Part shown: positions 1 to 64,000 of the stretch, in pieces
How positions within the stretch are numbered: position 1 is the first letter of the stretch
Layout: each line of letters opens with the position of its first letter
Virus record (IMG/VR): IMGVR_UViG_3300044644_001556
Reading direction: 5' to 3' (one strand)
DNA: 64,000 bases
DNA from: a virus
Program-made: the position numbers and the translations under genes
The notes under the pieces: generated by a model
What the model was told of the DNA's origin: nothing
The model's database searches: none
What the model saw: the letters and a program-made list of their open reading frames with translations, nothing else

Positions 1-306
1 GTTATTAGATATTTCTAACCTTAGCGAGGCGAACTTAAAAAGTTCTTCGCAGATAAATTCGATCGTCGCTGCAAATTTAATCTACGTTACATACGAGTCA
101 ATAAAATCATATTATACTACGTTTTCCCATATAAATCAACTTATTTTTTTATAAAAATCCATCGGCCGATTGGCGGTATAATTAGCGGTAAACCCAAAGA
201 CAATATCAAAATTATCGATATTTCATCCGGAGTTAAAATATCAGTTAACCCAATGCTCAAGTATATAAAAATAATACTAAAAAAATAAACATCACCTCTG
301 CTCATT

Positions 307-1050
307 TTAATCTCCTAATAAAATATATTTGTCGATATATGAATGGAATTTTGGTTCATTCGGATAACTTCTAGGATTAGTTCGTATTTTACAATTATTA
401 TAATCAACATCATAACCTTCGTGCATATGTCCATAAAACCAATAATCAATATTATCCATATATCTAGTTAAATCACTGGAATAACAACCATTCGATTCAT
501 ATCGATCTTTAAATCGTTCATTGATTGTTAAATATGAGGGGGCGTGATGAGAGCATACTATATTCATATAATCGTTAGTTAGTTCTTGTTTTAATATCTT
601 TATAAATTTACTATGTTCTTCCAACCAATCATAAACAGTTAATATATTACCATCACTTCTAACTGATTTAAAATCACTAATCATACGAGGAGCTTTTTTC
701 ATAGTCATTGCGTCAGCTTTATGAAAATCGGACCAGCAAGTTCCACCAATAAATTTAACATTATCTATTACAATAGATTCATTATGTAATACTGTAATAT
801 TATTAGTAAAATAATTTTTAATTTTATCGACTTGATTTAAATCATATTGATAAAATTCATGATTACCTAAAATATACAAAACGCGATCAAATTTAGATGA
901 TATATCATTAAAAAACTTTTTTGCGAACCGCTCATTCAATAAATTCGCGGGAATAATATCTCCACATAAGATTAAAACATCGCCAGTATCATTGATCGTA
1001 AAATTCGGTGAAAATTCTAAATGGATATCAGATGTATAATTTATTTTCAT
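307..1050 (-). CDS. calcineurin-like metallophosphoesterase
   Basis: Motifs SDIHLE, CGDI, LGNHEFY, SHHAP, YGHMH. Confidence 0.9.
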   Translation of the reverse strand: MKINYTSDIHLEFSPNFTINDTGDVLILCGDIIPANLLNERFAKKFFNDISSKFDRVLYILGNHEFYQYDLNQVDKIKNYFTNNITVLHNESIVIDNVKFIGGTCWSDFHKADAMTMKKAPRMISDFKSVRSDGNILTVYDWLEEHSKFIKILKQELTNDYMNIVCSHHAPSYLTINERFKDRYESNGCYSSDLTRYMDNIDYWFYGHMHEGYDVDYNNCKIRTNPRSYPNEPKFHSYIDKYILLGD

Positions 1051-1076
1051 TAAATGACCTATTAATTTAAGTCATT

Positions 1077-1105
1077 ATTATATAGTATTACATTTTAAAG
1101 GTCAA
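1077..1105 (-). promoter_or_regulatory. sigma70-type early promoter
   Basis: TTGACC-17 nt-TATAAT upstream of 307..1050. Confidence 0.75.
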
Positions 1106-1127
1106 TAAATATCTATTTTTACTATGA

Positions 1128-1775
1128 TTGTTTACTATGAACCTTATTGAATTAGTCGAATCGAGCACAACTAATCTAAAATCATCCGCATATGATGAGT
1201 TATTAAAATATAAAGGAGATGATAATGCATTTATTCACTTCTCCGATATATCCATGGTAAGTTTATATCCGGATGCAAAATATCGCACTCCGGTTGGTTT
1301 ATATGGTTATCCATTAACTGCTACGTGGTCGTATTATAAAGTAGATCAAAGCAAATCATTTAAAACTTATCCTCAAGGTCATCGAAAATTTATTCATATT
1401 TTCAAAGTCAATAAATTAAATAAATTAATAAATGCGAATAATTACCACAAATCAAAAGAAGATATTGAAAAATTAATTAAAATTTATCCAGATATCGATA
1501 TTCGGGGTGAATGGGGGTGGTTATCCCAAAAACATTATAATCAATTTCAATTATTTTGGGAAATCACTAAATTTATTGCAAAGCAATTAGATAAAAAAAA
1601 TTACGAACAAAAATGGTCTAGTGTAATTAAAAAATTAGGTTATAATGGGGTAATTGAAACTAAACCATCAGGTTTAATTTTCGGTAGTGAACCGATTCAA
1701 ATGTTCGTTTTTAGTAGAGGTGATATTGAATTAATAGACTTTATTAAAAATGCGGATTATAAAGGAAAAAAATAG
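1128..1775 (+). CDS. hypothetical late protein, possible internal head protein
   Basis: 215 aa ORF; N-terminus MNLIELVES; ATAAATAT at 1105-1112. Confidence 0.6.
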   Translation: MFTMNLIELVESSTTNLKSSAYDELLKYKGDDNAFIHFSDISMVSLYPDAKYRTPVGLYGYPLTATWSYYKVDQSKSFKTYPQGHRKFIHIFKVNKLNKLINANNYHKSKEDIEKLIKIYPDIDIRGEWGWLSQKHYNQFQLFWEITKFIAKQLDKKNYEQKWSSVIKKLGYNGVIETKPSGLIFGSEPIQMFVFSRGDIELIDFIKNADYKGKK

Positions 1776-1794
1776 GGCGATCAGCCCTATTTTC
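1771..1794. terminator. intrinsic (bidirectional) terminator
   Basis: AATAGGGC-gatca-GCCCTATT hairpin with A/T tracts on both sides. Confidence 0.7.
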
Positions 1795-2102
1795 TTTTAT
1801 TCTTTTACGAAGGTGTAAGCACCATCATAATATGCATCCGCTAATGCGTCTTTTAATAACTTTAAAATATTTTCGTATTCTTCTTCTGGTATATCTAAAT
1901 TAGAAAATTTTTCGTATAATTTATCCAAATTAGTTTTATTCATATCATAGTCCCTATTTGTTGTTAAATTTAATTTTAAATTATTTATAAAAAAGAAGGA
2001 CTTATAATAAATTATAAGTCCTTTAGATGGATTTTAAAATTAATTTAAAATCAGTAGGAGAGCACAGAGATAAATCGGTATATTAATTAAAAAAGTATTT
2101 TG

Positions 2103-2176
2103 TGGGCCGGAAGGGACTTGAACCCCTAACCTGCCGATTATGAGTCGGATGCTCTAACCAATTGAGCTACGGGCCC
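2103..2176 (-). tRNA. tRNA with CAT anticodon (Ile2-like), no encoded CCA
   Basis: GGGCCCG-TAGCTCAATTGGTTAGAGC...GACTCATAATC...GGTTCAAGTCC; resembles bacterial tRNA-Ile2. Confidence 0.85.
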
Positions 2177-2207
2177 ACAAAATACTCTTAATTACTAATA
2201 TTTAATT

Positions 2208-2236
2208 ATTATATGTATTATTAATATAAAAGTCAA
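2208..2236 (-). promoter_or_regulatory. sigma70-type promoter for tRNA(CAT)
   Basis: TTGACT-17-TATAAT. Confidence 0.75.
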
Positions 2237-2697
2237 GCATTAAATTAAATCAAATGTATCTTTATCAATAACTGTATAAATGGTCGGATACTTATATCTT
2301 GCAATTTTGCTGCCTGGGTAAGTTAGACATATCAATCGAGATGCATAATACAATTCAATAAACTCACCTCCGCGAACTACGTATTGAATACGATCATTAT
2401 TTAATGTAATAGATTCATCATCGATTAATCGGATGGTACTATTTTGTGTGATCATACTAGTTATCCAAATCAAAATAAAAACATATTATAAAACAAATAA
2501 ATTTAAAATTCAATTTATTTTATGATTTGGTATATTCGGTGGATAAATATAATTAGATAATTTTAATTTTAGAGTATGCTTAGGTTATTTAATAGTATAA
2601 ATAGTACTTGATATAGCACATATTATATAGTGGTGTCTATAATAAATATGTAATACTCTAATATATTATACAAAACACAATTTTACGGAGCATATAT

Positions 2698-5289
2698 ATG
2701 ACTACAAATATTGCAATTAGTAATTGCGCAGTGGATGCAACCACAGCACCCCCAGGTAAAACGGATGTATTGCCAAATACTTCGATTATCCGTGCGGGTG
2801 TAACTACAAATTCACCAACACTAACCCAAAATATTGATAATTTTGGTGATGCAACTACTGTTGTACCAACTGGTTCATTCTGTACTGTAAATGAATTAAT
2901 TTGGGCGGTTCGTATGGCGGTTGAAGGTCGGGCGTACGGTACTCCGCCGGTAGATGCGGGCGGTAAAGTAACCTTAGCAAATGGTGGATCTAGAGGTGAT
3001 TTTACTCACAGCTATAAACCAGCTAATGGCGGTGCGTTAGTTGACGTCGATTCGGATTCATTTGGTCCATTTAAAGCAGATATAACCAATCCAGCGGGCG
3101 GCCCAATCGCCGGTTATGTTGGTTGGACAGGTTGGACTTTATATGATACTTTTCCGTTAACTGGAGATAATGATCCAAGTGGTATCGTTACTCAAGTTTA
3201 TCGTGCATTAAATAAAGACGGTGTTTCATACAAATATTCAATTTTCCGTTGGAATTTATTATTGAGTGAAATCAATATTACTTCTTGTGAAGCTTGGGAT
3301 AAAGTTACTAGAACGTCGACTAACGAAACTCATACATTCTTTGATTCATCACCGATTCCTTATAAATTAAACGAAACAAAATTAGTATTGATGATTAACC
3401 CGCGTTGGTTAGTTTTACAATCAATTATCTATGATGAACCATCTGTTTGGGCGGGCGTATTTGAAACTGCACGCGAAGATATTACTGACGTTGCAACTTC
3501 AACAAACCCAGGTTTGCCTTGCTGGGGTTGGATTTCATCTACTTTATGGTCGTTAGGTGCTAAATCATATTTAGAAAAACCGATGGGTGGTGGTGCTGGT
3601 GCTACCGGTACAGCAACCGCAAGTGATTATACATTATTAAGTATGCCTCGTACTAAATCTGGTGCGACTGGATTTGGTGCAGCTAAAGGTTGGGGTGCGG
3701 ATTACGGGGTAGCTCAATATCCAAACTGGTTGACTAGTACAACTCCTGCATTCGTTACTTATTTAAGTAATGATAATGTTGGTAATAAATTCCAAGCGAA
3801 CTCATGGGATACAACCAAACGTTTAGTATTACCGATTAAACCAATTCATGATTATGCAGCTAACTTCGTCGCTAACTATGGTACAATCTTTGGTTTAAAA
3901 GTATTGGCTCCAATTGGACCGATGATGACTAAAATTAAAGTTAATACCGATGCGGATGGTAACTATACACCGGTAGTAACTTCAACTTCAACTAAAATTC
4001 ATTGGTTATTAAATACTCACCATAAAGCGTCTGGTGGCGCCGTTGCATCAGGTAGTGATTCTAATTCATGGTTCCAAAATACACAATTAGGTATTACTAA
4101 TATTAATACTAGCCCAAATAAACCATTTGCTTTAGTTAATGTTGGTTCTATTTGTTATGCTATTGCGGTTGCGGGCGGTCAGTTAAATAAATTCTTAAAA
4201 ATCAATTTGGTAACTCAGCAAGTTGATGTAATATTTGATTTATTAACTTCTAGTGCTAGTAAAATAACGATTCCTACATTATCACCGGCCGATATCACTG
4301 ATCTAGGTTTAGCGACTGGTAACGAAACTGCAGTTCCGACTTTATTTTTTGATATTAAATATGATGGCGATCAATACATTTATTTAACAACAGACGTTGG
4401 TCTTATTCGTTATAGAATTACTGATGGTAAATGGGTTAATAGAAATAAAGTAGGTCCTGGCTGTCAAGCTATTTCATTAACAGCATCTAAAATTTACGTA
4501 GCGCCAAAAACCGCAAGCCCAGCACCAAAAATTTATTCATTAAATAGAGCTGATTTTTCGTGGCAACCACAATCAACTGATATCTTATTAACTGATTTTA
4601 CTGATGATGTTATTATGACTGATGCATGTACTGGTACTGACGGTAGTGTTTATTTTACGCCTGTTATACCTGCGACTAGTAATGGTTATTCAACAAGATA
4701 TCGCTTAATTAAAATTGATCCGGCGGGTGTAGTATCGTATCATCCGTTTACTGTCGGGACTGGTAATTTAGCGACGCGTCAAGCAGCACTTCAAGTATTA
4801 GATAGCAATAACTTATTATTATGGCAGGCGACTGGTGATGGTGGGGCATGTACATTATATGCAGTTCGTATTAATACCACTAAAATGACGATGATGAAAT
4901 CAATTGATACTATTCAATCAACTGGTATTGCATTGGCTGGGGCTGGTATTATTAGTAGCAAACGCATACAACATGCTAAAATCCAAGGTGTTATTATTGC
5001 CGCACCATATTACGTAACAACTATCGGTTCATATGCGACATTACAATTGTGTTCACAATCAACCTCTAATACATTAGGTGTATTATCTGCGGTTGCTGGA
5101 TTAAACGGCGTAGTTAATATTACGGATACTATCTCCCCGGCCGGCAATAACTTATTCGTTTGGGATGGCGTTCGTTTCTACGGTAATACCGATAGTAGTT
5201 TACATATCTTTAGTAAATTAAATAATGAATCATGTTTCTCTGATGGTTCAAAAAATATTTTATTAGGTCAAGTTACTTTACCGGCTTAA
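2698..5289 (+). CDS. putative virion structural protein (tail/baseplate-associated, probable C-terminal beta-propeller)
   Basis: 863 aa, G/T/S/A-rich; ATAAATAT at 2642-2649; first gene of a + strand structural operon. Confidence 0.6.
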   Translation: MTTNIAISNCAVDATTAPPGKTDVLPNTSIIRAGVTTNSPTLTQNIDNFGDATTVVPTGSFCTVNELIWAVRMAVEGRAYGTPPVDAGGKVTLANGGSRGDFTHSYKPANGGALVDVDSDSFGPFKADITNPAGGPIAGYVGWTGWTLYDTFPLTGDNDPSGIVTQVYRALNKDGVSYKYSIFRWNLLLSEINITSCEAWDKVTRTSTNETHTFFDSSPIPYKLNETKLVLMINPRWLVLQSIIYDEPSVWAGVFETAREDITDVATSTNPGLPCWGWISSTLWSLGAKSYLEKPMGGGAGATGTATASDYTLLSMPRTKSGATGFGAAKGWGADYGVAQYPNWLTSTTPAFVTYLSNDNVGNKFQANSWDTTKRLVLPIKPIHDYAANFVANYGTIFGLKVLAPIGPMMTKIKVNTDADGNYTPVVTSTSTKIHWLLNTHHKASGGAVASGSDSNSWFQNTQLGITNINTSPNKPFALVNVGSICYAIAVAGGQLNKFLKINLVTQQVDVIFDLLTSSASKITIPTLSPADITDLGLATGNETAVPTLFFDIKYDGDQYIYLTTDVGLIRYRITDGKWVNRNKVGPGCQAISLTASKIYVAPKTASPAPKIYSLNRADFSWQPQSTDILLTDFTDDVIMTDACTGTDGSVYFTPVIPATSNGYSTRYRLIKIDPAGVVSYHPFTVGTGNLATRQAALQVLDSNNLLLWQATGDGGACTLYAVRINTTKMTMMKSIDTIQSTGIALAGAGIISSKRIQHAKIQGVIIAAPYYVTTIGSYATLQLCSQSTSNTLGVLSAVAGLNGVVNITDTISPAGNNLFVWDGVRFYGNTDSSLHIFSKLNNESCFSDGSKNILLGQVTLPA

Positions 5290-5293
5290 TATT

Positions 5294-8200
5294 ATGATAA
5301 CTGGTAATGTTACATTAAATATACAATTTGTTGGTGGGATCGCTGGTAAGGCGGGTAAATGCTCTACAATTACCGAAACCCCACCGACTGTAGTTAGTAC
5401 TAGTAATGCTAGCATTACCACGACGTCAAAAACTCAGCTAATTGGGGTTGGTATTAAACCAGCTCCAATAGCTCAATCAATTACTCCTATTGTGGGCCAG
5501 CCGTCAATGGTCCGTAATATTTACTTACTTAGCTATCTCGGTTTAATTACTCCAGTAAAAACAACTGGAGTAAAATTACCTAAAATTGGGGCTGTTGGTC
5601 CTGGTTTATTAATCATTAATAATGGTATAGTTAAAAAAGTTATTATTAAATGGGGTGGTATAGTTTCAGTTAAAGTCGGAAAAACTCGAGTTTTATTTGC
5701 GGCTGATTATTTAAATATTAATCCACCCGATATTAATCGCGTTTTTAAACCCGGAAAAGGTGTCGGTATACGTTTACCGAAAGTTGGCCGCGCTACGGGC
5801 GGTAATCAAGATTTAATTCAATATTCAAATACTTTTACATTTAGTAGTCCAAATCCAGTAACTAAAAAAGTAACTGGTTTAAAAAGTAGTAAAGTTGGTT
5901 TTGTTAAATATCCAGCTATTACTCAAAGTACATTAAGTTTTGCGTTCAATACAAAAGTACAAGCAAATACAACATTATACGCATATAACAAATATCAAAC
6001 CAAGGGTTCAAAACTAGTCCTGCATTCAGGTATTAGACCCACTAAAGTTGGTTCTGCGACATTTAAAATATCGGATTCTTTTGCGGGTTACATATCATCG
6101 TACCTACAATCAAATACCAATATTAATTTTATATCGAAATATCAAATAGATCGTTTATTTAAAACTAAAATAGTTTATACTGGGTCTAAACCAGCAAAAG
6201 TAGGTTCAGCTACTTTTAATATAGGTGATTCATTTGCTGGGTATATCTCGCAATATACTCAAACTAATACTAATATTAATTACATATCGAAATATCAAAT
6301 AGATCGATTATTTAAAACTAAAATAGTTTTTGCTGGGACTATAAATCCTAGTATCGGTAGTGCTGAATTTAGAGTATCAGATACGTATACTGGATATATT
6401 TCTCGATATACCCAAACTAATACTAATATTAATTATGTATCTACTTATCAATTAAATAATTTATATCAAAATACTGTTTATAATGGTTGCACTCAGGCAT
6501 TAGTCGGTAGTGCTGAATTTAGAGTATCGGATACGTATACTGGATATATTTCTCGATATACCCAAACTAATACTAATATTAATTTCGTATCTGCATATCA
6601 ATTAAATAATTTATATCAATCTGTAGTTTATAACAGTTGTACGCTGCCATTAGTTGGTGGGGCCGAATTTAGAGTCGCTAATTCATTTGCTGGGTATCAA
6701 TCACAATACTCACAAATTAATACGAATATTAATTACGTATCTGGATATCAACTTTCTAATTTATATTTAAGTTCTACTTATAATATTTGCAATACTGCAT
6801 TAATTGGAACATTAACATATCCAATAACAAAAACAAAAAATACAATTAATGTTTATAATGCAGTCAATAATATTAGTTATATCCAAACTAATGTTCCGAT
6901 TATTAAAAATTATGTCGGTATTCCTGCACAAATAGTCGGTACCTTAATATATCCGGTAGCGAAAACAAAAACAGTCAAATATGTTTATAGTAATGATACA
7001 TTAACCTATATTCAATCTAATGCTCCAGTTATTAAAGATTATGTGGGGGTTTTAGATCAGACAGTCGGTACTTTAATATATCCGGTAATTAAAACCGCGA
7101 ATACGATTAACGTTTATAGTCAAGGATTCTCTAGATATACTCAAAATAATACACAATTAATTAAAGAGTATGTCGGAATTAATATACCTAAAGTAGGCGT
7201 TACTAAACGTTTAATCATTGGTTATGAATTATATATTTCTACAGCTATAGTTAATCAGCCGGGTGGCGGTTTTTCTTCTAGATATGCGGGGCCGTATAAA
7301 AAATCAATTGGTATAACTACGGATTCATTTACAGTTTCCAATCAAGTACCGCCACAAATACAAGCGGCTATTGCTAATATTACTAGTGTATTCCGCGGCG
7401 TTACTAAAAAAGCACCTCCGTTTAAATGTAATTATCCGCCGTCGTTATTATACACTCGACCATACAACGACCCCACACTTGCGCTTCGGCCGGGGCATTA
7501 TGCCGGTAAATTAGTCGCAAAATATGGCTCGTACGTAATATATGATCATATTTTATTACCACCATTAGCCAGCGAATTAGTTGTACAGAAACGTTCTGGT
7601 GCTGCTGATAAAGCTGGATTTGTCGGTTGCTTCGTACCTAGATTGGGTACTACCGCATTATACGATAGAATACCGCAGGTATTCGCAGATTACCTACCAA
7701 TTGTTGATCTTAAACAATTAGAAAAAGCTGGACGTATTAAAATCGTCGGTATAGTTAAAAAGGGAATCGGATCTACTACTAATGCATACGTATTAAATAG
7801 TGACGGAATTGCGTCATCTATTGCGAATATACAAGCAAGAGTTGCCGGCAAATCCGGGTTCTATAGTTCGTTAGTTGCAGCGCCTGGTCGCATGGAATCA
7901 TGTGAAATTATCCCAGGATTATTTAGATTTGATTATAGCTATACTCCAACTCATACGCCGACAAAATCATACGTCTATACGTTCGGTGGTTTTAATAAAA
8001 CGCAAGTTGGTTATTTACCGAAATTAATGTATTTGGGGTCACCCCAACAAGATTATTCATATTCGCCACCGAATAACCCGATTCTTAATCAGGCAGCTAT
8101 TGGTTTTGATGGTTTATTACCTAGTTTATTACCGGGGGCGGTAGCTACAGCGTATATTAGTAAACAACAAGATTCGACGACTAACAAATATACTTATACT

Positions 8201-11200
8201 CCACCACCACTTCAGCTTAACGAAGCCGGAATCCAAGGCTTCGCTGGGTGTATTTTACCACCAATTGGCTTAGGCGTTCCTAGTATTATTACTGATTTAT
8301 CAGTAATTTATAAAAATACTGGATTCTTCGATCAGACGACAAAAGCATCAGCTTGGTCGTATTGTGGATATAATTTTGTACCAGTTGGTACGGCATTAGA
8401 TAAGATAGTTGATTATTATTTCGACGATACGGCATTTTCGTATCGCCCGTCATTTATTAATGATGTTTCGGTATTTTATAATGCATGGGTTGGGACGATA
8501 TCTCCAGCCGTTGGGACTGGTTATTCGATAGATTATATACCATCATCTGATGGTAAATTATATTATGATTATGCAAATGATTACCTTAATGCTAAAGGTA
8601 TTGATTTACATGGTTATACCGGCTGTAAAATAAGCCCTATCGCTACAGTTTTCGTATCGGATATTATTATTCCGGAGGGTAAACACGAATATTATTATTA
8701 CCTACGTAATTTATTAGATAGTAATATTCGCGATAATATCCAACGAAATCAAGTTTATGAAACTGCTACTATTTCTATTGGTGGAATTCCGAGTCAATTT
8801 ATTGGTTCTATATTAGATGCATATCCAGTTGATAGTTCATTTATTAGTAATATTGGTCGTAATATCCAGCGAACGATATTACTCGATAATTTAATATGTT
8901 CTGGCGTTACGTCGACTATTAATAATATAGTCGGTAATACAATAAACCCATTTAAATTAAATAATGCAATCGATACTACATTGCGATACCAATCAAATAT
9001 CATCGCTGATATTTCTGCAGTATTTAATGTAATTAAAACGGTATTAGTCGGTAAATCAGTAAACGCAATTAAATTAAATAACTTAGCGTCAACTGAGTTT
9101 AGATATCAAGAAAATATAATCCCGGCATTTACTGGCGAATATAAAGGTATTATTAGTACTACTAATATAGTATGTTCAGCTATCGGTACTAAAAATTACA
9201 TATCTTATAATGATACTACTTTAGTTCAAACTAATATTATCACTACAGTATCAAATGGTATTGGTTTATCTAATTTTTATGTTGGTGGTGCTCCAGTAAA
9301 ATTATCATTAATTACTGGATTAACTACTAATGCGACTCAGACGAATATTTTACCGTTTGCTGTATCTACTGGTATTGGTTGCGTTAATGTTTATGTCGGT
9401 GGTACTCCGGTAAAATCATCGTTAATTGCGGGATTAACTACTGATGCGACTCAGACTAATATTTTACCGTTTGCCGTATCTACCGGTATCGGTTGCGTCA
9501 ATGTTTATGTTGGTGGTACTCCGGTAACCTCAGATCTAATTACTGGATTAATAACTAATACTTTACAAGATAATATAGTTCCAGATGCCGTATCTACTGG
9601 TATTGGTTGTGTCAATGTTTATGTTGGTGGTACTCCGGTAACCTCAGATCTAATTACCGGATTAATATCTAATACTTTACAAGATAATATAGTTCCGGCA
9701 GTTATATCTACTGGTATTGGTTGTGTTAATGTTTATGTCGGTAATACTCCGGTAACTTCAGATCTAATTACCGGATTAATAACTAATACTTTACAAGATA
9801 ATATAGTTCCGGATGCCGTATCTACTGGTATTGGTTGTGTCAATGTTTATGTTGGCGGCACTCCGGTAACCTCAGATCTAATTACCGGATTAATATCTAA
9901 TACTTTACAAGATAATATAGTTCCCGATGCGGTATCTACCGGTATCGGTTGTGTTAATGTCTATATAGGTAATACATTAGATAGTGTCAATGGTGTTGTT
10001 GGTACTATCAATACTGATAATATCCAAAATAATACAATACCTTCAGTTATTCGTGTTTATTCTGGGTTTATTAATATACCGATTGGCTTTACTGAATCTG
10101 ATTTAATTGCAGTAACTGGTGAATTAGATACTACCATAGTTCAGGATAATATAATACCAGATATTATAACTACAGGTATCGGATTAACTCAGTCATATAT
10201 TGGTTCTGCTAGTACGCCAGCTGAGTCGGTCGGGGAATTAACTAATAATATACAAGATAATATAGTACCTGCGGATATATCCGTCGGTATTGGTATTGTT
10301 AATGTTTATATCGGGGCGACATTAACTGCAGTCAAATCAGTCGGCGAATTAACTAATACTTTACAAGATAATATAATACCAGAAATTATTACTGTTGGTA
10401 TTAGCGTCGATAAAATCTTCGTCGGTAATGCATTCGTCGAAAGATTAGTTATTGAAGGTGAATTATCTAATACATTACAGGATAGTGTATTACCTAGTTC
10501 GATAACCGCCGGTATTGGTTTAATTAATACTTATGTCGGTAATGCATTAGCCGAACATTTAATAATAATTGGCGAGATAACCAATACATTACAAGATAAT
10601 ATAATACCTAGCATTATAAGTGACGGTGTTGGTTTTGTTACCTGTAATATTGGTTGGACTGAACATATATTAGTTGAAAATATTGGTGATTTGGGTGATA
10701 TCAATAATCACTATATTCAAACTAACGATAGATTAAAACCAATAAGTGATGGTGTTGGTTTTGTTACTAGCAATATTGGTTGGACCGAGCATATATTAGT
10801 TAAAAATATCGGCGAATTAGGCGATATCAATAATGTATACGTTCAAACTAATGATAGATTAAAACCGATAAGTGATGGTGTTGGTTTTGTTACTAGCAAT
10901 ATTGGTTGGACTGAGCATATATTAGTTGAAAATATTGGTGATTTGGGTGATATCAATAATCGCTATATTCAAACTAACGATAAATTAAAACCGATAAGTG
11001 ATGGTGTTGGTTTTGTTACTAGTAGTAATATTGGTCATACTATCGGTAATGCAATATCGTTAAATTTTGATGATATTATCATAACGAATTATAATAATCA
11101 AGATAATATTGTTCCAGAGTTAATATCTATCGGCGTTGGTTTAATATCTAATATAATTGGTAGTGCATTATATGAACATATAGAATCAATAGATATTGAT

Positions 11201-11662
11201 TCTGGTGTTGCGGTATTGACAAATGATATAGATAATGATATAATATTTGGTGTCGGTTTAATATCTAATATAATTGGTAGTGCATTATATGAACATATAG
11301 AATCAATAGATATTGATTCTGGTGTTGCGGTATTGACAAATGATATAGATAATGATATAATATTTGGTGTCGGTATTGTTTCCAAATACAGTATTGGTCA
11401 TTATGAAGTTGTATTACCGCCAGCACCTTGGTCGTACCCAGAACACCCAGAACTTATTATATTTAATAGTATTTCCACTCCAACCTACGGAATAATACTA
11501 GATAAATATAATAATGAATTTACTGTTATGCCAAAACAGCAGTTAGAATCTATTGGTATTCCACCTGAATATATAGATTTTAATTCAGTTGGCTATAAAG
11601 GGGTGGTAATTATTACTCAACCCGCAACAAAACCGTTTAAATTATATCAATATTGGAGTTAA
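5294..11662 (+). CDS. very large repeat-rich virion protein (fibre-like)
   Basis: 2122 aa with several families of 38-50 aa tandem repeats; ends YQYWS. Confidence 0.6.
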   Translation: MITGNVTLNIQFVGGIAGKAGKCSTITETPPTVVSTSNASITTTSKTQLIGVGIKPAPIAQSITPIVGQPSMVRNIYLLSYLGLITPVKTTGVKLPKIGAVGPGLLIINNGIVKKVIIKWGGIVSVKVGKTRVLFAADYLNINPPDINRVFKPGKGVGIRLPKVGRATGGNQDLIQYSNTFTFSSPNPVTKKVTGLKSSKVGFVKYPAITQSTLSFAFNTKVQANTTLYAYNKYQTKGSKLVLHSGIRPTKVGSATFKISDSFAGYISSYLQSNTNINFISKYQIDRLFKTKIVYTGSKPAKVGSATFNIGDSFAGYISQYTQTNTNINYISKYQIDRLFKTKIVFAGTINPSIGSAEFRVSDTYTGYISRYTQTNTNINYVSTYQLNNLYQNTVYNGCTQALVGSAEFRVSDTYTGYISRYTQTNTNINFVSAYQLNNLYQSVVYNSCTLPLVGGAEFRVANSFAGYQSQYSQINTNINYVSGYQLSNLYLSSTYNICNTALIGTLTYPITKTKNTINVYNAVNNISYIQTNVPIIKNYVGIPAQIVGTLIYPVAKTKTVKYVYSNDTLTYIQSNAPVIKDYVGVLDQTVGTLIYPVIKTANTINVYSQGFSRYTQNNTQLIKEYVGINIPKVGVTKRLIIGYELYISTAIVNQPGGGFSSRYAGPYKKSIGITTDSFTVSNQVPPQIQAAIANITSVFRGVTKKAPPFKCNYPPSLLYTRPYNDPTLALRPGHYAGKLVAKYGSYVIYDHILLPPLASELVVQKRSGAADKAGFVGCFVPRLGTTALYDRIPQVFADYLPIVDLKQLEKAGRIKIVGIVKKGIGSTTNAYVLNSDGIASSIANIQARVAGKSGFYSSLVAAPGRMESCEIIPGLFRFDYSYTPTHTPTKSYVYTFGGFNKTQVGYLPKLMYLGSPQQDYSYSPPNNPILNQAAIGFDGLLPSLLPGAVATAYISKQQDSTTNKYTYTPPPLQLNEAGIQGFAGCILPPIGLGVPSIITDLSVIYKNTGFFDQTTKASAWSYCGYNFVPVGTALDKIVDYYFDDTAFSYRPSFINDVSVFYNAWVGTISPAVGTGYSIDYIPSSDGKLYYDYANDYLNAKGIDLHGYTGCKISPIATVFVSDIIIPEGKHEYYYYLRNLLDSNIRDNIQRNQVYETATISIGGIPSQFIGSILDAYPVDSSFISNIGRNIQRTILLDNLICSGVTSTINNIVGNTINPFKLNNAIDTTLRYQSNIIADISAVFNVIKTVLVGKSVNAIKLNNLASTEFRYQENIIPAFTGEYKGIISTTNIVCSAIGTKNYISYNDTTLVQTNIITTVSNGIGLSNFYVGGAPVKLSLITGLTTNATQTNILPFAVSTGIGCVNVYVGGTPVKSSLIAGLTTDATQTNILPFAVSTGIGCVNVYVGGTPVTSDLITGLITNTLQDNIVPDAVSTGIGCVNVYVGGTPVTSDLITGLISNTLQDNIVPAVISTGIGCVNVYVGNTPVTSDLITGLITNTLQDNIVPDAVSTGIGCVNVYVGGTPVTSDLITGLISNTLQDNIVPDAVSTGIGCVNVYIGNTLDSVNGVVGTINTDNIQNNTIPSVIRVYSGFINIPIGFTESDLIAVTGELDTTIVQDNIIPDIITTGIGLTQSYIGSASTPAESVGELTNNIQDNIVPADISVGIGIVNVYIGATLTAVKSVGELTNTLQDNIIPEIITVGISVDKIFVGNAFVERLVIEGELSNTLQDSVLPSSITAGIGLINTYVGNALAEHLIIIGEITNTLQDNIIPSIISDGVGFVTCNIGWTEHILVENIGDLGDINNHYIQTNDRLKPISDGVGFVTSNIGWTEHILVKNIGELGDINNVYVQTNDRLKPISDGVGFVTSNIGWTEHILVENIGDLGDINNRYIQTNDKLKPISDGVGFVTSSNIGHTIGNAISLNFDDIIITNYNNQDNIVPELISIGVGLISNIIGSALYEHIESIDIDSGVAVLTNDIDNDIIFGVGLISNIIGSALYEHIESIDIDSGVAVLTNDIDNDIIFGVGIVSKYSIGHYEVVLPPAPWSYPEHPELIIFNSISTPTYGIILDKYNNEFTVMPKQQLESIGIPPEYIDFNSVGYKGVVIITQPATKPFKLYQYWS
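9250..9965 (+). repeat. 114-bp (38 aa) tandem repeats inside the 2122-aa gene
   Basis: AVSTGIGCVNVYVGGTPVTSDLITGLITNTLQDNIVP unit repeated about 6 times. Confidence 0.85.
11132..11372 (+). repeat. 117-bp (39 aa) near-exact tandem duplication
   Basis: GVGLISNIIGSALYEHIESIDIDSGVAVLTNDIDNDIIF twice. Confidence 0.9.
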
Positions 11663-11663
11663 T

Positions 11664-11858
11664 ATGTATAAAGTACTTAAAGAATTATTACCAAATTCAG
11701 ATCATCTTTATTATGAAGTTACTGATGAAGAATTAAGTTTAATTGAAGTTCATAAGTTCGTAACTGAATATCAAGGCTCGCGCGTTGTTGGTACTGATGT
11801 TCCAGTTCCTGCGATCGCCGGTAAAGAAGTTCGCGAACAAAATTTTTCATTCTTATAA
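11664..11858 (+). CDS. small hypothetical protein
   Basis: 64 aa, 1 nt after the previous stop, followed by a terminator. Confidence 0.6.
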   Translation: MYKVLKELLPNSDHLYYEVTDEELSLIEVHKFVTEYQGSRVVGTDVPVPAIAGKEVREQNFSFL

Positions 11859-11869
11859 AATTTTGTTTA

Positions 11870-11898
11870 ATATGGGGCTCTTTGAGCCCCATATTTTT
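11870..11898 (+). terminator. intrinsic terminator
   Basis: ATATGGGGCTC-ttt-GAGCCCCATAT followed by T-run. Confidence 0.8.
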
Positions 11899-12026
11899 TG
11901 GTTGTAATATTTTTATATTTAAAAACTAAATATAATCATATAGTTATATTTCTCGGTGGTAAACATAGTATATGATAAATATACTTTATTATGTATTTTA
12001 TTATGTTTATTCGGAGTTAAATTACT

Positions 12027-15000
12027 ATGCTATCAGATGGCTTTCGATATCTAGAAGGTTCGGTAAATACCAATCTTACACTACCATTAACTACTAGTCT
12101 GCCATCGGTTTATACTCCTAATGAAGGTGAAGTAGTTTATGTAACTACTGGCTCAAATCCCGGATTCTATTTATATAATGGCGTTAGATGGATATGTGTT
12201 TTAAGCACTATAACTAATTCAACTGGTCACGTTATTTTAGATATAAAAACATTACCGGCTTTTAATGGTGATGTTACTTCGGAGGAAGGTAAAAATACAT
12301 TAACCTTAAATCAAATTATTCCGGCATTAGCTGGAACAACTGGAACTTTTAATTCAGTTACCGTTAATGAAAAAGGTTTAGTTGTAGGTGGTCATAATTA
12401 TACCGAATTATCGGATATGGGGATTACCTCATCCGATCCATTATTATCGTCATTTATTACGTCTAGTGCTAAAGGTGAGCCGGATGGTTTAGCTGGTTTA
12501 GATTCTAATGGAAAATTATTTGTTAATAATTTCCCAGAATTTATTGGCGGCGATGTTACATCGAGTGGTATTAGTGGAACCACGAAATTATTATTAAATA
12601 AAATATATAAACCATTTACGCCCGTTAATCCTACTGATACTGATCCATTAATATCAATTGCCGGACAATATAATTTATTAACGGTTAATGATAAAGGTTT
12701 AGTAACTGACGGTACAAAGTTAGAGTTATATACAAAATCGGAAATTGATGCATTATTAGGAATTGCAGTTTTTGAAGTTCCTGATATTTCGGTTACGGTC
12801 GGAACTAAAGTAGAACCGATTGATATTACAAACGTTTTATATGCACTTAATAATTATCCGAATATATTAAATTCAGTTCGTGGTGCAATTGTATTATTTA
12901 CCGGATTAGGTTTATCGTATATTAGAAAAACTGTATCTGCGAATAATCCATTAACTGATTGGGTCGAATTACCTCAGATATTAAATAATATTAATGGTGC
13001 GATGGTCCATAATTTATTAGTCTCTGATATTCGATTAATTAATACATCACCAAAATTACAATTAGTTATTAGAACTGATTGGGATAAGCGATTTACCTTA
13101 CCTGCAGCCAAAACGTTACCGTTAGGTGGACCAATCTTCGTATTTAAAAATACGGATCCGAATAATAGATACGCAGTTTATTCACACAATGATACGTTAT
13201 TATCATACGTCGATGCGGTAACTGATGTTAGTTTCTACTTACATGGTAATACTGACGATGATTGGACTTTTATTATTCAATCATCCAAAGATCATGAATT
13301 TATAGAAAATAAATCACCTAATATTAATTTAGTAGATCCGATTAGTTTAGTACCTAGCGATAAATTATATCCGACGCAGCGTGCCGTTAAAATGTATGTA
13401 ACGGATACTATTAAAAGAGATATTCTTGATTTAAAAGGCAAATCGGAATTAGTAGTAGGTGCTACACCACCGAGATTAAAAATACCAGGTTTTGCTACAT
13501 TAGATGTAAATAATTTCTTAACGTTATCGCAATTACCACCAGAAGCGGTTAATAAAACTTATAGTATTCCAGATACTTTTTTAGATAATCATGTTTATGT
13601 TAATGTAACTCGAACTAATTATTTAGATGCAATCGATAATTATGCATCGGTTAATAACGTAACGTATCAAATTGGTGATATCGTTATTTTAGATATTATC
13701 AAAAAAGTTTATATTTTACAATCTAAAAATCCTAGCGTCTGGGTCGAATTAGCATCGGGTGTTTTATCTATAAACGGCAACAAAGTTGGTGACGTTCATT
13801 TAGATGCTAGTGATATAGAAACCGGAGTTTTTGATCCGGCTAGAATACCAAATATCAATTATCTTAATGGTGTATTTGATAATGATTATATCACTGCCGA
13901 TTTAATATTAACCAATACTTCAGCTCCAATTCAATCATTAAAAACATTAACTCCAAATATTGATGTGTTTTTACCTGATGCTACTACTATGAGTAGTGTT
14001 GGGGTTCGATTCGTAATTCGAAATACCGGTGCTAAAACAAAGCCGGTAACTGATAGATTAATCAATATTAAATCTAGCGATGGGTCTATTTTATATCCAT
14101 TATATCCGACGCAATCAGTTAATATTTTATTAGTTAATACGACTATTGATTCCGCTGATTGCTGGGAAGTAATTGGTCAGGCTACATATCACCGATTTGC
14201 TGAGTTAGATTCAAATGCTAGATTATTGACTATCCAATTACCGACATTTATCGGCGATGTTACATCGCCGGGCGGAACCAATACTTTAACATTAAAAGAT
14301 GCACCATTCTATAATAGTTCGTATGTTTCTAATTTTTACGAATATACAAAAATTAATAGATCCGGTATCGCAATTGATGTAAAAAATAAAGTTTTTTCAA
14401 TACCTGATGTTTCTGGCTTACCACTACAGTCTGATCCAAATTTTGACCCGACTGCAAAATATTTAATTGATAATTCAACTTGCTCATATAGATGGGATGG
14501 AGTTCGTTATGTTTTAGATGATGATTTAATTGCATCGCATGTTTACATAATCGAAACTCCGGGTGCTGATAAATCGCATATTATTTTACCGAATTCGCCT
14601 GCATTATTAGCCAAACCAAAAGATATTGTTTTCGTTCGCGAACTTAAACGATCTTACATATTAACTGCAGATCCAGCGTCCCATTTACCAAATTGGGATT
14701 TGTTAACTACTGAAGGTAATTATATATGCCAATCCCTTATATCAATTCCTTTAGCCGTAGATATTATTTTAGATAAAGATTCCGATCAATTTCATTTATT
14801 TAAAACTAGTACTCAAAATGGTTCCGATAATTGGAAGTTCGTTTTACCTAGAGCTCGCACATTATCAATGGGCGGGATGTTATTTGTATTTAAAAATGCG
14901 GGTATTCGATTAGTAGATAAAGGTGTTGATATTATATCATATACCGGCGAATTAGTTTATACTGTTGAACCTGGTAGATTTATTAGTTTATATTTAAATT

Positions 15001-16505
15001 CATTTAATGATCATACTGGATGGGAAGTTGGTGAATTAACTGCTGGGACTGAAATATTATCTAATAAAAACCAACCGTATGGTTATGCTGGTTTAGATCA
15101 AGATGGTTTAATTCCCGATGCGATTATGCCATTTAGTTATAAATTAAGCAATTATCATATGGATACGATATTTGCCGATGTTATTATTGATACTGCTTAT
15201 AAAACTCACATATACTTACCTAGAATAGATAATCTATCCGTTACCTTACGTGATGCGGCAACTTATCTATTAGGTAATATGACTCATATTATCGAAAATA
15301 GAGGGTCATATACTTTAACAGTTCGTGATTTTACTGGAATTATAGTAGCTGAGATTAAACCAAGAACTACAACTAATTTATTATTAGTTGATAATGCAAC
15401 TTCAGCTGGTATTTGGGTTCCTTTATTAGGAACTGCGACGTCAATTAATTTTAGATGGTATCAAGATACTAATTTAAATATATCATCAAATAATATTAAA
15501 GTAGTTTACTTATCACCAACGGAATTATATTTAGTTTACTTAGATGGTATTAATAATCTAATTGGTCAACGCATAATTATAGTTAATAATATTGCAACTC
15601 TTGATCCGCCGTCTATTATTGACTCGGTTGTTGATCCGATATTCGACGTAGTTTCAGTAACTAGTACTATAGTGTTGATTACTTATATTGGTGCTATTAA
15701 TTATATCTCGGTTTGTTTTTATGATGTTGCTAGATCAGTTCTATCTGCACCGACGACCATATACGTAGATCAATTAGTTACTATTGATCGATTAGCGAAT
15801 ATTGATGCTTATAATTCAGTAATTTTATATCGAACTGCAGATAAAATGTCTTCTACGTTAATGGTAGATACGGCAGTTTTCCCTATAGTATTATGGGGTC
15901 AAATGGATTTACGAAACGATTTAAATTGCGTTGATTTAGCGCCGGTTAGTATTAGTCAAATGATGGCTGTTTTTTCAATCAATGGTTTATTTAGAATTGG
16001 GGCTTTTGCATTAAATAGAGTTACTTTCGGTGCAACATTAAGTGTTTGTTATGATATAGCGCCCGAACCTGCCATTAATGTTACTTTAACTACGTTAGCT
16101 ACTGGTCATGCATTATGTACGTATATAAATCAAGACCATTTCGTAGTTTTAACTATATTAAAAAATACGACCTATCAAGCGAATATATCTCATGGCGTCG
16201 CTAATATAGTAACAGTCGGACCAAAATTAACTTTAACTGGAGCGATTGCACGCAGAGTTTCAGTCAGTGCATTCGCTAATGATATTGTTTCGTGTGCTAT
16301 TCTAAATGATGGTGATTATATATCAGTGTTTAATTTAATCATAGATGATAATAGTATTACTATTCGTGACGCATCTGAACGTATAGTCGAAACCGGTTCC
16401 AATTCTTCAGTTAATGTATGTGCAGTTACTGATACCTCGGCATTATTAACTTATAATAATAACGTTGATAATAAATTGACAGCTAAATATTTAACACTCA
16501 ATTAA
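12027..16505 (+). CDS. long tail-fibre-like protein
   Basis: 1492 aa; recurring fibre motifs GDVTS, VTVNEKGLV, GLAGLDSNGK, SINGNKVGDVHL; ATAAATAT at 11975-11982. Confidence 0.7.
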   Translation: MLSDGFRYLEGSVNTNLTLPLTTSLPSVYTPNEGEVVYVTTGSNPGFYLYNGVRWICVLSTITNSTGHVILDIKTLPAFNGDVTSEEGKNTLTLNQIIPALAGTTGTFNSVTVNEKGLVVGGHNYTELSDMGITSSDPLLSSFITSSAKGEPDGLAGLDSNGKLFVNNFPEFIGGDVTSSGISGTTKLLLNKIYKPFTPVNPTDTDPLISIAGQYNLLTVNDKGLVTDGTKLELYTKSEIDALLGIAVFEVPDISVTVGTKVEPIDITNVLYALNNYPNILNSVRGAIVLFTGLGLSYIRKTVSANNPLTDWVELPQILNNINGAMVHNLLVSDIRLINTSPKLQLVIRTDWDKRFTLPAAKTLPLGGPIFVFKNTDPNNRYAVYSHNDTLLSYVDAVTDVSFYLHGNTDDDWTFIIQSSKDHEFIENKSPNINLVDPISLVPSDKLYPTQRAVKMYVTDTIKRDILDLKGKSELVVGATPPRLKIPGFATLDVNNFLTLSQLPPEAVNKTYSIPDTFLDNHVYVNVTRTNYLDAIDNYASVNNVTYQIGDIVILDIIKKVYILQSKNPSVWVELASGVLSINGNKVGDVHLDASDIETGVFDPARIPNINYLNGVFDNDYITADLILTNTSAPIQSLKTLTPNIDVFLPDATTMSSVGVRFVIRNTGAKTKPVTDRLINIKSSDGSILYPLYPTQSVNILLVNTTIDSADCWEVIGQATYHRFAELDSNARLLTIQLPTFIGDVTSPGGTNTLTLKDAPFYNSSYVSNFYEYTKINRSGIAIDVKNKVFSIPDVSGLPLQSDPNFDPTAKYLIDNSTCSYRWDGVRYVLDDDLIASHVYIIETPGADKSHIILPNSPALLAKPKDIVFVRELKRSYILTADPASHLPNWDLLTTEGNYICQSLISIPLAVDIILDKDSDQFHLFKTSTQNGSDNWKFVLPRARTLSMGGMLFVFKNAGIRLVDKGVDIISYTGELVYTVEPGRFISLYLNSFNDHTGWEVGELTAGTEILSNKNQPYGYAGLDQDGLIPDAIMPFSYKLSNYHMDTIFADVIIDTAYKTHIYLPRIDNLSVTLRDAATYLLGNMTHIIENRGSYTLTVRDFTGIIVAEIKPRTTTNLLLVDNATSAGIWVPLLGTATSINFRWYQDTNLNISSNNIKVVYLSPTELYLVYLDGINNLIGQRIIIVNNIATLDPPSIIDSVVDPIFDVVSVTSTIVLITYIGAINYISVCFYDVARSVLSAPTTIYVDQLVTIDRLANIDAYNSVILYRTADKMSSTLMVDTAVFPIVLWGQMDLRNDLNCVDLAPVSISQMMAVFSINGLFRIGAFALNRVTFGATLSVCYDIAPEPAINVTLTTLATGHALCTYINQDHFVVLTILKNTTYQANISHGVANIVTVGPKLTLTGAIARRVSVSAFANDIVSCAILNDGDYISVFNLIIDDNSITIRDASERIVETGSNSSVNVCAVTDTSALLTYNNNVDNKLTAKYLTLN

Positions 16506-16514
16506 GAGATTTTT

Positions 16515-17057
16515 ATGCGATTACCTAATATTACAATTAATGATCATGTAATACAAATACCAGCAGTATCATATACTAATGCAAATAAGCCCAGCAACCC
16601 AGTTTTAGGCGACTACTATTATCAAACTGACGGTATTACTGGTTTATATAAATTTACTGGTTTAAAATGGGATCATATGGGTGATTCGGTTCAACCAGCG
16701 AATCCATGGACTGTAGATTATAATAATAAAAAATTGATTAAATCATCATTTGTTGGTGAATTAGAAGATTTAACTGGCGCTGCTAGATATTATCCGGAAG
16801 AAGATATTTTATTAACCGATATTTGGGCTACTATTGGAGTTCCGTCTAATTTAGGAACTCGTATTAATCTATATAAAAACGGAAATACTTTATTAGAGTC
16901 AGTTTATATCCATCCAAATACTCATAAATCGATAATTATGAGTAATAATATACGATTAACCCCCGCTGATTATTTAACTATGGATTTACAAGCAACTGGT
17001 GGTTCTGATTTATTATTTACTGCAGTTTATTATGCGGTTATATATAGTGCGATATAA
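16515..17057 (+). CDS. tail-fibre-associated protein
   Basis: KPSNPVLGDYYY motif typical of fibre modules; cotranscribed with the fibre gene. Confidence 0.55.
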   Translation: MRLPNITINDHVIQIPAVSYTNANKPSNPVLGDYYYQTDGITGLYKFTGLKWDHMGDSVQPANPWTVDYNNKKLIKSSFVGELEDLTGAARYYPEEDILLTDIWATIGVPSNLGTRINLYKNGNTLLESVYIHPNTHKSIIMSNNIRLTPADYLTMDLQATGGSDLLFTAVYYAVIYSAI

Positions 17058-17084
17058 GAAAAGCCGACATCAGTCGGCTTTTCT
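17057..17084. terminator. bidirectional terminator between convergent genes
   Basis: AGAAAAGCCGAC-atca-GTCGGCTTTTCT. Confidence 0.8.
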
Positions 17085-17094
17085 AATTATTTAA

Positions 17095-17301
17095 TTACGA
17101 TAAAAACTCAGCCATTACAAAACGCATTAATTGATTACCTTCGCCAATAAATCTACGTTCCCGATCATATGTCTTATTACGCTGCTTATCATAAAAAGCT
17201 AAAGTTCGTTGATTACGATCAGTAATAGCAACTTCGGCTCCACCATGAATATCATTAAAATAACCGATAGTTTGTTGACGTCTATTATAAATAGGTTGCA
17301 T
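17095..17301 (-). CDS. small beta-hairpin repeat (beta-flower-like) protein
   Basis: Repeated IYNRRQQTIGY / ITDRNQRTLAF / TYDRERRFIG units; own promoter at 17347-17375. Confidence 0.55.
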   Translation of the reverse strand: MQPIYNRRQQTIGYFNDIHGGAEVAITDRNQRTLAFYDKQRNKTYDRERRFIGEGNQLMRFVMAEFLS

Positions 17302-17346
17302 AATTTTTTCCTTTAAATATTATTAGTTAATACAAACAACAAATAT

Positions 17347-17375
17347 ATTATAATGTAATACTATACTACAGTCAA
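17347..17375 (-). promoter_or_regulatory. sigma70-type early promoter
   Basis: TTGACT-17-TATAAT. Confidence 0.75.
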
Positions 17376-17448
17376 GTTATTTTTAATCAGATAATAACCA
17401 TAAAAATGGGGTTAATTATTATAATAACCCCATTTAAGTTAATAGTAA

Positions 17449-17805
17449 TTAAATCATTAAAACTTCTAATAACTTTCTAGATTTTGATGGGGTTGCTGTA
17501 AATAATTCATCGAATTTTTCTTTAGGTAAATTCGCTTTTGCTGCAGTGGTCGAAATAGTTAATGATTCATACGATCCGGTTTCGGCGATAAAGTCGTATA
17601 CTGATAATGAGCATGTATTTGTCATTGTTGGTTTCGAATAAATTATTGTAAATAATTCGCTACTTAATTCTATTTGTGATAATGACTCATTATTGCCAGC
17701 TTCTTTAGCTAATTGTTTTTTTAACTCTTCGTATCTTATTTGAAGTGGTTTTATTTTATTATGTAATTCCGCAAATTCATTAATCAATTCATTAATTTCT
17801 GACAT
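17449..17805 (-). CDS. hypothetical protein (N-terminal coiled coil)
   Basis: 118 aa ORF with RBS. Confidence 0.6.
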   Translation of the reverse strand: MSEINELINEFAELHNKIKPLQIRYEELKKQLAKEAGNNESLSQIELSSELFTIIYSKPTMTNTCSLSVYDFIAETGSYESLTISTTAAKANLPKEKFDELFTATPSKSRKLLEVLMI

Positions 17806-18043
17806 TTTTAATTCCTATTGTTAAATTATTACTACATTATTAGCCGATACCTAATTCATCAACCATTTCACCGTACTGTTTTTCTAATTGATTTAATAAT
17901 GTTTTATTCGATTCTATTTTTTTAGCGGCATTCGGATCGAACATATGTATATACCCATGATAATGAATTGGGTAAGTTGTATTTTGTTCTTGCTTCTCTA
18001 TTTCCTCTGTCATTATTATGTTTCCATTGAAATTTTAATATTA

Positions 18044-18478
18044 CTAGGTTATTCGTCTTATTGGTCGAACGTTATTATATTGCGATAGATATTGGTTTCG
18101 CTTATCGAATGTAACTACATCATATCGATTATTAGTTTTTGTAGAAGTCCAATAGGAGCCATGCATTTGAGCAATTATATTAGTGATAATATTTTCTGAA
18201 ATACTAATTAATTCATACATAGATGGTAAATACCAATCATTATATCCACCGTAAACTAATCGATTACAATAATCATTAGCTTCATCCCAAGACATATTAA
18301 CTTTATTAACTGAAAATGGAGCTACAATAATATCAGCATTTACATTATGTTCGTTTATTTGAACATTAGATATCATTAACCCACCATATTCAGCGATTAT
18401 ATGTTTAATCTTAGATGGAATAAACAACACTTCAGGGTTTGTATGATAATTATATAAATTTAATGGCGGATTTACCAT
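18044..18478 (-). CDS. DUF1566/Lcl-type CLec-like domain protein with N-terminal LNLYxY motif
   Basis: MSWDEANDYC...GGYNDWYLPS..EL...YWTS...VRPIR. Confidence 0.75.
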   Translation of the reverse strand: MVNPPLNLYNYHTNPEVLFIPSKIKHIIAEYGGLMISNVQINEHNVNADIIVAPFSVNKVNMSWDEANDYCNRLVYGGYNDWYLPSMYELISISENIITNIIAQMHGSYWTSTKTNNRYDVVTFDKRNQYLSQYNNVRPIRRIT

Positions 18479-18593
18479 TTAACAAAACCTCTATAATACA
18501 ATAAATTTATATTTATACTATAATCGATTGATTTTATTAATAAAATCCCGACATATTTTAAAAATATGTCGGGATATATTTTAAGTACGGTTA

Positions 18594-19073
18594 TTATGAT
18601 TCGACGTACGTAGATTTATCCGGAACTGAATAAAATAATAAATCATCGTTCGTCGCATTGGCGCCTACTATAGTCGCAACTTCTGGACCAATTTCATGTT
18701 TATACATGATTTTAATATTACCATTAAAATATTCGATAACCGCAGCTAAATGCTGATCTTTATTCTCTATATAATTATAATCCGGATTATACTGTAAAAC
18801 GTCACTTAATAAAAAAGCCGAGGCAGTTCCGGTATTTACGTGAAATTTACCGATTGGTTTAAATGGGTTCTTTTCATTTCCGGTTGGTTGAATAATAGTC
18901 CAGGACATATTAGGTTGGACGTTAAACATAGTTGCGTAGGTATCCAAACCTAGCAATTCCATTTTATTACCTCTCGCGCATTTATCCCAATCACCCGGAT
19001 TATTCGGATTTAAAATATACGATGGGTCGGTAATAATAATGGTACCATTAAAATATTGTGTTATATCGTGCAT
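18594..19073 (-). CDS. conserved phage hypothetical protein
   Basis: GTIIITDPSY motif; 159 aa. Confidence 0.55.
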   Translation of the reverse strand: MHDITQYFNGTIIITDPSYILNPNNPGDWDKCARGNKMELLGLDTYATMFNVQPNMSWTIIQPTGNEKNPFKPIGKFHVNTGTASAFLLSDVLQYNPDYNYIENKDQHLAAVIEYFNGNIKIMYKHEIGPEVATIVGANATNDDLLFYSVPDKSTYVES

Positions 19074-19085
19074 AATTTATTATCT

Positions 19086-19550
19086 CTATTCATTATAAAA
19101 TCGATTAATGCTATCTAACATATCATCTAAGCTATTATAAACTAATACACTTGGATTAATCAATCCTAACTGAGTAATTACATCTATTTTTCTTACGTAA
19201 TTTGGATGGCATGCTACAAATATTTTTTTATATGTTGGTTTAGCATGGACGCCTAATTCATATAATGTAATTGGGCATACGGTTTCTTCAGTAAAATAGA
19301 ATAAGATAGCATTAGCTTCAATTAAATGATTATATTCCCACATAATTTGATTAACTGTCATATTGATATCAGTTATATCAAAATCTGATCTACGGGGGTT
19401 TATGAGCTGAATATCTAAATTAGACAATCGTTGCACTGCATAATCTTGCCAGTCAGAACAATTAGATATACCGCCAGCTAAAAATATAGATGGCCTATCA
19501 TCTGCTTTATATATTTCAGGACATTTTACTTCATACATGAGGAGTACCAA
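19086..19550 (-). CDS. nucleoside 2-deoxyribosyltransferase-like protein
   Basis: SIFLAGGI...WQ...INPRR...QIMWE...CPITLYELG. Confidence 0.8.
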   Translation of the reverse strand: MVLLMYEVKCPEIYKADDRPSIFLAGGISNCSDWQDYAVQRLSNLDIQLINPRRSDFDITDINMTVNQIMWEYNHLIEANAILFYFTEETVCPITLYELGVHAKPTYKKIFVACHPNYVRKIDVITQLGLINPSVLVYNSLDDMLDSINRFYNE

Positions 19551-19830
19551 ATGGATTTAATGCATATTCTAATGCCGTATTTGCAGTCCCTGTTTTATCC
19601 GTTGCCGAGACTTCTCGAACTTTTGGATATTTAATATCAAATACTGGTATACTCTCCTTTATAGTACTAGATTCTGTTTCGGATTGATCTAATTTAATTT
19701 CCGATAATATTTGTTTACTTCGTTTCTCGTAATCAAGACTTTTTGCTTTCAATTCGTCACTTTGCTCTGCATACATTTTAGCTAAATATGCAAATTCTAA
19801 GGCAGACTCAATTTGATTTACTAATTTCAT
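19531..19830 (-). CDS. hypothetical protein
   Basis: 99 aa ORF within operon. Confidence 0.5.
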   Translation of the reverse strand: MKLVNQIESALEFAYLAKMYAEQSDELKAKSLDYEKRSKQILSEIKLDQSETESSTIKESIPVFDIKYPKVREVSATDKTGTANTALEYALNPFGTPHV

Positions 19831-19867
19831 ATTATTTCTCAGTTGATTAAAATTTAGTGGTTGTTTT

Positions 19868-21190
19868 TTAAATTCCAGTAATAGCTCTGGCTCGAATTAT
19901 ATCTAATGATTCATCTATTAATAATTTACCATTTTCATAATAAGTTACTAAATTAGCGTCGTCAAATCGACCACCTTTTGATTTTTTACCAGAATCAGTA
20001 ATTGGGTCTTTAACTGTATCGATCCACGCACCATTAATTTCCATTGCTGATGTTTTTTGGGCGAAGCTATACGTATCTCGATTAACTTTTTGTAATAAGC
20101 CGCCACCTGAACCGTAAACTAAAGTTTCAGCTGCAAAACCAAGGGTACTTATTCTAGCACTTAAACCTTCAATCGCATCAGAGTCAATTCCATCACCTTG
20201 AATTAAACTTATATTATTTAAAACATTATAACCTTTACTATTTGAAGTATGGCCAAAATGATAATCGATTACTCTAATTAATTTAGGAATAATATCGTAA
20301 GGATCTCCGCTATCCGGGCGGATAACTACATGCAAATTCTTTTCTAAAATTAAATTTTTAAAATGGATACATAATGCTTCCGTATCTCGGTAAATATCAT
20401 AACCATCTAAAACTATTGATATAACTTCTTCGTTTTTGCAGCTATTTAATATATTGCCGATATAATCAATCTGATTATGTTTACCGTAAGCGCATTGAAT
20501 ACTATGTTCTGTTGCTCGAATTGAATGCCCAGCCATTGGTTCATTATAATATTTTCTTGCAGCTCTTAACGCAACTAAATTATCAGTACCTCTAAAATAT
20601 AATAAATGAGCCAAACCACCAATTTCTGACGTTTCTTGAGAAGAGACGCCCCGAGCTCCAAAATCATGCAATGCATAATTTAAATTATGCATATTATCTG
20701 ATGATCGGCTATATTCTTTTTTTAATCTAGAATAGTTAATATAATCATTAGAAGCAATGGTAGTCGGATACCAGACACTACGCTGCCACATAGACTCGAT
20801 ATATGAAGGTAACCAATATAATTCCGGATCATTACTTTCGATTGAATATAATGGAGTTCTCGATTGAGTTATAGAACCTTCGGGTACGCACTTAATAGTA
20901 ATCGGTAATAAACCACCATATTCATTTAATATCTTTTCCCAACCACTTCTATTAAAAGGTAATCCGTGGGCTGCTAATAATTCTTCAGCTTCATCTATAT
21001 TATCCTGAGTGATAGGATTTAATAGATGTTTTTTAATACTCATTTGAAAACCAAATGGTATAATAGTTTTATTAGGTTTTCTTGCTTCACCATATGCATA
21101 TTGAGCTGTAGTTCCGCTCGGATACATATTAAAATGGCTAGGTTTATAACTATCTGCGTCTAAGATAATATTCTGTACTAATTGAGTCAT
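19868..21190 (-). CDS. nadV: nicotinamide phosphoribosyltransferase (NAMPT)
   Basis: DSYKPSH, LHDFGARG, ATEHS, IRPDSGD, IQGDG, GSGGGLLQKVNRDT, KDPITDSGKKSKGG. Confidence 0.93.
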   Translation of the reverse strand: MTQLVQNIILDADSYKPSHFNMYPSGTTAQYAYGEARKPNKTIIPFGFQMSIKKHLLNPITQDNIDEAEELLAAHGLPFNRSGWEKILNEYGGLLPITIKCVPEGSITQSRTPLYSIESNDPELYWLPSYIESMWQRSVWYPTTIASNDYINYSRLKKEYSRSSDNMHNLNYALHDFGARGVSSQETSEIGGLAHLLYFRGTDNLVALRAARKYYNEPMAGHSIRATEHSIQCAYGKHNQIDYIGNILNSCKNEEVISIVLDGYDIYRDTEALCIHFKNLILEKNLHVVIRPDSGDPYDIIPKLIRVIDYHFGHTSNSKGYNVLNNISLIQGDGIDSDAIEGLSARISTLGFAAETLVYGSGGGLLQKVNRDTYSFAQKTSAMEINGAWIDTVKDPITDSGKKSKGGRFDDANLVTYYENGKLLIDESLDIIRARAITGI

Positions 21191-21500
21191 CGTTTTTCTC
21201 CCGTTGTTTCATCTCTTGCACTACGTTTCTAACTGGTATTACATATGATTCGGATATGCTATTATATAAAGAAGATTCAATCCAATAACCAACATTCCCC
21301 ATTCCGTATCTAGTTAAAAAGCTATTGATTTCCGCTATTTCCATTGCCTTAGGTAATCGCCAATCAGTATAACCACCGTAATTTAAGAATTGACAATATA
21401 TTGCAGCTTCTTCTTGATTTTGTAATTTAATAAATGCGTCGGATGCAATATCTAAAAAATAGTCTTGATATAAAAGTTCTTTTATCAATATCGTATTCAT
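21150..21500 (-). CDS. mini DUF1566/Lcl-like protein
   Basis: EAAIYCQFLNYGGYTDWRLP...VIPVR. Confidence 0.7.
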   Translation of the reverse strand: MNTILIKELLYQDYFLDIASDAFIKLQNQEEAAIYCQFLNYGGYTDWRLPKAMEIAEINSFLTRYGMGNVGYWIESSLYNSISESYVIPVRNVVQEMKQREKNDDSISTEYYLRRR

Positions 21501-22462
21501 TTATATCGATCATTTAAATAAGCTGGTTTTAAAAATTCAGCAGTCATAGCCATAATTATATCTCTATGATCATGAAATAAATTTAAATTATTGATTGCAT
21601 ATGATATATCGAACCACTGAACTTCGCTTGCGTCGTCGGCAGCTTTAATTTTAGGTTCGTATATTTCAGGAACTAATACTTGAAATAAAAAGCAATTAGT
21701 TACCCGCATTAAACCACCAAATTTGCGTTTTGGTGAATCAAATATATTATTAAATATCGTATAATCAATCGATTCGCGCTGATCTTTTTCTTTTATTTGA
21801 ATTCCGGCTTCTTCGAATAATTCGCGTTTCGCACAATCAAAGAAAGTTTCATCGTGATTTTTAAATCCGCCAGGTAATGCCCAAGTATCTTTCCCTGGTG
21901 CAAATTTGCGTTTAATTAATAAAATTTTACCGTCATTATAAATTAAAGCATCTGCACAATTAAACTGTAAGGTTTCAGGAAATGGATAACTAGCAAATAA
22001 TTCTTTTTCTTTATTGAAGAAATTGTATTCTTCTTGGACGCTAGGATGCAATAATCCGCACTCTAATAAATTATTACGTATATCTGTCGCGGTAGTATCA
22101 ATATCAGTATAAACTTCTACATATCTATAAGTCGGGAACCATTTTAGGTAATGATTATCTGGTTTAGTATGACCGTAAATTCGAACGTCATTAAATTTGC
22201 ATAATATTTCATTTACTTCGACTTTCCATAAATCGTCGTCATATAGATAATCATTTAATGGGAAAATCGTTACATCGGGAAACTCTTTTAATATCATATC
22301 TCGACGTTCTTGATATGTATAAGGGTTGCGTAGATTTCTCGATTGATTAGCTGAGCCTAATAAAATTACATGATTATCAGTTTCTTCGATCATTTTACTA
22401 ATAACTGCAATATGGCCGGCATGCAATGGTTGGCATCTACCTATAAAAACACCAGTTTTCAT
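21497..22462 (-). CDS. nadM: bifunctional NMN adenylyltransferase / Nudix (ADP-ribose pyrophosphatase)
   Basis: GRCQPLHAGH (HxGH), RNPYT, ATDIR; Nudix box WALPGGF...RELFEEAG; AADDA. Confidence 0.9.
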   Translation of the reverse strand: MKTGVFIGRCQPLHAGHIAVISKMIEETDNHVILLGSANQSRNLRNPYTYQERRDMILKEFPDVTIFPLNDYLYDDDLWKVEVNEILCKFNDVRIYGHTKPDNHYLKWFPTYRYVEVYTDIDTTATDIRNNLLECGLLHPSVQEEYNFFNKEKELFASYPFPETLQFNCADALIYNDGKILLIKRKFAPGKDTWALPGGFKNHDETFFDCAKRELFEEAGIQIKEKDQRESIDYTIFNNIFDSPKRKFGGLMRVTNCFLFQVLVPEIYEPKIKAADDASEVQWFDISYAINNLNLFHDHRDIIMAMTAEFLKPAYLNDRYK

Positions 22463-22810
22463 TTAATTACCTTTAATTTTATTAAATTTTTTAACATCAT
22501 CTAAAATAGTATGCGCTAAATTTACGGCTGATTGTTCATTTAATATTAAATGCGCTTGTTCTTTATGATAACCGGTAGTTAAAACTTCCCAAATAATTTT
22601 AAAACGATTATATGAACTAGACCAAAAATTAGAAGTAGATTCAACGTAAAAACTAAGCGTTATATCTTTAAATTCAGTTTCAGTATCTAATTCAATCCAA
22701 GCATGAACTTGATGTTCTGGGGAGCTACAAGCACAATTGATTATATAATTAGTAGCATTATCAAAATCAGTTCCTCTTGAAATACCTTCTGCCGGTTTTT
22801 GAACTTCCAT
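22463..22810 (-). CDS. hypothetical protein (CxC..H motif)
   Basis: 115 aa, CACSSPEH. Confidence 0.55.
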   Translation of the reverse strand: MEVQKPAEGISRGTDFDNATNYIINCACSSPEHQVHAWIELDTETEFKDITLSFYVESTSNFWSSSYNRFKIIWEVLTTGYHKEQAHLILNEQSAVNLAHTILDDVKKFNKIKGN

Positions 22811-23256
22811 TATCTTTTACTCCAATGTGAATAAATTAATTCATCGAATGGAATTTGAGTTGCATTATAATCAGTAGTTACCAATGCATTACCATCTGTT
22901 AAATTTACAAATTTATATAATACATTATTTTTCGTATAAAATATATCGATCAGTGGTAATTTATTTTGCAATGTTTTAGTATGAATTAAATATCGAATTT
23001 GGGTTTCGTTAGTTAGATAATCATTAATCGTTTCCATTTTACGAATAATACTTTTGGGGACTAAAACCGGTCGTATTTTATAATCAATACGCAATGTAAT
23101 TAAAATCGCTTTTTCAAACTCTTTATGAAACGCAACTAATTCATACCAATCGTGATAATATAATGGATCTAATCTACGGGATGGTTCGAAATCATCATAC
23201 TCATCCGCATAATATAATTCATATAAATCGTCATCAAAATCAAAACAATCACTCAT
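22810..23256 (-). CDS. hypothetical protein
   Basis: Likely start MSDCFD after a GGAGG RBS rather than at 23298. Confidence 0.5.
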   Translation of the reverse strand: MSDCFDFDDDLYELYYADEYDDFEPSRRLDPLYYHDWYELVAFHKEFEKAILITLRIDYKIRPVLVPKSIIRKMETINDYLTNETQIRYLIHTKTLQNKLPLIDIFYTKNNVLYKFVNLTDGNALVTTDYNATQIPFDELIYSHWSKR

Positions 23257-23279
23257 ATAGCCTCCAAAATAAATTAAAA

Positions 23280-23302
23280 GAGTGGGGTCTAACCCCACTC
23301 TA
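23280..23302 (-). terminator. intrinsic terminator
   Basis: AGAGTGGGG/CCCCACTCT hairpin. Confidence 0.65.
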
Positions 23303-23311
23303 TATTAAAAA

Positions 23312-24373
23312 TTAGATACCGAAGAATGCTTGATCTGGATTACTAAATGCACTTAATAATGGTGCAGTATTTAAATTATGCGATTTATTATTATTAGCTG
23401 GAAATAATAAGCCGTTAGCTAATCGTTGTAATGCTCCGGATGTACTTTCTTCCGTCTCTGCAGTATGAGTACTTAATTCCGTTGCTAAATTATAACAATC
23501 AAATTGAGTTAAATGACCTTTTACTTGAGCGGCGATATTTTTATCTTGGAAAACATTATCTTGATAATAATCACGCAGATGAATAATTGGATCACTAATT
23601 TTCATAATAGCATCTAATCTACGAACTTCGGCTGCACTATTAGATATTGCTCTTCTAGCTGCCGCATGTTTAGTTACTAACTGTAGATCAGATACCATTG
23701 CTCTTTCACGACCCATAATACTCAATCGATCGCGGACTAAACTACTTACTTTATTTTGCATTTGAATATTTGCAATTTGTAAATGTTCTTCCCAACGATT
23801 AACTAATGGAATACGACTATTAATTAATTCCGTACTACCTACCATTCCATTAGTACAAATCTGACGCACTAACTCAAATGATCCTTTAATAAATGAAGTA
23901 AACGGATTCCAATTAAAAATCATATTCGAAGTAAAATCTCCACCTTGTTGATAACCAGGAACGTCAAAATCTTGAGCACTCCATTTTTTCATTAACATAT
24001 AATCCGATGGAACAGTATTTAACCGCAATCCAGATCTGATATTACGTTCGTTTGTACTAACTCCAATATGAGCCATTAAATTATCAATGGCATTATCATC
24101 ATGAACAAAGCCGTTATATCCATTATCTCGAAAATCAATTAATTGATCTTCTACGAAAAAATAATTACCGCCAGTTAATCTCGCTTGCAATTGACTAGTA
24201 GCTAACTCAATATGCGGACTATTTAAAGCTTTTGAAATGCGTGAAGTTGAATCGAATAAATGCTCATGAGCTCCATTGATTACGATATGAGCTTGTACGT
24301 TACCAGCTTCATCAAAAACGTTAGATAATTTTACATCTGCATTGCGGTATAATGAATAATTTTGTTGGTTCAT
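23312..24373 (-). CDS. DUF932-like protein
   Basis: VRQICTNGM motif and C-terminal FDCYNLATELSTH. Confidence 0.6.
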   Translation of the reverse strand: MNQQNYSLYRNADVKLSNVFDEAGNVQAHIVINGAHEHLFDSTSRISKALNSPHIELATSQLQARLTGGNYFFVEDQLIDFRDNGYNGFVHDDNAIDNLMAHIGVSTNERNIRSGLRLNTVPSDYMLMKKWSAQDFDVPGYQQGGDFTSNMIFNWNPFTSFIKGSFELVRQICTNGMVGSTELINSRIPLVNRWEEHLQIANIQMQNKVSSLVRDRLSIMGRERAMVSDLQLVTKHAAARRAISNSAAEVRRLDAIMKISDPIIHLRDYYQDNVFQDKNIAAQVKGHLTQFDCYNLATELSTHTAETEESTSGALQRLANGLLFPANNNKSHNLNTAPLLSAFSNPDQAFFGI

Positions 24374-24434
24374 AATAATTAACTCCGATACGTTGTTATA
24401 TAAATTTAAATTGGTTATTTGTTACTACAAAGAA

Positions 24435-24463
24435 ATTATATCATACTTTCATACTACGGTCAA
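24435..24463 (-). promoter_or_regulatory. early promoter with conserved spacer
   Basis: TTGACC-gtagtatgaaagtatga-TATAAT. Confidence 0.75.
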
Positions 24464-24475
24464 GCTTTTTGTCCA

Positions 24476-25501
24476 TTAATCTTCTTTTAATAAAAAAGTA
24501 TTGGAAATAGTTTTAAAAGTAAAGTCGCTATCATGACTCTTATATACTAAACCTTCTCTAATCTTATGATTAATAGATGGGCCTTCGGCGAATGCTAATA
24601 AATCTACTAAATTAGTTGCAGAAACTTGTGATTTTTCACTAATAATAGGAACATGATTTCCAGTAAACCCAAGCTCAACCAAATCGTTATAAATTGATTT
24701 GCGTTCATCTGGTTTAGCATACCGTTTTTCGTCGATTAAAAAGATATCAAACACAAATAGTTGAGTTGTTTCGAATTTTTCGCGATTACCTTGGATGTTC
24801 GGACCCATTAATTCACCTTGAACCGCAATATTTTTGCCGTAACTTAGTAAAACTTGATCTAATTTACTATTTGAGAACATACGGACAAATGAATTATCTT
24901 TATTATCTTCGTCAATCTTTAATTCTAAATTTCTAGAACAAACACCCAACTCGCCATTGAAATAATATCCGGTAAATGAACTACCATCTAATTTAATAGT
25001 AATCTCATAGGATTCATTGATACGTTTTTCGAAAATATCACGAACTAAATTTTGACAACGCTCTTGATCGGTTTTGTGAATAAATGATGGAAAATTACCT
25101 TTAGCGTTACCGGCTAATTGCCCGTTGATAGGACGTTCCCATTTTTCAATACCTAATAGTTCAGCTATATCAGTTTCTGGCGTTACATCGATTAATTCCG
25201 GATATAATGATAATGGTAAGATTAAACCTTGAGAAATTTGCCCTCGTAATTTAATAGTTCTAATTCTCATACCATCTTTACCTTCCCATCGAATCGCTTT
25301 GCTTGCTAAAAAAGCGTACCGTTCATCAGTTAATGGTAAAAAACTATCGATCTCAAAATAAACACCTTTATCTCCGACTTGAAATTCTCCTTTTTTTACG
25401 ACGACCGGCCAACCACCATCTATAATCGCGCATTCAATTGCATCAGCATTTTCAATCGGAAGTAATTCTGTGATTGGTTTAATAGTTACTAATTGTCTCA
25501 T
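24476..25501 (-). CDS. RNA ligase (DRB0094/Rnl2-like family) with N-terminal OB-like domain
   Basis: PIENADAIE, KLRGQISQGL, motif I KLDGSS, GELMGPNIQGN, FVFDI, REGLVYK, FKTISN. Confidence 0.88.
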   Translation of the reverse strand: MRQLVTIKPITELLPIENADAIECAIIDGGWPVVVKKGEFQVGDKGVYFEIDSFLPLTDERYAFLASKAIRWEGKDGMRIRTIKLRGQISQGLILPLSLYPELIDVTPETDIAELLGIEKWERPINGQLAGNAKGNFPSFIHKTDQERCQNLVRDIFEKRINESYEITIKLDGSSFTGYYFNGELGVCSRNLELKIDEDNKDNSFVRMFSNSKLDQVLLSYGKNIAVQGELMGPNIQGNREKFETTQLFVFDIFLIDEKRYAKPDERKSIYNDLVELGFTGNHVPIISEKSQVSATNLVDLLAFAEGPSINHKIREGLVYKSHDSDFTFKTISNTFLLKED

Positions 25502-25529
25502 TTATTTTACCTTATATTTTAAAGATTAA

Positions 25530-26573
25530 TTAAACTGCGGTTGATAACGAAGATAAATCTAATAATGGCAAATCAATATGTTCATCTTTTACGATATTAT
25601 GAATATCTTTTTTACCGAAAATTCCATTCGTACTTAAATATCTAAATAATTTTTTCATAGTCATCATTTCATCATAAGTAGCTACTTTTTTATTAAGCCC
25701 CAATAACCAAGCCATCGCCTGAGTAAAAGTTAAACCGATATCAAACGTCTGCTTTACTTCAGTTGGAATCTGCGGTAAGTTAACCGTTCTTAATTGAACC
25801 ATTAATTTCGGTAATTGTAATGGTTCAATTGATTGATATCCAAACTGTCTAGTTAATATAGTACCCGCATAAATAGCAAATTGTAAATTAACCATCAGAT
25901 TATTATCAACTTTATCAAATTGAGTAGATAAACCGATATATTCCTGGCTATCAGCGGCTTTTAATTTATTATTGCCTATTCCATCTAATGTTTTCCAAAC
26001 CGGCGTAGAGACTGAATATGCTCCATTATTAGCGATATAAGCCAAACAGTTACGATCTTCGATATAAACATCATCAGCAAAGCCGATATAATTTACGAAA
26101 ATAGAATGAGCTATTACTGCTCTAAAATTTCCGTTTTCGGATAGATGCTTTCCGCCCACTACCGCTAAATCAATACCGTCATAGAATGAATAAATGTAAC
26201 TACCGTCAAAAAACCATCTATATTCCGGTTTTAACATAGATAAGATTTTATCGAACACTGATTGCATTTGCGGAATCCATTCAATAGACTCATCAAATAA
26301 ACCAATAGTAAATCTTGAATTAACTGGAGCTCGTTCTAATGCTATAATATTACCGTCGTATAACATAATCGCACATTCTTGTGGGATAGTATAATTCGTA
26401 ACACCATGTACTTTTTTATAAAAACCAGTTATCGCTTTAGGGCAATCCATTTTATATGTCTTTTCGCGATCAGTTACGGTTTCATCGATAATCTGTAATG
26501 CACCAGACATAGAATTTAAAGATTTTACTTTAATACGTTTAATTTTAATTTTAGATGGTTCGAAAGTAATCAT
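25530..26573 (-). CDS. hypothetical protein
   Basis: 347 aa ORF. Confidence 0.6.
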   Translation of the reverse strand: MITFEPSKIKIKRIKVKSLNSMSGALQIIDETVTDREKTYKMDCPKAITGFYKKVHGVTNYTIPQECAIMLYDGNIIALERAPVNSRFTIGLFDESIEWIPQMQSVFDKILSMLKPEYRWFFDGSYIYSFYDGIDLAVVGGKHLSENGNFRAVIAHSIFVNYIGFADDVYIEDRNCLAYIANNGAYSVSTPVWKTLDGIGNNKLKAADSQEYIGLSTQFDKVDNNLMVNLQFAIYAGTILTRQFGYQSIEPLQLPKLMVQLRTVNLPQIPTEVKQTFDIGLTFTQAMAWLLGLNKKVATYDEMMTMKKLFRYLSTNGIFGKKDIHNIVKDEHIDLPLLDLSSLSTAV

Positions 26574-26713
26574 AATGGCCTCATGTAATTTGGTTTAATT
26601 TAAACAACAATTTATTTTATCAAATATAAAGGAGAAAGTCAAGCCAAATCCAAGCCTATATATTATATTATTGTGTTAGCTTGATTTTAACTTAACTTAA
26701 GTTGTTGTTTTAA

Positions 26714-27790
26714 TTAGAAATGGGTGTAATCAAAAAGTTCTTCATTCCATTGATGTTTTGCATAGTAAATAATTTTATGAGAAGATGGAGTTCCAACTAC
26801 GCAAGTAGTATCTAGATTATCTTTCGATAATGGATTTACAATTTCATAGATATGGCACGGGCAATCTGGTCTCGCGGCGCGGCCAATCAATTGATTTAAA
26901 AAGCTATAACTACCGACATTAAGACCGATAACGACAGTATGACAATTTTTAACGTCAATACCTTCGCTTAATTTTTTACAACTAACTATAAATTTAACGG
27001 TTCCTTCACTAAATTGTTCTAAAATATCTTCAACTTCCTGTTTATTTTGATCTAATAATGCGACTGACGAATATCCTTTAGATAAGATATGATCATTAAT
27101 TCTGGTTACTTCTTTTTTAGTTTTAGCAAAGATCAAAGTACCATTCATCTGATCCGCATAATTATCGAATATATCAATAATAATTTCGGCCTTAGACCGT
27201 TCCGAACCATCAACTATAGTATGTAGATGAGTATCAGCTAAAAACCCTTGATTAACTGCTTCTTCGCGGCTAATAGGATTAATGATTTCTTCGAATTTAA
27301 TAATCATACCATCAGCTCGATCAGGAGTCGCAGTTAAACCAATTAATGGAATCTCACCTACCAACGTATCCAATTGATACTGCATTGAACTACATGCTTC
27401 ATGATGGGCCTCATCTAAGACCGTAATATCCCAACCTTCATCTATAACCGATTGTGGAATATCCGACATCATTGATTGTAAAATTAATTCTACATTACTA
27501 TCACCGATAAATGTTTTTTCAGCCTGAGTTAATAATCGATGAGTATGAGCAATAAACATTACTCTTAATTTACGATCAGTTACCCCTAATATTTCAGCTA
27601 ATTCTGGGCATCCTAAAGTACAAGCAATAGTTAATGTTTTCCCAGTTCCAGTCGGTAATACAACTAAGATTCTTTTTTTACCATCATTAATAGCTTGGAT
27701 AGATTGATTTCGAGCTGCAATTTGATACCAACGAACCGACTTATCACCATATAATTCATCAACAGATAATTCTTGGACTTGTTCAGACAT
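26714..27790 (-). CDS. superfamily II helicase (ResIII/UvsW-like)
   Basis: LPTGTGKT, DEAHH, TATPDR, EGIDV, QLIGRAAR. Confidence 0.9.
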   Translation of the reverse strand: MSEQVQELSVDELYGDKSVRWYQIAARNQSIQAINDGKKRILVVLPTGTGKTLTIACTLGCPELAEILGVTDRKLRVMFIAHTHRLLTQAEKTFIGDSNVELILQSMMSDIPQSVIDEGWDITVLDEAHHEACSSMQYQLDTLVGEIPLIGLTATPDRADGMIIKFEEIINPISREEAVNQGFLADTHLHTIVDGSERSKAEIIIDIFDNYADQMNGTLIFAKTKKEVTRINDHILSKGYSSVALLDQNKQEVEDILEQFSEGTVKFIVSCKKLSEGIDVKNCHTVVIGLNVGSYSFLNQLIGRAARPDCPCHIYEIVNPLSKDNLDTTCVVGTPSSHKIIYYAKHQWNEELFDYTHF

Positions 27791-27877
27791 ATATTCACCT
27801 TTTTTAAATTAGTTAAATGATACAACAAAAACATATTATAACTGATCTAATAAGGTAGATCAATCAAAAAGTAGACA

Positions 27878-28117
27878 TTAACCGATAGCAATCGTTTCAA
27901 TCATTAATTGATTTTTAAATGATCTGATATTTACAAAAATTTCACGATCGACTAAAACTCGTTCTAATAATTCGCATTCATATAAACCAGGATTAATATC
28001 ACTAAATCTTAATTTACGACCCTGATCAGATTTTCGGTTATCTGGTAATGCATGATCACCAAATAATTCAGTTACTAAGTTACGGATAATGGTTGTTGTG
28101 TTTTGGTTAGTAGTCAT
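27878..28117 (-). CDS. small protein, paralog family B
   Basis: TTIIRNLV...G...GRKLRF pattern shared with 29163, 30506, 36647, 50777. Confidence 0.55.
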   Translation of the reverse strand: MTTNQNTTTIIRNLVTELFGDHALPDNRKSDQGRKLRFSDINPGLYECELLERVLVDREIFVNIRSFKNQLMIETIAIG

Positions 28118-28144
28118 ATTAATCTCCAGATAGGTTAGTTTAAA

Positions 28145-28363
28145 TTAACGATTTTCTAATTCAATTAGTTTATATGCTTTACCGTTCTTAAATGCAAAAA
28201 ACCCAACATTTGATTTATGAATCAATAAGTAATTGGCATCAACATGTACGTAATAACTAAAGCCGGTAATAATAGTTCCCAAAAACAAACCGATTATAAT
28301 ACCCCAAGAACCGGCTTTAATTTCATTGGAAGTATAACTTGGTAATTTTTCGCCCTTTTCCAT
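28145..28363 (-). CDS. small membrane protein
   Basis: Start MEKGEK after AGGAG; one TM helix; the upstream extension of the ORF-track call is the promoter. Confidence 0.55.
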   Translation of the reverse strand: MEKGEKLPSYTSNEIKAGSWGIIIGLFLGTIITGFSYYVHVDANYLLIHKSNVGFFAFKNGKAYKLIELENR

Positions 28364-28409
28364 AATAATCTCCTTTATTAAATTGAAGTTAATATCCGAC
28401 AACAAATAT

Positions 28410-28438
28410 ATTATATCATACTTTAATACTTTGATCAA
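28410..28438 (-). promoter_or_regulatory. early promoter with conserved spacer
   Basis: TTGATC-aaagtattaaagtatga-TATAAT. Confidence 0.75.
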
Positions 28439-28497
28439 TCCGGTAGGCATAAAAATAGCCCATTAGTTATAACTAATGGGCTATTTAATATAAAATA

Positions 28498-28749
28498 TTA
28501 AGATATTGCTATTTGAGCAACAGTAGCTATAATTTTAACTGGAACTGTTGTTTCTACTGTAATTGTAGTTGCCGATGCAATTTTAATGCGCGATGATGCA
28601 GTAATATCTTGTTTGTAATTTACGTTATCCGCAGAATCACACCATACTGCAACAACTGGGCTAGTTAATGTTCCTAAACCATGTGTAATTGTGTGCAATG
28701 TATTTGCTGCTACCGCAGTATATCTATATCCGGTTACCGTAGTTGCCAT
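28498..28749 (-). CDS. small fibre/virion-domain protein
   Basis: HTITHGLG motif, Thr/Ala/Val-rich; ATAAATA upstream; terminator at 28453-28486. Confidence 0.5.
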   Translation of the reverse strand: MATTVTGYRYTAVAANTLHTITHGLGTLTSPVVAVWCDSADNVNYKQDITASSRIKIASATTITVETTVPVKIIATVAQIAIS

Positions 28750-28786
28750 AAGAATTCCTATTAATAATAAAAAATTAAACTATATA

Positions 28787-29083
28787 TTATTTATTCTCAA
28801 TGCTTTCAATTACATCCCGGACTGCTATTACAAATAATTCATCTTTTTCTCGCCGCTTATTTTTACCCACATCATCACTAGCCCAGCATAAATCATACCA
28901 TTGTATTCCTTGAACTTCATTTTTGATCATCACTCTAATGGGTCTGGGTAATTTCTGTAGTTCAAAATTAGTAGGAAACCGCCAATCTTTATGATCATTA
29001 TAATCTAAAAACTGAACGTATAAAAAAGCATCACTCCAATTAAGCATTTTATTAAAAAATGGAGCTATTTCGATTTCATTCAT
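28787..29083 (-). CDS. mini DUF1566/Lcl-like protein
   Basis: IEIAP...LNWSDAFLYVQFLDYNDHKDWRFPT...VIAVRDV. Confidence 0.7.
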   Translation of the reverse strand: MNEIEIAPFFNKMLNWSDAFLYVQFLDYNDHKDWRFPTNFELQKLPRPIRVMIKNEVQGIQWYDLCWASDDVGKNKRREKDELFVIAVRDVIESIENK

Positions 29084-29162
29084 GTTAACCTTTTACTATA
29101 ATAAGTTAATTTACTAACAAATTATATTAGCAGATTATATAATCTGCTAATATTAAAATATT

Positions 29163-29399
29163 TTATTCGGAAAAATAATAAACCCGAATTTCTAAATTAC
29201 TACCGTTAATAATAGCACGCCCTCTAAACGGAGCAATTTTTTCATTAATTTCTTGTAATTGTTGATCAGTTACTTTAACATCTGAATAAATTAATAAACT
29301 ACCAGAACTAGTCCGTTCATTATTAAATTTTTTAAGTTGCTTCCCACCAACATAACTTACAATAGAACTAATTTCTTTAATTTGATCTTTACCGCTCAT
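29163..29399 (-). CDS. small protein, paralog family B
   Basis: ISSIV...GG...NNERTSSG.LLIY...VTDQQL.EI. Confidence 0.55.
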   Translation of the reverse strand: MSGKDQIKEISSIVSYVGGKQLKKFNNERTSSGSLLIYSDVKVTDQQLQEINEKIAPFRGRAIINGSNLEIRVYYFSE

Positions 29400-29430
29400 A
29401 ATTATCCTCTATGGTTCGTTAACCAAGTAT

Positions 29431-29811
29431 TTATTTTTCTGCAGAAAACGAAATAGCAAATTGAACAATATCTTCTAATTTTTCAGCAATTAAATCATAT
29501 TCATCACAGTCTTTACTAGCTAAATTATAACATAATTGCCATTGATTATCAGACAAGTAATCATACTCGGTTCGCAGCCAATTAAACCATAATTTAAAAG
29601 TCTGGGCTAAACAATCAGTATGCTGTTTATAAAATTCATTGTATTCGACTTCGTTTATAAAAACTCGCTCTACACCAGCATCTGAAAAATTAACTGCTTC
29701 AAAATGACTATTGCATAGTTTAGATTCACCGCGCCTATAACCCCACCATCCATATTGCGGAACAATAGTTTTCGGAAATTGAACTTGAGATCGAAAATCA
29801 TAAAATAACAT
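29431..29811 (-). CDS. hypothetical protein
   Basis: 126 aa, GGAGG RBS. Confidence 0.6.
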   Translation of the reverse strand: MLFYDFRSQVQFPKTIVPQYGWWGYRRGESKLCNSHFEAVNFSDAGVERVFINEVEYNEFYKQHTDCLAQTFKLWFNWLRTEYDYLSDNQWQLCYNLASKDCDEYDLIAEKLEDIVQFAISFSAEK

Positions 29812-29859
29812 AGCACCTCCAATTAAAAAATATTATTATAATACATTAATACTATAAAA

Positions 29860-30210
29860 TCAATCTATTGTTTTAACCGGTCTAACACCGTGAATATAAT
29901 GTTTACCGCAACTTTGACTAAAACCTTTTAAACTTTCAACCCAAGCATAATACATACTTTCTTCGGTCGACGTCCAATAATAAGGTAAATAAAATTTATA
30001 TTTTTCGTATCGAATATTCATTAAATTAGATTCAATAAACAATAACTCTTTCCTAGTTGGTAATCGCCAGTTTTTAAATCCATTAATTATTAATTTATCG
30101 CAATAAATTATCGACTGATCCCAATTTAATTCAGTCGCATAATCAGTCGGCGATATAATAATATTACCGCCGATATATAATCCACCTTGGTATTCTAAAT
30201 ATTTTTTCAT
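29860..30210 (-). CDS. DUF1566/Lcl-like protein
   Basis: LNWDQSIIYC...NWRLPTRKEL...YWTSTE...AW...VRPVK. Confidence 0.8.
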   Translation of the reverse strand: MKKYLEYQGGLYIGGNIIISPTDYATELNWDQSIIYCDKLIINGFKNWRLPTRKELLFIESNLMNIRYEKYKFYLPYYWTSTEESMYYAWVESLKGFSQSCGKHYIHGVRPVKTID

Positions 30211-30497
30211 TACTCTAATATAGCTAAGATATCTTCTTCTTTAATTAAAATAATTTCTTCTTTATTAACAGTTACTTCTTGACCAGCATATCGACCAAAT
30301 AAAACTCGATTTCCGACTTGAGTTTTTAAAGGACGCCAAGTTTCATCGGGCATAAATTTACCGATACCTGCTGCTATAACTTCACCGACTCCTGGTTTTT
30401 CAGCTGATTTGCCTGGTAAAATAATTCCGGATTCAGTTTCTTTTTCTTCCGGATCACGTTTAATAGCAATATAGTCAAATAATGGTTTAATATTCAT
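30210..30497 (-). CDS. groES: co-chaperonin GroES
   Basis: MNIKPLFDY...TESGIILPG...EKP..GEVIAAG...EEDILAIL. Confidence 0.95.
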   Translation of the reverse strand: MNIKPLFDYIAIKRDPEEKETESGIILPGKSAEKPGVGEVIAAGIGKFMPDETWRPLKTQVGNRVLFGRYAGQEVTVNKEEIILIKEEDILAILE

Positions 30498-30505
30498 AAA
30501 AGCTC

Positions 30506-30784
30506 CTAGTTTGTGTATTCGATAATTTGATCATTCGCTCTAAATAAAACATGAATTGTTAATACTCGTTTATTGTATAATGAATTATACACTTTAATAT
30601 CACAATATTGTTTTACTAGACTATTTTTTAATTGGTTTACTTGATTATCGGTAATATCAATACCTTTATAAGTTAATCGTTTACCCAAAGAATCAACTTT
30701 TGTATTACATTTACTTTTACCGATAATAGATCTAACTATAGTATGAACGGTTGTCGTTCTAAGATCGCATTCTATTCTGCTCAT
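30506..30784 (-). CDS. small protein, paralog family B
   Basis: VHTIVRSIIG...GKRLTYKGIDITDNQVNQL. Confidence 0.55.
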   Translation of the reverse strand: MSRIECDLRTTTVHTIVRSIIGKSKCNTKVDSLGKRLTYKGIDITDNQVNQLKNSLVKQYCDIKVYNSLYNKRVLTIHVLFRANDQIIEYTN

Positions 30785-30813
30785 ATTACCTCTTTAAAAT
30801 CGATATTTAAAAA

Positions 30814-31038
30814 CTACAAATTTCGAACTGCCCTAACATCCCATGCATATCCCTGATCATTAAATGTCGAATCATGAGTATCCCAACAATATGGAAGATC
30901 GTACACTTTACGTTCTACCGGAGTCGGTAATCGCCAATCTCGTTTACCATCTATATCTAAAAAAATTACATACGTTAATGCTTCATGATAAGTTTTACAT
31001 CTAACCCTCGTAAAATCGGGCGATATTTCAATACTCAT
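30814..31038 (-). CDS. mini DUF1566/Lcl-like protein
   Basis: IEISP...TYHEAL.YV.FLDIDGKRDWRLPT...VRAVR. Confidence 0.7.
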   Translation of the reverse strand: MSIEISPDFTRVRCKTYHEALTYVIFLDIDGKRDWRLPTPVERKVYDLPYCWDTHDSTFNDQGYAWDVRAVRNL

Positions 31039-31062
31039 TTGGACGTCCGTGTCCGGTTTAAT

Positions 31063-31236
31063 CTAACGACTTTTTAAAACTAAAATACGACTGCGGATTT
31101 TATTTTTATCTCTAAGTCTGCTAGTTTTTTCAAATAATGCTTCTAATTGCGTTAAATTTAAGATCTTAATTCTCTGTTTGCCATTTTTCGTTAACGCTGG
31201 ATTAGCGCGTCTTTTCGCTTTGCTTACATTTGCCAT
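31063..31236 (-). CDS. small very basic protein (57 aa, below ORF-track cutoff)
   Basis: AAGGAG RBS; MANVSKAKRRANPALTKNGKQRIKILNLTQLEALL... Confidence 0.6.
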   Translation of the reverse strand: MANVSKAKRRANPALTKNGKQRIKILNLTQLEALFEKTSRLRDKNKIRSRILVLKSR

Positions 31237-31297
31237 ACTTACTCCTTATAATGCATATTAAAACTTTATTATATGTTAATACATTAAAAATAACTAA

Positions 31298-31585
31298 CTA
31301 TTTGTAACGCAAAACATAACAATCAATCGGAATGTTTATTGGCTTGTCTGATTTAATATTACAGAATAAATTAATACTTTTACTGTCAGCCGAGATTATC
31401 GGCTGTGATATGGTTACTTTACTCATATACGTATCTTCGTTACCTTGCTCGTCTAAACTATCGACTATTACTGTAATTTGATTGCCGGGTCGTAATTTAG
31501 TAGCTAAAACACAGCCCGGTAATTCAATGTCTGATATATGAGAAGCTGGAATGCGTGCTAATATACTCTTCATTATAAATCTCAT
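31298..31585 (-). CDS. hypothetical protein
   Basis: 95 aa ORF. Confidence 0.45.
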   Translation of the reverse strand: MRFIMKSILARIPASHISDIELPGCVLATKLRPGNQITVIVDSLDEQGNEDTYMSKVTISQPIISADSKSINLFCNIKSDKPINIPIDCYVLRYK

Positions 31586-31608
31586 TTTTGTTGATATTAG
31601 TTTATATA

Positions 31609-32910
31609 TTATTCCTTCGCCGTATAATCATCGACCAATGATTTAATAATATTAGCATAATCAACATACCACGAACGAGGTAATCCTTTTTCACCACCAA
31701 TTGCATTTACCTTGGGTTTATCTCTTGTAAATTTTTCATCCGTTATATTAGTTTGTGGGGCCCCTAAAGTAACAGTTCCATTCTCGATAATAAAAGTACA
31801 TATTGGCGACGTATATGATTCGCATTCCTCACCATCAAACAAGGTAGCTTCTATTTGTAAAAATGGAAAAGCTTCTGCTATTTGAACCCAATCATCATAA
31901 ACTTCAGAAACCTCAGGCCACTTACCGATATTATGCGAATAGTAAATATTACCGGATGGATTGCACCATCCATTCGGCCCAAAGATAAACGAACAAGATC
32001 CGTAATTATTACTTAAGTATCGCAAACTAAGAAACTTAATTTTTTCGCGTAAATAATCAGATAGATTCCAATCATCAGTAGAAATATTAGCAGTTTCTCG
32101 ATACCATTTATTAAACGATTGATCATTACCCCCAGCATAACAATACGTGTCAGTAAAAAAACTATCGGTTCTAAAAATAATATCTTTCGCTTGCTCTTGA
32201 GTTATTGATTTCCCAACCACTAATAACTGAGGCCATTTCGGTAATGATTTATCCATATATTTGTTATATGCAATATCGGCATCCGATAAAAATAATGGTC
32301 TTAATTCATCGATGCGATTATTTAATTCCGCCGATTTTAATTTACCGTAATCGGTATACCAAGTTACTTTATTAAAAAATGATTTATTAGAATCCCAAAA
32401 TTCTAATCTGGTTAAATTATTAGATAGTGATATTTCTTTATATAAACCATTCAATGCTTCAATTGCTTCTTCGTCCGGTAAAAAGACTGACATCAAATCC
32501 GCATCGCGAATTGCTTTTTCTTCGAACGTAATAGGCTCAACCGGAAAAGTTCCTTTAATAAACGCGGTGCATCTAATAATAGAAACTATTTTAGCTATAT
32601 GTCCCGGATTATAATAATCCCATTGATTGATATGTTGATTAGCCCATTTTGCATAAAATAAATTAAAACCGGTTACTGCATATAATAAATTTATATTATC
32701 GTCAACGCGGCCGCCAGAATGGTCAAAATCATGAAATAATGCGGCCCATTGCAATTCAATAGCAAATTCTTTATTTTCGTGGGCTGCTATTTTCTCACAC
32801 CATTTATAAACATTAATACAATGTTGTAAATTATGATATGGATTTGCGTTCGGTTCTTTATTGCAAGATGAATCATCAATTGTAATATCAATTTGATCGA
32901 GAAGTCTCAT
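31609..32910 (-). CDS. HD-domain phosphohydrolase fused to an unknown C-terminal domain
   Basis: PYHNLQH, ALFHDFDH, IRDADL in the N-terminal half. Confidence 0.75.
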   Translation of the reverse strand: MRLLDQIDITIDDSSCNKEPNANPYHNLQHCINVYKWCEKIAAHENKEFAIELQWAALFHDFDHSGGRVDDNINLLYAVTGFNLFYAKWANQHINQWDYYNPGHIAKIVSIIRCTAFIKGTFPVEPITFEEKAIRDADLMSVFLPDEEAIEALNGLYKEISLSNNLTRLEFWDSNKSFFNKVTWYTDYGKLKSAELNNRIDELRPLFLSDADIAYNKYMDKSLPKWPQLLVVGKSITQEQAKDIIFRTDSFFTDTYCYAGGNDQSFNKWYRETANISTDDWNLSDYLREKIKFLSLRYLSNNYGSCSFIFGPNGWCNPSGNIYYSHNIGKWPEVSEVYDDWVQIAEAFPFLQIEATLFDGEECESYTSPICTFIIENGTVTLGAPQTNITDEKFTRDKPKVNAIGGEKGLPRSWYVDYANIIKSLVDDYTAKE

Positions 32911-32972
32911 TTATTTACCTTTTTTAAATCGGTTAATCGAACAACTATTATATAATACTTTAATACAAAAAA

Positions 32973-33224
32973 TCAATCTATATCTCTTACCGCCCTTACA
33001 TATCGAACATTTAAAAAATCCGTGGTATCATAATAATCATCTAAATCCCAATAGACTGAATCTCTAGATGTTCCGTATATTCCCCATTGAGCTCGTTCTA
33101 ATCTAGTCGGTAATCTCCAATTGCGTTTATCGTCTATTATTAAAAAATCGACGTACATTACTGCCTCAGCAAAGGTATTGCATTTATGTATCGTATCCTC
33201 TGGTGCTAATTCAATTTTACTCAT
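32973..33224 (-). CDS. mini DUF1566/Lcl-like protein
   Basis: IELAP...TFAEAVMYV.FL...NWRLPT...VRAVRDI. Confidence 0.7.
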   Translation of the reverse strand: MSKIELAPEDTIHKCNTFAEAVMYVDFLIIDDKRNWRLPTRLERAQWGIYGTSRDSVYWDLDDYYDTTDFLNVRYVRAVRDID

Positions 33225-33570
33225 TATTAATGCGGATAGGCCTAACCGCTATTATATTCGAATTTTTATATAAACTACACGGCGAAGAAGCAAAAGCGGG
33301 AATAGTCATAGCCGAAGTATTAGAATATTCAAAATCAGTCCAATAATGCGATTCTCGTAATTCGTAATTACCATATTGTTTTATATCATAAAATTTACGC
33401 AATATAAATTCTAATTCTCCTCTATTCGGTAATCGCCAATCATTATAACCATCAATATTTAAAAATTGGCAATATAATATAGCCTCATACCAAGTCATTA
33501 GTTTTTCATATTGTTTTTCAGCAATAATTATATCATAGCCAACATTTAAACCACCAAAATATGATTTCAT
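33217..33570 (-). CDS. DUF1566/Lcl-like protein
   Basis: MTWYEAILYCQFLNIDGYNDWRLPN..EL...YWT...VRPIR. Confidence 0.8.
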   Translation of the reverse strand: MKSYFGGLNVGYDIIIAEKQYEKLMTWYEAILYCQFLNIDGYNDWRLPNRGELEFILRKFYDIKQYGNYELRESHYWTDFEYSNTSAMTIPAFASSPCSLYKNSNIIAVRPIRINNE

Positions 33571-34241
33571 TTTCTATGCCTAAAACTTTGTTTTAAATCA
33601 AATCCATGACCTTCGATTCGTAAATTATTTTCAATTTCGACCGGAGGTTTAATATCTGGTGAATCTTTCATTACATTACCTATAAAATATGAAATATCTT
33701 GAAATAATTTTTCAGCGGAAATATAACTAGGAATACCCAAGTCCGCTAATACCGGTACTTTATAGTAATTATAAACAATATCATGACCATGAGTCAATAC
33801 TTCACCAAAACTATACAAACCAGAATACTCAAATATTGGTGTTTGTAATTTATTTGATATTGCGATTAATTTATCGGTAAGTGATTCATTTCCGATATAC
33901 TGTTCATATGATGCAATTCTACGCCAATAAAAATGAGTCTCGAAATATTCTTTTAAATCATAATAATCATTCTGGGTAAATAATTTAAAATTAACCTTAT
34001 CCTCAGCATACAATAAGTATAATTTCGCATTGATAATTAACCATTTAAATTTTTCTTGTAATGATGAAGCTTCACGCTGGCCCGGATGGTAAATATCAGC
34101 AAGTCTCATTATATTTTGCATTTCGCGTTGTATTGTAGGATCAACGAAAAATGGTTTTCTATTATATACAATTAATGGATCTACCCCATATTGATAGGCT
34201 ATATGATCGTAATAATCTTTATAGTTACTAATAATTTTCAT
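33567..34241 (-). CDS. conserved phage hypothetical protein
   Basis: MKIISNYKDYYD N-terminus, HGFD...SFR C-terminus. Confidence 0.6.
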   Translation of the reverse strand: MKIISNYKDYYDHIAYQYGVDPLIVYNRKPFFVDPTIQREMQNIMRLADIYHPGQREASSLQEKFKWLIINAKLYLLYAEDKVNFKLFTQNDYYDLKEYFETHFYWRRIASYEQYIGNESLTDKLIAISNKLQTPIFEYSGLYSFGEVLTHGHDIVYNYYKVPVLADLGIPSYISAEKLFQDISYFIGNVMKDSPDIKPPVEIENNLRIEGHGFDLKQSFRHRK

Positions 34242-34532
34242 TTAAACTCCGTAATCTCGAACTGCTCTTACCCACCCGCCGCCAAGCTGCTGCCGTTGGC
34301 AATAAAAATATAAGGTACGATCCACGACTGAATATTGATACATTAAATCGCGTTCGTGAACTGTAGGTAGTCGCCAATTATTATTACCATTTATTGTTAA
34401 AAATTGACAATATAATTTAGCTTGGTCCCAGCCATCCATTAATTCATTATCACAATTAATTCTAATTTCCGAAGAGATATGGCATATCTCTATTGCACGT
34501 TTATTGATGTTTAAAATAGTTTTTTGCATCAT
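34242..34532 (-). CDS. mini DUF1566/Lcl-like protein
   Basis: WDQAKLYCQFL..NGNNNWRLPT...VRAVRD. Confidence 0.7.
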   Translation of the reverse strand: MMQKTILNINKRAIEICHISSEIRINCDNELMDGWDQAKLYCQFLTINGNNNWRLPTVHERDLMYQYSVVDRTLYFYCQRQQLGGGWVRAVRDYGV

Positions 34533-34936
34533 AAAGCTTGCGACTTTTTCCCTAATGTTTTTAAATCAGTTCCTTCCGTAATATACTGATACCCACCTTT
34601 CGAAAATGCAATACCAATACGTTTAGATTTAGCCATTACTGCATCGGCAGCATCTCCAGTAATTTCACCTCGAGCTACTTTTTCGACCATAGAATTACGA
34701 GACATATTAGTTTTACTATTACTAACAACCGACGGGATATGTTCATTATTAGCCCAACTAGGTCTTCCGAATGTATTAGAGATATCAGTTTGTTTTTTAG
34801 GTTTAATTAATTTAGTAGTACCCATGACCCAATTATAATATTCTTCGTAAGTCATTCGTAATTTAGGCTGAGCTTTATATTGAGCATTATATTGTTTCCA
34901 ATCAGCTTTTAATTGAGCGGCTTGATTTTTCGTCAT
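34529..34936 (-). CDS. conserved T4-like phage hypothetical protein
   Basis: C-terminal IAFSKGGYQYI motif. Confidence 0.55.
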   Translation of the reverse strand: MTKNQAAQLKADWKQYNAQYKAQPKLRMTYEEYYNWVMGTTKLIKPKKQTDISNTFGRPSWANNEHIPSVVSNSKTNMSRNSMVEKVARGEITGDAADAVMAKSKRIGIAFSKGGYQYITEGTDLKTLGKKSQAL

Positions 34937-34998
34937 AGGTTCCTCTTTATTTAATCAAGTTAATTATACAACAAAGATATTATATGATATTTTAATGA

Positions 34999-35409
34999 TT
35001 AAATCGATCGAATAGCTAACATAAAACTCGAAGTATTATCGATTACCCATGCAGTTGAATAACCAGATCGTTGTTCACTCATATCAATAGTACCGTACGT
35101 ACCTGCATTCAGTTTTAATGATTTATTTGGGATTTGATCGTATAAAAAATAAATGTTATTAATTCTATTGCACTTTGAATTAGTTCGCAAATATTGTTGT
35201 GTAAATGGGAAGCGCCTAATATAATCTAATTCTTTCCAAGTCGGCATACGCCAATCGATATACCCATTAATACGGATAAACTGACAATATATATAACCAT
35301 CAGATAACGTCATGCGAGGTATATATCCGGGCGCTACTACAAAATCACCACCCAAATATACACCCCCAGCAAACTCATCACCCAAACATAAGGATGATGC
35401 ATCAATCAT
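34999..35409 (-). CDS. DUF1566/Lcl-like protein
   Basis: GDEFAGGVY, YCQF..INGYIDWRMPT.KEL. Confidence 0.75.
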   Translation of the reverse strand: MIDASSLCLGDEFAGGVYLGGDFVVAPGYIPRMTLSDGYIYCQFIRINGYIDWRMPTWKELDYIRRFPFTQQYLRTNSKCNRINNIYFLYDQIPNKSLKLNAGTYGTIDMSEQRSGYSTAWVIDNTSSFMLAIRSI

Positions 35410-36101
35410 AATTTTGAATAATCATAAACTGTTAAATCTATTTCGCTTCGCACTTTAACACCAATAATTGATTTATTAATAAAAATTGGGCGAATTTCAA
35501 ATCGATAGATAGAACTTTTCTTAAATATAGTATCATAATCTTCACAAACCTCCATTAATGGATACCAATCATCAATAGATTCTTGTAATTTAGCCTCCGC
35601 TAAAGTTTTAACGAAAACCCATTTGCGTTTTTTTGCTAAGTATCCGTAATTCGGAACATGCATAGCAAATTTAATCGATTGTGGAATTATATCGGATTGT
35701 TGTAATTTATATACCTTACGATCAACATCCCATGCTCGAGCTTCTAATGCCTTAGCTACAATCAAATTAGCTGGGTCATTTAATGCTTGATAATCATTAT
35801 AATCAAACCCAAGTTTAGAATATGCGGCTGCTCTAATAGTAGCAGAAACATCATTTAATGCACTAGCTGGCCATTCACCCCGCATCCGATACGCAGTATA
35901 TCGAATATCGCTATCCGGGTCTTGATATGCAATTTCAGGCCATTCGGCTCTGATAAATGCTATTCTGCGAATCTCCTTATCCGGATCACTAAATGCACTG
36001 GCATTAAAACCATATTCTAAATAAAATGCACGACGATATTCTTTATCAGTATATAACTCACCGAGACATTCACGAATATCTAAATCATTTACTTGTTCCA
36101 T
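35406..36101 (-). CDS. HEAT-like repeat protein
   Basis: Repeated AxxDPD..IR..AY units. Confidence 0.55.
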   Translation of the reverse strand: MEQVNDLDIRECLGELYTDKEYRRAFYLEYGFNASAFSDPDKEIRRIAFIRAEWPEIAYQDPDSDIRYTAYRMRGEWPASALNDVSATIRAAAYSKLGFDYNDYQALNDPANLIVAKALEARAWDVDRKVYKLQQSDIIPQSIKFAMHVPNYGYLAKKRKWVFVKTLAEAKLQESIDDWYPLMEVCEDYDTIFKKSSIYRFEIRPIFINKSIIGVKVRSEIDLTVYDYSKL

Positions 36102-36157
36102 TTTAAATCCTCTTATAAATTGAATTAATAAAAACTTATTATATCATACTTTAATAC

Positions 36158-36430
36158 TTATGTCGATATATCTCGAACTAAATGTACTGGATGACTAGTT
36201 TTGGGCGTTAACATATAATCTGATTCCTGCCACCACCCCTGAAAAAAAGAATAATACATTAATGCACTATATTCATCATTACTAGGCAATCGCCAATTCA
36301 TAATACCATCATAATCATAAAAATAACTATAGATTAATGCTTCGTCGTAAGTTAAAACCTTGATCGCACTATCGATCGGTGCTAATTCAAGCTTTAATTT
36401 AGGAAGCGGTATTTTGGATTGAGTAAACAT
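36158..36430 (-). CDS. mini DUF1566/Lcl-like protein
   Basis: LELAP...LTYDEAL.Y...NWRLPS...VHLVRDI. Confidence 0.7.
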   Translation of the reverse strand: MFTQSKIPLPKLKLELAPIDSAIKVLTYDEALIYSYFYDYDGIMNWRLPSNDEYSALMYYSFFQGWWQESDYMLTPKTSHPVHLVRDIST

Positions 36431-36431
36431 A

Positions 36432-36644
36432 TTAGTTACGGTCGCGATTTGTAACTAGCGGATTTTCGTTACTCGGATCAAATATTTGTTCTAATGCTTT
36501 TTGTAGTTCATCTAATTCATCCTTAGTCCATTTATTAGCAGTCGAGGGTAAACCTAACCGACTCATCTCACACGGACAATACGGTTCATTATTTAATGGA
36601 CCTAAACAAGCACATAATAGTAAATCATTTGGTAAATCAATCAT
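36432..36644 (-). CDS. small Cys-motif protein
   Basis: CACLGP..NEPYCPCEM. Confidence 0.55.
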   Translation of the reverse strand: MIDLPNDLLLCACLGPLNNEPYCPCEMSRLGLPSTANKWTKDELDELQKALEQIFDPSNENPLVTNRDRN

Positions 36645-36646
36645 AG

Positions 36647-36946
36647 TTATTCAACCGTTTCGTAAATTCGGATTTGTAAAATTTGGTCGTATTTTTTATT
36701 GCTTCTTAGTTTAACTTTACTTTGATATGGGGCAATAATTTTAGCAATTTGATTAACCTGATCTTCGGAAATATTAACACCTCGATATTCTAATCGATGA
36801 CCATTATCTCTAGGATCTTTATATATTCGTTTAAATGAACCGATAACTGGTTCAGTTAAATCTCGAACTAACCAAACCCGATTTAGTTGAGTTAAATTTT
36901 CATTCATATTTGCATTATGAACCATAAATCCTCCGATATTAATCAT
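36647..36946 (-). CDS. small protein, paralog family B
   Basis: VRDL..PVIG...KDPRDNGHRLEYRGVNISEDQVNQI. Confidence 0.55.
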   Translation of the reverse strand: MINIGGFMVHNANMNENLTQLNRVWLVRDLTEPVIGSFKRIYKDPRDNGHRLEYRGVNISEDQVNQIAKIIAPYQSKVKLRSNKKYDQILQIRIYETVE

Positions 36947-37129
36947 TTAATTTTTTAATAATATTATCTAATAATTCTCGATGATCATCATCCGGGCTTT
37001 TTCTCAGAGCCGATCGCATCTGCTTTTTAATCGCATCCATAGTATATAAATCAAAACGATGAACGGATTCCGTACTAGTAATTATTTTCCCATTTAAATT
37101 AACCGTAACTGTAGTATTAATAGTTATAT

Positions 37130-37417
37130 TCATTTAGATTCTCTTACCGGTAATAATCGTCTTGTTCGCCACTTAAATCGCGAGTTATCATCTACCATAA
37201 CCAAGCTGCAATGTTCCGCATCCCAACAACGTTCGAGTATAATTGGATTTATTTGCGGATTCATTTTAATTATAAATGATAATTCTTTTTGAGTCGGTAA
37301 CCGCCAATCAGTATGATCATTATATCGAAAAAATTGACAATATAATAATGCATTGGAGGCGGTTAATTCTGGTTTATTTAACTGTGTCAAATTATACTCT
37401 AGCATTTTTATTACCAA
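37130..37417 (-). CDS. mini DUF1566/Lcl-like protein
   Basis: ALLYCQFF.YNDHTDWRLPTQKEL...LLPVR. Confidence 0.7.
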   Translation of the reverse strand: MVIKMLEYNLTQLNKPELTASNALLYCQFFRYNDHTDWRLPTQKELSFIIKMNPQINPIILERCWDAEHCSLVMVDDNSRFKWRTRRLLPVRESK

Positions 37418-37870
37418 CTGTTAATAAAAATAATATTATATAATACTATCATACATTTTACGAGCAAAAAAATACCCGAACTAATCCGGGTATTTCCTTT
37501 TTGTTTTAGATTAATGTCGTTACCCGATATCGATCCAAATTAAAGACAAGATTATCTACGATAACGCGAATCGGATTCATCACCGACTAACGCAGTAGCG
37601 CGCATTGATGCCCATATCATTGAATCAATTTGATTTGAATCTTTCTTTTTTTCATCAGTTACTTGACGATCTGATGATTTTTTACGACCTAAAATAAATT
37701 TTTTAAACATGGCTTTCTCTCTTTGGTTTGAGATGCAAGTACCTACTGGTATATTAGACCTTGTGAGTCTACGCACTAAAACTTATGCTAACTTGCAAAA
37801 ATAATAGAATGGTTACGGATAGCTAAACATCCATAAAATATTTATTTAATATACGTAACCATAATTTTAA

Positions 37871-38146
37871 TTAAGCCGTCCGTCTAATAACATGCCAACC
37901 AAATTGAGTTTCAACTGGTTTGCTAATTTCACCGATTTCTAAAGCGAATGCAGCATCTTCGAATGGTTTAACCATTTGACCGCGACCAAACAAACCCAAA
38001 TCACCACCATTCGCACCACTTGGGCATTTGCTACTAGTCATTGCTAACGCAGCAAAATCAGCACCTTCGTTAATTTTTTTAATTAATTGCAATACTTCAG
38101 CTTCAGACGAAACTAAAATGTGGCTTGCTTTAATATGCGTAGTCAT
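37871..38146 (-). CDS. ppiC: parvulin-type peptidyl-prolyl cis-trans isomerase
   Basis: ASHILV, S.CPSG..GGDLG.F.RGQMV.PFE.AAF.L, VETQFGWHVI. Confidence 0.95.
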   Translation of the reverse strand: MTTHIKASHILVSSEAEVLQLIKKINEGADFAALAMTSSKCPSGANGGDLGLFGRGQMVKPFEDAAFALEIGEISKPVETQFGWHVIRRTA

Positions 38147-38208
38147 TAAATTACTCCTAAGATTAAAAATTATTTGATATTTAATTATATCGTCTCATCG
38201 CAAATAAA

Positions 38209-38625
38209 TCAATGATAATTTTCATCTTCTTCATCGTAATCCCAATTTTCATCTTCTTCTTCATCGTTTTCTTCTTCATCGTTGTAGAATGCATGGGCCA
38301 TATCTAATTCATGTTTTAAAATAGATATTACTTCATCTAAATCATGAGTTGATTCTATCGAACCTACACGATCCATAAATTGAGCTATAAGTCGATTTTC
38401 GGGTATTTCTATATTCATAGTTCCGTGTTCAAGTCGACCATTCCATTTAACTGTAAATTTATTAGTATTTGGATGACGGGCGATATTTACATCATATGAA
38501 TCTTGCAATTCGTATAAATCAGACTCAAAATCTTTTACTTTAGCATTATACTCAGCTTGATGTTGATCGTAACCTTGCTGATTTAAATCCGATGGCTTAT
38601 CGTAGTAGTGATATAAATTAAGCAT
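38209..38625 (-). CDS. acidic-tailed late protein with LNLYxY N-terminal motif
   Basis: MLNLYHYYDKP; TATAAATA at 38650-38657. Confidence 0.6.
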   Translation of the reverse strand: MLNLYHYYDKPSDLNQQGYDQHQAEYNAKVKDFESDLYELQDSYDVNIARHPNTNKFTVKWNGRLEHGTMNIEIPENRLIAQFMDRVGSIESTHDLDEVISILKHELDMAHAFYNDEEENDEEEDENWDYDEEDENYH

Positions 38626-38695
38626 AACTAATTCTCTTTTTAAATTAGTTATTTATATGACGGTTTTATTAAATTTAACCAGATAAATATTTTAT

Positions 38696-38929
38696 TTGAT
38701 TAATGAGATTACTATGAAATTTTACGAAATTTGTGAGGGATATGATAAAAAACATAAATGTTTAACTCCGGGTACTATGTATCATATTAAATTTAAAGAT
38801 AATAAAATTAAAATAACGCTAGATCTTCCAAAATCAGTTGATGATATCGAAATTAAAAATTATGATGATTTAGAAGCTGACTTGCATTATGCAGTCGAGA
38901 AAGTATTAGCGAAATATTATTTTAAATGA
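38696..38929 (+). CDS. small late protein (likely start MKFYEICE)
   Basis: ATAAATAT at 38683-38690; MKxxExxE N-terminus. Confidence 0.55.
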   Translation: MINEITMKFYEICEGYDKKHKCLTPGTMYHIKFKDNKIKITLDLPKSVDDIEIKNYDDLEADLHYAVEKVLAKYYFK

Positions 38930-38938
38930 TTTACTAAT

Positions 38939-39013
38939 TGGAGATCCGTATCGGATTTGAACCAACACCTCAAGGCTTTGCAGGCCTGTGCACTACCATT
39001 ATACTAACGGATC
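38939..39013 (-). tRNA. tRNA-Cys(GCA)
   Basis: Cloverleaf, loop CTGCAAA, encoded CCA. Confidence 0.85.
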
Positions 39014-39018
39014 GAATT

Positions 39019-39093
39019 TGGCATGCCAGTAAGGATTTGAACCCTAATCTCAAGGCTTTGGAGGCCCGTATGCTACCGTTACACCACTGACAT
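39019..39093 (-). tRNA. tRNA-Trp(CCA)
   Basis: Cloverleaf, loop CTCCAAA, encoded CCA. Confidence 0.88.
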
Positions 39094-39137
39094 ATAAATT
39101 TACTATTGATTAATTTAAATTTAAAAAAGTATTTAGG

Positions 39138-39211
39138 GGCGAACGGCGGGACTTGAACCCGCAACCTCTCGAATCACAATCGAGGACGTCTACCAATTCC
39201 GCCACGTCCGC
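39138..39211 (-). tRNA. tRNA-His(GTG), no encoded CCA or G-1
   Basis: Loop TTGTGAT, C73 discriminator, T-arm GCGGGTTCAAGTCCCGC. Confidence 0.85.
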
Positions 39212-39315
39212 ACCTAAATACTCTTAAAAAATAATGCCCGACCGTACCACGGAAACCTTCTCGAGTTTCGATTTCCATACTAAACTATCTTACGATATAG
39301 TTCTGCGGTAATAGA

Positions 39316-39390
39316 TGGAGCCCCATTCCGGAATCGAACCGAAATCTAAAGATTACAAGTCAATTGTAATAACCATTATACTAATAGGGC
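39316..39390 (-). tRNA. tRNA-Thr(TGT)
   Basis: Loop CTTGTAA, encoded CCA. Confidence 0.85.
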
Positions 39391-39411
39391 GAATGATATA
39401 TTTATATAGGT

Positions 39412-39445
39412 TGCGGTATCGGTTAAAATTTAGACCGATACCGCA
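39412..39445 (-). terminator. hairpin downstream of pmoC
   Basis: 12-bp perfect stem TGCGGTATCGGT/ACCGATACCGCA. Confidence 0.65.
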
Positions 39446-39468
39446 TTTAAACTACGAGTTAATTACGA

Positions 39469-40227
39469 CTAAGCAGCTAAATCAGCTTTCAATAATCTAG
39501 CAATTGCTTTAACTTCAATATTTACAACACCTAATACACCTAATGCGGCCCATCCGAAGAATACGAAGCCGTAGTGTAAAGGAGCAACAAATAATTCTTC
39601 CATAAACCAGAAAGTGTGACCCCATTCATTCAAACCTACGTTTGGAAGAATCATGAAAGGTCCAATTACTGATACCATGTACTGTAATGGCAAACCTTGT
39701 TGATAGGTTGGCAATCTTGTTTTTGCATATAAGAAAGATGCAACACCAGTAATGATATAGATTGGGTAGCTCAAATAGAATTCAATAACATGACTTGGAG
39801 TGAAGTCAGTGTCACGAACGATAGTTTGATGCCATGTACCATCTTGTTCTGTAAAGTAAGAAGCACCGTAATAAATTGCGATACCGTACATTACCAACCA
39901 TACCCAGTGTGTAAAATGACGACGTAATTCTTCGCGTGGTGTGATCGACATTACTTTACGATCACGACTTTTCCAGATATATCCCCATAATACTGAAGCG
40001 GTTACGATTTCTAGAACCATTTCAATATAAAGGAAGTTCATCCAGTATGTTTCGAATTCTGGTGCAAATGAGTCTAAACCAGCTGACCAACCGTAAACTC
40101 CTTCATACCAACGAACCCAACCGTAGAATACAACATAAAGTGCAGCACCAGCGAACATATTTTTTTTGTTTAAAAGTGGTGCTTCTGTAACTGACGATAC
40201 AACGTCTGATTTAATTGTAGCTGACAT
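39469..40227 (-). CDS. pmoC: particulate methane monooxygenase subunit C (auxiliary metabolic gene)
   Basis: GWSAGLDSFAPEF, EQDGTWHQTIVRDTDFTPSH, PNVGLNEWGHTFWFMEELFVAPLH: hallmark PmoC motifs with metal ligands intact. Confidence 0.97.
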   Translation of the reverse strand: MSATIKSDVVSSVTEAPLLNKKNMFAGAALYVVFYGWVRWYEGVYGWSAGLDSFAPEFETYWMNFLYIEMVLEIVTASVLWGYIWKSRDRKVMSITPREELRRHFTHWVWLVMYGIAIYYGASYFTEQDGTWHQTIVRDTDFTPSHVIEFYLSYPIYIITGVASFLYAKTRLPTYQQGLPLQYMVSVIGPFMILPNVGLNEWGHTFWFMEELFVAPLHYGFVFFGWAALGVLGVVNIEVKAIARLLKADLAA

Positions 40228-40289
40228 TATAATTCTCCCAAAGGAAATTTAAATATTGAATCCAATAAATTTGAATCATGACAAGCCAT

Positions 40290-40520
40290 TTATAATAACC
40301 TAGTATTTTACTAGGTTAATTATCCTACATTCTTCCCCTAGGTGATTCATACAAAAATAGCTTAAAGTATGAATCAATGTAGGCATCGATACTAATTACA
40401 TCTCATAAGATGTAATTATAACTCATTATTAGCAATCGATGGTATAAATCTTCCGTGATGGATTTGTGTCGCTAAATCGAGCTATTAATAAATGATTGAT
40501 ACCGTAGTATCAATCTATTA
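40290..40520 (-). ncRNA. structured leader RNA upstream of pmoC
   Basis: At least five perfect 8-11 bp stems, one capped by cUACGg; TATAAATA at 40526-40533. Confidence 0.6.
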
Positions 40521-40577
40521 GCATTTATTTATAATCTATTATAGATATTGTTTTAATAAAAATTTAGTAATTTTAAA

Positions 40578-41195
40578 TTAGCAATTCCATTTTTTTAAAG
40601 CTAATGCTTTACGAGTAGGTTTGCCGTGTTCATCCTTCATCGGACCTTTTACACCACCCATTCGTGCACAAAAGCTTTTACGTCTTTTGTAAGCTTTACT
40701 GCCTTTTTTTAATTTACTAGGTTTAGTGGTTACTGCAGTCTGTAATTTACTACCAGGATGTGCTCTGCGATAACTAGCAACACCTTTTGCATTTAACCCA
40801 CCATTTTTATTTTTGCCTTCTTTTCGAGTCCATGCTGCAGCTTCAAAAAGTTCTTGGTCACTAACCGATTCAAAATCAGCCCAAATTATTTCACTATCAA
40901 CACCATGGTGTATAGCTAAATTTTCAACCATATCTTCGATAAGGTCAAACATTTCATTGACTGTTGGATTAATACCGCGTTGTTCTTGACTCTGCAAATA
41001 ATCCCAAACCGATACTAACATATTTTCGGCATTAGCGATTTTTTCTTGAGCCCATTCTGGTAAATTTTCGTTGCGATCGATGGTTCGCATTAGACCTGAG
41101 GCTGCTCGAGAAATAGTTATTAAATGACCGTGAGCTGTACCAGCTTCGTCATTATACTCAGAATCGGAACCTTCAAATAATTCATTTAATTTCAT
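40578..41195 (-). CDS. late head-associated protein with C-terminal DUF6321-like domain
   Basis: MKLNELFE start; AAAWTRKEGKNKNGGLNAKG...RRKSFCARM...KWNC; ATAAATAT at 41223-41230. Confidence 0.7.
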   Translation of the reverse strand: MKLNELFEGSDSEYNDEAGTAHGHLITISRAASGLMRTIDRNENLPEWAQEKIANAENMLVSVWDYLQSQEQRGINPTVNEMFDLIEDMVENLAIHHGVDSEIIWADFESVSDQELFEAAAWTRKEGKNKNGGLNAKGVASYRRAHPGSKLQTAVTTKPSKLKKGSKAYKRRKSFCARMGGVKGPMKDEHGKPTRKALALKKWNC

Positions 41196-41249
41196 ACATA
41201 GTTACCTTTTGTTGTGTTTGAGATATTTATGTACGAAATTAAACATTTA

Positions 41250-41324
41250 TGGCTCCCTAGGATGGATTCGAACCACCGACCAGACGATTAACAGTCGTCG
41301 GCTCTGCCACTGAGCTACTAGGGA
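41250..41324 (-). tRNA. tRNA-Asn(GTT)
   Basis: Loop CTGTTAA, encoded CCA. Confidence 0.92.
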
Positions 41325-41341
41325 ATATATTTTATATAACT

Positions 41342-41453
41342 AGATTCTATTTATTTCAAATACTCTACCAACTGAGCTACGCGAGGCTTTAATTCACGGT
41401 CGGAATCGAACCGACGACACTTTGATTCGCTAAATTTTTTGCTGTTAGAATCT
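41342..41453 (-). ncRNA. circularly permuted tRNA mimic (YrlA/Y-RNA-like topology)
   Basis: T-arm precedes D-arm, acceptor stem closed by a loop, outer stem AGATTCTA/TAGAATCT. Confidence 0.7.
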
Positions 41454-41462
41454 TATTTAATT

Positions 41463-41491
41463 ATTATACTTGACTTATTCTAATATATCAA
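41463..41491 (-). promoter_or_regulatory. sigma70 promoter for the permuted tRNA mimic
   Basis: TTGATA-17-TATAAT, about 10 nt before the outer stem. Confidence 0.75.
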
Positions 41492-41568
41492 GCATTAATT
41501 ATCTCATTTGAATTAATCTACCTATAAACCTAATTCTACCTCAATTAAAGGTTGATATTGATTATAAT

Positions 41569-41658
41569 TGGTGGAAGAGAAGAGATTCGAACTCTTGGAC
41601 CCCTCTCGGAGCCGGCGGTTTTCAAGACCGCTGCCTTAAGCCACTCGGCCACTCTTCC
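41569..41658 (-). tRNA. tRNA-Ser(TGA)
   Basis: Loop CTTGAAA, long variable arm, CCA. Confidence 0.92.
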
Positions 41659-41671
41659 ATTTGTTATGTCA

Positions 41672-41857
41672 TTACAGAAAAGCTAAACTAATACTGGCGA
41701 TACCTTCAATTAAAATCTCAGTAAAATCAGATGAGTTATTCGATGTTTTTTGTTGTTTGGTATTTTTAATATGCGTATCGATATAAGATTTAACTTCATC
41801 TCGTGGCATATCACCCACATCAATATAAAATATTTTTCTTTCAATCACATCATTCAT
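41672..41857 (-). CDS. small hypothetical protein (start MNDVIER)
   Basis: AGGAG RBS; ERKIFYIDVGDMP resembles a segment of T4-like portal proteins; the upstream part of the ORF-track call overlaps tRNAs. Confidence 0.5.
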   Translation of the reverse strand: MNDVIERKIFYIDVGDMPRDEVKSYIDTHIKNTKQQKTSNNSSDFTEILIEGIASISLAFL

Positions 41858-41877
41858 ATTAATACTCCTAATATATT

Positions 41878-41951
41878 TGGCAGTCTCTACAGGGCTCGAA
41901 CCTATACTAACACAGTCAAAGTGTGTTGTGCTACCATTACACAAAGAGACA
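41878..41951 (-). tRNA. tRNA-Gln(TTG)
   Basis: Loop CTTTGAC, CCA. Confidence 0.88.
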
Positions 41952-41958
41952 ATAATCT

Positions 41959-42043
41959 TGGTGCGAATAGACAGAATCGAACTGTCACGCCCGAAGGCAA
42001 TAGATTTTAAGTCTACAGCGTCTACCAGTTCCGCCATACTCGC
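41959..42043 (-). tRNA. tRNA-Leu(TAA)
   Basis: Loop CTTAAAA, variable arm, CCA. Confidence 0.92.
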
Positions 42044-42051
42044 TTTATAAT

Positions 42052-42137
42052 TGGTGGGTAAGGTAGGATTCGAACCTACTCAGCCAAAGGCGACAGATTT
42101 ACAGTCTGCTGCGACTCTCCCACTTCGCCGCTTACCC
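42052..42137 (-). tRNA. tRNA-Tyr(GTA)
   Basis: Loop CTGTAAA, variable arm, CCA. Confidence 0.9.
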
Positions 42138-42143
42138 GATATT

Positions 42144-42220
42144 TGGTCTCCCATGAAGGATTTGAACCTCCGACCTGTCCGCCCCAAACGGACCGCCCTA
42201 CCAGACTGAGCTAATGGGAG
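42144..42220 (-). tRNA. tRNA-Pro(TGG)
   Basis: Loop TTTGGGG, C1-G72, CCA. Confidence 0.92.
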
Positions 42221-42236
42221 AAAATTAATCTTTTAT

Positions 42237-42626
42237 TTATAACAACTTAAGGTGCTTGGTTAAAAAATCGATATTATCTGGATAATCAGGCCCTATCGCT
42301 AAACAAGTTAGTGTAGGAATTCCATTAAATTCAGTTAATCCAGCATCGGTTATTAACTTAACATTAACATTTGCGGCTAATGTATTATCATAAATTTCTA
42401 ATAATTCTGCTTCGCTATCTACCGAAACACATATTTTTGTAAATAAGCCATTAATCCATTGTTCAAGTGCGTAATTCTCAGTAAGATTAATTTCTATGCG
42501 ATCATCATTATAAGATCTATAATTTAAAACTGCTCCCATTGACGCATGAGCTACTTGGGCTGCAATTTTACCTTTGCGCATATTAAGATCTTTACGAACT
42601 ACGATTACTTGTTTTGGTAATGTCAT
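42237..42626 (-). CDS. pth2: peptidyl-tRNA hydrolase, Pth2 family
   Basis: KQVIVVRKDLNMRKGKIAAQVAHA, KICV, DAGLTEF, TCLAIGP. Confidence 0.93.
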   Translation of the reverse strand: MTLPKQVIVVRKDLNMRKGKIAAQVAHASMGAVLNYRSYNDDRIEINLTENYALEQWINGLFTKICVSVDSEAELLEIYDNTLAANVNVKLITDAGLTEFNGIPTLTCLAIGPDYPDNIDFLTKHLKLL

Positions 42627-42641
42627 ATTTATTCCGTTAAT

Positions 42642-42728
42642 TGGCGGAAGGTATAGGATTCGAACCTATACAACGATTTCTCGTTGACGGATTAGCAATC
42701 CGCTCTATTACCATTCTAGCAACCTTCC
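42642..42728 (-). tRNA. tRNA-Ser(GCT)
   Basis: Loop TTGCTAA, long variable arm, CCA. Confidence 0.9.
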
Positions 42729-42742
42729 GTTTATTTCTAACA

Positions 42743-42935
42743 AGATACATTTTAATTTCGCCAATGAAAGTTTTTGAAATTGCTGTTAGTATCTTTAAAT
42801 TATCTAGATATCATCTTTCAATTATAAAATTGATATCTATAACTCGGAGTGAGTTTTATTTTTTTTAAAAATCCATTTTAACTAGATACATTTTAATTTC
42901 GCCAATGAAAGTTTTTGAAATTGCTGTTAGTATCT
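42743..42935 (-). repeat. two identical 52-nt hairpin units (AGATACTAACAGCAA...GTATCT)
   Basis: 42743-42794 equals 42884-42935. Confidence 0.9.
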
Positions 42936-42986
42936 AAATTTGATACTAAGAAAGTAAATAATTCACTTTCTTAATAAATTAAAGAT

Positions 42987-43015
42987 ATTATATATTAAGA
43001 TATCTTTAATGTCAA
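42987..43015 (-). promoter_or_regulatory. consensus sigma70 promoter driving the ACAGCAA hairpins and tRNA cluster
   Basis: TTGACA-17-TATAAT. Confidence 0.85.
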
Positions 43016-43356
43016 TCTTTTTTTTAATACTTAGGTTAATCTTTAAAAATATTAATTATAATTTTAGCAATATCTAACAGTCCGAGTATTGAAAATCGCA
43101 ATAATATTATGGGCCATCCGAAAACGCTAGCAACTCGCATCAGTTAAATGTTTTAATATATAGTCTTCATCGTGGAAATAGATCTGTAACATATCTTGAT
43201 CCGATTCGATAGTCCAATCAGCTAAATCAACATCTTGGTTTGATATATCTATATTTTCGACTGTTATTTTATTATTCATCTAATTTCTGCATTAACGAAA
43301 TATTTGGTGATTAAGGTATTCCTATTGTTAGGTTCTAATAAAACAGCTAGAATTTT

Positions 43357-44028
43357 ACTATCATACATCTCCACTAGTGGGACTTGAACCCACGCCCGAT
43401 ATTGTCCGGTAGCCGGCATGTTCATGCATCCGAACATCGTAAGGTCTACTCCTCCCATGGCTCTAACCAACTGAGCTATAGTGGAGATGTATGATAGTGC
43501 TTGTCTTTCCAAGCCGTCATGAAGGTCTCCGTTACTATCAATAATTGCCACCGCAAGGAATCGAACCTAGATTTACCGGTTTGTTAGCAAGTTGCCTTAC
43601 ACCATTTAGACGACAATAGCAATTATTGATAGTGCTTGTCTTTCCAAGCGGTCACCACACATTAAATATTAATAAAACGCTGATGGGATTCGCACCCATA
43701 TTTCAAACCGCGCTGGGTAAGTGTACTTCAAGTCTTATACGACAGCGTTTTATTTCTAATCTGAAAGTTGTCTTAAGTAGACGGTTCAGCTCCCCTACAG
43801 CCGTTGGTTACCGAGTCGGTGGTCGGTTGATAATTATAATATAACTATCAATAAAATGCACGTTACTTCTTCCGAAATATAATATCTTAAGCTACTATAC
43901 TCGGCTTTACTGAGCTTTCCCCACTTGCGTGCTTTATACTCGAATCTGTACGCGCGTAACATATCGAATAAGGCCTCTACTATCTTTCGATGCATTTTAT
44001 TGATGGTGCTTGTCTTTCCAAACTGTCA
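43357..44028 (-). ncRNA. three-unit structured RNA array with tRNA-like cargo
   Basis: TGACnG(C/T)TTGGAAAGACAAGC three times, each followed by a 15-20 bp clamp stem. Confidence 0.75.
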
Positions 44029-44390
44029 TATAGTAGCGAACTATAATATTGCTTTGTACCTATACGATATAACCGGCATGTATAGGCTTTTCCCAGTGAG
44101 GTTATCCGCAATTACTTCAGATGCCTTATCTCTATTGCGTGTACTGACAGATTATATAGGGGCGACCTATACCGCACACTTTTCACTAGCAACAGCGGGT
44201 AAATTCTATTAACTCTTAGTCTAATCCATTAAATGGCCCATCTTTTCCATAGGCCCATAATGCATTTTTTTCATGAATAGTTCGAGCTAATTTACGGGGT
44301 AAAAATGGCAAAATAGGATGAACTATTACATTATGAATAATGCTCTTAATTAAACTCATATAAACTCCATATAATTAAGTTAATATAAGT

Positions 44391-44530
44391 AATAGTGCCG
44401 GTACTGATCTCCAGCTTCGGTAAATTCACGCAGACTATTTAATTGTTTACCATTTAATGATGCCTACCAAAACTATTTGGGTCTATCATCCTCTGCGTTA
44501 TTAAGCGTATCAGTCTACGCACTAACTATT
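44391..44530 (-). ncRNA. structured RNA with kissing loops (CUGAU/AUCAG)
   Basis: Hairpins GCGTA-gactga-TACGC and GCTGG-agatcagta-CCGGC; own TTGATT-17-TATAAT promoter at 44538-44566. Confidence 0.55.
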
Positions 44531-44582
44531 TAAATATATTATACTATTATGTTGCGATAAAATCAAACCTTTTGTTCGAATT

Positions 44583-44912
44583 TTACCACCAATATCCACG
44601 CTTAGGTTTTTTTAAGATTTGAATTTCATAATCCGCATCTCTTATATATCGGTGTATTTGTTGCTTTACATCTCTACGGTAAGGTCGTTGAGCATATAAA
44701 TTATGAAACCACCCAGGACCTCTATAAAGCCAAGCACCCCATTTTTTATCGGAACTAAATCTAGCTACTCTTTTTTTATATTCATCACTAGATTTGTCTA
44801 ATTTTACCCGAACCTCATTATATTTAAATTCAGATATTGGAACCCAAATATATGTTATATTATTATATTTTAACATAAATTGAGCTTTTTTAAATCTATA
44901 AGTACGACTCAT
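44583..44912 (-). CDS. basic hypothetical protein
   Basis: MSRTYR...PGWF...YWW, a pattern typical of small phage proteins. Confidence 0.6.
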   Translation of the reverse strand: MSRTYRFKKAQFMLKYNNITYIWVPISEFKYNEVRVKLDKSSDEYKKRVARFSSDKKWGAWLYRGPGWFHNLYAQRPYRRDVKQQIHRYIRDADYEIQILKKPKRGYWW

Positions 44913-45088
44913 TTTTTTTCTCCGTTAGTTAAGTTAACTAATGAAAAAATACTTTTTTATTTTTCATATAATCTCCAAAAATAATAAGAAGTTCTATATG
45001 GATATATCCATGACTAAGCAATTCATCTTTCTGGTAATAGTTATATTACTTACGCACATATAGAACTTCTTATTATTTTAAATAGAAA

Positions 45089-45113
45089 GGCGCCGAATTT
45101 AATATTCGGCGCC
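45089..45113 (-). terminator. terminator of the FN3 gene
   Basis: GGCGCCGAAT/ATTCGGCGCC stem. Confidence 0.65.
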
Positions 45114-45167
45114 CAAACCACTGTTTTAAAAAATATTATATCAAATAACTTAATATAAAATCAATCA

Positions 45168-48005
45168 TTAGACACCAGGTGTTGTACTAGCACTAACTAA
45201 ACTATCTAAACTAGTACCCACTGAGTTAGTAGCAGTTACTGTAAATGTATACGCAGTTCCGTTAGTTAATCCGGTTACTGTAATTGGCGATGCAATTCCA
45301 GTAGCTGTTATATTATCAGGATTTGATGTTACGGTATAACTAGTAATTGCACTACCACCATCGTTAGCTGGCGGAGTAAATTCTACCGTTACTTCAGCAT
45401 CGCCATTAATAGTAGTAATTATACTTGGAGCATCGGCGATAGTCACCGGAGTTACTCCACCACTTGGTAAACTTGCAGCACTAACACCAACTGAGTTAGT
45501 AGCGGTTACTGTAAATGTATACGCAGTTCCGTTAGTTAATCCGGTTACTGTAATTGGTGACGCAGTTCCAGTAGCTGTTATATTACCAGGATTTGATGTT
45601 ATGGTATAACCAGTAATTGCACTACCACCATTGTTAGTTGGTGGCGTAAATTCTACCGTAGCTTGGGCATTACCGACAACAATATTACCTACAGTTGGGG
45701 CGTCAGCGATAGTTGCTGGTGCTATCGGGGCGATACTAGAGCTAGCTGTGCTTGCAGCACTAACACCAACTGAGTTAGTAGCGGTTACTGTAAATGTATA
45801 TGCAGTTCCGTTAGTTAATCCAGTTACCGTAATTGGCGATACAGTTCCAGTAGCTGTTATATTGCCGGGATTTGATGTTACTGTATAACCGGTAATTGTA
45901 CTACCACCATTGTTAGTTGGTGGAGTAAATTCAACTGTTACTTCGGTATTACCAGCAACTACATTACCAATGGTCGGTGCAGCAGCTACCGTAATTGGAA
46001 CAATTGGAGTAATACTAGAGCTAGCGGCACTAGCAGTACTGATACCAATTGCGTTAGTCGCAGTTACTGTAAATGTATATGCTGTTCCGTTAGTTAAACC
46101 AGTTACTATAATAGGAGACGAAGTTCCTACTGCTGTTATATTGCCGGGATTTGATGTTACCGTATAACTAGTAATTGCACTACCGCCATTGTTAGTTGGC
46201 GGTGTAAATTCTACGGTTACTTCGGCATTACCGACAGTCGCAGTTCCAATAGTTGGTGCACCAGCTACAGTAATTGGTATCACTGGGGTTATACTATTAC
46301 TTGCTGCACTTGCAGCACTAACACCAACTGAGTTAGTAGCGGTTACTGTAAATGTATATGCAGTTCCGTTAGTTAATCCAGTTACGGTAATTGGTGATGC
46401 AGTTCCGGTAGCTGTTATGTTACCCGGATTTGATGTTACGGTATAACCAGTAATTGCACTGCCGCCATCATTAACTGGAGGTATAAATTCAACAGTAGCT
46501 TGAGTATTACCGACAGTCGCAGTTCCAATAGTTGGTGCATCAGCTACAGTAATTGGTATCACTGGGGTTATACTATTACTTACTGCACTTGAGTTACTAG
46601 TACCAGCTAAATTAACAGCAGCAATTGTAAATGTATACGCCGTTCCTGTTGTTAAACCAGTCACCGTAATAGGTGAAGTTAAGCCAGAAGCTGTTATATT
46701 ACCGGGATTTGAAGTCGCTACGTAACTAGTAATTGTACTTCCGCCGTCATTAACTGGCGGATTAAATCCAACTGTTGCTGAGGTAGGAGTAGCCATAACC
46801 GCCGTTCCGATAATTGGTGCATCGGCGATAGTAATCGGCGTTACTGAATTACTTGGGATACTAGATGGACTAGATCCGGCTGCATTAACAGCAGAAACAG
46901 TAAATGTATAAACTGTTCCGTATGTTAACCCAGAAATCATAGTCGGCGATGAACTATCAGTTATCGTTATATTGCCTGGGTTTGATGTTACGATATAATT
47001 TGCTATAGCACTGCCGCCTGTATTTGCGGGTACGGTATAAGTTATAGTTGCTGTGTTATTATTTAACGCCACGTTCGTTATCGATGGTGCAGTCGGTATA
47101 GTAATTGGCGTAATACTAGCACTAGCAGTACTTACTGAACTTACGCCGACTGAGTTAGTTGCGGTTATAGTAAACGTATATGGAGTCCCGTTAGTTAAAC
47201 CAGAAACCACTATAGGTGATGCAGTTCCAGTAGCCATTATATTTCCTGGATTTGAGGTTACCGTATATTGAGTTATTACGGCTCCGCCATTATCCATTGG
47301 GGGTGTAAATTCTATGGATGCTTGAGCATTACCTCCGGTGACTGTATTAATACTTGGTGCGCCCGGTATAGTATTTGGTCGGAATGGAGTTATACTATTG
47401 CTCGGTAAACTAGCTGGGCTGTTGCCGCCAGCATTGATAGCAGAAACAGTAAAAGTATACGGTATTCCGTTAGTTAAACCAGTTATTACAATAGGAGACT
47501 CAGTACCTGTTGCCGTTATATTACCAGGTATTGATTTTACTAAAAATCCAGTAATTGGATTTCCTCCGTCGTAATATGGTTCCGCGAACGAAACTGTAGC
47601 TCTCGCATCGCCAACGACCGCTACGACTGAAGTTGGAGCATCAGATACGGCCGGTAATTTTATACCGATTGCGTATTCTACGGTAATTGGATCAGTCGAA
47701 TCAGTTGATATACTAATAGTTGTTTCGGCACCGTCGTAAGCGAATAATTTAGTAGTAACAGGTATCGATTGACTAGTCGTTACGTCAATCAAATCACTAC
47801 TTAGTATAACGCCGGCTCCGAGATTACCTAATACCATAGGACTATCAACATTAGTTAAATCTACAGAACCGATGGTATAACTACCGAACGGTAACTGCAT
47901 ATTACTAGCGATAATTCTATTCGTAGTTATACGACCATAGGCATTCTCGGTTTTAAGATCTGAGTTAAAATCAACTGCCAACGTAGTTGGGTTTCTTATC
48001 GCCAT
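45168..48005 (-). CDS. fibronectin type III repeat virion-surface protein (9 FN3 domains)
   Basis: Nine ~93-aa repeats AP...PxxNGGSAITGYTVTSNPG...GLTNGTAYTFTVTATNSVG; ATAAATAT at 48031-48038. Confidence 0.9.
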   Translation of the reverse strand: MAIRNPTTLAVDFNSDLKTENAYGRITTNRIIASNMQLPFGSYTIGSVDLTNVDSPMVLGNLGAGVILSSDLIDVTTSQSIPVTTKLFAYDGAETTISISTDSTDPITVEYAIGIKLPAVSDAPTSVVAVVGDARATVSFAEPYYDGGNPITGFLVKSIPGNITATGTESPIVITGLTNGIPYTFTVSAINAGGNSPASLPSNSITPFRPNTIPGAPSINTVTGGNAQASIEFTPPMDNGGAVITQYTVTSNPGNIMATGTASPIVVSGLTNGTPYTFTITATNSVGVSSVSTASASITPITIPTAPSITNVALNNNTATITYTVPANTGGSAIANYIVTSNPGNITITDSSSPTMISGLTYGTVYTFTVSAVNAAGSSPSSIPSNSVTPITIADAPIIGTAVMATPTSATVGFNPPVNDGGSTITSYVATSNPGNITASGLTSPITVTGLTTGTAYTFTIAAVNLAGTSNSSAVSNSITPVIPITVADAPTIGTATVGNTQATVEFIPPVNDGGSAITGYTVTSNPGNITATGTASPITVTGLTNGTAYTFTVTATNSVGVSAASAASNSITPVIPITVAGAPTIGTATVGNAEVTVEFTPPTNNGGSAITSYTVTSNPGNITAVGTSSPIIVTGLTNGTAYTFTVTATNAIGISTASAASSSITPIVPITVAAAPTIGNVVAGNTEVTVEFTPPTNNGGSTITGYTVTSNPGNITATGTVSPITVTGLTNGTAYTFTVTATNSVGVSAASTASSSIAPIAPATIADAPTVGNIVVGNAQATVEFTPPTNNGGSAITGYTITSNPGNITATGTASPITVTGLTNGTAYTFTVTATNSVGVSAASLPSGGVTPVTIADAPSIITTINGDAEVTVEFTPPANDGGSAITSYTVTSNPDNITATGIASPITVTGLTNGTAYTFTVTATNSVGTSLDSLVSASTTPGV

Positions 48006-48058
48006 TATAAATCTCCTCGATTAAATAACGATATTTATGTGTTAATTTTAAATAATGC

Positions 48059-48121
48059 GCCGGGTATAGGATTCAAACCTATAACTCTAATTAGTATTTT
48101 ATCAACTTAAACTAACCCGGG
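48059..48121 (-). pseudogene. degenerate tRNA lacking a normal anticodon arm
   Basis: CCGGGT/ACCCGG acceptor and ATAGG-TTTGAAT-CCTAT T-arm; only ~14 nt between the D and T arms. Confidence 0.5.
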
Positions 48122-48352
48122 TAATTTGATAAGTATTACTTCGATTTACTTTTTAAAACTCGCGATTTTGCTAATTGATCATCGATAATTTGCTGAGCTT
48201 TAGCATCAACTTTCGATTTCGTATCATCTGTTTTTTTCTCGGCGCCTTTAACATCAGCTTTTAGTATTGCTGATTTATATACATCTTTAAAACTCATAAC
48301 ATCTCCCTAATTTAAATATAGTATATAGTAGCAATTTAAAAAAGTGTCACAA

Positions 48353-48697
48353 TTATTGAACTGGCGTTTGTGATACTGGTTCATTTGAGTTTTGAACTTC
48401 TGCCTCATCTATTGATTTTTCGATTTTAGTTACTTCTTGTTCAGCATTTGATATTGCTTTTTCAACAGTAACCGATTCTTCCTCGTCTATTTCATTAGAA
48501 TATACTTTAATGCATTGTTCTGCTTCGTCGAATGAAACTGCGGACGATAAACATTGTCTAAATTTTAATTCGTTTGGTGTTGGTGGTTCAGATTCGATTA
48601 GATTAAACTTTAATGCGACACCGTAACCTACGAATAATACGAATATCGCCAATCCCGTAATAAAGGAATATTTTATTAATTTTATCAAACTGTTCAT
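48353..48697 (-). CDS. membrane-anchored hypothetical protein
   Basis: N-terminal TM helix, acidic tail. Confidence 0.55.
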   Translation of the reverse strand: MNSLIKLIKYSFITGLAIFVLFVGYGVALKFNLIESEPPTPNELKFRQCLSSAVSFDEAEQCIKVYSNEIDEEESVTVEKAISNAEQEVTKIEKSIDEAEVQNSNEPVSQTPVQ

Positions 48698-49219
48698 TTT
48701 AACTCCTAATTAAAAATAATATTAAAGAAATTTACTTAATGTGTAATTTATAGTCCATCTAATATATGGGCCGCTAGGATCGTGTTTATTTAAAAACTTA
48801 CGTTCTACTTTATGCCATTTATTTCGAACTGGTAATGGTGCATGGCTTCCCATATAATGTAGATATCTAAAGATGTCACATTGAGTTCTTTTGTTTATCG
48901 TATTAGCATCAGCCATATACCGTTTAGTATTATCGAACCAATTATATTTGGCGTACGATCTAATTGATCCATTTTTAACTCTGTTTATAGGTCTAAATAA
49001 TATCATAAAATTAATCCATTTAAAATAAATTATTACGTGTGCGGTCAAAAACTTTATATTCAATCGAATATCGTTCCATTAATGGTTCGATATAGGTTAT
49101 AGCGTCATTTAAATCATTAAATATTTTATTATCTAATTCGTTAATATATTCATCCATCATTATTAATATACTATCATCATTTGGAAAAATAATATTATAA
49201 CTAATTCTTCTAACCATAA

Positions 49220-49552
49220 CTACATCTCCGCTTCTCGAACCGGAATTACTACATTGTTAGTAAATGTTTTTTTACAAAAAGGTGGATGACTACGTTTAAC
49301 TAATCGACGAGATGTATATATAAAATCATTAATATTTTCGCCTAATGATAATATTAAATTACAATTCGTATTTGGATTAAGTTCAGAACTAGTCCAATAA
49401 TACTCATTCGTCGGTTTTAAAATATTTAACATTTCATCGAAAGTCGGTAAACGCCAACCAATTTTATTATCGATATTTAAGAATCGACAGTACAAAACCG
49501 AATCATACCAATTTAATCGTTTATAATATTGCGGTAATGCAACTTCAATCAT
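49220..49552 (-). CDS. DUF1566/Lcl-like protein
   Basis: LNWYDSVLYCRFL...GWRLPT.DE...YWTSS...VIPVR. Confidence 0.75.
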   Translation of the reverse strand: MIEVALPQYYKRLNWYDSVLYCRFLNIDNKIGWRLPTFDEMLNILKPTNEYYWTSSELNPNTNCNLILSLGENINDFIYTSRRLVKRSHPPFCKKTFTNNVVIPVREAEM

Positions 49553-49983
49553 ATAAAAAAATAAGATAGATCTTGAATATCAATTGCTTTCCATTTACCG
49601 TTCAAAAACAAATAATGATAGTTTTTAGGATTATCTAAAATTGATGCAATATAAGAACCGACAGATTCATATAAATCATATAAAACTATATCGCCCCGAT
49701 CTCTACTATATAATACCGTTACATCATCGGCTGGAGTTTCAAACGAATGTTTACTATGCGAATCAAACTTATGTTTATTCCTTGACGTAACTTCAATAGG
49801 ATTATAATACATCCCTAATGAATATATAGCTCCACCACTAACTAAAGTTTCGGCATCTTCTTGTTCGCTATAAAATTGATTTAGTAATTTGCCGGCGTGT
49901 TTAATATCACCATCTAATTGTAAATGAACTACTTTAATTGTGCAGTCGGATAATTGGACTGCTAATGATGCATTCGTTCCCAT
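49549..49983 (-). CDS. conserved phage hypothetical protein
   Basis: MGTNASL...LDG...GKLL...YSRDRG...YLF..GKW pattern. Confidence 0.55.
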   Translation of the reverse strand: MGTNASLAVQLSDCTIKVVHLQLDGDIKHAGKLLNQFYSEQEDAETLVSGGAIYSLGMYYNPIEVTSRNKHKFDSHSKHSFETPADDVTVLYSRDRGDIVLYDLYESVGSYIASILDNPKNYHYLFLNGKWKAIDIQDLSYFFI

Positions 49984-50008
49984 TTAAAGCTCCTACCCGT
50001 AAAAATAT

Positions 50009-50037
50009 ATTATATCATACTATAATACTTTAGTCAA
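50009..50037 (-). promoter_or_regulatory. early promoter with conserved spacer
   Basis: TTGACT-aaagtattatagtatga-TATAAT. Confidence 0.75.
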
Positions 50038-50078
50038 TCATAAATAAAACGATTATATTTTAATTAATCGGATTAGTT

Positions 50079-50339
50079 ATGAGAAAAAATGAAAATGTCG
50101 GTCATAAATGGCGAGAAGCATTAGCTTGGTCTTATGTTGTAATTTGTTTATATGATTTTATGATAGGTCCGATCATTTATAATGTTTTGCAATTTTATAA
50201 TCCGGATCAACAAATTGGGATGTGGCAAGCAATTACGTTACAGGGTGGGGGTTTGTATCACTTATCGATGGGTGCGGTAATCGGTATTAGCGCTCACGGA
50301 AGAACTCAAGAAAAATTAGCGGATAAAGAAAATACTTAA
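50079..50339 (+). CDS. holin-like membrane protein
   Basis: KWR.ALAW.Y..IC..DF...P; W..ITLQGGGL.HLSMGA..G.SA.GRT.EK; late-type ATAAATA upstream. Confidence 0.55.
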   Translation: MRKNENVGHKWREALAWSYVVICLYDFMIGPIIYNVLQFYNPDQQIGMWQAITLQGGGLYHLSMGAVIGISAHGRTQEKLADKENT

Positions 50340-50711
50340 TTAGACCTCTTCGGGTAATTCACTATCTAAAATATAGTCGATAAATTCACTAAGTTCGCCT
50401 GCGTTGTAATTAGGGTATTCGTTTCGTATTTCATCTTCCGATCCAGTAATGGGTTTATCATTATAAGAAACGATTACTGTACCATCACTGAGTAATAATA
50501 ATTGAATTGTTGATATTTTACCTAATTCGGAATTATATGCAATAACCTTAGTATCTGATTTCCAATTAACTTGATCGTAATCATATTGTTTTAACTTTGG
50601 ATTAACAACTTCATAAAATTTACGTTTTTGTTTTTCGTAAAATTGATTTATACCTTTTATTCCACCGAATAATAAATCTGGAGTTTTATAATATTTGTAT
50701 AAATTTAACAT
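50340..50711 (-). CDS. late protein with LNLYxY N-terminal motif
   Basis: MLNLYKYYKTP; TATAAATA at 50736-50743. Confidence 0.55.
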   Translation of the reverse strand: MLNLYKYYKTPDLLFGGIKGINQFYEKQKRKFYEVVNPKLKQYDYDQVNWKSDTKVIAYNSELGKISTIQLLLLSDGTVIVSYNDKPITGSEDEIRNEYPNYNAGELSEFIDYILDSELPEEV

Positions 50712-50776
50712 TGATATTTACCGGATCAAATAACATATTTATATATTATTCGATCCGATAATCACATATCATAATA

Positions 50777-51025
50777 TTAAAATGATATAATTAACGAAGT
50801 AATTGTTTCTTCATTTTCTTTAGTGTCGACTAATTTAACATTGGCATTAAAGCCGCTTAAATCGGCTGTAAGCTGGTTAATACTATCTTCATCAAATGAT
50901 ATTGATAGATTATAAAACTTTAATCTACGGCCGGTTTTGCGCTTATCATTAACCATTTTCTGGTATGATCTACCGATAGCGGCCTCAACGATAGATCTTA
51001 CATGAGTAGTTGGGTTTGCTTCCAT
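50777..51025 (-). CDS. small protein, paralog family B
   Basis: THVRSIV..AIG...NDKRKTGRRLKFY...SINQL. Confidence 0.55.
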   Translation of the reverse strand: MEANPTTHVRSIVEAAIGRSYQKMVNDKRKTGRRLKFYNLSISFDEDSINQLTADLSGFNANVKLVDTKENEETITSLIISF

Positions 51026-51899
51026 TTTAATTTTCCTTAAATGTCTTATTAATTCAATTAATTGTTAGGATTCTGGATTACTTAGTTGCTTCAATTGTTC
51101 GTGGGTTTTATACCCGAAATAAAATATATTATTTTCTGCGACACAGAACGAATAACCATCACGTTCAATAAGCAATAGATAATCAATACTACCTTCAGGA
51201 TTCGATAACCAACCACTTTCTGAAATTTCATTGACTAATTCAGTTAACTCAACAGCATCTTGAATATCTTCGAAAAAAGCATCTTGATCTTCATTATCTT
51301 TATCTTTTAATTCCGTGGCGAATTTAATAACCGATAATGGAACCGCAAATTGTTCGTAATGCGTTTTACCCTGATTTTTTTTAATAGCTAAAACATTTAA
51401 CATATATTCTCTCCTATTCTGCGATGGTTAAATTAAACAATTGAACATTCCAAACAACGCCACCGGCGGCTTCAACTTTAGCATACTTAGCAAATAATTC
51501 TACTATTTTACCGGTCATTACTCGATCGTCAGGAACCCAAGTTACATTCATTCCAACTTTATATGGGTTACTAACTTGTTGTTGGTATGGGTTAATGTGA
51601 TGTGCGTACGAAACTGGTCCAACTCTCATATATTTCTCCTATATTATATCTAATTTAGACTACAATGTCTACCTATTTTACAAATTAATTAATCCAGTTA
51701 CTAAAAAAATAAGAAATAATATTCCTATTATTGCAGCAATACTAATTCTATGAATAAATGTTTCTTGACTTAATCGAAACTTCGAAAAATTATGCAATTG
51801 TTTTTGACGTCTATTAATCCGTCTGTGTTTTATATGACGTTTTATTTTATTCAATCTACTCATATTATTTCCTTTTTAAAATCGGACTCTAAAAAAACA

Positions 51900-52047
51900 A
51901 ACCGATGTATTACTATTAGTATCCCAAATCGGTTACCAGATACGTTATATAGAAGTGTGACTATCTATACCTTGAAATGCAAAAATAAAAGTGATAGATA
52001 AACGCAAGTTCACTTTTATCATAATAAAATATCGATAGTAATCGCAA
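51900..52047 (-). ncRNA. double-pseudoknot leader RNA, copy A
   Basis: Homologous to 56278-56443, with compensatory stem changes. Confidence 0.6.
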
Positions 52048-52061
52048 TAATTTTATTATGT

Positions 52062-52667
52062 TTATCTAATTCTAGGAATCAATATATGATTTCTAATGAC
52101 ATCACATACGATAGGCTTATAGTTACCATTGGTATCTAATGATGCCATTCCATTATTACTTAACCAATTACTTAGTTGATTAGCATTTTCAAACGATATT
52201 TGTTCGTATGTATTACCTGATTTGCCGTATACGAACCCGTTACCCACACCGGGATATACGGTAACGACTTTATCATGATCGACATTAAAATTTAATCGGA
52301 TCAGACTATTTGGTCGTTCCATCGACGTATCAATGTAATCGATTATTTCAGCCTCAATAATTTTATTGCTGCTACCGGATCGAATAAATCTAACCATTAT
52401 TAAATTTGGGCCAGTATACTTAGATCCTCCGGGGATATAACCTATCATTATCGGTTTACCGATAGATTCAGAATCAAATAATGTATTAGAAGCATATACT
52501 TGAACTGCATCAGGATCATGTCGATTAGTCGGTTCGTGTTTTAACCAACCAATATCGCCAGTACGAATATTACTATATACTGCATTTGCTTCTACATCTC
52601 GATAATAATTACCGACTACTCGATATTTAGTTCCAACCCACTGATTAACTAATGCCTCGCGGACCAT
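52062..52667 (-). CDS. HIRAN-domain protein
   Basis: VVG..YR...LKHEPTNRHDPDAVQVY...IGYIP. Confidence 0.7.
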   Translation of the reverse strand: MVREALVNQWVGTKYRVVGNYYRDVEANAVYSNIRTGDIGWLKHEPTNRHDPDAVQVYASNTLFDSESIGKPIMIGYIPGGSKYTGPNLIMVRFIRSGSSNKIIEAEIIDYIDTSMERPNSLIRLNFNVDHDKVVTVYPGVGNGFVYGKSGNTYEQISFENANQLSNWLSNNGMASLDTNGNYKPIVCDVIRNHILIPRIR

Positions 52668-52813
52668 ATCTATAGTTTGGAAACCGTAATACTTAATACC
52701 ATCTGGATCTGATGGTGCGTCTTTATACGGATCTGATTGAGATATACCATTATCTTCTATTTCACGACAAATAGATTTACTATATGGCGATATCGTTTCA
52801 ATCGGATCCGATT

Positions 52814-53458
52814 TTACTTTTTTCCGAAGCCGCCATTCATCATCATCATTAATGGCAACATCTGAGCCATAGGATTAGCCGTACCCCCACCCATAGTTTG
52901 ACTCATTAATAACATAGGAATCATTTTATCCGCAGTATCAGAATCATCTAACATACCCATCATCATCATTGGCATTAAACTTTGTTGGAAATTATTTACA
53001 CCATCTGAAGGCATCATATTAAATAAGCTACGCAAAATCATCACACCACTTTCAATACCAAGCATTGAAACTTTAGGTGGAGTCCAATCACTACGCGTTC
53101 CATCTTGTTTTAATAATTTAAAGCTTTTTTCTCGAATCTGAACGACCCAACCTAATGCTTTACCAGTTGAACTAGAATAAACTAAATCGCCTAATGAAAT
53201 AGAATTAACTGGAATGCTTTGAGCGAATGCTGGAATACTCATACCCATCTGATCAAACATATTAACACATACTTGGGGTTCTAACGCTTCTTTTTTATCG
53301 TCAGTTAATTCGCCAAGTTCTAAACTTAGAATACCTTCTGATGTATTAAAGCCGATATTACCAGTACCTAAATCCCAAACCATATTATCTACTTTTTTAA
53401 ATAATCGATCTACGAATTTTGAATTAAATTGATTTGAAAAATTATTTACATTATTCAT
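52814..53458 (-). CDS. conserved phage protein with Met-rich C-terminus
   Basis: IPAFAQ...GD; repeated PMMMM tail; promoter at 53500-53528. Confidence 0.6.
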   Translation of the reverse strand: MNNVNNFSNQFNSKFVDRLFKKVDNMVWDLGTGNIGFNTSEGILSLELGELTDDKKEALEPQVCVNMFDQMGMSIPAFAQSIPVNSISLGDLVYSSSTGKALGWVVQIREKSFKLLKQDGTRSDWTPPKVSMLGIESGVMILRSLFNMMPSDGVNNFQQSLMPMMMMGMLDDSDTADKMIPMLLMSQTMGGGTANPMAQMLPLMMMMNGGFGKK

Positions 53459-53499
53459 ATTATTACCTTTTAATAAGTGTTATTTGTTACTACCTAAAT

Positions 53500-53528
53500 A
53501 TTATATCATACTTTAATACTTAGATCAA
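53500..53528 (-). promoter_or_regulatory. early promoter with conserved spacer
   Basis: TTGATC-taagtattaaagtatga-TATAAT. Confidence 0.75.
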
Positions 53529-53932
53529 CTAAAATCTTTATCTGATGGGTTGACTTCGAATCCGTAACTGTCGATATCGAATCCAGATTGTCGATATGAA
53601 TCGGCGATTATCTTTTGCGGCATTAAATTTCGTTGTTTACAACACCAAATATCAACACCTTCATTTAAATAATGTTGATATAGATTGATTATTTGATGAT
53701 ATTGAAGTTGGATTGCGTCCGCACTACCCCAAAAGAATAAATCATTGCAATTTACATATATCCCGATTGCATTGCGGGCGTATTTTGATAATTTTTTATC
53801 TTCTACTTCATCATCGAAGGTTAATGTGTTTATGAAAACTATTCCTTTAGCCAATAAAAATGCTAAAATATCAGTAGTATCATCTTCATCTATTTCTGAC
53901 GGATCGATAGTAACTAAATCTAATTTACTCAT
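53525..53932 (-). CDS. conserved phage hypothetical protein
   Basis: VNCNDLFFWGSADA motif. Confidence 0.55.
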   Translation of the reverse strand: MSKLDLVTIDPSEIDEDDTTDILAFLLAKGIVFINTLTFDDEVEDKKLSKYARNAIGIYVNCNDLFFWGSADAIQLQYHQIINLYQHYLNEGVDIWCCKQRNLMPQKIIADSYRQSGFDIDSYGFEVNPSDKDFS

Positions 53933-54148
53933 TATTGCTCACCTTATGGTATTAAATGAACTCTATTAGCAGCTATTCGAATATTGACTCCATCGCTGCG
54001 TTTAATACATAGAGTCGGAATTTCGGTATAAATTACTTTAGTAATAACGCCAGTCGAATTCGGTTGGTTTTTAACTAACCAATAAACTTTATCACCGGGT
54101 TGTAATTTTTTACGTAATTTTGACATAACTCATTTCCTAAATAAAACA

Positions 54149-55045
54149 TTAATCAATATCGTGTTCTAAATTATATAATTCAGTATCTAATATTTTAGTG
54201 GTCGCTTCAATTAACATCCGATAGCCCCCATGATCGCAAGCTTGACTACCTTCATGACAACCAGGTAACCATTGCTTACGAGTTTTATCTATCAAATTAT
54301 TAACAAACGTACCTTTAATATAATCAGTAAGAAATACAGTTAATTCTTCAACCTTGTTTTTGACTATTAATTCAATAATATGATCATTCAAATTAAAGAA
54401 TGTATTTCTAATATCATGCATCAATGTAACAACTACTAAATTAACTCTATTAGTTATTGGTGATTTTTCAAAGTAGCTTGAAAAACTGCTACTACTATTC
54501 AATTTAAATATAGAAAACATGATACTGTGGGTTGGATCATCTGGATCCGCCATACCACTTACCTTGTTTGTTAATACCTCAATAAATTCTGGTATTTCAC
54601 TAAGAACTTCTTGATATGTATATGGTTGATAACCTGATGCCTCAGCTATATAAACTTCCCGTACCCAATTGTCTAATACATAATCAACTACGTCTTTACG
54701 CATCATAACGAAATCGATCAATCCTCCACCATAAGGATTATTGTATGTGATTTCATTGTCATGAACTAAATCAAAGAATTGATCGACATCAAATTCATCA
54801 TCGTTAGATATATTACATTTTTCCTTGATCGCACGCATCAATGGATCCAATATCACTCCATGTGCATTATTACCACCACCGTAATCATTATAGTTACATT
54901 CAAACGGTACTAATACTGGTGTGAAGAACGATGTGCTGTAACATCTACCTACACCGCTATTCTGGACCAATATAAATGTATAAACTGGTTTATTATCAGT
55001 TATATGCAAATTCGATAAACCACATGTCTTATTCCAGCAACCCAT
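54149..55045 (-). CDS. conserved phage hypothetical protein
   Basis: MGCWNKTCGLSNL...YNDYG...GSQ. Confidence 0.6.
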   Translation of the reverse strand: MGCWNKTCGLSNLHITDNKPVYTFILVQNSGVGRCYSTSFFTPVLVPFECNYNDYGGGNNAHGVILDPLMRAIKEKCNISNDDEFDVDQFFDLVHDNEITYNNPYGGGLIDFVMMRKDVVDYVLDNWVREVYIAEASGYQPYTYQEVLSEIPEFIEVLTNKVSGMADPDDPTHSIMFSIFKLNSSSSFSSYFEKSPITNRVNLVVVTLMHDIRNTFFNLNDHIIELIVKNKVEELTVFLTDYIKGTFVNNLIDKTRKQWLPGCHEGSQACDHGGYRMLIEATTKILDTELYNLEHDID

Positions 55046-55243
55046 TATATTTTCCTAATTTTGACTTACGTAAAAAACGGTTTTGCAATCATTGCATTCA
55101 TACATAATTACTCGGTTATCGTAAATTTCAGTGACTACTGGAGTAAAATGTTCGTGGACTTCTAAAATTCCGCCATTCGGACTAATTGTTTTATCTAATT
55201 GATCACTTGAACAATCTGGGCATTGCATAATTATATTCTCCGT

Positions 55244-55537
55244 TTAACTATATCGTACTAGCAAAAGTAAAGCTGGATTTGGTCTTCTTCGATCTTTTGG
55301 AAATGTGGTCCAGTAGTTAGATATTATACGTCTATTATACGATTTATCTAGCTCTATTTTATTAGTTAATTGTTTAGTAATAATTAACGTATTGATATAT
55401 AAACTTAAATCTTGATAATTAGGAACTTGCCAATGCCTATACCCATCATGATTAAAAAACTGACGATATAATTGGACCTCAGACCAATTATTAATTACTT
55501 TAATTGAATCTATTGGCGCCCATATTAATTCATTCAT
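55244..55537 (-). CDS. divergent mini DUF1566/Lcl-like protein
   Basis: WAP...NWSE..LY.QFF.HDGYRHWQVP...YWT...LLVR. Confidence 0.6.
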   Translation of the reverse strand: MNELIWAPIDSIKVINNWSEVQLYRQFFNHDGYRHWQVPNYQDLSLYINTLIITKQLTNKIELDKSYNRRIISNYWTTFPKDRRRPNPALLLLVRYS

Positions 55538-55545
55538 ATTTTAAA

Positions 55546-56226
55546 TTAAGCAGGAACTAAAACTGCAGCTAAAGCTTCTAATTGTTCTTTAGATAATCCA
55601 GAATTATTAGTTATTGATTGGACTTGTCGTTCTTCCTCGAAATCATTTACGAATTGTTTATATTGATGATATAAGCGACTATTTTGCTTGATTACATCTT
55701 CACCTAATTCAAATCGACCTTTTAAAACTTCTTTCGCGTAACTTAATGCAAATCTATCTTCGGTTGCAATAGCCGCTTCGCCTAACGGAAATGGTTCTTT
55801 TAATATATTTCTAGAGTAATAAAATGCATAATGCGGATCAGATGCGATTATAGGCTCACCTAATTCAAATCGTTCTTTAATTACTTCGGCGTAAGTAAAT
55901 GCATATCCCGGATTATCGATGAATAAATGATCTGCTAAATGGAATCGACCTTTTAAAATAGTTTTTGCATAATTTAAACTAAATAGTTCATTTGTCGCAA
56001 TAATATCTTCGCCTAATGTAAATGGACCTTTTAAAACTTTATATGCATATTCGTAGCTATATTCTGCCGATAACGCAATTATCTGTTCTAATTCATCATT
56101 CGGTTCTTCTAACGCTAATGCAATTTGGAATGCGGCTTTCGGACTAATAACTTTAACTAATATTTCTTTAGCTGGAAAATCATTAGATTGATCTTTAATT
56201 TCATCTACTTGTGTAATTTCGGTCAT
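55546..56226 (-). CDS. helical repeat protein (~24 aa units)
   Basis: Repeats Y.YA..VLKGRF.LGE..IA. Confidence 0.7.
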   Translation of the reverse strand: MTEITQVDEIKDQSNDFPAKEILVKVISPKAAFQIALALEEPNDELEQIIALSAEYSYEYAYKVLKGPFTLGEDIIATNELFSLNYAKTILKGRFHLADHLFIDNPGYAFTYAEVIKERFELGEPIIASDPHYAFYYSRNILKEPFPLGEAAIATEDRFALSYAKEVLKGRFELGEDVIKQNSRLYHQYKQFVNDFEEERQVQSITNNSGLSKEQLEALAAVLVPA

Positions 56227-56277
56227 AAATATTCCTTTTTATAAATCGGTTAAGTCATAGAACTTTAAATTAATAAA

Positions 56278-56443
56278 TGACTGATGTATTACTATTTGTA
56301 TCCCAGATCAGTCAATAGATACGTTATACTCAATCTAACTCGAACCAAGGCAATGGTGTAAATTAAATTAGTACCTTATAAGGAGAGTGGACGCCCAAAC
56401 TATCCACTACTTATGATAAACGAACTTTCGATAGTAATTGCAA
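56278..56443 (-). ncRNA. double-pseudoknot leader RNA, copy B
   Basis: Homologous to 51900-52047. Confidence 0.6.
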
Positions 56444-56502
56444 AATTTGTCCGTACACCATGAACATATGAAGTCACTCATCATGCCATATTCTTTAAAT
56501 CG

Positions 56503-56973
56503 TTAGCCGTCCCATTCGACTAACGTTGCGTTATTTCCGATCGCAAATTCTTCTAATAATTCAATAACTCGATTTTCATCCCCGCCTGCTAATCCGCAGC
56601 CGATTAATGGGAATCCGAATCGTTTACCTTTTAATGCGTCGATACTACCTAATTGTCTTAAGATATTTTTAAAACCATCATATTCAAAAACATCTTCACC
56701 TCGACTAAAATCATATTGTGTATATGCATTACAAATAATAAATATCCGACCGTTCCGCTCTACTGTCGTAAAATTATAAGTCCCGACTTTATTTGCGCCT
56801 TTTACTGTTAAATTATCACTAACTACGACTTCGGGAAATAATTTAGCGATCTGACCAGCAATACCACTAGCCATCACATTAAAACAATTACACCCATGAA
56901 CAATTACATCAAATTTTCCATCAGTTGCTAATTGTAATAAATCGCCGGTTACTCGTTTTAAATGTTTAGTCAT
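56503..56973 (-). CDS. macro domain (ADP-ribose binding/hydrolase) protein
   Basis: GDLL, HGCNC...MASGIA.QI, NAYTQ, PLIGCGLAGG. Confidence 0.88.
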   Translation of the reverse strand: MTKHLKRVTGDLLQLATDGKFDVIVHGCNCFNVMASGIAGQIAKLFPEVVVSDNLTVKGANKVGTYNFTTVERNGRIFIICNAYTQYDFSRGEDVFEYDGFKNILRQLGSIDALKGKRFGFPLIGCGLAGGDENRVIELLEEFAIGNNATLVEWDG

Positions 56974-57037
56974 TATCTATTCCGTTTATTTTTAATTCAA
57001 TATATTATAATACGATAATACACATAAGTCAACAAAA

Positions 57038-57613
57038 TTATTCATTATATGCGGCCATTACTAAACCAACATAATTTTTCGTTTCTGGATATGGTGGGAT
57101 ACTATTATTATGGCGCATTACGGCATGTTCGCCAGCATTATAACCAGCAATTGCTAATTTAGTATCCTTAAATGTATCTAATAAAAATTTAAGAAATTTT
57201 ACTCCACCGTCGATATTTTGTTTAGCGTCGGCTCGATCAGATACTCCAAATCGAGTAGCAGTTGCCGGCATTAATTGCATTAAACCAACAGCTCCTTTTT
57301 TACTGACCGCTTTAGTCCTATATGTACTTTCAGTTTTAATAACCGCATGTATTAATTTTTCATCAACATTATATTTTAATGATGCTTTATGAATATAACT
57401 ATTAATTTCTTGTGCAGTTAAAACTTTAGGTTTTATTTTCGGTTTAGTCGATGCTTTTATAATAGGTTGTATTATTTTTATAGTCGGACTATTATTGGGT
57501 AAAACAATCGGATCACTAGTTATAAACAATCTACCGGAATTATCAGATTCTATATAAACATTCGCACTAACCGGCGTTATAATTAATGCAGATACTATTA
57601 ATGCTTTTATCAT
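57038..57613 (-). CDS. lytic transglycosylase (SLT domain)
   Basis: AVIKTES, A.S.KGAVGLMQLMP.TA, NI.GG, AGYNAG, IPPY.ET.NYV; N-terminal signal. Confidence 0.92.
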   Translation of the reverse strand: MIKALIVSALIITPVSANVYIESDNSGRLFITSDPIVLPNNSPTIKIIQPIIKASTKPKIKPKVLTAQEINSYIHKASLKYNVDEKLIHAVIKTESTYRTKAVSKKGAVGLMQLMPATATRFGVSDRADAKQNIDGGVKFLKFLLDTFKDTKLAIAGYNAGEHAVMRHNNSIPPYPETKNYVGLVMAAYNE

Positions 57614-57749
57614 ATAATTTACCTTTTATTAAATAAGTTAGTTAATACAACAATATTAATTATACAGCATTTACCGATAAATGACTAACAATAAATCCAA
57701 AACATCTTCATCGTTAGTCTAATATAATCATAAGATGAGATTATTAACA

Positions 57750-58256
57750 TTAATTATAGCAAATTTTATTAACTAAGTTATTTACGGTAGATAAACCATT
57801 TTTACCAGTTATCTCAAATACTAATTTTTGATTTGTTAGATAAATTAAAAGTATATTAATATTAGAAGTATTTTCGTAAATATTAATTGCGCTAATATTA
57901 GCTAACGGAATAATATATAGTCCGCCACTAGTAGAAAGAACTAATGGTGTTTTGCATCCACCAGGTTGAATATTTTTTATATTATCTGTTTTAATAATTT
58001 CATTATCGGAATGGTCCGAATCATCTTTCGTTGTAGTAGTGGTTACTGATGCTACTATTTGTGGATCAGTTTTAATAATTTCATTATCCGAATGACCCGA
58101 ATCGTCTTCCGTTGTAGTAGTGGTTGTAGTTACTGATGCTACTATTTGTGGATCAGTTTTATGTCGGGCATTATTTTGGGCGATCGTTCCCGCAACGACT
58201 GTAATCCCGAAAATAATTATCGATACTAGACATACTTTTGCTATATCATCAATCAT
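57750..58256 (-). CDS. membrane protein with internal Thr-rich duplication
   Basis: N-terminal TM; KTDPQIVASVTTTTT..DDS.HSDNEII twice. Confidence 0.6.
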   Translation of the reverse strand: MIDDIAKVCLVSIIIFGITVVAGTIAQNNARHKTDPQIVASVTTTTTTTEDDSGHSDNEIIKTDPQIVASVTTTTTKDDSDHSDNEIIKTDNIKNIQPGGCKTPLVLSTSGGLYIIPLANISAINIYENTSNINILLIYLTNQKLVFEITGKNGLSTVNNLVNKICYN

Positions 58257-58674
58257 TTACTAATTCCTTATTCGTTTTATCTTTAATTAATATTACGTTA
58301 TTTTTACTACTTTTACCAAAAAAATCTATTAATCCAGTTTCGAAATCATAAACCCAAGCTAATGGACTATGATGTTCAACACTAGACCAATATCTCTTAT
58401 TGTATAAATCACCGACCGCATTATATATTTGACCTAATTCATCAATATCTGGTAATCGCCATCCATCTAAATTAGCTTGCTGGATTTCATGCCAAGTTAA
58501 TGGAATATCGTAACCTAGTGATACTTCAAATGGTAAACCTAATAACTTACCTGAGGCGGCTTTTTGCTTTAATGCGATTATTCGATCAAAAAATTCATCA
58601 CTTAACGGCTTTGCTTGTTCTACTAATAACTGATTATCTAATAACGTCAAAATAGCAGCTTCAAAATCATTCAT
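58249..58674 (-). CDS. DUF1566/Lcl-like protein
   Basis: LTWHE...GWRLP.IDEL...YWSS...AW.YDF..G. Confidence 0.75.
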   Translation of the reverse strand: MNDFEAAILTLLDNQLLVEQAKPLSDEFFDRIIALKQKAASGKLLGLPFEVSLGYDIPLTWHEIQQANLDGWRLPDIDELGQIYNAVGDLYNKRYWSSVEHHSPLAWVYDFETGLIDFFGKSSKNNVILIKDKTNKELVND

Positions 58675-58861
58675 AATAATACTCGATTACTTATATTCGC
58701 CAATTTCGGATTCGTAGGTTAAATCGCAGCAATTACAAACATGCCATTCAACATTTTTTGGCGCATCAGGCCAATAATGAAACATTTTACATCCACACTG
58801 ACATGTAAATACATTTCCTTTTATTTTAATAAAATGAGAATCAATTACAGTATCCATATTA

Positions 58862-59308
58862 TCATTTAAACCAATTTAATATATTATCGATGAATGACGG
58901 TAACGGTTTAGGTTTACTGATAGGTATATCCCATGTTATAGTCAGCCCATCTACGATTTTGGAAACCGCTATTAAAAATGAATTTGGCTCGACGATATAA
59001 CCGGCATTAATAAAATCATTAGTTAATTGAAGTTCGAACCAAGTTATTTCAAACGGATTAACTTCTTTTAAATGTTCGTAACACCACGGCATTAATAATT
59101 GAGTATCTCTAATGTAATATGTTTTCGGCGTAAAACAAATATGAACCGACATATGACCGTCGGCACCCAAGTTTTCCATCGTGGTTAATAATCGTGATAC
59201 GATTCTACTATAATCGGGTAATAAATTACGGTTCTTCGCCTCAATCGATATTTTTTTTAATTCTTGAGCTGCCGTTATTTTCGGAATTGAAACCATAATA
59301 CCTCTCAT
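58862..59308 (-). CDS. hypothetical protein
   Basis: 148 aa ORF. Confidence 0.5.
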   Translation of the reverse strand: MRGIMVSIPKITAAQELKKISIEAKNRNLLPDYSRIVSRLLTTMENLGADGHMSVHICFTPKTYYIRDTQLLMPWCYEHLKEVNPFEITWFELQLTNDFINAGYIVEPNSFLIAVSKIVDGLTITWDIPISKPKPLPSFIDNILNWFK

Positions 59309-59368
59309 TTATAAAATAATTAAAAATAATATTATAATACAATCATAATATTAAATCAATACAAAAAA

Positions 59369-59626
59369 TTAATTATATCGTATTGGAACAATAACGAACG
59401 TGCGACCAGTCTTTAAAATCATTTCTATTAATAATGGATTATCATCGCGAAACATCATATCTGTAATATTTAAATCTACTGGTAGTATATGACGCATAGC
59501 TAAAATATTATCGAAAGTGGGTAATATCCAATCTTGATGTCCATTATATTCCAAAAATTGACAATATAATTCAGCTTGGTAATACCCCATGGTTTGATTT
59601 GTTAAGGGTGGGGCATATTCTATCAT
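59369..59626 (-). CDS. mini DUF1566/Lcl-like protein
   Basis: MIEYAP...LYCQFLEYNGHQDWILPT...IVPIR. Confidence 0.7.
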   Translation of the reverse strand: MIEYAPPLTNQTMGYYQAELYCQFLEYNGHQDWILPTFDNILAMRHILPVDLNITDMMFRDDNPLLIEMILKTGRTFVIVPIRYN

Positions 59627-59914
59627 AAATTAAAACTACGGAAGTGACTCATTCTTTTATAAATCGTATTTTTGTTAATTTAGTAACAAATGTAGTCGGT
59701 CTTAATTTAGTAATGCATATAGTTTCTAATTTATCATCAACTGTTATATGACTAATATCGTATTCTCTACCTTTATAATTTGCTATACATCTATAGCCAG
59801 ATGAAATGCGATATGCTTCTTTTTGATATGAATTATATTCATTATTAAAATTATCGACGTCAGTCGAATAAATTTTTTGTTCTTTTATTAAATCTGAAAT
59901 ATTCATTGTTTATT

Positions 59915-60124
59915 TTAGTTATCAATTGACCTTACTGGAGTAACGGTAAATTTACCGCGAGTCTGATCATCTAAATACCAACCATAAATTCCGTGAGTAT
60001 TATGATATTCTTCTTTAGTAGGTAATCGCCAATTATTAAACCCGTCATGATTACAAAAAGTACAATACAATAACGCATCATCATAAGTCATCTCTTTTTC
60101 CGTTCTCGGAGCTTGTATAAACAT
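59915..60124 (-). CDS. mini DUF1566/Lcl-like protein
   Basis: MTYDDALLYC.F..HDGFNNWRLPT...VTPVR. Confidence 0.72.
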   Translation of the reverse strand: MFIQAPRTEKEMTYDDALLYCTFCNHDGFNNWRLPTKEEYHNTHGIYGWYLDDQTRGKFTVTPVRSIDN

Positions 60125-60443
60125 AATTTACCATATAAATTTAGCTCCGCATATTAAGGCGGAGCTAATAACATTAAGCTGCGTCTAATAGTTGTATTTG
60201 AATATCGTTTTTTGCTTCCGCTATATGAGTATCTACGTAATGATCAGCGATTCTCATAATTTGAAATGTATTGATATCGCCTTCTACTTCACCTTCAGTC
60301 ATTTTTTCGTAGATAGCGTCTAATAACCAATCACCTAACATTAAATCGTTATCTTTAACTGTTATTGTAGTTACTACTTTATATGTCTTTGCCATGTTTT
60401 TCCTTTACTATTAATTAATCTCAAGTTATTTATATTCGAGTAA

Positions 60444-60677
60444 TTATTGATCGATGCTTATATTTTTATTGCGGACTGGATAAACAACTAACGATAGACC
60501 TTTTCGATTATATAGACTTTGGCTTTGATTATGCCAACCATGAATTTGAGTATATTCTATCCATTCGGTCCATGTCGGCATTCGCCAATCAGCATATCCA
60601 TTATAATTTAAAAATTGACAATATAATATCGCATCTTCTAATAAAACTAAACCTGATCTAGGAGCTATTTCTATCAT
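60444..60677 (-). CDS. mini DUF1566/Lcl-like protein
   Basis: MIEIAP...DAILYCQFLNYNGYADWRMPT...VYPVR. Confidence 0.72.
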   Translation of the reverse strand: MIEIAPRSGLVLLEDAILYCQFLNYNGYADWRMPTWTEWIEYTQIHGWHNQSQSLYNRKGLSLVVYPVRNKNISIDQ

Positions 60678-60898
60678 GCAGTTCTAATTGGCGTTACTAT
60701 CCGCACAAATCTAACATTAATACTACCCTCGTACCAAATATTAATCATTGATCCTCTACTCTTACTGTTAATATAATAATATTCTTCTTTAGTAGGCATT
60801 CGCCAATCATTATATCCATTATAATTTAAAAATTGACAATATAATAATGCATCAGCATATACCATTTTATTTTTTGGGGATGGGGCTATTTCTATCAT
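60674..60898 (-). CDS. mini DUF1566/Lcl-like protein
   Basis: Start MIEIAPS in an ATGA overlap; DALLYCQFLNYNGYNDWRMPT...VTPIR. Confidence 0.72.
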   Translation of the reverse strand: MIEIAPSPKNKMVYADALLYCQFLNYNGYNDWRMPTKEEYYYINSKSRGSMINIWYEGSINVRFVRIVTPIRTA

Positions 60899-61101
60899 AT
60901 ATCTCGCACCGGAACTATAGCCCAATCCCCATCATCAAATTGAATAATCATCTGACACCAACTTATAATATGATAATCATCACATTCTTTTTTAGTCGGC
61001 ATTCGCCAATCATTATGGCCCCGGTATTCTAAAAATTGGCAATATAATATAGCGTTATTATATGTCATTAATTCCGATAATTCTTCCGCTATCTCGATCA
61101 T
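60895..61101 (-). CDS. mini DUF1566/Lcl-like protein
   Basis: MIEIAE...AILYCQFLEYRGHNDWRMPT...IVPVRDI. Confidence 0.72.
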   Translation of the reverse strand: MIEIAEELSELMTYNNAILYCQFLEYRGHNDWRMPTKKECDDYHIISWCQMIIQFDDGDWAIVPVRDI

Positions 61102-61313
61102 ATATCACGAACTGGATTTACCGGAGCTAATAACCCAGGTCGAAACTTCATATCAACCTGCCACCAATGATCATACCCGAGACCATATTCTTTACATTCA
61201 GCAAATGTCGGTAATCGCCAATCAGTATAACCATTATAATTTAAAAATTGGCAATATAATATTGCATCATCATACGATAATAGTTTTTTACATTTTGGCG
61301 CTATTTCTATCAT
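61098..61313 (-). CDS. mini DUF1566/Lcl-like protein
   Basis: MIEIAPK...DAILYCQFLNYNGYTDWRLPT...VNPVRDI. Confidence 0.72.
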   Translation of the reverse strand: MIEIAPKCKKLLSYDDAILYCQFLNYNGYTDWRLPTFAECKEYGLGYDHWWQVDMKFRPGLLAPVNPVRDI

Positions 61314-61476
61314 TATTTCCAATTGTTACAAAAAATACCTTGATGTAATCTTACAATTCCGTATAAGATATATTTGTAAATTGTCGCCCATAATGGTAAT
61401 TTGTTATTAGTGAAACATAACATTTCGAAATGTTCATATATTGTTTGCATATTTAATTTTCCTTGATATAAATGTA

Positions 61477-61725
61477 TTAATGATACTTGATAACACAATT
61501 ACCACTAACTTCGACCATACTGTTCGATTCTTTATCTATAAAATAATAACCGTCGGATTCATGGCTATTCATAATCTTACCAGTACTATCACCATCGTAA
61601 ATTACAGTATCACCCGAATAACATTTGACATGCCCTGATTCACCTAATGATTTAAATTTACCGATATTCGCATCAGTACATGCACTTACCATCAATGTAA
61701 AAATTATAATTAAACTTTGTTTCAT
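61477..61725 (-). CDS. small lipoprotein
   Basis: Lipobox MVSAC; CYSG...GY.F...VSG.C. Confidence 0.65.
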   Translation of the reverse strand: MKQSLIIIFTLMVSACTDANIGKFKSLGESGHVKCYSGDTVIYDGDSTGKIMNSHESDGYYFIDKESNSMVEVSGNCVIKYH

Positions 61726-61734
61726 TTTATTTTC

Positions 61735-61956
61735 CTATTTTATATCTCGAACTGGTGTTATATGTAATTTAAAATCTTTACCGGAATAATGATCTGCATC
61801 GTATAACCACCCCCATACTTCAATCGTATTTTGATGCCAATCAAACATATTCGGCATCCGCCAATCGGTATACCCATCATACTCTAAAAATCGACAATAT
61901 AATAACGCTTCATCATAAGTCATTTTTTTATCAGCAATCGGAGCTATTTGAATCAT
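61735..61956 (-). CDS. mini DUF1566/Lcl-like protein
   Basis: MIQIAP...MTYDEALLYCRFLEYDGYTDWRMP...ITPVRDI. Confidence 0.72.
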   Translation of the reverse strand: MIQIAPIADKKMTYDEALLYCRFLEYDGYTDWRMPNMFDWHQNTIEVWGWLYDADHYSGKDFKLHITPVRDIK

Positions 61957-62301
61957 TATTCATTCACTGAATAAACAAAATCATTAATATTAAATTGGTC
62001 GGTGTAATACCGCAACTCAATATCTCGATCTAAATACAATAACATCCCATCACCGTTTAATGGATCAATCTCTAAATCTAATGATTTAACTTCGCATATA
62101 TTCATACCAGTAATAAATTTTACGGAGCAATTATCATTAACGATTAAATAATTACCAGAACCACTAGCAATACCTTTTTCTTTTAACTCAATTAAAAAAT
62201 CATGATACGTCATTTTTATTAACCTCTAAAAAATAAACTACACATACAAATACAAATGATTGTATTATACAAAATATATCTACTATTTTTTCTGGTTCCA
62301 T

Positions 62302-62520
62302 TTAAATATCCCTTACTGGTACAACATACCAACCATCCGAGTCGTCTTTTAATGCATCATCCAAATACCAAACATCAGATTGATATAAATCAGCATCATC
62401 ATATTCTGGTTTCGTTAATAACCGCCAATCGTTATAACCACCGTAAGTACAAAATGCACAATATAAAACTGCATCATCATACGACATTCGATTGTCTGAT
62501 TTAATTCCCCATTCTAACAT
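62302..62520 (-). CDS. mini DUF1566/Lcl-like protein
   Basis: MSYDDAVLYC.FC.YGGYNDWRL...VVPVRDI. Confidence 0.7.
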   Translation of the reverse strand: MLEWGIKSDNRMSYDDAVLYCAFCTYGGYNDWRLLTKPEYDDADLYQSDVWYLDDALKDDSDGWYVVPVRDI

Positions 62521-62829
62521 GCAATCTCTCGCTGTAATTCTTGTTCTAATATTTCAACTTGATTATCAGTTAAATTCAACTTGTATAATAAGATATTTAA
62601 ATTACCGATACTCCGGCCAAATGCGTTAGCATAATAAACATAATTAGCTGCTCCTTCATTTTCTTTTTGAGTCGCTAATCTATGACAATCATCAGAATGT
62701 CTATTAACGTACGCATTAATTTTATGATATTTTGTTAATACTGTAGTTTCGTTAAATATATCTAATTGTTCCATTTTATAGTCTCTTATTAAATTAGTTA
62801 ATTAATACAACTAATATATTATAATACAG

Positions 62830-63342
62830 CTAATCAATATTATCAATATTTTTATTTGTAACGATAATACACGGCAACCTATCTGAGGGGGCGACCGGTA
62901 TTTCGTAATATGAATGATAACTATGCCTACCCATTAGCGCCTCATGCCAAATTATACTAGAACGTTTCGCATCAATTAACGGAATTGAACCGACATAATA
63001 TTTTTCTGGTATATCAGCTTTAGTATTACTAATCCAGATAAATCGACCCCGAGGTATATCAGTTCGATTATTATATAAGTTCGTTATTGCGTATATTTCA
63101 TCATTATTAGGTAATCGCCAATCAATATTAAAACAAAGCAATAATTTTACTTCATCATGGGTTAATAAATTATCAATTACCTTATACTCAAGTTTATCAT
63201 CAATTGCTAATAAATCATCTATAACTCGTTGTTGAATTGATAATAGCCGGCGTTTATCGTACCAAAACCATAAACTTACAGATAACCATATGATTGCAGT
63301 AAGACCGACTGCAAAAAGACCATGCATAATATTTACCCACAT
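62830..63342 (-). CDS. membrane-anchored divergent DUF1566/Lcl-like protein
   Basis: N-terminal TM helix, then LTHDE...DWRLPN.DEI...IWIS. Confidence 0.55.
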   Translation of the reverse strand: MWVNIMHGLFAVGLTAIIWLSVSLWFWYDKRRLLSIQQRVIDDLLAIDDKLEYKVIDNLLTHDEVKLLLCFNIDWRLPNNDEIYAITNLYNNRTDIPRGRFIWISNTKADIPEKYYVGSIPLIDAKRSSIIWHEALMGRHSYHSYYEIPVAPSDRLPCIIVTNKNIDNID

Positions 63343-63875
63343 TATTGTATAAAATATGGTATATCGCGTTTAGTCCATTTAAATATATGACGCTTTCCGT
63401 TATTGTAATAATTATGGTACGCTTTAACCGAACTACTATCCTTATACTCATCTGGCATGGCGGGTGGAGGCTCACTAAATGCATTTGATGAAATATTAGC
63501 AGGCAAATTAACTAAATACTTTAATAATCTAGATGAAGCATGTACTTTACCATAACGATACGTATACTCTTCCATTAATTTAACCCACAAATTATACAAC
63601 CATGTATAATTATCACGACTTTGTCTTACCCAGGCACTAGAGGGGTGATTTGTATGCGAATCTTGATATAAATTTTCATTTAATTCTAAATCAGCTAAAA
63701 CATAACGTTTAACTTTTTTACCAGAGTTAGATAATACCTGCATTTGTTCACCATCTAACACTCGATGAGCTACTGATAATAATTGCGCGTATTCTAATAT
63801 CATTTTAACGCAATGTTTATCGGTATGATACCGAGCACATAATTCTACATCATGATCTAAATAAAATATATTCAT
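63342..63875 (-). CDS. pyrimidine-dimer DNA glycosylase / endonuclease V-like protein
   Basis: MNIFYLD...HTDKHCVKMILEYAQLL...H.NHPS..W...EY..RYGK.H...AMPDEYK. Confidence 0.75.
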   Translation of the reverse strand: MNIFYLDHDVELCARYHTDKHCVKMILEYAQLLSVAHRVLDGEQMQVLSNSGKKVKRYVLADLELNENLYQDSHTNHPSSAWVRQSRDNYTWLYNLWVKLMEEYTYRYGKVHASSRLLKYLVNLPANISSNAFSEPPPAMPDEYKDSSSVKAYHNYYNNGKRHIFKWTKRDIPYFIQ

Positions 63876-64000
63876 CCTAACTTCTCCATTTAATTAGTTA
63901 ATTTTTCAATACCAATATATTATAAGATATCTAGACAAATTAGTCTACCATTCCCTAGCTAATATATTATATTATTGTGTTATTTTGATTTTAATTTGGA

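What the first reader, a model, noticed from the sequence alone, without database searches (positions are those of the whole stretch)
43357..44028. Modular ncRNA array: GGAAAGAC hairpin + long clamp stem + tRNA-mimic cargo (three units)
Seen: on the minus strand the same element TGACnG(C/T)TTG-GAAAGA-CAAGC occurs three times (44028-44008, 43654-43634, 43519-43499). Each is immediately followed by AC(T/C)ATCA..., which opens a long stem: 17 bp with one mismatch (44007-43991 with 43860-43844), 15 bp perfect (43633-43619 with 43548-43534), and 20 bp perfect (43498-43479 with 43376-43357). The stems differ in sequence beyond the first 7-11 nt yet stay paired. Two stems run straight into a tRNA body. 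Unit 1 has a canonical D-arm (TAGCTCAGTTGGTTAGAGC) and T-arm (GTGGGTTCAAGTCCCAC), but ~60 nt of other sequence replaces the anticodon arm. Unit 2 has D and T arms with an unpaired anticodon stem. Unit 3 holds a ~130-nt non-tRNA structured cargo. None encodes CCA. Inference: a cassette system in which a constant handle directs processing or protein binding of variable tRNA-shaped RNAs, e.g. decoys for anticodon nucleases or tRNA-elbow-sensing defences, or scaffolds presenting a guide loop. I cannot assign an Rfam family from memory.
Basis: partly seen in the sequence, partly recalled or inferred. Interest (0 to 1): 0.9.

Follow-up and report, generated by a model that had tools for sequence, protein, structure and literature searches.

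The report
Conserved hairpin handle on phage RNA cassettes
Three small non-coding RNA units upstream of this phage's tRNA genes each start with a 23-base RNA hairpin that I found, with compensating mutations, in hundreds of phages and prophages from many bacterial phyla and in no RNA catalogue; its job is still unknown.

Summary
The window holds exactly three copies of UGAC-N-G-Y-UUGGAAAGACAAGCAC on the minus strand. Each is followed directly by a 15-20 bp closing stem (clamp) around a different cargo.

- **Cargos:** two are tRNA-shaped RNAs without a usable anticodon arm. One is a 130-nt structured RNA with homologues in four other phages.
- **Handle:** it is a widespread RNA hairpin, UGACAG-[5 bp stem]-GAAAGA-[stem]-CAC. 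Its stem covaries almost perfectly in unbiased scans, and its only frequent non-Watson-Crick pairs are G.U on the sense strand. It matches no Rfam 15 family and no searched paper.
- **Copy number:** 1-2 per phage genome in five records with estimated completeness of 71-100%. It lies just 5' of clamped small RNAs, genuine tRNAs and some ORFs inside operons.
- **Not a promoter:** no -10 element, and no T7-type RNA polymerase in the genomes checked. It is not tied to a phage Ro60-like gene.
- **Mobility:** the same cargo occurs with and without the handle, and phages that share almost no proteins share it.

My best reading is a co-transcribed array of insulated small RNAs in which the handle is a cis-acting RNA boundary or processing signal. 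The biochemical function is not shown. This scan noted similar clamped cassettes on other DNA before, but not this handle.

The parts
44006..44028 (-). Handle copy 1: UGACAGU-UUGGAAAGACAAG-CAC. The stem has a U.G wobble, and the last two bases (AC) open clamp 1.
   Evidence: 40.2 bits
43844..44007 (-). Unit 1: a 17-18 bp clamp (44007-43991 with 43860-43844) around a ~130-nt structured non-tRNA cargo. The cargo family has homologues in L032, L035, L118 and L120.
   Evidence: I5; 51 predicted pairs, 12 with compensatory changes; the overlapping 53-aa ORF is not conserved.
43755..43843 (-). Spacer RNA segment without a handle. Its start (UAUCAACCGACCACCGACUCGGUAAC...) is nearly identical to a segment that follows a canonical handle in IMG/VR locus L066.
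   Evidence: L066 row
43671..43754 (-). Clamped tRNA-like element without a handle: a 12-bp perfect outer stem and a T-arm-like hairpin.
   Evidence: I24
43632..43654 (-). Handle copy 2 (UGACCGC...).
   Evidence: 40.6 bits
43534..43633 (-). Unit 2: a 15-bp perfect clamp that continues into a G.U-rich acceptor stem of a degenerate tRNA-shaped RNA with an 8-nt 'anticodon' loop and a T-stem mismatch. A homologue lies in L071.
   Evidence: I8; (29.0 bits); cluster 9
43497..43519 (-). Handle copy 3 (UGACGGC...), 14 nt after the end of unit 2.
   Evidence: 40.4 bits
43357..43498 (-). Unit 3: a 20-bp perfect clamp (7-bp acceptor stem plus a 13-bp extension) around a tRNA-shaped RNA. The D and T arms are canonical and a 56-nt insert replaces the anticodon arm.
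   Evidence: I1. (43.8 bits); no single excision restores an anticodon arm.

Best explanation
The 0.7-kb stretch is transcribed on the minus strand together with the tRNA array, as a string of self-contained small RNAs. Each unit folds as a 5' handle hairpin, then directly a long closing helix made from the unit's own 5' and 3' ends, then a cargo fold.

Shown: the closing helix is specific to each cargo and covaries. It would insulate each fold from its neighbours.

Inferred: the helix offers 15-24 bp of perfect double-stranded RNA, the kind of substrate that the near-universal RNase III cuts, and this would release each unit.

Shown: the handle is a sequence-specific RNA hairpin conserved across bacterial phyla.

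Inferred: it acts in cis at the 5' boundary of whatever structured RNA or cistron follows. It would mark or create the 5' end and leave a flush terminal hairpin that stacks on the clamp and protects the RNA. The recogniser would be either a ubiquitous host factor or the RNA itself.

The tRNA-shaped cargos keep the acceptor, D and T arms but cannot decode. They are stable tRNA mimics rather than tRNAs. The whole module (handle, clamp base, cargo) moves between unrelated phages.
For: RNA hairpin:
- With the partner base left free, scans of IMG/VR gave 68 of 68, 71 of 71 and 6 of 7 paired variants.
- A scan of GTDB genomes with both inner pairs free gave 116 of 122 fully paired, against about 14% expected by chance.
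- About 17 G.U pairs occur, against at most 1 A.C, so the structure lies on the sense strand.
- Two stem pairs carry 5-6 pair types each, and the covariation score is 0.58 against 0.14 for shuffles (that alignment was pre-filtered for pairing, so the raw scans above are the unbiased test).
- Shortened stems lose both partners together (L048; L187).

Not a promoter:
- 1-2 copies per phage genome (estimated 71-100% complete).
- No T7-type RNA polymerase (PF00940) was detected in those five phage genomes (the search's control genomes did not ring either, so this only shows no detection).
- No -10-like hexamer follows in the bacterial instances.
- Some copies lie inside late operons, for example before Mu gp36, KTSC, RecT and ERF genes and after a cement protein gene.

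Boundary position:
- The handle ends 2-5 nt before 12 genuine tRNAs.
- It is flush with, or 3 nt after, the 3' end of an upstream tRNA in L352 and L326.
- Its last two bases (AC) are the first clamp pairs in 50 of 260 instances, against 11 of 260 at a control anchor.

Clamp:
- Positions 8-12 are paired in 112 of 135 cells, against 60 in shuffles (maximum 84).
- The clamp base covaries: ACUAUCA/UGAUAGU, ACCAUCA/UGAUGGU, ACCAACA/UGUUGGU, ACCACAC/GUGUGGU.

Co-orientation: the units share the strand of the flanking genes and tRNAs.

Mobility: the window, G004 and G005 share almost no proteins yet carry the identical handle and clamp base. The same cargo occurs with or without the handle.
Against: - Co-transcription, RNase III cutting and any 5'-end formation at the handle are inferences.
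- A purely structural 5' cap or RNase III site would not need an invariant loop (GAAAGA) and invariant flanks (UGACAG, CAC). A specific recogniser must exist and I could not identify it.
- The invariance of loop and flanks is partly imposed by my search patterns. Model-based hits show variants: loops GAGAGA, GAAGAGA and GAAUUAGA, and 3' CAU.
- 166 of 260 instances fall in no clear downstream class.
- Handles before genuine tRNAs have no clamp, so RNase III cannot be the common denominator.
Confidence: 0.4

Rival explanations
1. The handle is a protein-binding tag, an RNP handle. It recruits one conserved protein, host-encoded or carried by some phages, to many different cargo RNAs, as Y RNAs do for Ro60.
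For: - The loop and flanks are invariant while the stem covaries, which is typical of protein-recognised hairpins.
- The loop variants all keep GA...AGA over a G-C closing pair.
Against: - No TROVE or DUF2828 gene was detected in five other handle-bearing phage genomes, four of them at least 90% complete (the DUF2828 search's control genomes did not ring, so that family is only 'not detected').
- The window, G004 and G005 share no plausible partner protein.
- No Rfam Y RNA match.
- The handle also precedes ORFs and genuine tRNAs.
Confidence: 0.2
2. The conserved handle and clamp base act mainly at the DNA level, as short homology or hairpin sites that mediate the swapping of cassettes between phages. 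The analogues are PeSL motifs of T4-like phages and integron attC sites.
For: - The identical handle and clamp base occur in phages that share almost no proteins.
- The same cargo occurs with or without the handle. In G005 the handle looks inserted between ACTATC direct repeats.
- In L025 the end of one clamp's 3' arm doubles as the start of the next handle.
Against: - The inner clamp pairs are cargo-specific and covary across the cargo, not across junctions.
- G.U pairs but no A.C pairs point to a sense-strand fold.
- No recombinase is shared.
- The tight spacing to tRNA 5' ends is not explained. This reading could hold alongside an RNA function.
Confidence: 0.1
3. The handle is a cis-acting RNA that modifies RNA polymerase or blocks Rho (put-like processive antitermination). 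This would let transcription pass through long untranslated, hairpin-rich RNA arrays.
For: - In an E. coli prophage the handle lies in a ~1-kb ORF-free leader between the repressor gene and the early genes.
- In epsilon15-like phages a variant lies in the leader before tRNA-Arg.
- The arrays are untranslated and full of terminator-like stems.
Against: - Three copies within 0.7 kb would be redundant.
- Many copies sit between translated cistrons.
- A 23-nt single hairpin is far smaller than the roughly 70-nt two-hairpin put RNAs (size from my own knowledge).
Confidence: 0.1
4. Each handle is a promoter, either sigma-70-like (TTGACA-18-TATCAA) or recognised by a phage polymerase, that drives its own small RNA.
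For: - TGACA resembles a -35 element, and in some freshwater loci the full TTGACA and an A/T-rich upstream stretch are present.
- The consensus scan lists ATGACG-18-TATCAT for copy 3.
- Units begin right after the handle.
Against: - There is no -10 in most instances across phyla, nor in clamp variants starting ACCAACAC or ACCACACA.
- Stem covariation with G.U pairs is not expected in a double-stranded promoter.
- Copy number is 1-2 per genome, and no single-subunit RNA polymerase was detected (control genomes silent).
- The handle is flush with upstream tRNA ends.
Confidence: 0.05
5. First reader's functional idea, applied to the cargo only: the tRNA-shaped units are decoys for anticodon nucleases or for defences that sense the tRNA elbow.
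For: - Units 2 and 3 keep the acceptor, D and T arms but lack a decoding arm.
- 15 of 51 related units have T-arm-like elements.
- The window also encodes an RNA ligase (phrog_968) and, by my reading of its sequence only, a peptidyl-tRNA-hydrolase-like ORF at 42237-42626.
Against: - An anticodon-nuclease decoy should keep the anticodon loop, which is exactly what is lost.
- Most cargos are not tRNA-like.
- No defence or counter-defence link was testable.
Confidence: 0.1

Closest known systems
Stable non-tRNA small RNAs encoded within phage tRNA clusters (T4 'species 1 and 2' RNAs; T5 stable RNAs). Cited from my own knowledge and from earlier notes of this scan, not checked here.
   Same: Small, structured, partly tRNA-like RNAs of unknown function that are co-located and co-oriented with phage tRNA genes.
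   Different: No sequence or Rfam relation was found. The units here carry a conserved 23-nt 5' handle and a long 5'/3' clamp, and they are interchangeable cassettes found in many unrelated phages.
Bacterial and phage Y RNAs (YrlA/YrlB) with Ro60/Rsr (Chen et al. 2014, PMC4201824)
   Same: Modular RNAs in which the 5' and 3' ends form a long stem and another module mimics tRNA. They are found in phages.
   Different: No Rfam match. Here the tRNA-like acceptor stem is continuous with the clamp; from my own knowledge YrlA is circularly permuted, and I did not read the paper to check this. The handle lies outside the stem. No Ro60-like gene was detected in five other handle-bearing phages (TROVE search validated by controls, DUF2828 search not).
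PeSL promoter-terminator cassettes of T4-like phages (PMC2839356, PMC4122927)
   Same: A short conserved composite motif with a stem-loop flanks swappable modules and is associated with modular shuffling between phages.
   Different: PeSLs are a stem-loop plus a near-consensus sigma-70 promoter with N17 spacing. They lie mainly in hyperplastic regions and are associated with variable ORFs. This handle has 1-3 copies, no -10, and an RNA-type covarying hairpin, and it flanks RNAs.
RNase III processing stems formed by 5' and 3' flanks (bacterial rRNA operons, T7 early RNA sites). Textbook knowledge.
   Same: Long perfect helices made from the sequences on either side of a stable RNA.
   Different: Cleavage is not shown here. 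Many clamps are shorter than two helical turns, and the extra abutting hairpin has no counterpart.
Earlier notes of this scan on 'RNase III-clamped swappable phage small RNAs' (e1-5699333, e1-5698094). These are unchecked AI notes.
   Same: One conserved closing stem around hundreds of different inserts between phage tRNA genes.
   Different: Only 3 of 41 short sequence words were shared with any other genome, and not with those records. No handle hairpin was reported there.

Membership tests
tRNA (Rfam RF00005) | Full cloverleaf that scores above the gathering threshold | tested here: inconclusive
   Unit 3 scores 43.8 bits, but only by skipping a 56-nt insert. Unit 2 scores 29.0 bits, exactly the threshold. 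ARAGORN calls only unit 2, as tRNA-???.
tRNA (Rfam RF00005) | 5-bp anticodon stem with a 7-nt loop (U33, purine 37), if necessary after removal of an intron | tested here: not met
   Unit 3: no single excision gives at least 4 of 5 stem pairs with U33 and R37. Unit 2: 8-nt loop and a mispaired stem.
Y RNA / YrlA | Match to the Rfam Y RNA models | tested here: not met
   No hit, even at E up to 10.
Y RNA / YrlA | Co-occurrence with a Ro60/TROVE (or DUF2828) gene | tested here: inconclusive
   An unchecked note says such a gene is present elsewhere in this genome. None was detected in five other handle-bearing phage genomes; the TROVE search rang in control genomes, the DUF2828 search rang nowhere, so DUF2828 absence is not shown.
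PeSL (promoter-early stem-loop) | Sigma-70 -35/-10 pair with 17-nt spacing next to a separate stem-loop | tested here: not met
   No -10 across instances. The hairpin lies inside the putative spacer. PeSL definition.
PeSL (promoter-early stem-loop) | Many copies per genome that flank variable ORFs | tested here: not met
   1-2 copies per phage genome (estimated 71-100% complete) and 3 in this window.
Any Rfam 15 family, including self-cleaving ribozymes, GOLLD, ROOL and C4 | Covariance-model match | tested here: not met
   Searches gave only tRNA and unrelated weak hits.
RNase III processing stem | Double-stranded helix of roughly 20 bp formed by flanking sequences | tested here: met
   Clamps of 15-24 bp. 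This is structure only.
RNase III processing stem | Staggered cleavage by RNase III | not testable with these tools
   No RNA end data.
T7-type phage promoter | A cognate single-subunit RNA polymerase and many promoter copies | tested here: not met
   Copy number is 1-2 per genome. No PF00940 match in five phage genomes, but that search's control genomes did not ring either, so polymerase absence is only 'not detected'.

The most novel reading that the evidence does not exclude
The 23-nt handle may be a new universal RNA module with its own activity or a universal recogniser.
- One form: a minimal self-processing element that cuts at UGACA|G, leaving the hairpin flush against the clamp, a geometry that would also allow end-joining or circularisation.
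- Other form: a mimic of the universally conserved 23S rRNA strand G2056-C2063. GGAAAGAC is identical to that 8-mer, which holds A2058-A2062 of the peptidyl-transferase loop.
Either form would explain why the loop is the same from Clostridia to Proteobacteria.
Probability: 0.1. Interest if true: 0.9.

Novelty: new variant of a known kind. Interest (0 to 1): 0.65.

Why it matters
- Phage tRNA islands have held unexplained stable RNAs since the T4 era.
- This work defines a precise, searchable 23-nt RNA motif with strong covariation. It links hundreds of such RNAs, genuine tRNAs and some cistrons, in phages and prophages of many phyla.
- The motif also occurs in E. coli, Klebsiella and Enterobacter prophages, where experiments are easy.
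- A sequence-specific signal conserved across phyla implies either a universal host recogniser or an intrinsic RNA activity. Either would be a new piece of phage RNA biology.
- The cassette architecture shows that small RNAs are exchanged between unrelated phages as ready-made modules.

Tried and rejected
- **Sequence similarity:** blastn of the window region against cultured phages found nothing. A 32-nt handle query found only chance-level hits.
- **Whole genome:** none is held for this window.
- **Promoter readings:** the sigma-70 promoter reading is rejected. The T7-type promoter reading is rejected.
- **By inspection only:** sigma-54, ECF sigma, LexA box, boxA/boxB nut, CRISPR repeat or Racr, hammerhead, hairpin-ribozyme, HDV-like and attC readings did not fit the sequence or spacing. 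I ran no specific test beyond Rfam.
- **Acceptor-end mimic:** the idea of a tRNA acceptor-end mimic (G-C stem plus ACCA) fails. CA follows CAC in only 29 of 278 instances.
- **Intron reading of unit 3:** rejected.
- **Homologues of the unit 3 insert:** an exact 18-mer scan of IMG/VR found none.
- **Small-protein reading of unit 1:** rejected.
- **Partner protein:** none is shared among handle-bearing phages.
- **Literature:** string searches for the motif gave 0 papers. A catalogue of about 10,000 viral structured-RNA candidates (PMC10690425) could contain it, but I could not check its models.
- **Phage identity:** no cultured relative has more than 30% identity in a helicase.

Full report
**1. 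What is in the window**

On the minus strand, upstream of a run of 11 co-oriented tRNA genes at 38.9-42.7 kb, the 23-mer TGAC-N-G-Y-TTGGAAAGACAAGCAC occurs three times and nowhere else. With up to 3 mismatches there are 3 matches against 0 in shuffles. A covariance model run without filters gives 40.2-40.6 bits for the three and at most 9.2 bits for anything else.

Each copy is followed without a gap by a long inverted repeat that encloses a different sequence:
- 17 nt at 94% complementarity,
- 15 nt at 100%,
- 20 nt at 100%.

Minimum-energy folds keep the hairpin, then the clamp, then the cargo for each unit and for the whole 0.7 kb.

The cargos are as follows:
- **Unit 3** scores 43.8 bits on the Rfam tRNA model with canonical acceptor, D and T arms, but carries 56 nt where the anticodon arm should be. 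No single excision restores an anticodon arm.
- **Unit 2** scores exactly the gathering value (29.0 bits). It has an 8-nt loop, three G.U pairs in the acceptor stem and mismatches.
- **Unit 1** is not tRNA-like. It overlaps a 53-aa ORF. The four homologous cargos in other phages have stops in all frames. They share a fold with 12 compensated pairs out of 51.
- A fourth clamped tRNA-like element without a handle lies at 43754-43671 (I24).
- The segment between it and unit 1 is nearly identical to a sequence that follows a canonical handle in another phage (L066).

No unit encodes CCA.

**2. The units are members of a large cassette family**

Most of these carry the full TGACAGC-TTGGAAAGACAAGC-AC.

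In 51 non-redundant cases, the sequence that starts at the final AC pairs with a partner 62-313 nt downstream that ends in GU.
- The first 7-9 clamp pairs are conserved but covary: ACUAUCA/UGAUAGU, ACCAUCA/UGAUGGU, ACCAACA/UGUUGGU, ACCACAC/GUGUGGU.
- The inner pairs are specific to each cargo. Positions 8-12 are paired in 112 of 135 cells, against a shuffle mean of 60 and a maximum of 84.
- The cargos fall into about 25 unrelated classes.
- 15 of 51 have a T-arm-like hairpin about 20 nt from the 3' end.

The same clamp and cargo also occur behind other abutting hairpins, such as GCCGG-AGAUCAGCA-CCGGC or a 12-bp hairpin, or behind a terminator.

The window and two nearly complete phage genomes that carry the identical handle and clamp base share almost no proteins. 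The modules therefore move horizontally.

**3. The handle is an RNA hairpin motif with a very wide distribution**

I ran scans that excluded the canonical stem base at one position and left its partner free. Only complementary partners came back:
- GCCUG/CAGGC (57), GCGUG/CACGC (9), GCGUG/CAUGC (2),
- GCUCG/CGAGC (54), GCUGG/CCAGC (15), GCUAG/CUAGC (2),
- and 6 of 7 paired in the third scan.

It gave 116 of 122 fully paired, where chance would give about 14%.

Non-Watson-Crick pairs are G.U on the sense strand (about 17 cases). A.C, which would be G.U on the other strand, is essentially absent. The fold therefore belongs to the transcript strand. Shortened stems lose both partners together. 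Pair statistics on a curated alignment are; that alignment was pre-filtered for pairing, so the raw scans are the unbiased evidence.

The hosts named in the genome records span Pseudomonadota, Bacteroidota, Clostridia, Spirochaetota, Oligoflexia, Omnitrophota and a candidate-phyla-radiation lineage. The neighbouring genes are mostly phage genes: ERF, RecT, Mu gp36, KTSC, cement protein, integrase.

Model-based hits show that the loop can also be GAGAGA, GAAGAGA or GAAUUAGA, and that the 3' flank can be CAU. The strict invariance of GAAAGA, UGACAG and CAC in my counts is therefore partly imposed by the search patterns.

A variant, UGACAC-CUCG-GAAGAGA-CGAG-G, lies in epsilon15-like phages and E. 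coli prophages. There it precedes a clamp that runs straight into tRNA-Arg.

No Rfam 15 family matches the handle or the units in any of these loci. Literal searches of the paper library found nothing.

**4. Where the handle sits**

Among 260 non-redundant instances:
- 16 lie 0-8 nt upstream of an ARAGORN tRNA. The usual gap is 2-5 nt.
- 50 open a clamp exactly at the AC, against 11 at a control anchor.
- 28 precede an ORF with a Shine-Dalgarno-like sequence within 70 nt.
- 166 are unclassified.

In two loci the handle begins immediately, or 3 nt, after the discriminator base of an upstream tRNA (L352 and L326). Several copies lie between cistrons of late operons, only 4-50 nt from the upstream stop codon.

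Phage genomes whose estimated completeness is 71-100% hold only 1-2 copies. In one 57.8-kb phage the units fill a 1.2-kb ORF-free gap between the gp2.5-like SSB gene and the PhoH/DNA polymerase genes. In an E. coli prophage they lie in a 1-kb ORF-free leader after the repressor gene.

**5. What this excludes**

- **A general phage promoter.** Copy number is too low, no T7-type RNA polymerase was detected in the five phage genomes checked (control genomes silent), most instances have no -10, the handle is flush with upstream tRNAs, and the stem shows RNA-type covariation.
- **A partner RNA of a phage-encoded Ro60-like protein.** Neither TROVE nor DUF2828 was detected in five other handle-bearing phages (only the TROVE search was validated by its controls). 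An unchecked note says this phage has such a gene about 44 kb upstream of the window.
- **A coding sequence**.
- **An intron-bearing tRNA**, for unit 3.

**6. Most likely mechanism, and how far it is shown**

*Shown:*
- a sense-strand RNA hairpin under strong selection, placed at the 5' edge of structured RNAs and some cistrons;
- cargo-specific closing helices under selection;
- interchangeable cargos;
- horizontal spread.

*Inferred:*
- The array is co-transcribed with the tRNAs.
- The closing helices insulate each fold and are cut by a double-strand-specific nuclease. RNase III is the obvious candidate.
- The handle is a sequence-specific boundary or processing signal. After processing, its hairpin would sit flush on the clamp and protect the 5' end.

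The recogniser is unknown. Because the loop is the same across phyla, it should be a near-universal host factor or the RNA itself. I put 0.4 on this composite.

**7. Comparison and novelty**

In kind, these are phage small stable RNAs linked to tRNA genes, known since T4 and T5 and echoed by Y RNAs. This scan has already noted 'clamped swappable' RNA cassettes in other phages, but those notes are unchecked and those records share no sequence words with this locus.

New here are the 23-nt handle motif, its cross-phylum conservation with covariation, its tight spacing to tRNA 5' ends, and its combination with cargo-specific clamps. I rate it a new variant of a known kind.

One curiosity is that GGAAAGAC is identical to E. 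coli 23S rRNA nt 2056-2063, the strand that holds A2058-A2062. The match is only 8 nt and could be chance (about 4%). I record it as a lead only.

**8. Limits**

- There is no expression or end-mapping data.
- The window's own genome is not held, so the copy number for the whole phage is unknown.
- The functional statements about RNase III, T4/T5 stable RNAs, put RNA and the 23S rRNA site rest on general knowledge, not on tests here.

Noticed in passing
window 43499-43506, 43634-43641, 44008-44015 (minus strand), compared with L395 (E. coli rrlH): The handle's closing pair plus loop, GGAAAGAC, is identical to the only GGAAAGAC in E. coli 23S rRNA, nt 2056-2063. That strand holds A2058-A2062 of the peptidyl-transferase loop. 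The flanks do not match, so this could be chance.
   Followed up: partly
L122 16590-16610 and 16700-16722; L138 2628-2648 and 2790-2812; many loci: Two more conserved hairpins accompany clamp units in related phages. One follows the clamp: GCGUA-GGCUGA-UACGC, with a covarying stem. One precedes other clamps: GCCGG-AGAUCAGCA-CCGGC. Their loops (GCUGAU and AUCAGC) are complementary, so they may form a kissing pair.
   Followed up: partly
L272 about 2415-2440; L273 about 2838-2862; L394 about 2290-2320: Epsilon15-like phages (Tyrion) and E. coli prophages carry a variant handle with a GAAGAGA loop in a long ORF-free leader. In L273 the following clamp runs directly into an annotated tRNA-Arg.
   Followed up: partly
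window 42735-42794 and 42876-42935: A 60-nt direct repeat at 97% identity (D2) lies in the ORF-poor stretch between tRNA-Ser (42642-42728) and the units. Its nature is unknown.
   Followed up: no
window 42237-42626 (minus strand), 24476-25501 (minus strand), 19868-22462 (minus strand): The window has a tRNA and RNA-repair flavour. It holds a 129-aa ORF next to the tRNAs that looks like a Pth2-type peptidyl-tRNA hydrolase (my reading of the sequence only), an RNA ligase (phrog_968), and NAD-salvage genes (NAMPT and NMNAT/Nudix).
   Followed up: partly
L276, L311, L314, L322, L341, L342, L346 (one Thiotrichales MAG); L274, L297, L347, L350 (one Oligoflexus MAG): Some bacterial genome bins hold many copies of the handle. 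Each copy is embedded in a repeated leader of about 130 nt (an upstream hairpin, the handle, then two more hairpins) directly in front of ORFs. This is a multi-copy leader family in non-phage contexts such as PCuAC and DUF5985 genes.
   Followed up: no
L122 16360-16420 compared with 16700-16730: In phage G005 the handle of the second unit sits between ACTATC and ACTATG. A third unit has the same upstream sequence (CCGGCAACTATC) with no handle. It looks as if the 21-nt hairpin had been inserted, or deleted, between short direct repeats.
   Followed up: no

Follow-up and report, generated by a model that had tools for sequence, protein, structure and literature searches.

Two copies of a structured leader RNA, a candidate attenuator, in the early operons of an uncultured T4-like phage

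The question raised by this locus is why an uncultured, T4-like, AT-rich large phage carries the same intergenic sequence twice, in front of two genes that are unrelated to each other. In the window (the whole 64-kb stretch of DNA that was analysed), the sequence lies on the minus strand at 52047-51891 (copy A) and 56443-56267 (copy B). A preliminary description had proposed two minus-strand copies of a leader RNA at this locus, and the coordinates of the blocks, stems and start codons, summarized in Table 1, confirmed both.

Two copies of one element

Copies A and B have three near-identical blocks in common (identity approximately 100%), and the sequence between the blocks could not be aligned. 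The longest identical stretches do not exceed 14 bp. The 20-mer core TGGGATACWAATAGTAATAC occurred exactly twice in the 64 kb against an expectation of 0.06, and it occurred twice in 0 of 100 shuffles. The 5' block gave two occurrences at 0 mismatches in a sequence search. Moreover, a covariance model of the 3' domain scored 88–90 bits on the two copies and no more than 19 bits elsewhere in the window. These values describe two sequences from one genome, in which gene conversion could keep the blocks identical. The best reading of the sequences is that A and B are paralogous copies of one leader RNA of approximately 155–175 nt.

No Rfam 15 family matched the element at the gathering thresholds or at E values up to 10, which agrees with the earlier remark that it fits none of the familiar riboswitch or ribozyme consensuses. 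Furthermore, no homologue was found in INPHARED, IMG/VR, the JGI metagenomes, or the GTDB genomes. We conclude that the element is real and probably new, and the function assigned to it below is one that we infer.

Table 1. Positions of the parts of copies A and B and of the genes that follow them.
Copy	Feature	Positions	Strand	Remarks
A	Conserved 5' block TTGCGATTACTATCGA	52047-52032	minus	weak -35-like TTGCGA within
A	P1 5' strand ATTACTAT	52042-52035	minus	inside 5' block
A	Variable hairpin HP1	51984-52020	minus	11 bp, 15-nt loop
A	Variable hairpin HP2	51947-51970	minus	conserved base GUA:UAU
A	Conserved block TATAACGTATCT	51949-51938	minus	P3 5' strand GTATCT at 51943-51938
A	Terminator-like hairpin T	51899-51935	minus	stem AACCGAT 51934-51928 / ATCGGTT 51906-51900
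A	T loop, 21 nt, conserved	51927-51907	minus	P3 3' strand 51924-51919, P1 3' strand 51916-51909
A	U-rich tail GTTTTTTT, then AGA	51888-51898	minus	directly 3' of stem; T run 51897-51891
A	Generic leader/ribosome-site block CCGATTTTAAAAAGGAAATAAT and ATG (51863)	51861-51885	minus	
A	Downstream gene	51863-51678	minus	61-aa basic protein, C-terminally hydrophobic
B	Conserved 5' block TTGCAATTACTATCGA	56443-56428	minus	P1 5' strand 56438-56431
B	Variable hairpin HP1	56378-56414	minus	lower stem 5 bp, upper 7 bp, 2 apical pairs
B	Variable hairpin HP2	56326-56374	minus	long, four G-U pairs
B	Conserved block TATAACGTATCT	56328-56317	minus	P3 5' strand 56322-56317
B	Terminator-like hairpin T	56278-56314	minus	stem TGACTGAT 56314-56307 / ATCAGTCA 56285-56278
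B	T loop	56306-56286	minus	P3 3' strand 56303-56298, P1 3' strand 56295-56288
B	U-rich tail TTTATTAATTT	56267-56277	minus	
B	Generic leader/ribosome-site block CCGATTTATAAAAAGGAATATTT and ATG (56226)	56224-56249	minus	
B	Downstream gene	56226-55546	minus	226-aa protein, phage-only family, function not known

Secondary structure of the element

The variable middle of the element folded into two hairpins (HP1 and HP2) at equivalent positions when each copy was folded independently (z -1.8 and -2.1). This equivalence was assigned from single-sequence folds and hand alignment; alignment-based consensus folding of the two copies did not recover HP1 and HP2, and the z-scores of the whole elements were just -1.0 and -1.4. 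In the hand alignment, HP1 of copy B differs from that of copy A by one A-U to G-C change and one added G-C pair. The flanks of HP2 (AAGGUA and UAUAAC) are conserved and complementary to each other, and the insert that they enclose, 23 nt in one copy and 48 nt in the other, is self-complementary in each. The GUA:UAU base of HP2 is the same in both copies; in copy A, the TATAAC block contributes its first three bases to it. The minus strand of copy B folded at -26.3 kcal/mol vs -15.9 kcal/mol for the plus strand because of G-U pairs, and the folded molecule is therefore RNA of the gene-sense strand.

Hairpin T consists of a stem of 7–8 bp, an invariant 21-nt loop, and then a U-rich tract. Between the copies, the stem shows two changes on both sides (A-U to G-C and C-G to U-A) and one gained pair. 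When the nine observed differences were placed at random in a simulation, two or more compensatory pairs arose with p = 0.0026. The earlier proposals of an RNA-like structure and of a covarying closing stem are thus upheld, the element being conserved and strand-specific. The preliminary description overlooked that the T stem and the U tract together look like a weak intrinsic terminator. T folded at -7.5 and -9.5 kcal/mol, compared with -12.3 to -19.5 kcal/mol when six of the canonical terminators of this phage were folded. T would cause termination, although it is atypical for an intrinsic terminator in its 21-nt loop, its weak stem and, in copy B, its interrupted U tract.

In the T4 family, gene e, soc, and I-TevI have hairpins whose large loop holds a late promoter. 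A clear hairpin of this type, with TATAAATA in a 24-nt loop, is present in the same phage at 50776-50712. T resembles the T4 hairpins in that its loop is conserved and unusually large and in that a gene follows closely. In contrast to them, the element loops contain neither TATAAATA nor TATAAT, and the element stem leaves the ribosome-binding site uncovered.

The T loop is complementary to two upstream segments in both copies. P1 (ATTACTAT/ATAGTAAT, 8 bp) would join the loop to the 5' block, and P3 (GTATC(T)/(G)GATAC, 5–6 bp) would join it to the junction block. The RNAalifold consensus of the two copies was P1 plus P3, and the nested (P1/P3) and T states were nearly isoenergetic in the energy calculation. 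When 30 nt of upstream sequence was included in an energy model that excludes pseudoknots, the probability of P1 was at most 0.12 and that of T was 0.99. P1 and P3 never vary, and therefore the pseudoknot contacts show no covariation. Of the nested double pseudoknot proposed earlier, P1 is unlikely to have arisen by chance (approximately 0.006), whereas P3 is at chance level (approximately 0.2), both pairings are invariant, and the plain hairpin is preferred. P1 and P3 are accordingly treated here as putative contacts.

Promoters and leader motif

The usual layout in this phage is a terminator, a TGnTATAAT promoter, and a TTGTTGTATTAACTAATTTAAAAAAGG leader. At copies A and B the leader is kept and the TGnTATAAT promoter after T is absent. 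No canonical promoter of the phage was found between T and the next ATG in either copy, and transcription must therefore read through T to reach the downstream genes. This absence, which the preliminary description missed, points to attenuation. The "CCGATTT..AAAAAGGAA" noted earlier before both ATGs is present, but it is not peculiar to the element: CCGATTTwwAAAAAGGAA is one form of the TTAACTAATTTAAAAAAGG leader/ribosome-site motif found after most early promoters of the phage, and a third CCGATTT case lies at 32932-32915.

The upstream canonical promoters are at 57037-56974 for copy B and 53524-53459 for copy A, and a promoter-like site just upstream (TTGATT-16-CATAAT, 52082-52055) is present in copy A only. 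The 5' strand of HP1 overlaps the sole -10-like hexamers, and the folded RNA must therefore start upstream of these hexamers. The two downstream genes are unrelated, and neither has a known function that suggests a signal.

We tentatively favour, at a little below even confidence, the reading that the element is a structured leader acting in cis, as a conditional attenuator within early operons. The element resembles attenuating leaders and riboswitch platforms in that a structured 5' leader ends in a hairpin and a U tract directly before a gene, and in that an invariant core is combined with variable peripheral stems and long-range pairing around the terminator. It is unlike them in having neither an Rfam match nor homologues.

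Alternative explanations

The preliminary description had named a riboswitch, a self-cleaving ribozyme, or a protein-binding leader. No riboswitch or ribozyme model of Rfam matched at E values up to 10, and the evidence does not tell the three apart. In a small-molecule riboswitch, the four-way junction (P1, HP1, HP2, and P3) would be the aptamer, and its ligand-dependent closure would control T. The build is typical of an aptamer, with invariant junction nucleotides and peripheral stems that vary in length and sequence; T and its U tract would be the expression platform, and the two states are close in energy. Pseudoknotted expression platforms are known from riboswitches such as preQ1-I, ZTP, and fluoride. 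Unlike in such platforms, the conserved strands of the element lie inside the terminator loop and do not overlap the stem, and therefore no mutually exclusive anti-terminator is evident; neither the energies nor a reading of the sequences revealed one conserved in copies A and B. Moreover, riboswitch classes are normally widespread, yet the collections searched held no homologue, and the regulated genes share neither kinship nor a known function. A riboswitch is thus an unlikely explanation.

We consider it similarly doubtful that the elements are independent small-RNA genes, in which the 5' block is a weak sigma-70 promoter (TTGCRA, 18–19 nt, TATSAT), T is the terminator of the small RNA, the conserved loop is the functional part (a seed or a protein-binding site), and the ATTACTAT/ATAGTAAT complementarity is irrelevant to the RNA. 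The -35/-10-like hexamers are TTGCGA/TATGAT in copy A (9/12 matches) and TTGCAA/TATCAT in copy B, at spacings of 18 and 19 nt; T and its U tail would yield RNAs of approximately 115–135 nt, and many small-RNA genes lie nearby in the phage. However, all of the recognisable small-RNA and early genes of the phage use a near-consensus TTGACx-17-TATAAT that the elements lack, 18 and 19 nt are poor spacings, and invariance of the spacer is not expected of a promoter. The 5' strand of HP1, including its compensatory pair, lies on and upstream of the would-be -10 and start, and such small RNAs would therefore lack HP1. The 8-bp complementarity of the blocks would also be left unexplained.

It is also improbable that the elements are platforms for protein binding (RNP) or processing, akin to the "ACAGCAA" small hairpin RNAs of the phage. 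Here the GUAUCU:GAUAC helix, with the three A-R-N triplets of its 3' tail UAAUAGUAAU, would share a factor with AGAUAC-UAACAGCAAU ... GUAUCU of those RNAs; an Hfq-like protein, a Ro-like protein and a nuclease are candidates, and binding would regulate or cleave the message. Within the window, the pattern GA[TA][AT]C.AA[CT]AG[CT]AA matched just five sites, one in each element and three in small RNAs, and every one of them lies on the minus strand. The partner strands resemble each other, as do their flanks (TATAACGTATCT vs TAAAATGTATCT), and the differences sit at the N positions of the A-R-N triplets. Against this, five other large-phage records show no variation in the small-RNA motif UAACAGCAA, whereas the elements have UAAUAGUAA or AAAUAGUAA, and the sites are not equivalent if the C is required. 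The helices are connected in a permuted order, the window yielded no candidate binding protein, and the likeness was found post hoc, with an estimated joint chance of only 0.001–0.01.

Still less probable is an element that acts at the DNA level, as a promoter/operator pair or a PeSL-like recombination cassette; in it, ATTACTAT and ATAGTAAT, approximately 120–135 bp apart, would be inverted half-sites for a protein. The blocks are invariant rather than covarying, and the loop motif is similar, over 15 nt, to the reverse complement of the 5' block (12/15 in copy A). In T4-type phages, PeSL (promoter-early stem-loop) cassettes recur between genes as regulatory units of gene-shuffled, hyperplastic regions; they are approximately 100 bp long, are defined by a strong sigma-70 promoter, often have GGGG/CCCC stems, attenuate transcription from upstream by means of a stem-loop, and finish with a Shine-Dalgarno sequence and ATG (Arbiol et al. 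2010, PMC2839356). The elements are likewise repeated intergenic units in a T4-like phage, but they are 155–175 nt long, form several hairpins, and lack the canonical promoter of the phage as well as any strong sigma-70 promoter; the ordinary terminator-promoter-leader units of the phage are the better analogues of PeSL. The compensatory changes in the T stem, the strand-specific fold due to G-U pairs, and the variable self-complementary inserts at fixed positions are constraints of an RNA type, and the short identities between the copies would hardly allow efficient homologous recombination. It is very unlikely that a self-cleaving ribozyme built around a double-pseudoknot core processes the polycistronic message here: phages are rich in small ribozymes and the helices (P1, P3, T) interleave in an order that could form a pseudoknot, but hammerhead, twister, twister-sister, pistol, hatchet, and HDV-like models gave no Rfam match at E values up to 10, the helix order as read from the sequences is unlike the HDV fold, and there is no conserved candidate cleavage site.

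Proposed role of the element

In the attenuator reading, the elements would be transcribed from the minus strand within early polycistronic messages, and a polymerase coming from the upstream canonical promoters would have to pass T to express the next gene. The element would set onward transcription and probably change it conditionally. P1 and P3 would close a four-way junction threaded through the T hairpin, and forming or blocking these contacts may tune the termination efficiency of the weak T. The effector would probably be a factor from the phage or the host, which would recognise the invariant bases of the junction and the loop.

The lambda nut and HK022 put sites occur in two copies per phage genome, in early operons upstream of unrelated genes, and consist of conserved RNA blocks and hairpins through which the RNA acts in cis on the polymerase that is making it. 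Copies A and B share the copy number, the early operons, the unrelated genes, and the conserved blocks with hairpins. They differ in having no boxA/boxB or put-like sequence and in carrying a terminator-like hairpin of their own, and no antiterminator protein was identified. For this phage, the model suggests that the leader probably meters transcription into two unrelated genes.

Two copies of the element

The intergenic regions upstream of the genes at 51863 and 56226 share one set of blocks, arranged alike on the minus strand, as listed in the table. The 20-mer core occurs exactly 2 times in the 64 kb, against 0.06 occurrences expected, and the 5' block also occurs 2 times in this stretch. 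R1, a covariance model built from the element's 3' domain, was run on the window with filters off and gave bit scores of 88–90 for both copies and of 19 or lower in the rest of the window. The stem of hairpin T, the terminator-like closing hairpin, differs between the copies at 5 positions, which amount to two pairs changed on both sides and one pair gained. When the 9 observed differences were placed at random in a simulation, 2 or more compensatory pairs arose at p = 0.0026. The rarity of the core, the R1 scores and the compensatory changes indicate that the two-copy element is real and not a product of chance, which upholds the claim of the preliminary description that a two-copy element with compensatory stem changes is present. 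The T loop, the junction bases (CGA, AAGG, UAAC, UA/AA, and AC) and the 5' block are invariant in surroundings that have diverged past alignment, which suggests that these bases may be recognised sequence-specifically by a ligand or protein, or may form a tertiary core.

Features of the element and of the surrounding phage sequence
Feature	Position	Strand	Description
Copy A	52047-51891	minus	structured leader element
Copy B	56443-56267	minus	structured leader element
Intergenic region, copy A	52061-51864	minus	198 nt
Intergenic region, copy B	56502-56227	minus	276 nt
Element block 1		minus	5' block, TTGC(G/A)ATTACTATCGA, both copies
Element block 2			unalignable stretch of 82 or 99 nt between 5' block and TATAACGTATCT
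Element block 3			TATAACGTATCT, both copies
Element block 4			11 nt after TATAACGTATCT, 5' stem half included
Element block 5			(T/C)TGGGATAC(T/A)AATAGTAATAC, between stem halves
Element block 6			3' stem half, then T-rich tail
Element block 7			CCGATTTwwAAAAAGGAA, then ATG
Gene downstream of copy A	51863		61 aa, basic, hydrophobic tail
Gene downstream of copy B	56226-55546	minus	226 aa, acidic, phage-only family
Early unit	57037-56974	minus	candidate source of read-through into gene at 56226
Early unit	53524-53459	minus	candidate source of read-through into gene at 51863
Early unit	24475-24374	minus	
Early unit	17448-17302	minus	
Third CCGATTT	32932-32915		behind an ordinary promoter
Late motif TATAAATA	2596, 18517, 38657, 50743, 60434	coding strand	30–40 nt upstream of starts
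Hairpin AUCGGAUC ... GAUCCGGU	50776-50712	minus	24-nt loop with TATAAATA, just before ATG at 50711
Promoter-like site	52082-52055	minus	TTGATT-16-CATAAT
Next-best R1 match	33767-33702	minus	19 bits, E 0.3; exact ATTACTAT just upstream, P3-like pairing
Look-alike	33790-33702	minus	ATTACTAT, AAAGTACC, stem AGCGGA/TCCGCT, loop CTTGGGTATTCCTAGTTATATT; in ORF 34241-33567
ACAGCAA hairpin RNAs	42935-42884, 42794-42743, 41453-41335	minus	tRNA island, behind canonical promoters

Phage genome and its regulatory signals

The window is a phage segment with 31% G+C and 12 tRNA genes that encodes NAMPT, an NMNAT/Nudix protein, an RNA ligase, a helicase, and a macro-domain protein, and its closest cultured relatives show < 50% protein identity. 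We derived its regulatory grammar by reading all intergenic regions of the window. The terminators are G+C-rich with short loops, the promoters are near-consensus TTGACx-17-(TGn)TATAAT, and a common leader, TTGTTGTATTAACTAATTTAAAAAAGG, precedes ATG. The early gene units on the minus strand are uniform window-wide and consist of a terminator hairpin, this promoter, the leader, and ATG; judged by their sequence, they are repeated cassettes like PeSL, the promoter-early stem-loop cassette of T4-type phages. The string CCGATTT..AAAAAGGAA, previously noted before the two genes behind the element, proved to be a variant of the general leader, with a third CCGATTT elsewhere in the window.

The placement of the T4-type late motif TATAAATA before several start codons suggests that the phage may use T4-type (gp55-like) late transcription. 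In the classical T4 arrangement, late transcripts start inside a hairpin, and the hairpin before the ATG at 50711 is a textbook case.

The 226-aa protein belongs to a family of > 170 proteins that lacks any Pfam domain and is encoded on large phage contigs of up to 622 kb, and it is present letter for letter in the ESM Atlas. No functional annotation was found for the genes downstream of the elements; the upstream neighbours yielded only a Macro and a HIRAN domain.

Predicted fold of the element

In each copy, the variable middle is predicted, independently of the other copy, to form the hairpins HP1 and HP2 at equivalent places. These arguments are based on single-sequence folds and a hand alignment. 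HP1 starts with (G/C)AUAA, and from one copy to the other G-C takes the place of a single A-U pair and a further G-C pair is gained. HP2 is flanked by the conserved and mutually complementary AAGGUA and UAUAAC, and its interior, of 23 and 48 nt in copies A and B, respectively, differs in sequence and is self-complementary in each. MAFFT-based consensus folding of the HP1 and HP2 regions gave no pairs because their sequences are unalignable. Thanks to G-U pairs, copy B folds better by 10 kcal/mol as the minus strand than as the plus strand, and this strand bias points to an RNA of the gene-sense strand as the predicted form of the element. The folding z-scores are modest: the middle scores -1.8 and -2.1, and the element as a whole scores -1.0 and -1.4.

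The 21-nt T loop holds GAUAC, the complement of GUAUC from the junction block (pairing P3), and AUAGUAAU, the complement of AUUACUAU from the 5' block (pairing P1). The RNAalifold consensus of the two copies contains exactly P1 and P3, and together with HP1 and HP2 these pairings close a four-way junction. Constrained folding indicated that the nested and T states are near-isoenergetic (-25.3 vs -25.7 kcal/mol for copy A and -37.3 vs -35.8 kcal/mol for copy B). The helices follow the order P1-5', HP1, HP2, P3-5', T-5', P3-3', P1-3', and T-3', an order that would let P3 and T build a classical H-type pseudoknot, in which the loops joining the helices would measure 3, 1, and 12 nt and the longest would carry P1; the threaded pseudoknot drawing appears sterically plausible as a model. 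The nested double pseudoknot of the preliminary description gains support in so far as P1 and P3 are both possible in both copies and the complementarity of P1 has a chance probability of ∼0.006. Against it, the corresponding value for P3 is ∼0.2, all 14 pairs are invariant and thus show no covariation, and a non-pseudoknot model with 30 nt of upstream context gave a probability of 0.99 for T and of 0.12 or lower for P1.

Hairpin T as a putative attenuator

The T stem comprises 7–8 bp with 3 G-C pairs. At -7.5 and -9.5 kcal/mol, the T hairpins reach approximately half the stability of six canonical terminators from this phage (-12.3 to -19.5 kcal/mol). Both copies have a 21-nt loop, outside the 3–8 nt of an intrinsic terminator, and a consensus terminator scan called neither T site. 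A U tract follows directly after the stem, UUGUUUUUUU in copy A and the interrupted UUUAUUAAUUU in copy B. No canonical promoter lies between hairpin T and the ATG in either copy, so the genes at 51863 and 56226 must be transcribed through the element; the read-through would originate from the promoters of two early units (see table). As a weak hairpin that takes the usual position of the promoter directly before the canonical leader, T is best read as a putative attenuator of this read-through transcription. A conditional attenuator, with a termination efficiency that would depend on the contacts of the T loop, is the reading that we favour, at slightly less than an even chance.

Several other arrangements around T were examined. 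A late promoter within the loop of T was rejected because that loop lacks TATAAATA, and a leader peptide was rejected on a 25-codon ORF that is found in copy A alone, lacks a ribosome-binding site, and has no counterpart in copy B. An anti-terminator between AUCGAU of the 5' block and the 3' strand of T appears in the minimum-free-energy fold of copy A, is impossible in copy B, and was rejected. An alternative hairpin between the 3' strand of T and the segment before the ribosome site has 5–6 bp in both copies in differing registers and is unconvincing. Separately, a start from the promoter-like TTGATT-16-CATAAT would nearly coincide with base 1 of the copy A 5' block; this site has no counterpart at copy B.

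Search for relatives and other readings

Rfam 15 at gathering thresholds returned only 12 tRNAs from the window, and at E up to 10 the best overlap was DUF2815 RNA (18.8 bits against a gathering threshold of 41.2, E 7.2). The earlier statement that the element fits no familiar riboswitch or ribozyme consensus is thus borne out for Rfam 15. The exact core had 9 matches in IMG/VR, all chance matches inside coding sequence, and none in GTDB genomes; a relaxed IMG/VR pattern gave 34 matches, approximately the chance number, none of which scored with R1. INPHARED (megablast and blastn) and two scans of JGI metagenomes with different composite patterns gave no match, and model searches of six whole IMG/VR records were negative. 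Flanking proteins led to nothing closely related in IMG/VR; the 226-aa protein has its best homologues at 41–51% identity, and their contexts (L011-L016) contained no element.

Within the window, the next-best R1 match was considered as a third copy and treated as chance because it lies inside the gene of a full-length phrog_4243 protein and has no U tract. The look-alike that includes it has a degenerate element core without HP1 or HP2 and is probably a chance resemblance.

Among the other readings, the architecture fits a small-molecule riboswitch. Against this reading, no class matches, the genes are uninformative, and INPHARED, IMG/VR, JGI metagenomes, and GTDB genomes yielded no homologue, in place of the conservation across organisms typical of riboswitches. 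An independent small RNA transcribed from a weak TTGCRA-18/19-TATSAT promoter was also considered. The promoter-like hexamers of copy A have 9/12 matches, but the promoters of the phage are uniformly canonical (TTGACx-17-TATAAT), and HP1 overlaps the would-be -10 and start site.

A third reading is a protein-binding or processing module common to the element and the ACAGCAA hairpin RNAs, small hairpin RNAs of the same phage. These RNAs have a terminal stem AGAU(A/U)C:G(A/U)AUCU and an invariant UAACAGCAA, and no Rfam family covers them. The pairing of GAUAC-UAAUAGUAAU with GUAUCU in the element resembles that of AGAUAC-UAACAGCAAU with GUAUCU in the hairpin RNAs, but relatives in five further large-phage records all keep UAACAGCAA unchanged, which speaks against a shared module. 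The same hairpin-RNA pattern occurs in these five IMG/VR records (48–373 kb, 25–39% G+C), sometimes arrayed or beside tRNAs.

A DNA-level operator or PeSL-like cassette would lack its defining strong promoter. PeSL requires a strong sigma-70-like early promoter (PMC2839356), whereas the element has only TTGCRA-18/19-TATSAT; the stem-loop terminator or attenuator and the 3' Shine-Dalgarno and ATG of PeSL (PMC2839356) are both present in the element at the level of sequence. A self-cleaving ribozyme is disfavoured, as no model matched, hammerhead, twister, twister-sister, pistol, hatchet, and HDV-like ribozymes included, in Rfam at E up to 10.

Significance of the element

We infer that the element is a cis-regulatory leader or attenuator RNA that fits no Rfam family. 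Its mode of action would come closest to that of transcription-attenuating leaders and riboswitch expression platforms, its genomic placement is like that of PeSL cassettes and nut/put sites, and, as is habitual in T4-family genes, it has a hairpin with a large loop. We regard it as improbable that the element is the founding example of a new regulatory-RNA class, in which a four-way-junction sensor would pass through its own terminator's hairpin loop to form a genuine double pseudoknot and ligand or phage-protein binding at the invariant junction would directly pre-organise or block termination; such a class would so far be known only from an unsampled T4-like phage lineage.

The general importance of the element is limited for now, with two copies in one uncultured phage and no known function for the genes that it would regulate; it is also a compact construct of ∼160 nt that is directly testable. 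If the attenuator reading holds, the phage would swap its usual promoter before two accessory genes for a folded RNA, and the terminator loop, as part of the fold, would represent an unusual coupling of RNA tertiary structure to termination.
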